A stretch of 24,000 nucleotides of DNA from Patescibacteria group bacterium (GTDB taxonomy: Bacteria; Patescibacteriota; UBA1384; CAILIB01). The notes under the pieces were generated by a model, which worked only from the letters and a program-made list of their open reading frames with translations, did no database searches and had not been told where the DNA came from. The translations under genes and the position numbers were made by a program. Below are positions 1 through 24,000 of the stretch, in pieces; position 1 is the first letter of the stretch; each line of letters opens with the position of its first letter. The DNA lies in the NCBI GenBank assembly GCA_022842085.1, contig JALHQF010000006.1, forward strand, positions 1 through 24,000, given 5' to 3'.

Positions 1-486
1 GATGGCCGCAAGATCACGGATGCGGATTTCATCGTCGAAACCAGCGAGCACTGATACGTCGATGGTAATCTCATGTGGCAGCTGCTCTGGCAGTGCCTCA
101 ACCGTAATGTGATCCAGGACGTGGATGAGGTTCCCGCCCTCAACATCAACAACTGGTGCAACGCCGGTGATAACCACAGGGACATCTACCTCTACGGCTT
201 CTTTGAGGTTTACGGCGAAGAAATCCACGTGGATTGGTTGGCGACGAACGCTGTCAAGTGACACCTCGTGCACAAGCACCTTGGTGCTCTTGCCGTCATG
301 CTTCAAGGTGATAAGCGTAGTTTCACCCGCGCTCATGTAGAGCTTGGTGAACTCCTTGGTGTCGAGGGAGAGGTGAAGGTTCTCCTTTACGTTTCCGTAT
401 ACGACAGCAGGAACGAGACCCTGACGACGTAGCGCGTTGCTCTTTCCAGGGGTACGAAGAGAAGTGGTGAGGGTTGGGCTGGTCAT
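1..486 (-). CDS. rplY: 50S ribosomal protein L25/Ctc (N-terminal 162 codons; gene runs off the left edge)
   Basis: My translation of the minus strand from the ATG at 486-484 reads MTSPTLTTSLRTPGKSNALRRQGLVPAVVYGNVKENLHLSLDTKEF...RRQPIHVDFFAVNLKEAVEVDVPVVITG...ITIDVSVLAGFDDEIRIRDL. It stays open to position 1. The RRxGxxPAVxYG and HVDF blocks are typical of L25/Ctc. It is absent from the ORF track because it is edge-truncated. Confidence 0.85.
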   Translation of the reverse strand, partial: MTSPTLTTSLRTPGKSNALRRQGLVPAVVYGNVKENLHLSLDTKEFTKLYMSAGETTLITLKHDGKSTKVLVHEVSLDSVRRQPIHVDFFAVNLKEAVEVDVPVVITGVAPVVDVEGGNLIHVLDHITVEALPEQLPHEITIDVSVLAGFDDEIRIRDLAAI

Positions 487-722
487 GAATCGGTACTTCG
501 AGGGGCTTTGCGCCGAGGCTTTAGGGCTGCTTTCAGGTTGCCGTTCCAGTGCTTGAGCTCCTTGTGGAACTCTAGTACATCGTCAGCGGTGAGAGGGCTG
601 CTTTGCGCCGTGGTGCGGTCTGGCCGGTTGACGTGTACGAGGACAGATACGCTGAGTGGGATGGTCCCTTGCTCTGGTGGGAGTTGGAAGTGGTGAAACT
701 CTCCTGGCGTCTGATCTGACAT
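483..722 (-). CDS. hypothetical 79-aa protein, translationally coupled to rplY
   Basis: The ORF is in the track. Its TGA stop (485-483) overlaps the rplY ATG (486-484) as ATGA. Hand-counted GC3 is about 62% and the composition is unremarkable. I recognise no family. Confidence 0.5.
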   Translation of the reverse strand: MSDQTPGEFHHFQLPPEQGTIPLSVSVLVHVNRPDRTTAQSSPLTADDVLEFHKELKHWNGNLKAALKPRRKAPRSTDS

Positions 723-784
723 GGTGCACGTGCTACGGATAGCTAGAGCGAAGAGTAGCCGATTTCCAGGTGTAGCGCAACAGG

Positions 785-2794
785 TTAACGCTTGGTAAGC
801 TCACGTACGAGATCCCGAAGCTCGGCGGCTCGCTCGAACTCGAGGTTCTCAGCTGCCTGGCGCATTTGCTCGCGTAGGAGCTCGAGCTTCTCTGCCCGGT
901 CTACAGCAGAGAGCGACTTGAAGCTCTCTCGGTTGAGGGCTGCCTCTTCTTCTGCCGCAGTTGGGAGCGTGGTGCGGATTGCTTTAACGATGTACTGCGG
1001 TGTGATGCCGTGCTTGAGGTTGTACTCCTGCTGGATCTCGCGACGACGATTGGTTTCATCTATCGCTCGTTGCATGGAGTCGGTGGTGCGGTCTGCGTAC
1101 ATGATTACTCGCCCTTCGGGGTGACGAGCCGCGCGGCCAATGGTTTGCACGAGTGCGGTTGTAGAGCGCAGGAATCCCTCTTTGTCGGCGTCGAGTATCG
1201 CAACTAGGGACACCTCTGGGAGGTCGAGGCCCTCGCGCAAGAGGTTAATCCCTACGAGCACATCGTAGGTACCAAGGCGGAGGTCTTGCAGGATTTTGCT
1301 GCGCTCGATGGTCTCGACGTCGCTATGGAGGTACTGCACCTTAACTCCCTTTCCAAGGAGGTACTCAGTCACGTCTTCGGCCATCCGCTTGGTAAGCGTG
1401 GTAACAAGCGTGCGCTCACCTTTGGCAACACGGTTGAGGATTTCCATCTCAAGATCGCTGATTTGACCAGCAACGGGGCGGAGCTCAACCACGGGGTCGG
1501 GGATACCGGTAGGGCGAATGAGTTGCTCCGAAACGGTACGTACATGCGTACCTGCCAGCCGCAGCTTGCGGGAAGCTTCCTCGGCGAGCCCTAGCTCGTA
1601 GGCAGCTGGTGTTGCTGACACGTAGATGGTTTGACCCTGGCGGGCGCGGAACTCATCAAAGCGGAGTGGGCGATTGTCACGAGCCGCCTGGAGACGGAAG
1701 CCGTAGTCAATCAGGGTGCCCTTACGGGCGGCATCGCCATTGGCCATTCCGCCAATCTGTGGGATAGACATGTGGCTTTCGTCTACTACCATGAGGTAGT
1801 CCTTGGGGAAGTAGTCGAGCAGTACGCTGGCGGCGGTGCCGGCTGGACGACGGTCAAAGTAGCGTGAGTAGTTTTCGATCCCGTTCACCGAACCGGTTTC
1901 AGCGATCATCTCAAGGTCGTAGTTGGTGCGCTCGCGCAAGCGGTAGGCTTCGAGTTTCTTACCGGCAAGCTCGAGTGCCGCTACCTCTTTTTCAAGATCA
2001 GCGCGAATTTCTTCTAGGATACGCTTACGATCAGCTTCGTCGGTGAGGTAGTGCTTCGCTGGGAAAATCGTGACCTCACTCGGCTGCTGCACAACGGTTT
2101 GGTTGATGGGGTCGAGGAGGTCGATGCGCTCTACCTCATCGCCAAAGAACGTAAGGCGAATGTGCTGGTCTTCGTATGCAGGGAAAATGGTGAGCGTATC
2201 GCCCTGCACGCGAAAGCGACCCCGGCGGAGGTCGACATCGTTGCGCTCGAACACCATATCGGTGAGGCGGCGGGTGACGTAGGAGAGGTTGTAGCGCTCA
2301 CCAGTTTTAATGGGGAAGGAGCCAGCCTTGTAGAGATCCGGCGAACCCAGGCCATAGATGCACGAGACGCTGGCAACGATAATAACATCCCGCCTTGTAA
2401 GAAGGGCATGTGTGGAAGCGTGGCGAAACTTCTCGATTTCCTGGTTGATGTCCGACTCTTTGGCAATGTACGTGTCGCTGCGTGGAATGTAGGCCTCAGG
2501 CTGGTAGTAGTCGTAGTAGGAGACGAAGTACTGCACTGAGTTGTTGGGGAAAAACTCCCGAAACTCTGCAAACAGCTGAGCCGCAAGCGTTTTATTGTGC
2601 GCAAGGACGAGCGTGGGCTTCTGAACCTGCTGGATAACGTTCGCAATGCTGTAGGTTTTACCGGAACCCGTCACCCCTAGGAGTACCTGATCTTGGGCGC
2701 CTGCTTGGATGCCTGCCACCATGCTCGCAATTGCTGCTGGCTGGTCTCCGGTCGGTTGAAACGGCGCCTCAAGCGTAAACGGCTGGTTCGTCAT
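785..2794 (-). CDS. uvrB: excinuclease ABC subunit B
   Basis: 669-aa ORF with Walker A GVTGSGKT, helicase motifs and a C-terminal UVR domain (AAELRDLVRELTK). Unmistakable UvrB. Confidence 0.97.
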   Translation of the reverse strand: MTNQPFTLEAPFQPTGDQPAAIASMVAGIQAGAQDQVLLGVTGSGKTYSIANVIQQVQKPTLVLAHNKTLAAQLFAEFREFFPNNSVQYFVSYYDYYQPEAYIPRSDTYIAKESDINQEIEKFRHASTHALLTRRDVIIVASVSCIYGLGSPDLYKAGSFPIKTGERYNLSYVTRRLTDMVFERNDVDLRRGRFRVQGDTLTIFPAYEDQHIRLTFFGDEVERIDLLDPINQTVVQQPSEVTIFPAKHYLTDEADRKRILEEIRADLEKEVAALELAGKKLEAYRLRERTNYDLEMIAETGSVNGIENYSRYFDRRPAGTAASVLLDYFPKDYLMVVDESHMSIPQIGGMANGDAARKGTLIDYGFRLQAARDNRPLRFDEFRARQGQTIYVSATPAAYELGLAEEASRKLRLAGTHVRTVSEQLIRPTGIPDPVVELRPVAGQISDLEMEILNRVAKGERTLVTTLTKRMAEDVTEYLLGKGVKVQYLHSDVETIERSKILQDLRLGTYDVLVGINLLREGLDLPEVSLVAILDADKEGFLRSTTALVQTIGRAARHPEGRVIMYADRTTDSMQRAIDETNRRREIQQEYNLKHGITPQYIVKAIRTTLPTAAEEEAALNRESFKSLSAVDRAEKLELLREQMRQAAENLEFERAAELRDLVRELTKR

Positions 2795-2819
2795 TCATCT
2801 ACTGTAGCAGACCGAACAA

Positions 2820-2845
2820 GAAACGAACAGATGCCTGTTCGTTTC
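2820..2845 (-). terminator. perfect 11-bp stem / 4-nt loop hairpin with a U-rich 3' flank on the minus strand
   Basis: GAAACGAACAG-atgc-CTGTTCGTTTC. On the minus strand the stem is followed by TTGTTCGG. It lies 18 nt after the stop of the 49-aa ORF and 26 nt upstream of the uvrB ATG. Confidence 0.5.
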
Positions 2846-2863
2846 TGCACCGTCAACGTGGTG

Positions 2864-3013
2864 CTAGGGCGTGGTCTGCAAGAGCGAGTCTGCGACCGTC
2901 GAGAGGTATCCCAGCACATCTACGGCCAGAAACGTCGTAACGGTTTGCGTAACATCTGCAAGAGCTTGCAGGCCACTTTGAAAGAGCTCTACCCCTTGTT
3001 CTATCAGCTGCAT
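2864..3013 (-). CDS. possible small ORF (49 aa)
   Basis: Hand translation gives MQLIEQGVELFQSGLQALADVTQTVTTFLAVDVLGYLSTVADSLLQTTP. The ATG lies 9 nt after the stop of the 68-aa ORF. It is below the ORF-track size cut-off. GC3 is only about 59%, so coding status is uncertain. Confidence 0.25.
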   Translation of the reverse strand: MQLIEQGVELFQSGLQALADVTQTVTTFLAVDVLGYLSTVADSLLQTTP

Positions 3014-3022
3014 GTGCGGATA

Positions 3023-3229
3023 TTAGTCGAAAAGCTCACCAAGGAGACGCTTTGCTGGAGACTTTTTGTGGTGGTGTCCTGGATGGTGCCCCGGGTGGTG
3101 GTGCTGATGCTGGTGGGGTGGATGCCAGCCAGGCTGGGACTGGCTAGCAGCTACCTGACTTGTGAGAAGAGCAACTTGGCTTTGGAGCAGGCGAACCTGT
3201 TCTTCGAGGAAAGCGAGACGTGCTTCCAT
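3023..3229 (-). CDS. possible small coiled-coil / histidine-rich protein (68 aa)
   Basis: The track ORF is MEARLAFLEEQVRLLQSQVALLTSQVAASQSQPGWHPPHQHQHHHPGHHPGHHHKKSPAKRLLGELFD. The N-half has heptad-like Leu/Val/Gln spacing, and there are 11 His within HPPHQHQHHHPGHHPGHHH. A promoter lies upstream and a terminator downstream on the same strand. Against it, GC3 is about 53% (atypical) and an in-register antisense ORF exists. Confidence 0.4.
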   Translation of the reverse strand: MEARLAFLEEQVRLLQSQVALLTSQVAASQSQPGWHPPHQHQHHHPGHHPGHHHKKSPAKRLLGELFD

Positions 3230-3329
3230 GGAACGGTGTGATTAGTGGTAGGGTGCAGGAAAACGACTACCAACGTGGAGGATCAAGGAACCAGGCTACG
3301 ATAGCGTGCTTGATTTCGTTCACATTTTC

Positions 3330-3358
3330 ACTGTACGAATGAAAGTGTCTAATGTCAA
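3330..3358 (-). promoter_or_regulatory. sigma70-type promoter candidate TTGACA-N17-TACAGT
   Basis: On the minus strand there is a consensus -35 TTGACA (3358-3353), an exactly 17-nt spacer, and a -10 TACAGT (3335-3330). It starts immediately after the trmD stop, in an AT-richer patch. Confidence 0.4.
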
Positions 3359-4027
3359 CTACTGGCGATTGTCTCGTCTCCACGTGGCTATAGCAGCGTG
3401 GTTTCCGGACATAAGCACATCCGGAACACCCTCGCCGCGAAATTCTGCCGGACGTGTGTACTGAGGATACTCCAAGAGCGTAGCATCGTCGGTAAAAGCG
3501 TAGCTCTCCTCTTGAGCTGAAGCTCCATGTCCCAGTACGCCGGGTACCAGCCGAGAAACCGCATCTACTACGGTAAGCGCAGGTAGCTCGCCCCCGGTGA
3601 GCACGAAGGTGCCCACAGAGAGCGTTTCATCGACGTAACGAAAGAAGCGAGCGTCGAAGCCCTCGTAGTGACCGCAAACTAGGGTGATCTGGTCAAAATG
3701 AGTGGCATAGTGCGCAGCTACGGCCTGGGAGAAGACCTGTTTGCTTGGGCTGAGTGCAATCGTGCGCCTCCGCGCACCTGCGTGGTCTCTTTCAAGCGTT
3801 GCTTTCAGCTTCTCAAGGGCTGCGACGAGGACGTCTACACGAAGCAGCATGCCGGGCCCGCCGCCATAGGGGGTATCGTCTACGGTGCGGTGCGTGTCAG
3901 TCGCTACGGCGCGAATGTCATGGGCGTGCACCTCGATGCTTCCGGCCCGCTGGGCTCGACCAAGGATCGAGCTTGCGGCTACCTCCCGAACGACGTCGGG
4001 AAAGAGGGTGAGAATATCAAAACGCAT
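3359..4027 (-). CDS. trmD: tRNA (guanine37-N1)-methyltransferase
   Basis: 222-aa ORF reading MRFDILTLFPD...PYGGGPGMLL...VCGHYEGFD...LTGGELPAL. The motifs are typical of TrmD, and it sits in the conserved rpsP-KH-trmD context. Confidence 0.95.
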   Translation of the reverse strand: MRFDILTLFPDVVREVAASSILGRAQRAGSIEVHAHDIRAVATDTHRTVDDTPYGGGPGMLLRVDVLVAALEKLKATLERDHAGARRRTIALSPSKQVFSQAVAAHYATHFDQITLVCGHYEGFDARFFRYVDETLSVGTFVLTGGELPALTVVDAVSRLVPGVLGHGASAQEESYAFTDDATLLEYPQYTRPAEFRGEGVPDVLMSGNHAAIATWRRDNRQ

Positions 4028-4031
4028 CTAG

Positions 4032-4370
4032 CTATACGTCGTCCCGTGAGAGAACGCCCGGACGGTCTGCGTCACTGTCACGGCGGTACGGGGTGGTAAA
4101 CCCACGACCACCTTCGGGCTCAATGATCTTGAGATTCACGCGGGCATCGTGCTTGGCGCCTACGGCACGTAGAAGCGTGCGGAGTGCCTTAGCGGTGCGA
4201 CCTTCGCGGCCAATGAGGGTGGGCATATCTTCGGCGGCCACCTCAAGCTCAATAAGCGTACCAAGCTCATCTTCGCTGCGTGCAGCGGAAACAGCGTCGG
4301 GCTGTTGGACGAACGCGCGAACCGTGTCGAGAACAAACTGCTCTTCTGGAGTGATCGTGACCGTATCCAT
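4032..4370 (-). CDS. KH-domain RNA-binding protein (YlqC/UPF0109-like) with C-terminal extension
   Basis: 112-aa ORF. LIGREGRTAKALRTLLRAVG contains the GxxG KH motif. It lies between rpsP and trmD, the conserved position of this family. Confidence 0.85.
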   Translation of the reverse strand: MDTVTITPEEQFVLDTVRAFVQQPDAVSAARSEDELGTLIELEVAAEDMPTLIGREGRTAKALRTLLRAVGAKHDARVNLKIIEPEGGRGFTTPYRRDSDADRPGVLSRDDV

Positions 4371-4408
4371 GGGGGTAGGTTACCTACGTAGTTTTACGGT
4401 ACACGAAA

Positions 4409-4428
4409 CCCTCGCGGCTTAGCGAGGG
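4409..4428 (-). terminator. hairpin between rpsP and the KH gene (attenuator or processing-site candidate)
   Basis: CCCTCGC-ggctta-GCGAGGG. On the minus strand the stem is followed by TTTCGTG. It is intra-operonic, so probably only partially terminating, if at all. Confidence 0.35.
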
Positions 4429-4446
4429 CTGTGTGGATCTGACTCC

Positions 4447-4911
4447 CTACGCCTCCTTTGCAGGGAGTTCTTCTGTGACCTGTTCGGCGGCTTCCTCTGC
4501 TACCACCTCGGCTTCCGCTGCGGCGGCCACCTCTTCTGAGGCCACTTCGACAACGGTTTCCTCGGCTGGTGCCTCTTCAGGTGCAACCTCTTCGGTTGGC
4601 TCTTCGGCGATCGGTGCTTCCTCAACTACCTCAGGTACTACTGGGGTAAAGAAGTTGTGCACCTTCTTGTCTTCGCCAAGTACGCCAGCTCGCACGAGCA
4701 GGTTGGTAACAGTGTCAGAAGCCTGTGCGCCGCGGGAGAGCCAGAGCTTGGCTTTTTCTGCGTCGATAACGAGCTCCTTGGTGGTTGCTGGGTGGTAGTG
4801 ACCAATTTGGTCTACAGCCTTGCCAGTAAGCTTACTGCGCTTCTCTTGTACAACAATACGGTAGTGCGGTTCGTGGGCTTTCCCTGTACGGGTAAGACGG
4901 AGTACGAGCAT
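4447..4911 (-). CDS. rpsP: 30S ribosomal protein S16 with long acidic C-terminal tail
   Basis: MLVLRLTRTGKAHEPHYRIVVQEKRSKLTGKAVDQIGHYHP is a classic S16 N-terminus. Residues about 91-154 form a Glu/Ala/Val/Pro low-complexity tail. Confidence 0.95.
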   Translation of the reverse strand: MLVLRLTRTGKAHEPHYRIVVQEKRSKLTGKAVDQIGHYHPATTKELVIDAEKAKLWLSRGAQASDTVTNLLVRAGVLGEDKKVHNFFTPVVPEVVEEAPIAEEPTEEVAPEEAPAEETVVEVASEEVAAAAEAEVVAEEAAEQVTEELPAKEA

Positions 4912-4995
4912 TCGGGGAACGTGAGTAAATCGTGAGGTCGAGAGGATTTCGTGAGCCTTTGGAAGGTACCAGATTGCACACCTGGTGTACAGGGG

Positions 4996-5778
4996 CTAGG
5001 AGAGCTGAGCGAGAACGGTTGCGGGGGCAAGCCGTTTTCCGGCGCAGTACGCTTGGAACGTCATACGCTTGCCGTTTTCCGGTTGAACCTCTGATGGCCA
5101 GAAGCGTCCATCAATTACCTGAGCGCTGTGGATAATGAGGCGCTTTCCCTCGTGCTCTACGAATGCTGTTGGCCAACCGGTGTAGGCACGCACCTTGCGC
5201 TCATTTACCTCAGGATCGTCGCTCAAGTTGAGCCGACCATCCTCTTTCTTTACGAACCTGGTGAAGGTCGCCTCCTCGTGTGCTTGCGACAGGTACTCGT
5301 CTTCTCCTTCAAGGTACCCCTCAATTACGTCGAGAAAGAGCTCTACACCTCGCCTTGTGAGCACTTCGTAGAGGTCGTTTGGGCGTGCCTGCTCAGGAAC
5401 CGTGATTTTCTCTTGGGCAAGAATTGGGCCATGGTCCATCTGCTCGTCGATCTCAATAATGCTAACGCCGGTTACTGGGTCGCCATCGAGAATGGTTTGC
5501 ACCACCGGCGCTGGGCCGCGGTGGAGTGGGAGGAGCGATGGGTGGAGATTCAGTACCTGTCCGGCTACGGCATCGAGTACGGGTCGCTTGAGGATTGCTC
5601 CATACCCAACCACAAAGAGAAACGCGGCATTGTGCACCTCAATCTGTTCAATGAGCTTCTCACTGGAGAGCTTGGTGTCGATAACGGCCGTTGGTTCTGC
5701 GCGCAGTAGTCGTAGGTGCTTCTCGGCAAGTGGACCAATCGGCGCACCTGAAAGGAGGAGGTAAGGGGGGAGGTTCAT
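4996..5778 (-). CDS. fmt: methionyl-tRNA formyltransferase (short form, 260 aa)
   Basis: LNLHPSLLPLHRGPAPV and MDHGPIL match the Fmt catalytic N/H/D region. A C-terminal beta-barrel-like domain is present. The start overlaps the def stop by 4 nt. Confidence 0.88.
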   Translation of the reverse strand: MNLPPYLLLSGAPIGPLAEKHLRLLRAEPTAVIDTKLSSEKLIEQIEVHNAAFLFVVGYGAILKRPVLDAVAGQVLNLHPSLLPLHRGPAPVVQTILDGDPVTGVSIIEIDEQMDHGPILAQEKITVPEQARPNDLYEVLTRRGVELFLDVIEGYLEGEDEYLSQAHEEATFTRFVKKEDGRLNLSDDPEVNERKVRAYTGWPTAFVEHEGKRLIIHSAQVIDGRFWPSEVQPENGKRMTFQAYCAGKRLAPATVLAQLS

Positions 5779-6266
5779 ACGGTTGGGTAGGCGCTATGCT
5801 TACCCTGTCGACGTTCAGCTTCGGGGATGTAGTCGGTAAACAGGATGCCGTTCAGGTGGTCGATTTCGTGTTGGAGTACCCGAGCGAAGAGGCCATCAAC
5901 TGCGAGTTCTCGCTGGCGCCCCTCAGTGTCTTGGTAGCGCACGCGAATAGCCTCAGGACGTTTTACGTCGCCAAACACTCCTGGTAGCGAGAGGCAGGCT
6001 TCTTCGCCAAGGGACTTTTCGCGACTGCGCCAGAGGATTTCAGGGTTTGCTACAAAAAGGAACGGAATCCCTGCGTCTTCGTAGCCGACGAAGAGTGCGC
6101 GGGTTGAAATGCCGATTTGGGGGGCAGCCAGGCCGATGCCGTAGGCGCCACGCATCGTGTCTTCAAGGTTGGCGGCAAGCGGCTTAAGCGCACTGCCAAA
6201 CTCTTGCACCGGCGAGGCTTGCTCACGGAGCACAGGTTGCTGCCAGGTAAAAACTGGAAGAATCAT
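5775..6266 (-). CDS. def: peptide deformylase
   Basis: All three PDF motifs are present: GIGLAAPQIG, EACLSLPG and HEIDHLNG. Confidence 0.95.
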   Translation of the reverse strand: MILPVFTWQQPVLREQASPVQEFGSALKPLAANLEDTMRGAYGIGLAAPQIGISTRALFVGYEDAGIPFLFVANPEILWRSREKSLGEEACLSLPGVFGDVKRPEAIRVRYQDTEGRQRELAVDGLFARVLQHEIDHLNGILFTDYIPEAERRQGKHSAYPTV

Positions 6267-6269
6267 TCC

Positions 6270-7709
6270 TCAGCGACCATACCAGGCTTGCCACGCAACT
6301 TTCCAGGGCGCTGGGAGTGCAATGAGGGCTTTGCGTAGCTCTCCAGCGATACGCTGCTTCCCATCACCGGTGCTGAGTGTGGTGAGCCAGGTTTCTTCGC
6401 CCCGAATGTGTACCTTACGCGGGTGACTGAGCAGCCAGCCTGCGGACGGCACCTTGAGAGCGTGGTGGGCGGATGGCTCAGGGTGTGAGAGGGCAAGTAC
6501 TTGTCCAGCAAGGAGATCAACTTCCTCCCGAGCGAGTGTTTCGAGGGCTCCTGCTCTCATTGCATTGTGCAAGCTGCCGCTGCCGCTTGGTACAATGCAG
6601 GCTTCTGCACGCTCGAGTACGTGGCCGAGGTCTGCGAGGCCCTGGAGGCGGTCGTAGGGGTTGCTGGCGTTCTCGATAAGTCGTAAAGCAGGCATCCAAA
6701 CTGTGCTCTTAGCAGGGAGTGCAGTGAGAGCGCTGCGGGTACCAATTTGTACGTTGCGGGGCAGCCTGCCGAGCGCCTGCTGCACTTGACGTGCGTAGCT
6801 CTCAAGTCCAGGGAGCGTGCGAAGGCGACCCTCGCCATCGGGGGCTGCCACGTCGTGTGTGGCGATGATGCGGCACGGTAGCCCCGCGCGAGCTGCTGCC
6901 AGGAGTTCATCCGGGAGTTCGCTGCCAGTGTGCCACACGACCCTGGCGTTGGGTGTGCTGCCCTGTGATTGCGTGCCCCAGCGCGCAGCGGCTGCCCCAC
7001 CGGGAAGGTAGGAGCGAAACCGTACTTCGGCATGCCAAGTTTTGGCAAGGAGAGGAGCCAGGTCTGCCAGCGGTAGGTGAGGTGTCTGGGGGAGGTGGTA
7101 CGAGATGTCGTCCGGTTCTACTACGTGGACATGACGCAAGTTCACGAATGGCGCAAACCAAGCACGCTCTCTTCCTGCCACGACGGCAACTTCGCCATTA
7201 CGGATTGCCCACCACTGCTTCCAGGCGGCAAGGCCGCGGGCCGAGAACGTGTCGGCTACGAGGTGGCCCTTTGCGGCAAGGGCTGCGATTCCCTCTGTTC
7301 GTACTCCTGGCATGAGCACGAGGTGCTGCTTGGTAGTTCCCTGCGGGGCGGCTATGAGATCCTGCCGGACACTGCGAGTCGGGAGCTTTTTGAGCGCCGG
7401 AGGCATCCAGGCCAAGAGTGCCGTGGGAAGTGAACAGAGGCCGTACTCAGCCATAAGCTCCACGGTCTGGCGGTGGGGCGCTAGGAGCAGGGGGTAGCTG
7501 GTGAGTACCTCAAGCGTTTCGGGAGCGGTTCCGCTGCTCTGGGTTGCCCACACCACGCCAGGAACCCGCCTGCCGCGTAACGAGATACTTACCAGGCTGC
7601 CTGGCCCTACGTGTGCCCCCTTCGGTACTTGGTACGTCCACCAACGCACATCACGGCGGATACGCGTTACGGGAACGACGTCAGCGATCATGCCGTCACT
7701 CTCCCACAT
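6270..7709 (-). CDS. priA: primosomal protein N' (PriA)-like, degenerate helicase core
   Basis: 479-aa ORF. The N-terminus (IADVVPV...GSLVSISLRGRRVPGVVW) resembles the PriA 3'-DNA-binding domain. The block NGEVAVVAGRERAWFAPFVNLRHVHVVEPDDISYH corresponds to the canonical PriA ...IGTRSA.F.P...L..I.VDEEHD.SYK region. It sits in the priA-def-fmt synteny. An alternative start at 7691 (MIADVVPV) is plausible. Confidence 0.7.
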   Translation of the reverse strand: MWESDGMIADVVPVTRIRRDVRWWTYQVPKGAHVGPGSLVSISLRGRRVPGVVWATQSSGTAPETLEVLTSYPLLLAPHRQTVELMAEYGLCSLPTALLAWMPPALKKLPTRSVRQDLIAAPQGTTKQHLVLMPGVRTEGIAALAAKGHLVADTFSARGLAAWKQWWAIRNGEVAVVAGRERAWFAPFVNLRHVHVVEPDDISYHLPQTPHLPLADLAPLLAKTWHAEVRFRSYLPGGAAAARWGTQSQGSTPNARVVWHTGSELPDELLAAARAGLPCRIIATHDVAAPDGEGRLRTLPGLESYARQVQQALGRLPRNVQIGTRSALTALPAKSTVWMPALRLIENASNPYDRLQGLADLGHVLERAEACIVPSGSGSLHNAMRAGALETLAREEVDLLAGQVLALSHPEPSAHHALKVPSAGWLLSHPRKVHIRGEETWLTTLSTGDGKQRIAGELRKALIALPAPWKVAWQAWYGR

Positions 7710-7746
7710 TCTCTTTCAGAGCGAAACCTGGTATGGTGCGGCGGTT

Positions 7747-9114
7747 ATGGTACCTGTCGTTGCCCTGGTTGGGCGCCCAAACGTAGGAAAGTCAAGTCTC
7801 TACAACCGGCTGGTTGGCGATCGTCAAGCAGTGGTTTCGGATGTGGCGGGCACTACGCGCGACAGGCTTAGTCGGGTGGTAAGCTTTGGTAAGCGCCAAG
7901 CCTACCTCATGGATATGGCAGGCATTGAGCCTGCTCTCAAGGAAGCAACCGAAATTCGTCGTGGCATGCAGGAACAGGTAGAAACCGGTTTGCGCGAAGC
8001 CACCATGATCCTCTGGGTAGTGGATGCTATGGAGCCGGTAACCGAGCAAGACCGTGTGGTAGGCGAGCTACTGCGTCGCTTGGGCAAGCCGGTAGTAGTA
8101 GCGCTGAATAAAGCCGACAACGCTAGCCGAGAGACCGCTGCACTCGAGCTTGCAGAGCTTGGCTACGGCGAGGTGTATCCCGTCTCCGCCATTCATGGCC
8201 GCGGTATAGCTGCACTCCAGCAGGCGATTGCTGAGGTACTCCCAGAATCTGAACCTGTTGCTCGTACGAAAGAGCTGCAAGTGGCCATTGTAGGGCGTCC
8301 AAATGTTGGCAAGAGCACGCTGCTCAACCAGCTTTCTGGTGAGCTCCGCTCCGTGGTGAGCGCTGAGGCTGGCACGACCCGAGATGCGATCGACACGGTG
8401 TTCCCAGCCGCGCAGCTGGGAGTAGGTGAGCCATGGGATACCGTGCGCTGCATCGACACAGCCGGTGTGCGCCGTCGCGGCAAGATTGAGAAAGCTGGCC
8501 TTGAGGGTTGGTCGGTGCTGCGCACCTACGCGGCAATTGATGTGGCGCACGTCGCGCTCGTTCTTCTTGATGCTACGGAGCTTCTCGTGCACCAGGACAC
8601 GCAGGTGCTCGCAAAGGTAGGTGAAGCCGGGCGTCCAGTAGTCTTGGTAGTCAACAAGTGGGACGCTTACCTAGCTGCGCAAAAAGCAGAGCTTGGCAGC
8701 TCGCAAGATGAGGTGCTCCGAGACAAGGTACTGGGTCGCCTCCTGCGAGAGGCACCATTCCTGAGCTGGGCCCCTGTGGTGTTTCTCTCCGCAAAAGAGG
8801 GCTGGCACACGGCAGACCTAGGAAATGTACTACAGCAGGTAGTAGCTGCCTGGCAGCGTCGTGTTACTGAAGATGAGATTCAGCCCCTCTTCGAGCACCT
8901 CAAAACCTACCAGCCTGCCTTCCGAAAGATGAAGAGCCTGGTGTTTCAGCGCAGCGAGCCACCAACCTTCGCAGCACTCCTTGCCGAGCACCAGCAGCCA
9001 CACTTCTCAACCGTGCGTTTCCTGGAAAACTTCCTCCGCGATAGCCTTGAGCTTGGTCCTACACCGGTAAAGATCTGGGTAGACCTGGTAAAGCGCCAGA
9101 CGAGGAAGCGTTAG
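7747..9114 (+). CDS. der: ribosome-associated GTPase Der/EngA
   Basis: Two tandem GTPase domains (GRPNVGKSSLYNRL...DMAG...NKAD; GRPNVGKSTLLNQL...DTAG...NKWD) plus a C-terminal KH-like domain. I chose the ATG at 7747 (MVPVVALVGRPNVGKSS). The track start at 7501 would overlap priA. Confidence 0.95.
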   Translation: MVPVVALVGRPNVGKSSLYNRLVGDRQAVVSDVAGTTRDRLSRVVSFGKRQAYLMDMAGIEPALKEATEIRRGMQEQVETGLREATMILWVVDAMEPVTEQDRVVGELLRRLGKPVVVALNKADNASRETAALELAELGYGEVYPVSAIHGRGIAALQQAIAEVLPESEPVARTKELQVAIVGRPNVGKSTLLNQLSGELRSVVSAEAGTTRDAIDTVFPAAQLGVGEPWDTVRCIDTAGVRRRGKIEKAGLEGWSVLRTYAAIDVAHVALVLLDATELLVHQDTQVLAKVGEAGRPVVLVVNKWDAYLAAQKAELGSSQDEVLRDKVLGRLLREAPFLSWAPVVFLSAKEGWHTADLGNVLQQVVAAWQRRVTEDEIQPLFEHLKTYQPAFRKMKSLVFQRSEPPTFAALLAEHQQPHFSTVRFLENFLRDSLELGPTPVKIWVDLVKRQTRKR

Positions 9115-9683
9115 AGGTTGCTGTAACGCGCGTGGGAGATCCAGGTTGCTTCTCCTAGCGGGAAGAACCGCGCGCTCACTCGGCCGATTACGTTACTGTG
9201 CGGGACAAACCCCCACTCGCGCGAATCACTGCTGTTTTGTCGGTTATCACCTAGGACAAAGTAGCTCTCTTCGGGCACTGTCCACTGGTTTACCTGGCGC
9301 GTGAAGGTGCTGCTCGAAGTGTAGGGCTCTTGAAGCGCTATATCGTTTACTAGCACTTGACCATCACGAATTGCTATACGGTCTCCTGGAAGCCCAATGA
9401 TACGTTTTACGTAGCGCTCGGCGATATTTCCGGGGTAGAGGAACACGACAATGTCACCACGCTGGAGGCGGTCAAAGCGAGTGCTGAGGCGCTCGGTGAG
9501 GAGGAAGTCGTCGTTCTCGAGGGTGGGCTGCATAGACTGACCATCGACAATGTACGGCGCTGCGATGAACGTACGTACGGTAACTACAATGGCTGCAACA
9601 ATGAGCACGTTCCAAAAGAGATCGAAGAGAGGACTTCGGCGCTTCTGGGATTTTGGCGATTCAATCAGCTCTTCAGGATCCAT
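9111..9683 (-). CDS. lepB: signal peptidase I
   Basis: N-terminal TM segment, SMQPTL (catalytic Ser), KRIIGLPGD (catalytic Lys) and GDNRQNSSDSREWGFVP. Confidence 0.92.
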   Translation of the reverse strand: MDPEELIESPKSQKRRSPLFDLFWNVLIVAAIVVTVRTFIAAPYIVDGQSMQPTLENDDFLLTERLSTRFDRLQRGDIVVFLYPGNIAERYVKRIIGLPGDRIAIRDGQVLVNDIALQEPYTSSSTFTRQVNQWTVPEESYFVLGDNRQNSSDSREWGFVPHSNVIGRVSARFFPLGEATWISHARYSNL

Positions 9684-9703
9684 GTACTCAGGATAGCAAA
9701 AGA

Positions 9704-9725
9704 CCCCGACACCGTCTGGTGCCGG
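9704..9725 (-). terminator. rho-independent terminator after rplT
   Basis: The minus-strand RNA reads CCGGCACC-AGAC-GGUGUCGG(GG), an 8-bp stem with one G-U pair, followed by UCUUUUGCU. Confidence 0.55.
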
Positions 9726-9745
9726 AGCTTCGTGCCTTCGTTGCG

Positions 9746-10093
9746 CTAGCCGCGCACTTGCTCAACGATTGCCTTGAAAGCGGCGGGGTCGGTGAGGGCG
9801 AGCTCTGAAAGCGCTTTACGGTTGAGCGTAATGCCCTTGAGCTTCGCCTGGTAGGTGAACTGGCTGTAGGTCATGCCGTGCTCACGAACTCCTGCGTTGA
9901 TGCGCAGAATCCAGCTACGACGGAAGTCGCGCTTCTTGTTGCGGCGATCACGGTAGGCGTGCTGCCCAGCTTTGAGGGACGCCTCCTTCGCGCGCTTAAT
10001 GAGCGTGCGACGTCCGTTGCGGAAGCCCTTGGTGAGGGCGAGGAGGGAGTTGTGTCGACGGCGAGTGGTTACGCCACGCTTTACTCGAGGCAT
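9746..10093 (-). CDS. rplT: 50S ribosomal protein L20
   Basis: [38 protein letters not shown] is an unmistakable L20 N-terminus. Confidence 0.97.
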
Positions 10094-10096
10094 AGG

Positions 10097-10342
10097 CTAG
10101 GCTTCAGGGGTGGTAACAACTGGCTGTGATGCACGCTTCCGGCTTACCTTGAGGTAAGGGGTGAGCTTGCTGAAGCGCTTCGCCATACCCTTCGCGAGTA
10201 CGCTGTAGCGCTTGGCGGCTGCCTTCTGGCGGCGGCTCTTGTTGTGGCGAAGGTGACTGGCAGCAGTGGTAGGGATCTGAACTTTGCCAGAACCGGTGCT
10301 GCGCAGGCGTTTCGCGGTAGTCTTGTGGGTCTTGAGCTTCAT
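10097..10342 (-). CDS. rpmI: 50S ribosomal protein L35 (C-terminally extended, 81 aa)
   Basis: MKLKTHKTTAKRLRSTGSGKVQIPTTAASHLRHNKSRRQK is the L35 signature. It lies between infC and rplT. Confidence 0.95.
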   Translation of the reverse strand: MKLKTHKTTAKRLRSTGSGKVQIPTTAASHLRHNKSRRQKAAAKRYSVLAKGMAKRFSKLTPYLKVSRKRASQPVVTTPEA

Positions 10343-10348
10343 TGAGGG

Positions 10349-10846
10349 TTACTTTCGCTCTTTGAGGAGAACGCTAAACTGTCGACCTTGGATAGCGGGC
10401 GGTGTGTCGTAATCCATTTCAAGCAGATCACGCACCCGCGCTAGCTCGATGAGCGCCCGATCCTTAAAGGCCATTTCTCGCCCTACGAGCTTCATACGAA
10501 GCTTGATGCGGTGGCCTTCTTCAAGGAACTTGCGCGCTTGCTTGAGCTTGGTATCAAGGTCTCCAGCACCCGTGGTGTAGGTGAGACGAATCTCCTTCAC
10601 CTCCTGGGTGGTCCGCTTGCTCCGGTTCTTCCGCTCCTGACGCTCCTGTTCGTACTTAAACTTTCCGTAATCGAGGATTTTTGCCACCGGAGGACTCGCG
10701 AGGGGGGCAACCAAGACAAGGTCTAATGATTGCGCTTCAGCCCGCTGGAGTGCCTCAGATGTAGCTACAATACCGATCTGTTCGCCATCTGATTCAACGA
10801 GACGTACCTGCTTAGCGCGGATGTCGTCGTTGATGGGGTACGAAAT
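10349..10846 (-). CDS. infC: translation initiation factor IF-3, non-canonical ATT start
   Basis: The track ORF (TTG at 10714) holds only the linker plus C-domain. Hand translation upstream in the same frame gives ISYPINDDIRAKQVRLVESDGEQIGIVATSEALQRAEAQSLDLVLVAPLASPPVAKILDYGKFKYE, which is the IF-3 N-domain. Between the in-frame stop (10891-10889) and 10714 there is no ATG, GTG or TTG. ATT at 10846-10844 is the best start, with ATC at 10855 or 10834 as alternatives. Confidence 0.88.
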   Translation of the reverse strand: MSYPINDDIRAKQVRLVESDGEQIGIVATSEALQRAEAQSLDLVLVAPLASPPVAKILDYGKFKYEQERQERKNRSKRTTQEVKEIRLTYTTGAGDLDTKLKQARKFLEEGHRIKLRMKLVGREMAFKDRALIELARVRDLLEMDYDTPPAIQGRQFSVLLKERK

Positions 10847-10918
10847 ACTAGAGATAGGTGGTGGAGTTACGGTCGGACACGAAGGATGCTACCAGGTTAC
10901 GGGTTCTGGGGCAAGGAG

Positions 10919-11599
10919 CTATGCCTCCGGCCGAATGAACCCAACTGGCTCACCAAGCGTTACCTCTACGGGTGTTACGCTAATGGCAAACTCGCCGGCC
11001 TGCAGCTCGGCTCGCTCCTCGCTGTTAACGCGCAATCGAGGCACCCAGAAGCGGCTTGGTTCAACCGATTTGCGAAAGAATCCACCCGCTCCACGTACCT
11101 CGTTCACCCGCAGTCCCTCACCGTCGGGGAGGATCATGAGCGCAGACGGGTCGCTGGTGTGTGCTTGCCAGGCATCGGTTTCTAGTTTCCAGAGGCACGG
11201 GCTCACGCTTACTGGGAAGCAGGTGGCAAGTCCACCAACCTTGAGCGGCTGAAACGGGAAGTAGCGGCGCCTGCGCAAGGCGTCGGCAGCCACTCTCCAA
11301 TCGGTGGTGCCCACTAGCTCTTTCACGCCGGGGTACTTGCTAATGGGTAGGTACCCAACCACTACGTCAGTACCAGCACAGGCGGCTACCACGTCATCAA
11401 GAATTGAGGTGGCGCCCACCGCCACAATCGTGCGGTAGTTTCGTGCCATGGCTTGTGTGACCACCTGCGCTACCGACTGATCGTCGCGTGGCACCGCAAA
11501 CTCCCCAGCAATCCCCAGCTGTTGGAGGTAGGCGCGGATCTGTGCCGCCAGCTTCGGTTGCTGATTGGCAACCGCTGGATCAACGACGTAGCAGTACAC
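10919..11599 (-). CDS. DAGK/NAD-kinase-fold protein with degenerate catalytic motifs (hypothetical)
   Basis: 226-aa ORF. The layout YRTIVAVGATSILDDVVAACAGTDVVVGYLPISKYPGVKELVG follows the diacylglycerol/lipid kinase catalytic domain (..vvaaGGDGTvnevv....plgiiPlGTgNDfa..). However, GGDGT is replaced by GATSI and GTxND by ISKYP. It lies 2 nt downstream of the bactofilin gene. Confidence 0.5.
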   Translation of the reverse strand: MYCYVVDPAVANQQPKLAAQIRAYLQQLGIAGEFAVPRDDQSVAQVVTQAMARNYRTIVAVGATSILDDVVAACAGTDVVVGYLPISKYPGVKELVGTTDWRVAADALRRRRYFPFQPLKVGGLATCFPVSVSPCLWKLETDAWQAHTSDPSALMILPDGEGLRVNEVRGAGGFFRKSVEPSRFWVPRLRVNSEERAELQAGEFAISVTPVEVTLGEPVGFIRPEA

Positions 11600-11601
11600 G
11601 G

Positions 11602-11967
11602 CTACTCGGCAGCCTCAGCTTCTTCTTTGATGTTCTGAGAGCCCTGGGAAACCTTCACCTTACCCATGAGGTTGGCACCAGGCTTTACCGAAAGGGTTCC
11701 GGTGGTTACGTCGCCCTTTACGACCGACTTTGGCTTGAGCTCGATGAGCTCCTTGGCGGTAATGTTGCCAATCACGGTTCCGGCAACATCTACCATCTTG
11801 GCCTGGATGGGCCCCTCGACACGAGCGTTCTCGCCCACGAGTACCGCGGCTTCACTTACGATGTCGCCCTTCACGTGGCCAAGGATGTGGATAGAGGCGG
11901 TGTTGCGCAGAGACCCGGTTAGCTCAACGTGGGGGCCTACGGTCGTATCGATCTGATCGGATGCCAT
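11602..11967 (-). CDS. bactofilin (polymer-forming cytoskeletal protein)
   Basis: 121-aa ORF. It shows the repetitive beta-helix pattern typical of the bactofilin domain: VELTGSLRNTASIHILGHVKGDIVSEAAVLVGENARVEGPIQAKMVDVAGTVIGNITAKELIELKPKSVVKGDV. Confidence 0.85.
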   Translation of the reverse strand: MASDQIDTTVGPHVELTGSLRNTASIHILGHVKGDIVSEAAVLVGENARVEGPIQAKMVDVAGTVIGNITAKELIELKPKSVVKGDVTTGTLSVKPGANLMGKVKVSQGSQNIKEEAEAAE

Positions 11968-12038
11968 TGGAAGGGCGTTAGGGGAGTGGGGGTTGCAGCT
12001 TCACGGTAGCCGGGTTTTGTGCTACCGTTCAACCCGTT

Positions 12039-14900
12039 ATGAGCAACGTCTTGCGAATCCAGGGGGCCCGAGAGCACAACCTCAAGAACCTCACCCTGGA
12101 GATTCCGCGGGACGCTCTGGTGGTGCTTACCGGGCTTTCGGGCTCGGGGAAGAGCTCACTTGCGTTCGATACGATTTTTGCCGAAGGTCAGCGCCGCTAC
12201 GTAGAGTCGCTCTCGGCGTACGCCCGCCAGTTCCTTGGCATGATGGAGAAGCCAGATGTTGATCAGATTGACGGCCTCTCACCAGCAATCTCAATTGATC
12301 AGAAATCGGCTGCTCGCAACCCACGCTCAACCGTGGGTACTGTTACTGAAGTGTACGATTCTATGCGTCTCATCTGGGCGCGCATAGGTGATGTGCACTG
12401 TCACATCTGTGGCCGCAAGGTTGAGAAGGCCAGCGCCAGCCAAATGGCGGATGGCGTACTGAGCTCGTTCTTGGGTACCCGCATTCTCGTGCTGGCTCCA
12501 ATGGTCATGGATCGCAAGGGTGAGCACAAGCAGGTTTTCTTGCAAATTCGCAAGTCAGGCTACCCGCGTGTACGCGTAGACGGTACCGTGATGGATCTCG
12601 AAGAGGCCGAGCAGCTTGAACTCGACAAGCAGGTGAAGCACACCATTGAGGTAGTGGTAGATCGTTTGGCGCTCGAGGGCGTACGGCTCGGTGAAAGTGC
12701 CAAGAATGCCCAGGTAGCAGCCGACGAGCAGCGCATCCGCCTCCTCGATAGTATCGAGAAAGCCCTCAAGCTCTCCGAGGGTCGCTTGCGCGTGGTGAAT
12801 TTCGATGATGCCACCGTAGAGCGCTTCTTCTCCGAAGATTTCTACTGTCCGCACGACGACATTTCGCTGCCAGAGATTGAGCCACGAAGCTTCTCCTTTA
12901 ATAGCCCGCACGGAGCCTGTCCAACCTGTCAGGGGCTTGGGCGCTTGCAGCAGGTTGACCCTGCACTCATTGTGCCAAACGAGCGTCTGACGCTCGCCGA
13001 GGGTGCTATTCGCCCATGGAGTCGTTCTACGAGCTTTGATACTTGGTACTTCAAGGTCATGGAGGCCGTGGCGGCCAGTCACGGCGTTGATCTCAATACC
13101 CCCTGGAGTGACCTCAAGCAGGAAGACAAGGACACAATCCTCTACGGTACTGGTGACGAGCAGTACGAGGTGGCTGGGTACAAGGCAACCTACGAAGGGG
13201 TGATTCCCAACCTCGAGCGTCGCTACAAGGAAACCGAGTCCGACTATATCCGGGGCGAGATTGAGCGCTACATGGTCGAGGAGACCTGTCCTACCTGTAA
13301 GGGAGCGCGGCTTCGGCCAGAAGTGCTGGGCGTAAAGCTGGGCGGCAAGCACATTGTAGAGGTGAACCAGATGACGGTTGTAGAGGCGCAGGCCTTCTTC
13401 CGCAGCCTCGAACAGCCAGGTGTACTCACCGAGACGCAAATGACCATTGCTCGGCAGGTGTTCAAGGAGATTACGAGCCGCTTAGGCTTTCTCGATCACG
13501 TGGGTCTTGGCTACCTCACGCTTGATCGCTCGGCCAATACCCTCTCGGGTGGTGAGGCGCAGCGTATTCGTCTCGCAACTCAGATTGGCTCCGGCCTTAC
13601 CGGTGTGCTCTACATCCTGGATGAGCCCTCCATTGGGCTTCATCAGCGCGATAATGGTCGCTTACTTGAGACGCTGGTAAAGCTTAAGGCACTGGGCAAT
13701 ACCGTACTGGTTGTGGAGCACGACCAAGAAACCATGGAGGCGGCAGATTTTCTCATTGATATTGGTCCGGGTGCCGGTAAACACGGAGGAGAGATTGTGG
13801 CTATGGGGAGTCCGGCCGAGGTGAAGGCCAATCCCAAGAGCCTTACCGGTAAGTACCTCAGCGGAGAAAAGTCGATCCCACTCCCCAAGAAGCGGCGCAA
13901 GGGAAACGGTGCCGGCCTGGAGATTGTAGGTGCCACTGAGCACAACTTGCGCGATGTCACGGTGAGTTTCCCCCTGGGTACGCTCACCTGTGTAACGGGC
14001 GTTTCAGGTTCGGGAAAGAGCACGCTCATCGACGACATTCTTGCCAAGTCGCTCTCCCAGCACCTCTATGGCTCCAAGGAGCAGCCGGGTAAGCACAAAG
14101 AGGTGCGGGGACTTGAACACATCAACAAGGTGGTGGATGTAGACCAGAGCCCAATTGGCCGTACGCCGCGTAGTAATCCGGCTACCTACACCGGCATCTT
14201 TAATGCCATTCGCGATCTCTTTGCTGCTACACCAGAGGCTAAGGCACGTGGCTACAAGGCTGGTCGCTTCTCGTTCAACACCAAGGGAGGACGCTGCGAA
14301 ACCTGTTCTGGTGACGGTGTGCTTAAGATTGAGATGAACTTTCTGCCAGACGTGTACGTTACCTGTGACGAGTGTAAGGGAAAGCGTTACAACCGTGAGA
14401 CGCTCGAGGTGCACTATAAGGGCAAAACGATCTCTGACGTGCTCAATATGACTGTCGAAGAGGCGCTGGAGTTCTTTAGCCCAATTCCGGCTATTCGCAC
14501 CAAGCTGCAGCTGCTCGCAGACGTGGGTCTTGGCTACATAACGCTTGGACAGCCGGCAACCACGCTGTCAGGCGGTGAGGCGCAGCGCATCAAGCTCTCT
14601 TCTGAGCTCTCGCGGCGCGCAACCGGCAAGACGCTGTACATTCTCGATGAGCCAACTACGGGCCTGCACTTTGAAGATGTGCGCAAGCTCATGGAGGTGC
14701 TCCAGGCCCTGGTAGACAAGGGTAACAGCGTACTGGTAATCGAGCACAACCTCGATGTCATCAAGTGTGCAGATTGGATTATCGACATGGGCCCCGAAGG
14801 CGGTACCGGCGGTGGAACGGTGGTAGCGACTGGCACACCGGAAGACGTAGCCAAGGTGGCAGTGAGCCACACGGGTTACTACCTCAAGAACCTCGTGTAA
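12039..14900 (+). CDS. uvrA: excinuclease ABC subunit A
   Basis: 953-aa ORF with two ABC ATPase modules ([20 protein letters not shown], two LSGGEAQR signatures) and CxxC zinc modules. Confidence 0.98.
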
Positions 14901-14907
14901 CGAGAAA

Positions 14908-14927
14908 GAGGCCCCTCATGGGGCCTC
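14908..14927. terminator. bidirectional terminator hairpin between uvrA and the convergent 141-aa gene
   Basis: GAGGCCCC-tcat-GGGGCCTC, a perfect 8-bp GC-rich stem. The minus-strand version is followed by TTTCTCG. It lies between the stops at 14900 (+) and 14934 (-). Confidence 0.6.
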
Positions 14928-14933
14928 GCAGGT

Positions 14934-15359
14934 TTAGGTAACGCGGGTAGGGACGCCTCGGCTGAGCTCGATGATGCTCCGGCCCTTCGTGCCTTCGATG
15001 GCGAAGGTACCAGAGGCGCGGCTGCTGATGGCTTCAAGGAGTCCACCGGCCCCACTGAAGGTTTTGCTTGGCTGTCCGTGCTTCCAGCTGGTGGTCGGTT
15101 TACAGATTGCAACCTGGCTGATCCAGCCGAGATTGTCTGTAGTTAGCACAACCCTAGAAGTGCCGTTTCTTGGCTGGAGGGTGATCACAATCGCCCCGGA
15201 GAGCGAGTTGACGTGGTCGGCAAAGGCGCGTGGGCACGTAAAGCGCTGTGGGGTTTTGTCTCCCAAAGGCTTGCAGCAGAATGGGTGTCGTTGCTCGATC
15301 GCTGATGAACCGGGCGGGCGAGATCTGCCGCGGAGGTTGGGGTTTTTGGTTTTGGCCAT
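14934..15359 (-). CDS. hypothetical protein (141 aa), downstream member of a coupled pair
   Basis: ORF in the track. My codon read-out shows about 70% G/C at third positions and typical codons (ATC, GCC, ACC, AGC). The ATG (15359-15357) overlaps the TAA of the upstream ORF (15361-15359) by 1 nt. The N-terminus is basic (MAKTKNPNLRGRSRPPGSS), followed by HPFCC...CP...H. A terminator follows directly. No family recognised. Confidence 0.55.
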   Translation of the reverse strand: MAKTKNPNLRGRSRPPGSSAIEQRHPFCCKPLGDKTPQRFTCPRAFADHVNSLSGAIVITLQPRNGTSRVVLTTDNLGWISQVAICKPTTSWKHGQPSKTFSGAGGLLEAISSRASGTFAIEGTKGRSIIELSRGVPTRVT

Positions 15360-15721
15360 TACGCGGCCGCCTTGGCGATAACGAGCTCGTCGCCTTTTCC
15401 AGACCGAATGATCTGAACCTCGTACTCACCGCACCTGTACGGCGTGGTGGTGATGTAGCGAGCGCCTTGCTCGAAGGCCGTAGCCGTTTGCTCATCCCTG
15501 GGCAACGTAATCTGGGGAGGGAGGCCGGGGTGTGACACGATGATCACGTAGTGATCATCGGTTCGCCGAATTTTGGCGCCAACCGCGTTGCTTTGGCGGC
15601 CTTGCTGTAAAGAGAAGGTTCCATCCTCGCCACGTTCGAACTGGCTTCTGAGCGTGCTAGGAGAGAAGTTTTCGATGAAGAAGGCGGTTCCCGCCAGTCT
15701 GGATTGTAAGGTTCCTTGCAT
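15359..15721 (-). CDS. hypothetical protein (about 120 aa), upstream member of a coupled pair
   Basis: The track ORF 15359-15967 overlaps rnhB at its 5' end. I trimmed it to the ATG at 15721 (MQGTLQSRLAGTAFFIENF...), with the ATG at 15769 as an alternative. Codon usage looks coding-like and the sequence looks beta-rich. No family recognised. Confidence 0.5.
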   Translation of the reverse strand: MQGTLQSRLAGTAFFIENFSPSTLRSQFERGEDGTFSLQQGRQSNAVGAKIRRTDDHYVIIVSHPGLPPQITLPRDEQTATAFEQGARYITTTPYRCGEYEVQIIRSGKGDELVIAKAAA

Positions 15722-15793
15722 AGCTTTTTTTGTGTCCCTCCATAAGGGGGAGCCCAACGTTGATAGCATACCTTGGGCTGCTAGGCTAGAGAC

Positions 15794-16339
15794 ATGGTTG
15801 GTATTGATGAAGTAGGACGCGGAGCGCTGGCCGGATTCGTGGTTGTGGGGGCTGTGGTGCTTTCTGGTCAACCGCTCCCTCCTGGTCTTGTGCTGCGCGA
15901 CAGTAAGCGGGCCACGAAGCGGATGCGTGAAGCTGTGGCTTCGTACGTACAGCGCGAGCTTCCACACGTCGTAGGTATCGCTTCGCCGGCCGAAATTGAT
16001 GCGCTCGGCATTGTTTCAGCTACGAACCGAGCAGCGGAGCGTGCCCTGGAGCAGCTTGGGGTAGACGAAGCCGTGCTGGCCGATGCGGGATTGGCACCAC
16101 GTGGGTACAGCGTCCAAGCGCGCATCCGGGCCGACAGCACCATTCCAGCCGTAATGCTGGCAGCTAACCTTGCTAAGGTTTGGCGCGACACACACATGGC
16201 AGCACTCTCCTTGCAGCACCCTGGCTATGGGTGGGAGCACAACGTCGGCTATGGCACGAAGCAGCATCGTGAAGCGATTCGGATACATGGCCTTACTGAT
16301 GAGCATCGACGTACGTTCTGCGCTATGCTGCGGCCATGA
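15794..16339 (+). CDS. rnhB: ribonuclease HII
   Basis: MVGIDEVGRGALAGFVVVGAVVL (DEVGRG motif) and the C-terminal GYGTKQHREAI are typical of RNase HII. Confidence 0.95.
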   Translation: MVGIDEVGRGALAGFVVVGAVVLSGQPLPPGLVLRDSKRATKRMREAVASYVQRELPHVVGIASPAEIDALGIVSATNRAAERALEQLGVDEAVLADAGLAPRGYSVQARIRADSTIPAVMLAANLAKVWRDTHMAALSLQHPGYGWEHNVGYGTKQHREAIRIHGLTDEHRRTFCAMLRP

Positions 16340-16569
16340 ACGCACCACTCAAGCCTGGCCTCTACCGACACTATAAGGGCGGAATCTATCGTCTCGTGGC
16401 GGTGGGAAAGCTCGAGGCATCGCAAGAGGCAGTTGCCATTTACCACAGTGCTGCCATTGGCCTCACGAGTGGGCAGGGTGACTGGTGGGTACGCCCGCTC
16501 AGTGAGTTTCGCGAGAAAGTCGAGTACCAAGGTCGCGAAGTGGACCGCTTTTCCTTCGTAAGCGCCTAG
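16336..16569 (+). CDS. DUF1653-family protein (77 aa)
   Basis: GLYRHYKGGIYRLVAVGK...AVAIYHS...WVRPLSEF...V.....RF is the characteristic YRHYKGG-type DUF1653 pattern. There is an ATGA overlap with the rnhB stop. Confidence 0.85.
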   Translation: MNAPLKPGLYRHYKGGIYRLVAVGKLEASQEAVAIYHSAAIGLTSGQGDWWVRPLSEFREKVEYQGREVDRFSFVSA

Positions 16570-16572
16570 AAA

Positions 16573-16598
16573 AACCACCAGCCCGAGGGCTGGTGGTT
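16573..16598 (-). terminator. rho-independent terminator (U-tract on the minus strand)
   Basis: AACCACCAGCC-cgag-GGCTGGTGGTT, an 11-bp stem. The minus-strand version is followed by TTTTTCTAGG. It lies between the convergent stops at 16569 (+) and 16604 (-). Confidence 0.55.
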
Positions 16599-16603
16599 GG
16601 TGG

Positions 16604-16933
16604 TCAGTGTGGGAAGCTCTCGAGGAGCTCCTCACGTATGAGGATGTAGATTCGCCACTTGGTTCCGCGGCTCCCCACCACGAGCGCTTCGATGAGGTTG
16701 CCTGCGCTCATTTGCTCGACAAGCCAGGTGTGCTGCTGGGGGCTCCACCGGGAGAGGCTGTTTGGGCACTTCGTAGCCGGAATGCGCTGACGCGCAGCTG
16801 CCATGAGGTGGTACTCATTGCGGTCGGCTCGGTAGCGAACGAGCGGCAGCTTACCTCCTGAGAATGCTGATTCGAACGAGCCGAATTCAGGCAGCTTCCG
16901 GGTAGGTTCTGCAGCGGCTCGTTGCTTCTCCAT
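16604..16933 (-). CDS. hypothetical protein (109 aa from the ATG at 16933; the track ORF extends to 17002)
   Basis: Hand-counted GC3 is about 72%, against about 62% for the in-register antisense ORF. A terminator with a U-tract lies on this strand. The segment RWSPQQHTWLVEQMSAGNLIEAL is vaguely Myb/SANT- or HTH-like. No family recognised. Confidence 0.45.
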   Translation of the reverse strand: MEKQRAAAEPTRKLPEFGSFESAFSGGKLPLVRYRADRNEYHLMAAARQRIPATKCPNSLSRWSPQQHTWLVEQMSAGNLIEALVVGSRGTKWRIYILIREELLESFPH

Positions 16934-17131
16934 TCGGAAGAAGCAGGGGACATGGTGTCGGGCGCGCCCGCACGGGGCGACTTGGCCGTAGGTTCTGATC
17001 ATGGTTCCATCCTTGGAAGATGGAACGGTTCATCCGTGAGAAGTCAGGTTGTTGCATGTTCCATCCTTGGGCAGCTCTCGCTGCTTGGTAGACATACCAC
17101 ACCCTACCTCTTTCTGCTACCATCCATCTGT

Positions 17132-17481
17132 TCACAACCCGGTAAGGTCGGAGCAAGCGAAAGCTTGAGGAACGTCCGGGCGCGACGAGCGACCGTTGTT
17201 GGTGCAAGCCAACCCAGCGTGAGCTGAGCGATAGGACAACAGAAACTACACCGCCGATGGCCGCAAGGCACAGGTAAGGGCGAACCCGTGCGGTAAGAGC
17301 GCACGCTGCACCTTGGCAACAAGGGCAGGGGCAACCCGAACGGCGCGCAACACGGGCTGGGCCTCGTGCGTCAACGACGCTCGCGGAGACACGAGGATCC
17401 CGTGGCTGAGAGAGATTCCGACCACCTGTACTCCCGTGAGGGACGCAGGCACAGAACCCGGCGTACCAGCCGGGTTGTGAC
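17132..17481 (+). ncRNA. rnpB: RNase P RNA, bacterial type A
   Basis: P1 pairs CACAACCCGG (17133-17142) with CCGGGTTGTG (17470-17479). The conserved P4 strands are GAGGAACGTCCGGGC (17167-17181) and ACAGAACCCGGCGTACC (17451-17467). Also present are CAGGTAAGGGCGAACCCGTGCGGTAAGAGCGCAC (17271-17304) and ACAGAAACTACACCGCCGATGGCC. These match the universal RNase P RNA core. The ends are approximate, within a few nt. Confidence 0.9.
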
Positions 17482-17485
17482 GTTT

Positions 17486-17818
17486 CTAGGGAAGTCGGTA
17501 CTGCTCCAGCGTCTCCCGAGCAATGCCGGAGTGACTACCTCCGCCGCCTTGTGTCCGGAAGGCCTCGGTAGCATCTTTGCCACAGAAGGGGATGATACGA
17601 CTCCTGCCACCAGGGTGCTGGTTGAGGTAGTCCGTTACGTCGTACCGTGCACCGCTAATCGTAAGGATGCAGCGATCAGCCTGGGCACTGCCAGCCTGGG
17701 AAGGCGTTGGGCTACCTGCAACAGGTGGCTCGGGCTCTGGTGAGCTTGTTGTGCGGGTGGCGGCATACGCAAGAGCCACGATCGCGACTACGGTAATGAG
17801 AATGATGGAGGTGCGCAT
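17486..17818 (-). CDS. membrane-anchored cytochrome b5-like heme-binding domain protein
   Basis: 110 aa. An N-terminal TM helix (IILITVVAIVALAYA) and a Pro/Ser/Thr linker precede YDVTDYLNQHPGG...FCGKDATEAF...GSHSGIA...LEQY. That region matches the cyt-b5 pattern, including both putative axial His residues (HPGG and HS). Confidence 0.75.
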   Translation of the reverse strand: MRTSIILITVVAIVALAYAATRTTSSPEPEPPVAGSPTPSQAGSAQADRCILTISGARYDVTDYLNQHPGGRSRIIPFCGKDATEAFRTQGGGGSHSGIARETLEQYRLP

Positions 17819-17871
17819 TGCTTGATCCTAGCAGAGTTTGGCAAGCAGCAACTTCCTGGCAGCATAGGAAA

Positions 17872-18468
17872 ATGCAGCTTAGACAACTCGCTATAGCACT
17901 CCTTCTCGTTACATTCGCTGCACCCTGCATGGCTGTAGTAGAGACCCGCATTTCGGTGAAGGATCACACATTTGTTGTATACGCTACTCCGCAAGGCGCA
18001 ACGTACGCGCAGGTGCGTCGTGATGCACCTTCGGCAGTGCATGTGCTAACAGGTGCATACTTTGTGAATCGAGATACTGGTGATTTTCGGCCAGTTGACT
18101 TTCTCCGAAGTGAAGGGCGCACGCTTGCGCCACACCTGCGGCACCGACGACCAATCCTCGCGTTTCCACGCAGCGGTCCACCGTTTATTACCAAGGATGC
18201 TGCCTGCTTACGCGATCCACGTGCGGTTCCGAATGCGCTTGCTGGCCACGGGTGGGCAACCTACCCAAACTGGCGTCTCGCCCGTCACGCCATTGTCCTA
18301 AAGGACGGCTACCTCATCGACCTTCGCTACAGGTCGCAAACCGCCCAAGGCGTAGTCGATCACATTACGCAAACGTACGGTGCGGTTCCATTCCTCTTCC
18401 TCGATGGAGGTTCAACGCTTGCTCCTGGCGCCAAGGGCGGGAGTTGGATCATCGTTCGCAGAAGGTAA
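17872..18468 (+). CDS. secreted phosphodiester glycosidase-like (NAGPA/DUF2233-like) protein
   Basis: I chose the ATG at 17872 (MQLRQLAIALLLVTFAAPCMA, a signal-peptide-like start preceded by AGGAAA). The body shows the loose DUF2233 pattern: GAYF...P.DFLRSEGR...ARHAIVLKDGYLIDL...GAVPFLFLDGGST. This is a motif-level call only. Confidence 0.5.
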   Translation: MQLRQLAIALLLVTFAAPCMAVVETRISVKDHTFVVYATPQGATYAQVRRDAPSAVHVLTGAYFVNRDTGDFRPVDFLRSEGRTLAPHLRHRRPILAFPRSGPPFITKDAACLRDPRAVPNALAGHGWATYPNWRLARHAIVLKDGYLIDLRYRSQTAQGVVDHITQTYGAVPFLFLDGGSTLAPGAKGGSWIIVRRR

Positions 18469-18536
18469 CACGGCCAGGCCCATCGAGGTCTGGCTTTTCC
18501 CTTCCCAGAGCCAAAACGTCCTGTCATGCTAGCTAC

Positions 18537-19883
18537 ATGCGACGCGTTCTCGTAACCCTTACCACACTCTTCCTCCTTGCGCCTCTGGGGCAGGTGCGAG
18601 GGATGGAGCCAACGTTGTTTGAGCCTGTGCCCATGGATGGACTACCGGCAGAAGTGCTGGATGAAGCTACCTGTCAGCCTATTGAGATCCTAAGCCCACT
18701 TGCAGCCGATGAGTACCTACCAGGTAGCGTCACGTTTGCTTGGGAGCCTGTAAGCAAAGAGTGCCTTGAAGAGCAGGGCATTGAAGAAGCGGTGTACCTT
18801 GTTCAGATCTACAAGATCAAGGCTGATGAGGAAACGATGTACGATGAGTTCAAGTCGTACGGCCCAGCTGAGGATCGTGAGCTTCTTGAGCCCGGGAAGT
18901 ATCGCTGGGTTGTCAGTCTGCTTGCTGGGGAGCCAATGTTCTCGAGCGAGCCTGACCAGGAGCCACGTTTCTACATCATCGACGAGAGTGTGCAGGTTCC
19001 TACCCTTACTTCACCAGTTGGTGGCGCCTGGCTACCTGAGGGTTCTACCCTCCTTACATGGAAAGGCGAACCCACCATCTCTCGTGCAGACGTCTGCACG
19101 TGGAATGTGCGCTATGCAGAGGTTGATGCAACCGAGTGGATGCTCGTAGAGGGCATCAGCGAAACTGAGCTCGAACTCATCCTCGGGGGAGGCGTCTACG
19201 AGTGGCAGGCGCAGTGCGAAACCTACTGGGCGCGTGGCCCATGGGCTGAGCCAGAGCTCTTTGGAATTGATGATATCGCTCCAACGGTTGGTATCGCTGG
19301 TTCAACGCCCCTCACGGTCGCGCTTGGGGCTACGCTCCAGTTTTCCGGCACTGCCCAAGATTTGGAGAGCGGAGTCGCCAGTCTCCGTTTCCGAATCATC
19401 CAGGGGAGCACTGAGGTTCTCGCCTGGACCAATGCCGCATCGCTCGGGGCATTTGCAGGATCAGCTGTTCTGCCAGCCGGTACCTATGAGCTACAGGTAG
19501 AAGCTGTTGATGCAGTTGGCAATACCACCACGGCTACCCGAGCAGTCAATGTGGTGGTTCCAACACCCACGCCCGAGAATGGGGGTATTGGCGGTAATCC
19601 AAATGGTACTACCGTGGTAGTTGCTCAGGTGGCAGCCCAAACTGCGCCAGTACAGGTTGCTGTTTCTGTTCCTGCCCCCGTGCAGCAAGAGGAAGAGGTG
19701 GCGCCTGCTACTCCCAGCCCTAGTCCAACTCCAGGCCAAGGTGAGGTGGCTGGTGCAGCCACTGATGATGGCAATACGGGAAGTACCACCTTCTGGTGGT
19801 GGCTTCTCCTGACGGCAGTTGCGTTCTTCATCATCTGGTTCCTCATTGCGCGTCGTCGCGACGAAGACGAGCAGCAGAAGTAG
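18537..19883 (+). CDS. cell-surface protein with signal peptide, repeated Ig/FN3-like modules and a C-terminal TM anchor
   Basis: I chose the ATG at 18537 (MRRVLVTLTTLFLLAPLGQVRG). The track start at 18252 overlaps the previous gene. Two related modules of about 100 aa are present (..SP....LP.GS..F/L.W....G.Y.W..). An Ig-like module follows (DIAPTV...GTYELQVEAVDAVGNTTTATRAVNVV), then a Pro/Thr/Ala/Val linker, a TM helix (FWWWLLLTAVAFFIIWFLIA) and the tail RRRDEDEQQK. Confidence 0.75.
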   Translation: MRRVLVTLTTLFLLAPLGQVRGMEPTLFEPVPMDGLPAEVLDEATCQPIEILSPLAADEYLPGSVTFAWEPVSKECLEEQGIEEAVYLVQIYKIKADEETMYDEFKSYGPAEDRELLEPGKYRWVVSLLAGEPMFSSEPDQEPRFYIIDESVQVPTLTSPVGGAWLPEGSTLLTWKGEPTISRADVCTWNVRYAEVDATEWMLVEGISETELELILGGGVYEWQAQCETYWARGPWAEPELFGIDDIAPTVGIAGSTPLTVALGATLQFSGTAQDLESGVASLRFRIIQGSTEVLAWTNAASLGAFAGSAVLPAGTYELQVEAVDAVGNTTTATRAVNVVVPTPTPENGGIGGNPNGTTVVVAQVAAQTAPVQVAVSVPAPVQQEEEVAPATPSPSPTPGQGEVAGAATDDGNTGSTTFWWWLLLTAVAFFIIWFLIARRRDEDEQQK

Positions 19884-19897
19884 CCTACCTGCAGAAG

Positions 19898-19921
19898 CGA
19901 GCCGGCCCTAGGGCCGGCTCG
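19898..19921. terminator. terminator hairpin between convergent genes
   Basis: CGAGCCGGCCC-ta-GGGCCGGCTCG is followed by TTTTT on the plus strand (19922-19926). It lies between the stops at 19883 (+) and 19929 (-). Confidence 0.65.
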
Positions 19922-19928
19922 TTTTTCG

Positions 19929-21005
19929 TTAGGCGCAGAGGCGAAGGCCAATGCGGTAGGCGTTATAGGCAGGGTCTTCCGTTACCTCTCTGCTGCCAGG
20001 GGGCAGTGCAAAGGGAACTTCTGGTGCACGTGTGGCATGGCGACTCTCTACTTCGAGGATCCGAGTACCATCCTCGTACGTGTCCAGCGTGACGAGCGGA
20101 TTGCCGGTCAGCTGCTCACGCTCCTTGCGAAAGCTTGGCGTACAGCTCGCAAGGAGCTGTTCCGCCGCTTCGCGCCCAAGGGCTGTAGTGAGCTGACGTC
20201 GCAGTGCGCCACTACCTGTTTTTACAACGAGCTCAGCACTGGTTTCGGTGATTCGCACACGGCTTTGTGGATTGAGGTAGCCTTGGCGTAAGAGCACGGG
20301 TTTCTCGAAGGATGCAGAGGGTCGCTCGGGAAGCACCCATCGTCGCTCGTGTTCAATGTTGAGCCAGTCTTTCACAACTTCGAGCGCTGCTTCAAGTTTT
20401 GCTTCGAGCGTTTCGAAGACAGGCACGAAGGAGATGCGGTTGCCACAGGCCTGTTGCCAGGCTTCGCGAGTACGCCCGCTGAGTGCCAAGGCTTCCTCTA
20501 CTGAGGCTTCGTATCGCAGGACGTTATTGTCCTGCGATAGGCTCCCATGCTCGCTCATGCTCTCTAGGTAGAGGACATGATCGTACATGCTGCCCAGCGC
20601 CTGGAGGTCATACTCGCCGGTTACCAGCTCAAGTGGTAGGTGTCCAGGGAGGTATGCCCGCAGATCTGGTGCGCCCCGATCGGTGATCACGGCGCGCAAG
20701 CTAAGATTTCGTTCTGCGTGCGCGTGAGCGACCAGCTCAAGTGGAAGCTGTACCCCCAGCACCGCGTGCTGAAACGGGGCAATCCAGGTTTCGAAGGTGG
20801 GTGCGCAGGGTGGCAGGTGTGGCAACAGGCAGCTGGCAACTTCTGGCACCGTATGTACCCGCAGGTGCTGTTTGAGGTGCCGGAGCACCGAAGACTTGCC
20901 GCTCTCAGGGCCACCCACGATGGCAATCGTGGGAACGTGACGAGGGGTTTCGAGGTAGGTTTTCAGGAGGTTCATGGTGGGTTCCAAGTTGGGAAGGGCC
21001 AACAC
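19929..21005 (-). CDS. P-loop NTPase/kinase (AAA_28 / NadR-RNK-like) fused to a CYTH (triphosphate tunnel metalloenzyme) domain
   Basis: 358-aa ORF with a GTG start at 21005 (ATG at 20975 is an alternative). The N-half has the Walker A IAIVGGPESGKSSVL, resembling the ILGGESSGKS of the NadR kinase domain. The C-half (about residues 216-345) carries the CYTH hallmarks NIEHERRWVL (ExExK-like), QGYL, VRI, FRKERE and LDTYEDGTRILEVE. Confidence 0.8.
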   Translation of the reverse strand: MLALPNLEPTMNLLKTYLETPRHVPTIAIVGGPESGKSSVLRHLKQHLRVHTVPEVASCLLPHLPPCAPTFETWIAPFQHAVLGVQLPLELVAHAHAERNLSLRAVITDRGAPDLRAYLPGHLPLELVTGEYDLQALGSMYDHVLYLESMSEHGSLSQDNNVLRYEASVEEALALSGRTREAWQQACGNRISFVPVFETLEAKLEAALEVVKDWLNIEHERRWVLPERPSASFEKPVLLRQGYLNPQSRVRITETSAELVVKTGSGALRRQLTTALGREAAEQLLASCTPSFRKEREQLTGNPLVTLDTYEDGTRILEVESRHATRAPEVPFALPPGSREVTEDPAYNAYRIGLRLCA

Positions 21006-21043
21006 TGCTAGCTTGCCCGTGCTGATCTGCCATTGCGATTAAA

Positions 21044-21063
21044 GTCAATTTGAGTCAACTTGA
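21044..21063. promoter_or_regulatory. tandem 10-bp repeat, each unit an interrupted palindrome (operator candidate)
   Basis: GTCAAtTTGA (21044-21053) is directly followed by GTCAAcTTGA (21054-21063). Each contains TCAA-N-TTGA. The repeat ends 4 nt before the ATG at 21068 of the wHTH-Nudix gene, in the divergent intergenic region. Confidence 0.35.
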
Positions 21064-21067
21064 TGTT

Positions 21068-21751
21068 ATGCAATTTCACGACGTGCAGCTTGGTGTACTT
21101 GGCAGCCTTGCAGCAAAGGGTCCCCAGCGATTTGGGCAGCTACGCCCACGTGACATTGAGACGAACCGGTTCTCCTACCACCTCCGCCGACTCCTCGCGC
21201 TTGGCTACCTGCGGCACCGAACCCCTTTCTACGAGCTTACGCCAGACGGCTATCGGTTTGCAGCCGGAATGAGCGAAGAGAGTGGGGCTCTGCGCACACA
21301 GCCGGTGGTTGTTTCTATGCTCCTCTTACGTAGTGAAGACCGAGTCCTCACCTGGAAGCGTAAGCGAGAGCCATTCCTGGGGCGGTATTCGCTACCGCAC
21401 GGCAAGCTCCACCTTGGAGAGTCAGTAGTAGATGGCGCCAAGCGCGAAGCACTTGAAAAGCTTGGCATTGAAGTGCTTGAGCTGAGGCACCTTGGTAACG
21501 GGTACCTTCGTCTCTACGAAGGCAAAGTGATCGTTGCACACCTCTTTATCCACCTCACGGAGGTTGCAAGGTGGCGAGGGGAGCTTCCTGATTCGTGTAC
21601 CTGGCAGGTGCCCGGCGAAGTTACTGAATCTGAAACCTTGCCAGGCTTTTCGGAGATTTGTGCAGCAGCTGAAACTTGGGAGCAAGGGCAGGGATTCTTC
21701 GAGATCTCCATGCACCTACCCGAACGCTGGCGTTCGATCCCTGGAAGGTAG
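21068..21751 (+). CDS. winged-helix DNA-binding domain fused to a Nudix domain (putative ligand-sensing regulator)
   Basis: The N-terminus LGVLGSLAAKGPQRFGQLRP...NRFSYHLRRLLALGYLRH...YELTPDGYRF is a wHTH (MarR/ArsR-like). The Nudix box GKLHLGESVVDGAKREALEKLGI fits GX5EX7REUXEEXGU, except that the second Glu of EE is Lys. I chose the ATG at 21068. The track TTG at 21050 lies inside the repeat. Confidence 0.8.
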   Translation: MQFHDVQLGVLGSLAAKGPQRFGQLRPRDIETNRFSYHLRRLLALGYLRHRTPFYELTPDGYRFAAGMSEESGALRTQPVVVSMLLLRSEDRVLTWKRKREPFLGRYSLPHGKLHLGESVVDGAKREALEKLGIEVLELRHLGNGYLRLYEGKVIVAHLFIHLTEVARWRGELPDSCTWQVPGEVTESETLPGFSEICAAAETWEQGQGFFEISMHLPERWRSIPGR

Positions 21752-21787
21752 ACCTGCAACCTGATTTTCGCTACCGTACGTGAGCGT

Positions 21788-21862
21788 TGGGACGTGGCCA
21801 AATGGTAAGGCGGCGGCCTTTGGAGCCGAAGATTGTAGGTTCGAGTCCTACCGTCCCAGCCA
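21788..21862 (+). tRNA. tRNA-Gln (anticodon UUG), CCA encoded
   Basis: Hand fold: acceptor TGGGACG/CGTCCCA (U1-A72), D arm GCCAAATGGTAAGGC, anticodon stem CGGC/GCCG with loop CTTTGGA (UUG), variable loop AGATT, and T arm GTAGG-TTCGAGT-CCTAC. The discriminator is G, followed by CCA. It closely parallels E. coli tRNA-Gln. Confidence 0.9.
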
Positions 21863-21899
21863 AGAGAAGCAGCAACTGAAAGGTTGCTGCTTCTCTTGG
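21860..21899 (+). terminator. long hairpin immediately after (and including) the tRNA CCA end
   Basis: CCAAGAGAAGCAGCAAC-tgaaag-GTTGCTGCTTCTCTTGG, a perfect 17-bp stem, followed by CTTTAC (weak T-tract). Confidence 0.5.
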
Positions 21900-21960
21900 C
21901 TTTACTCGTGACGAGAACCGGAGGTGATGGCCGTAACTGTCGCAGGTGTATGCTGTGCCT

Positions 21961-22134
21961 ATGGAAAAATCCTTTATCTGGCTCGGCGTACTGGTTGGTT
22001 CTGCTGCTGGAAGCTACTTGCCCACACTTTGGGGAGCAAGCGCTTTTTCTGGCGTCAGCATCCTCTTTGGGAGTCTGGGTGGAGCTCTCGGCCTTTGGGC
22101 TGGGTTTGTTCTCAGTCAACGTATTGGCGAGTAG
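21961..22134 (+). CDS. small hydrophobic membrane protein (57 aa, two predicted TM segments)
   Basis: MEKSFIWLGVLVGSAAGSYLPTLWGASAFSGVSILFGSLGGALGLWAGFVLSQRIGE. It is Gly/Ala/Leu-rich with two hydrophobic stretches. The track version starts at GTG 21946. Confidence 0.45.
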   Translation: MEKSFIWLGVLVGSAAGSYLPTLWGASAFSGVSILFGSLGGALGLWAGFVLSQRIGE

Positions 22135-22147
22135 AAAAGCAAAAAAC

Positions 22148-22163
22148 CTGGCCCGAGAGCCAG
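22148..22163 (-). terminator. short hairpin with a strong U-tract on the minus strand
   Basis: The minus-strand RNA reads CUGGC-UCUCGG-GCCAG followed by GUUUUUUGCUUUU. It lies 14 nt after the stop of the 32-aa acidic ORF. Confidence 0.45.
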
Positions 22164-22176
22164 ATTTCTTGTTGAG

Positions 22177-22275
22177 TTACTCAGCGTCCTCTTCGGCAGG
22201 CATTTCTGCCTCAGGCATCATTTCACCAGCCTCTTCTTCTACTGCTGGCGTCATTGGCATGTCCATTTCTTCCAT
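22177..22275 (-). CDS. possible small acidic Met/Glu-rich peptide (32 aa)
   Basis: Hand translation gives MEEMDMPMTPAVEEEAGEMMPEAEMPAEEDAE. It is preceded by CCAGGAGGAACCATC-ATG, the strongest SD in the window, and followed by a U-tract hairpin. GC3 is only about 47% (atypical), and it is below the ORF-track cut-off. Confidence 0.3.
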   Translation of the reverse strand: MEEMDMPMTPAVEEEAGEMMPEAEMPAEEDAE

Positions 22276-22353
22276 GATGGTTCCTCCTGGGTTACGGATA
22301 GGGGGGACCTAACCACCCTACGGCGCGTGGGGCTAGTTGGCAAGTAAGACTAG

Positions 22354-22653
22354 CTAGCGCGATCTTCGGCTCAGGTACGCACTTCCCACGGAGGTGAGTG
22401 CCGTGAATGCCACCGCCACGCTCACGAGCATGTAGACAACCGCAACGAGACGAGAGAGATCAGTCGTTGGGTGTAGGTCACCATACCCAATCGTGGTGAC
22501 AGTGGCGGTGCTAAAGTACAGCGCTTCCGCCCAGCTCCACCCTTCGAGGATGCGAAAGGTGATAGTTCCCAGGGCAATAAGGCCACCAAGGGCGGTCAGG
22601 CCAGACCATACACGGCCGCGCACCTGAGAGAGGGCTTCCTTTCGTGAGATCAT
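22354..22653 (-). CDS. minimal two-TM potassium channel (99 aa)
   Basis: The selectivity filter TVTTIGYGD is flanked by two hydrophobic helices in a KcsA-like M1-P-M2 layout. Confidence 0.9.
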   Translation of the reverse strand: MISRKEALSQVRGRVWSGLTALGGLIALGTITFRILEGWSWAEALYFSTATVTTIGYGDLHPTTDLSRLVAVVYMLVSVAVAFTALTSVGSAYLSRRSR

Positions 22654-23072
22654 GATGCTTCATGCTTAGGTGTATAGCGCTTTACGCACTCGACAATAAT
22701 GGTGCGCAGAACCGAGAGATCGATATCGGAAAGCCGCTTAATGTAGAGGCAAGAGACGCCGGCTTTGTGCGGACCAAGCTTGGCTAAGTGGGGAGCGAGC
22801 TCTTCTTTAGAGCCGATATAGAGTGTCAGGTTTTGCTTACGCGAAGAAAACGCACACACCGGCCAGTCTCCTGAGTTTCCAGAGGCGTAGAGGTAGGGAG
22901 CAGTGCCAAAGCCAACTATAGCACTGCCCCACATCTTGGGGGGCTCGCCGCTGATTTCCTGCATGAGGGAGCAGACTGTGCGGCAGTCGCTCTGTCGCGT
23001 GGGTGATTCGATTGCACTCAGGTATGACTCAACAGAGGCATCGTTCTGTTTGGTCTTGAGCTCGTAGGCCAT
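22650..23072 (-). CDS. DUF1801 (YdhG-like) domain protein
   Basis: ASVESYLSAIESPTRQSDCRTVCSLMQEISGEPPKMWGSAIVGFG...LTLYI...GKHKAGVSCLYIKRLSDIDLSVLRTII matches the DUF1801 pattern. The stop overlaps the K+ channel ATG (ATGA). Confidence 0.85.
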   Translation of the reverse strand: MAYELKTKQNDASVESYLSAIESPTRQSDCRTVCSLMQEISGEPPKMWGSAIVGFGTAPYLYASGNSGDWPVCAFSSRKQNLTLYIGSKEELAPHLAKLGPHKAGVSCLYIKRLSDIDLSVLRTIIVECVKRYTPKHEAS

Positions 23073-23087
23073 GGCACTAGACTAGCA

Positions 23088-23113
23088 AAACCACCACCGT
23101 TTGGTGATGGTTT
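23088..23113 (-). terminator. rho-independent terminator after the LTXXQ gene
   Basis: AAACCACCACC-gttt-GGTGATGGTTT, an 11-bp stem with 1 mismatch. The minus-strand version is followed by TTTTGCTAG. Confidence 0.55.
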
Positions 23114-23135
23114 GCGATGTCCGAGCGCTTCCTAG

Positions 23136-23618
23136 CTAGCGTGGACTGCCTCCGAAACCGTCACCACCTCGCATTCCTCCGTTTGAGCGGAGTATTTCAG
23201 GATCAATTCCCTGTGCTTTTACCCATGCATCCATTTCGCTGCGTTTTGCCTCCCTCTGGGTGCGCCGCTCCTCTCGCGTGAGATCTTTCGTGGATTGCAT
23301 ATCAGCCAAGCGTGCTGCGTTCATCTCAGCCAGCTTGGCTGTGACGGCGTCTGCCTGTACCTGGGTAAGCTTACCGTCCGTGACGAGCTGCTTGAGGTGC
23401 TCAGCGCGCTTGGTCTCCCTGCCAGCCTCCCGCAAAGTCCGCTCTTCTTTCAGGAAGCTCTGCACTTCGTCCTTGTTGAGGTTGAACTTCGCTGCAATCC
23501 GCTCTGCAAAACCACCGTCGTCTACAGGGGAGTGAGCGCTCACTGTGGCGGTGAATCCGGCTCCCAGTAGCGAGAGTGCCGCGGCACTGAGTATGCCAAT
23601 TCGGGTACGGGTTTTCAT
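23136..23618 (-). CDS. secreted helical protein with LTXXQ motif (CpxP/Spy-like, tentative)
   Basis: I chose the ATG at 23618 (MKTRTRIGILSAAALSLLGAGFTATVSA, a signal peptide). The mature part is charged and helical, with KLTQVQADAV (LTxxQ) and DLTREERRTQ (LTxxE). It is divergent from a response regulator gene. Confidence 0.55.
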   Translation of the reverse strand: MKTRTRIGILSAAALSLLGAGFTATVSAHSPVDDGGFAERIAAKFNLNKDEVQSFLKEERTLREAGRETKRAEHLKQLVTDGKLTQVQADAVTAKLAEMNAARLADMQSTKDLTREERRTQREAKRSEMDAWVKAQGIDPEILRSNGGMRGGDGFGGSPR

Positions 23619-23633
23619 GTGCTTGTTGGTTAG

Positions 23634-23647
23634 CTGCCAATTGGCAG
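23634..23647. promoter_or_regulatory. perfect 14-bp palindrome CTGCCAATTGGCAG
   Basis: Read directly from the sequence. It lies 16 nt upstream of the ATG at 23618, in the divergent intergenic region. Confidence 0.3.
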
Positions 23648-23669
23648 TGAGCAGAGTGTGCACGCAGTT

Positions 23670-23727
23670 GCTGAGATAAGGCTGAGACTCCCTTTCGTCC
23701 GGCCATCTTATTCAGGAAACTCTCAGC
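23670..23727. promoter_or_regulatory. three copies of heptamer GCTGAGA (two direct, 11 bp apart, and one inverted)
   Basis: GCTGAGA occurs at 23670-23676 and 23681-23687, and its complement TCTCAGC at 23721-23727. An 11-bp direct-repeat spacing is the usual geometry of OmpR/PhoB-family binding sites. Confidence 0.35.
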
Positions 23728-23748
23728 GTTTCCCGCTACACTCGCGCT

Positions 23749-24000
23749 ATGCGAGTACTCGTTGTAGAGGATCAACCAAAAATTGCTGAGGCAATTCGGC
23801 AAGGCTTGGTACAAGAAGGCTACGCGGTGGATGTTGTGCATTCGGGAGATCAGGGGCTGCGCTATGCCTCTACTGAGCCCTATGACCTCATCATCCTCGA
23901 TCGCATGCTTCCTGGCACGCTGGACGGAGAAGGGGTAGTGCGCGCACTACGTGCGGCACGTGTAACGACCCCCGTGCTCATGCTCACGGCACGCACGGCT
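23749..24000 (+). CDS. OmpR-family response regulator (receiver domain; truncated by the right edge)
   Basis: Hand translation gives MRVLVVEDQPKIAEAIRQGLVQEGYAVDVVHSGDQGLRYASTEPYDLIILDRMLPGTLDGEGVVRALRAARVTTPVLMLTARTA. It shows the classic receiver motifs (DD-like acidic pocket, phospho-acceptor D in LILD, T in LTA). Confidence 0.9.
   Translation, partial: MRVLVVEDQPKIAEAIRQGLVQEGYAVDVVHSGDQGLRYASTEPYDLIILDRMLPGTLDGEGVVRALRAARVTTPVLMLTARTA

Follow-up and report, generated by a model that had tools for sequence, protein, structure and literature searches.

Two genes that diverge from a common control region in the genome of a Patescibacteria group bacterium raise the question of whether a sensor protein governs an enzyme of nucleotide metabolism in this lineage and, if so, how exclusively the two belong together. 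In Patescibacteria (the candidate phyla radiation), genomes are tiny and cells depend on scavenged nucleosides and nucleotides. Within the window (the whole stretch of DNA that was analysed, 24,000 nucleotides), gene A encodes a P-loop kinase fused to a CYTH domain and gene B a winged-helix protein with a Nudix domain; the first-pass annotation had read them as a self-contained circuit. Our preferred reading, which we hold with fair confidence, is that gene B encodes a repressor that senses a nucleotide, controls its own expression and is linked to nucleoside/nucleotide salvage, with gene A as its metabolic partner.

Domain architecture of the two genes

Both open reading frames called by the first-pass annotation stood (Table 1), although their true starts are likely shorter: the likeliest start of gene A is ATG 20975, its longest reading frame opening at GTG 21005, and that of gene B is ATG 21068, with identical products found in NCBI in both cases. 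The four domain calls were likewise correct, AAA_28 and NUDIX being recognised by Pfam, the winged helix by the structure model together with DUF7347 and HTH_45, and CYTH by the family profile against PDB and by Foldseek.

Table 1. Positions of the genes, domains and control elements in the window
Feature	Positions	Strand	Basis or detail
Gene A, AAA_28 P-loop kinase + CYTH fusion enzyme	19929..20975	minus	348 aa; ORF list and NCBI
CYTH / triphosphate-tunnel domain, NeuTTM type	19932..20351	minus	profile vs PDB, Foldseek, motif alignment
AAA_28 nucleoside(-tide) kinase-fold P-loop domain	20424..20927	minus	Pfam AAA_28, E=1e-12
Divergent intergenic control region	20976..21067	.	92 bp; sequence and start codons
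Extended site of the window's own lineage	21038..21063	.	degenerate upstream copy + 19-bp quasi-palindrome
Predicted operator core TTGAGTCAA, 9-bp palindrome	21050..21058	.	9-17 nt upstream of gene B ATG
Gene B, winged-helix + Nudix protein, predicted nucleotide-sensing regulator	21068..21751	plus	227 aa; NCBI
N-terminal winged helix-turn-helix domain	21068..21265	plus	model secondary structure and Pfam
Nudix domain, MutT/MTH1-like fold	21302..21610	plus	Pfam NUDIX, E=3e-11
Nudix box GKLHLGESVVDGAKREALEKLGI	21401..21469	plus	read from sequence; last catalytic Glu replaced by Lys, codon 21458-21460

The P-loop domain of gene A (residues 27-194) scored 49.1 bits against a Pfam gathering cut-off of 27 and carries the Walker A motif GGPESGKSS, which places it among the AAA_28 P-loop kinases. 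The DRG motif is invariant in the family alignment, and the invariant residues comprise G31, P33, G36, K37, D109, R110 and G111. Foldseek comparison of the AlphaFold model (pLDDT 83.8, pTM 0.79) matched the P-loop fold to thymidylate kinase, dCK and the ribosylnicotinamide kinase domain of NadR, and an NCBIfam search returned nothing specific. In the model, the C-terminal domain consists of successive beta-strands, and its assignment to CYTH rests on the family profile against PDB and on the structure model; the Pfam CYTH model matched neither gene A nor its close relatives. The profile matched NeuTTM (2fbl/3typ) at E ~1e-6 over the whole domain, and the model matched 2fbl at E=5e-7 (Foldseek). 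The triphosphatase-type CYTH signature consists of an N-terminal ExExK, an xRxR and a C-terminal ExE on a beta-barrel tunnel (PMC8233210). Motif alignment of gene A yielded EHERR (ExExK, with Lys replaced by Arg), QGYL, RVR, K, KER and EVE, i.e., this signature with the K-to-R change in ExExK, and the mid-strand RxExE acidic residues, kept in relatives, are absent from it. A class IV adenylyl cyclase, with ExA for ExE and the central Arg of xRxR lost, was rejected on the presence of EVE and RVR.

Gene B (AlphaFold model pLDDT 84.7) begins with a winged helix of predicted H-H-H-beta-beta topology at pLDDT >85, in which the model places helices at 5-17, 22-25, 32-44 and 59-66 and strands at 48-51 and 54-57. 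Among 86 members of the regulator family, the winged-helix-like Pfam model DUF7347 matched 72 (best E=7e-7) and HTH_45 matched 13, while HTH_12, HTH_27 and HTH_20 were also matched. For the Nudix part, the family profile found MutT-type proteins in PDB at 1e-8, and the fold lies nearest MTH1/MutT (Foldseek, E=2e-10). Compared with GX5EX7REUXEEXGU, the box is complete save for the last Glu, which is Lys. The earlier reading of this stretch as REALEK (codons 21443-21460) was correct, and the weakened box proves to be a hallmark of the family: the R and K of REUxEK are invariant in all 86 regulator sequences, and conservation of the two other Glu is 90% or higher. We take this Lys to stand at the position equivalent to MutT Glu57, the loss of which, in MutT mutagenesis, reportedly costs the enzyme some five orders of magnitude in kcat. 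By its fold and its Pfam match, gene B is a member of the Nudix superfamily, and its catalytic competence appears doubtful from the box. Since just one residue of the box is altered, residual or full hydrolase activity is conceivable and may be kept.

The predicted operator

Measured from the likeliest starts, the shared control region is 92 bp long rather than the 60 bp or so first proposed. The palindromic element placed in it is real, but its functional register is TTGAsTCAA (s being G or C) and not TCAAnTTGA: palindromes of the latter form do occur at 21045-21053 and 21055-21063, and the family-conserved unit is the overlapping TTGAGTCAA, found a single time in the window where 0.2 would be expected. 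In the window's own lineage, the site is extended by a degenerate upstream copy (ATTAAAGTCA / ATTTGAGTCA, 10-bp spacing) and by the quasi-palindrome TCAAnTTGAGTCAAnTTGA (21045-21063), which contains both TCAAnTTGA units and takes this form only in the close relatives L002, L003 and L005; a 10-nt direct repeat was detected in the extended site.

At the scale of the family, 84 of the 86 loci have TTGAsTCAA in the 80 bp that precede the regulator gene. Out of 101 occurrences in the 808 kb that these loci cover, 91 fall in that interval, an enrichment of about 1000-fold compared to the remainder of the loci, and the ATG starts 2 nt after the motif in 49 loci. The position weight matrix is symmetric (aATTTGAsTCAAAT, with G or C at the centre and T/A and A/T flanks), which gives the predicted look of a dimer site. 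Since this operator-like palindrome tracks the gene so closely, a regulator role for gene B is strongly suggested. Note that the conserved operator opens with the TTG ‘start’ at 21050. Conservation of the motif through coding from that codon was rejected: in nearly all loci the motif precedes the ATG, and its centre can be either G or C.

The same observations bear on whether gene B might mainly be an enzyme, namely a MutT-like house-cleaning or nucleic-acid-directed Nudix hydrolase tethered to DNA or RNA by its winged helix and sharing a nucleotide-sanitising pathway with its neighbours. Such a protein would fit the nearly complete Nudix box, the proximity of its fold to the active NTP pyrophosphatases MTH1 and MutT, and recurrent neighbours that are all nucleotide hydrolases or kinases, and some intact-box NrtR proteins are enzymatically active (PMC2330246). 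However, a perfectly conserved palindrome at the gene's own start in almost every locus is what marks an autoregulated DNA-binding factor. The presumed Glu57 equivalent is, moreover, replaced by Lys throughout the family, and we hold a mainly enzymatic gene B to be quite unlikely, while enzyme and regulator roles could coexist.

Most further TTGAsTCAA sites in the 5 kb around the regulator fall in coding sequence and look like chance occurrences, with L013 and L040 as exceptions, and no wider regulon was definable from the loci examined. Scans of 19800-21950 for sigma-70 promoters and terminators found nothing. A hairpin at 19888-19933, the CTAG loop of which is itself self-complementary, was overlooked by these scans.

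Distribution and neighbours of the regulator family

The regulator family counts 163 relatives in GTDB species genomes, and the best 80 of these come almost all from Patescibacteria, mainly Saccharibacteria, with others in Berkelbacteria, Parcubacteria and Daviesbacteria. The proposed co-conservation of the pair was borne out, as genes A and B recur together in a related locus (L001, 32% identity) and in four further Patescibacteria lineages. More generally, the divergent neighbour has a CYTH domain in 44 of 86 regulator loci, either alone or joined to one of three partners (AAA_28, uridine-kinase-type or HD 5'-nucleotidase). The fused forms are CYTH + uridine-kinase-type (CYTH+PRK) in 26 loci, many of them in related Saccharimonadia that share their gene order, which keeps the counts from being independent events, AAA_28 + CYTH in 8 and HD + CYTH in 3. 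Unfused forms comprise HD and CYTH as separate genes (4 loci), HD alone (7) and CYTH alone (3), and kinases comprise AAA_28 alone (2) and thymidylate/dN-kinase-like proteins (2); the divergent neighbour is unrelated in 33 loci. An HD-CYTH pairing is carried by locus L074, from the genus Candidatus Nanosynbacter. On the downstream side, 24 loci have a MazG gene following the regulator in the same orientation, and 4 have a nucleoside 2-deoxyribosyltransferase gene. That enzyme domains swap at one position while regulator and operator stay the same favours a functional link over inherited gene order alone.

Seen from the enzyme, the picture is different. AAA_28-CYTH fusions form a large family of 613 clusters, and neither the regulator nor the TTGAsTCAA motif was found at 80 other metagenome loci with AAA_28(-CYTH) relatives; across these 80 loci, no conserved neighbourhood of AAA_28-CYTH genes was common to more than four. 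The linkage is one-sided: the regulator is tied to CYTH enzymes, whereas AAA_28-CYTH enzymes mostly occur without it. The idea of a self-contained circuit consequently fails on both sides, given that the regulator is linked to several CYTH salvage enzyme architectures and to MazG, and that the enzyme belongs to a family largely independent of it.

How far the regulator acts on the divergent gene is a separate matter. In Saccharibacteria loci, the operator lies ~100 nt from the divergent gene start, and no second TTGAsTCAA site was seen near that gene; with the operator so close to the regulator start, control of the divergent enzyme gene is perhaps weak or absent. The wHTH-Nudix protein might then control its own transcript only (together with the downstream MazG gene where present), the kinase-CYTH gene having an independent promoter. 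The abutment of TTGAsTCAA on the regulator start codon in most loci, the sigma-70-like regulator promoter upstream of the site in L039, the CYTH+PRK loci without a second exact site nearer the divergent gene, and the AAA_28-CYTH genes that lack the regulator elsewhere are all consistent with such a restricted role. However, the 92-bp intergenic region puts a bound dimer within reach of any gene A promoter, and recurrent swaps of salvage enzymes at the divergent position are hard to explain without a selective link. We therefore regard pure autoregulation as unlikely, though with an appreciable chance of being right.

The identity of the partners also bears on the NAD-specific, alarmone and defence options raised at first, which gained no support from the neighbouring genes (none for NAD), from PADLOC (no real matches) or from viral contigs (no relatives). 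NAD-salvage control in the style of NrtR or NadR would make AAA_28 a ribosylnicotinamide kinase and the Nudix domain a sensor of ADP-ribose. AAA_28 does include the NadR kinase domain, matched by Foldseek (6gyf, E=7e-4), NrtR is a precedent for a Nudix ADP-ribose sensor (PMC2330246), and the regulator profile matched the NrtR-family AraR (5bs6). Thymidylate kinase and dCK nevertheless outscore NadR, and NCBIfam gave gene A no NadR equivalog (best E=0.3, P-loop only). The partners at related loci are uridine-kinase-type proteins, HD 5'-deoxynucleotidase, MazG and deoxyribosyltransferase, with no NAD gene, and the fold of gene B is MutT/MTH1-like, not ADP-ribose pyrophosphatase-like, so that we consider this explanation very improbable. 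An anti-phage defence or alarmone-signalling module might be suggested by the occurrence of Nudix, CYTH and P-loop domains in some conflict systems and by a weak PADLOC candidate on the Nudix domain (PDC-S07, E=3e-5). Still, the remaining PADLOC matches cover the P-loop only, with no full-domain match to its defence models, and zero relatives were found among 2.9 million viral contigs. The surrounding genes mark the window as housekeeping chromosome (UvrA/B, TrmD, S16, Fmt, Def, Der, L20, RNase P RNA), its composition is even throughout, and the CYTH domain has the triphosphatase ExE, not the cyclase ExA. We give such a module hardly any credence.

Proposed mechanism and comparison with known systems

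If gene B is the salvage-linked repressor that we favour, it would be a dimeric winged-helix transcription factor with the MutT/MTH1-like Nudix fold as effector domain, the invariant Glu-to-Lys change at a metal-ligand position having presumably turned this domain into a nucleotide-binding pocket. The protein would bind TTGA(G/C)TCAA just upstream of its own start codon and thereby repress its own transcription, and gene A would probably be repressed too, through the shared divergent region. The affinity of gene B for DNA would shift with a nucleotide-type ligand; the best candidate is a derivative of a nucleoside tri- or diphosphate, ahead of ADP-ribose. Gene A joins a nucleoside/nucleotide-kinase-fold P-loop to a CYTH domain with triphosphatase signature and, in this salvage-dependent lineage, would serve nucleoside/nucleotide salvage or the balancing of pools.

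A broader proposal, which we put forward tentatively and with more doubt than confidence, is that of a Patescibacteria-wide factor family, independent of NrtR, whose Lys-disabled MutT-type pocket would read the nucleotide pool and command a salvage regulon via TTGAsTCAA. CYTH would serve there as a portable triphosphate-handling or -sensing module on nucleoside kinases and on the opposite-acting 5'-nucleotidases, and, if this is true, bacterial CYTH/TTM proteins would gain a definite role, that of keeping salvage in balance in ultra-small bacteria that depend on a host. In any case, a sharply defined operator beside salvage enzymes offers a direct experimental handle on salvage control in Patescibacteria, and CYTH interchangeably fused to two unrelated kinase families and an HD nucleotidase provides a testable context for the physiological function of bacterial triphosphate tunnel enzymes. 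With gene B, a Nudix hydrolase fold would have become a transcription-factor sensor for a second time, apparently independently, which bears on how enzymes become receptors. Searches of the literature on an HTH-Nudix regulator of this kind, on Nudix in Saccharibacteria and on a CYTH-kinase-Nudix pairing gave no prior description of the regulator or of salvage control by it, and the regulator family is apparently undescribed. Fusions of CYTH to nucleotide kinases and HD hydrolases have been catalogued before, in work cited in PMC8233210.

Among known systems, NrtR (PMC2330246) resembles gene B in combining a winged helix and a Nudix domain in one polypeptide, with a perturbed catalytic signature, an effector pocket, palindromic operators and genes usually located beside the metabolic genes concerned. 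The domain order is opposite, since gene B has its winged helix at residues 1-66 and its Nudix domain at 79-181, and the winged helix is of another type (DUF7347/HTH_45-like). Moreover, the Nudix domain of gene B, of MutT/MTH1-like fold, departs from the box by one invariant E-to-K change, compared to the broad degeneration of NrtR; the family profile reached 1e-8 with MutT-type proteins versus 7e-6 with AraR, the latter over the Nudix part only. The neighbours in the gene B family, which is found mainly in Patescibacteria, are CYTH-bearing salvage enzymes and not the NAD genes of NrtR. The wHTH-Nudix architecture of gene B is most likely a fusion independent of NrtR. NadR (HTH + NMN adenylyltransferase + AAA_28 kinase) likewise couples a salvage kinase of AAA_28 type to transcriptional control by a nucleotide ligand, but it does so in one protein of the NAD pathway, whereas genes A and B are separate and divergent, with no NAD context seen.

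As for gene A, its kinase-then-CYTH order is that of plant TTM1/TTM2 (7z67, PMC9582702), and its whole model aligns with the kinase + TTM module of AtTTM1 (Foldseek, E=6e-7); related regulator loci even carry true uridine-kinase-family + CYTH fusions. In contrast to the plant proteins, its kinase is AAA_28 and not PRK/UCK, and gene A ends right after CYTH, without coiled coil or membrane anchor. AtTTM1/2 lack ExExK and ExE, the tunnel of AtTTM1 being inactive and regulatory (bound triphosphates are proposed to alter its kinase activity), whereas gene A keeps these motifs. The closest match of its C-terminal domain, in both sequence and fold, is to NeuTTM/CthTTM (2fbl, 3typ), with ExExK, xRxR, K, KxR and ExE in common. 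These are single-domain inorganic triphosphatases, while the CYTH domain of gene A is fused to a kinase and that of its relatives to an HD nucleotidase, and gene A has Arg for the motif Lys and one degenerate acidic strand.

A predicted regulator family with an altered Nudix box

The divergent arrangement at 19929-21751 of a kinase-CYTH fusion enzyme (gene A) and a winged-helix-Nudix protein (gene B), proposed in the first-pass annotation, was confirmed for both reading frames and their domains by Pfam, profiles and AlphaFold. In gene B, residues 85-187 match Pfam NUDIX (E=3e-11), and the AlphaFold model (pLDDT 84.7) displays a winged helix (helix-helix-helix-strand-strand) at the N-terminus and, after it, a Nudix fold, which is nearest to NTP pyrophosphatases of the MTH1/MutT type (E=2e-10), with concurring PDB profile matches. 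This MutT/MTH1-like modelled fold suggests a ligand of the NTP or dNTP type rather than ADP-ribose. The Nudix box, GKLHLGESVVDGAKREALEKLGI, departs from a complete box only by its last Glu, replaced by a Lys that occupies the position of MutT Glu57, the loss of which reportedly cuts kcat by about five orders of magnitude in MutT mutagenesis.

Word-indexed searches returned very few homologues, and a pattern scan over one genome per GTDB species identified 163 gene B relatives. The top 80 of these are nearly all Patescibacteria by label (chiefly Saccharibacteria, plus Berkelbacteria, Parcubacteria and Daviesbacteria), and this family distribution suggests a Patescibacteria origin for the window. 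Among the 86 family members aligned, the N-terminal domain corresponds to the winged-helix-like Pfam DUF7347 in 72, and in others it matches HTH_45, HTH_12, HTH_27 or HTH_20. Within REUxEK, the Arg and Lys are invariant in the alignment, and conservation of the two other Glu reaches 90% or more; thus the weakened box (REALEK) already singled out in gene B is a hallmark of the family and no accident of the window genome. Note that two loci with both regulator and operator motif (L018 and L054) belong to records labelled 'uncultured Gammaproteobacteria' amid Patescibacteria genomes, which could result from mis-binning or horizontal transfer.

Gene B would work like NrtR but falls outside that family by its defining features: its two domains stand in the opposite order, its winged helix belongs to another type, and its Nudix domain lies nearer to MutT-type enzymes than to NrtR. 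Full-text literature searches, with subscription journals partly covered, gave no account of such an HTH-Nudix regulator or of its pairing with a kinase-CYTH gene. Gene B is probably a previously undescribed variant of Nudix-sensor regulator and an independent invention.

A predicted operator upstream of the regulator genes

When the DNA upstream of the 86 regulator genes was aligned, TTGA(G/C)TCAA stood out as a conserved palindrome, in many cases lengthened to ATTTGAsTCAAAT. In 84 of the 86 loci, the 80 bp preceding the regulator contain one or more exact copies; these upstream stretches hold 91 of all 101 exact copies counted in 808 kb (about thousand-fold enrichment). The central position is occupied by G (61 instances) or C (31), between symmetric flanks, as expected if a symmetric dimer reads the site. 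In 49 loci, two bases separate the ATG from the site, which in many Saccharibacteria is immediately preceded by a TATAAT hexamer. In Saccharibacteria loci, about 100 nt lie between the site and the divergent start, and a sigma-70-like promoter for the regulator is located upstream of the site. A promoter scan detected no consensus promoter in the window.

The control region, initially estimated at about 60 bp, spans 92 bp, and the tandem palindromes reported there are real, being two TCAAnTTGA copies that flank the predicted core; the resulting 19-bp quasi-palindrome is found only in the closest relatives of the window. The TTG start of gene B in the longest-ORF reading is mistaken and corresponds to operator core sequence.

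A further conserved element containing TAG lies 13-14 nt upstream of the core, either as CTAG(T/A)C (CTAGWC), beginning 14 nt upstream at 10 sites, or as TAGAAAGT, beginning 13 nt upstream at 36 sites, which account for 36 of the only 61 copies of this sequence in 790 kb, both strands counted. It keeps this fixed spacing in most Saccharibacteria loci, and in L001, L004, L007, L008, L013, L014, L024 and L030, and may be a second half-site or a promoter element; the window has TTAAAGTCAAT in its place. Composite CTAGTC...TTGAsTCAA copies also occur away from the regulator start, in L013 (3012-3034, between convergent genes and adjoining a terminator-like hairpin) and in L040 (4754-4793, two more copies in the upstream region), as possible additional targets.

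Comparative evidence for the predicted autoregulation of gene B is strong. Control of gene A by gene B is suggested less firmly, by the short shared intergenic region and the recurrent pairing.

Enzymes beside the regulator and the role of gene A

Residues 27-194 of gene A form an AAA_28 P-loop domain (Pfam, E=1e-12, above cut-off). The CYTH domain also proposed has no match to the Pfam CYTH model; it was recovered by a profile built from the protein together with its homologues, which aligns over the whole C-terminal domain with NeuTTM, the Nitrosomonas triphosphatase (2fbl/3typ, E about 1e-6), and by the AlphaFold model (pLDDT 83.8, pTM 0.79), which matches 2fbl (E=5e-7) and, at full length, the kinase-tunnel module of Arabidopsis TTM1 (7z67, E=6e-7). 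The likeness to plant TTM1/2 is in layout only. Fold comparison likens the N-terminal half to thymidylate kinase, deoxycytidine kinase and the ribosylnicotinamide kinase domain of NadR.

Triphosphatase-type tunnel enzymes are defined by ExExK, xRxR and ExE, whereas class IV cyclases carry ExA and AtTTM1/2 are without the motifs (PMC8233210). When aligned to NeuTTM and relatives, gene A retains EHERR (ExExK, with Arg in place of Lys), QGYL, RVR, a strand Lys, KER and EVE; by these motifs, the CYTH domain therefore looks like a competent triphosphatase and not a cyclase or a dead module. One acidic strand motif is degenerate where relatives have RxExE.

Divergent neighbours of the regulator in 86 loci
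Neighbour	Loci
CYTH + uridine-kinase-type (PRK) fusion	26
AAA_28 + CYTH	8 (four outside the window's own clade)
HD 5'-nucleotidase + CYTH, fused	3
HD and CYTH, adjacent separate genes	4
HD alone	7
CYTH alone	3
AAA_28 alone	2
Small thymidylate/dN-kinase-like protein	2
Unrelated genes	31

Counted over the 86 loci, a CYTH domain stands beside the regulator in 44, and about two thirds have an enzyme of nucleotide metabolism there, although these neighbour counts are not independent, since gene order is common by descent in many Saccharibacteria loci. Even so, catalytic partners replace one another at this position while regulator and site stay the same, which speaks for a functional link. In addition, the gene immediately downstream of the regulator in 24 loci, on the same strand, encodes a MazG pyrophosphohydrolase (~110 aa), often after a gap of 4-8 nt (e.g., Saccharibacteria L006 2662-2991, L016 6584-6931 and L041 5608-6084), and a nucleoside 2-deoxyribosyltransferase lies nearby in four; the window has neither. 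In one Saccharibacteria genome (L004/L057 6693-7594), the place of a CYTH partner is taken by a PCC (PPC) DNA-binding-domain protein and another Nudix gene, a stand-alone one, downstream of the regulator.

The co-conservation anticipated in the first-pass annotation holds in one direction. The divergent pair recurs in L001 (about 32% identity) and in the close relatives L002 and L005. The large AAA_28 + CYTH family, including P0016-P0163, comprises 613 clusters at E<1e-30 (profile search, 1.84 billion representatives); among the best 150, many align collinearly from end to end, the kinase preceding CYTH, and in many others the kinase match falls in the C-terminal half (the reversed-order P0005 is an example). 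At least 50 of 80 metagenome loci with gene A relatives carry fusions, but regulator and motif are absent from all 80, and no other neighbour is common to more than four. The tie between regulator and CYTH enzyme is one-sided. The original description of the superfamily, as cited in PMC8233210, already lists fusions of CYTH with nucleotide kinases and with HD hydrolases.

The best-supported account, which we consider reasonably probable, has gene B as a repressor that would read a nucleotide-type ligand through a catalytically impaired Nudix pocket and repress its own gene. It would also be tied in function to enzymes of nucleoside/nucleotide salvage or pool balancing, with gene A as the local example of these enzymes. 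The initial idea of a Nudix sensor governing a nucleotide enzyme is partly supported, and is sharpened by the predicted operator and the salvage link; NAD-specific control by the pair has little support, and defence or alarmone signalling has none. CYTH accompanies both kinases and nucleotidases, and may remove a triphosphate by-product or substrate of the same pathway, which is favoured for the window protein because its catalytic motifs are intact. Alternatively, CYTH may have a regulatory role and sense triphosphates, in line with what was proposed for AtTTM1 (PMC9582702).

Surroundings in the window

Features of the window
Feature	Position	Strand	Remarks
RNase P RNA, bacterial class A	17135-17481	+	151.5 bits, full-length model match
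Long ORF	18252-19883	+	internal signal-peptide-like start MRRVLVTLTTLFLLAPLG; weak Ig-like Big_13 match; C-terminal hydrophobic anchor, then RRRDEDEQQK
Hairpin GAGCCGGCCCTAGGGCCGGCTC, then TTTTT	19888-19933		-32.7 kcal/mol, z=-5.0; between convergent 543-aa gene and gene A
Gene A, public form	19929-20975	-	348 aa, ATG 20975
Gene A, longest ORF	from GTG 21005	-	358 aa
Intergenic region common to genes A and B	20976-21067		92 bp, starts ATG 20975 and ATG 21068
TCAAnTTGA palindrome	21045-21053
Predicted operator core	21050-21058		unique in window versus 0.2 expected
TCAAnTTGA palindrome	21055-21063
Gene B, longest ORF	from TTG 21050	+	233 aa
Gene B, public form	21068-21751	+	227 aa, ATG 21068
tRNA-Gln (anticodon UUG)	21788-21862	+	begins 37 nt past gene B stop codon

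The chromosome around the pair is ordinary (UvrB, TrmD, S16, Fmt, Def, PriA-like, Der, signal peptidase, L20, bactofilin and UvrA), with even composition over the whole window. The hairpin is probably a terminator; a consensus terminator scan made no call there, likely because its CTAG loop is self-complementary. The tRNA-Gln may be read through from the regulator transcript, and the long ORF probably encodes a cell-surface protein with an internal true start.
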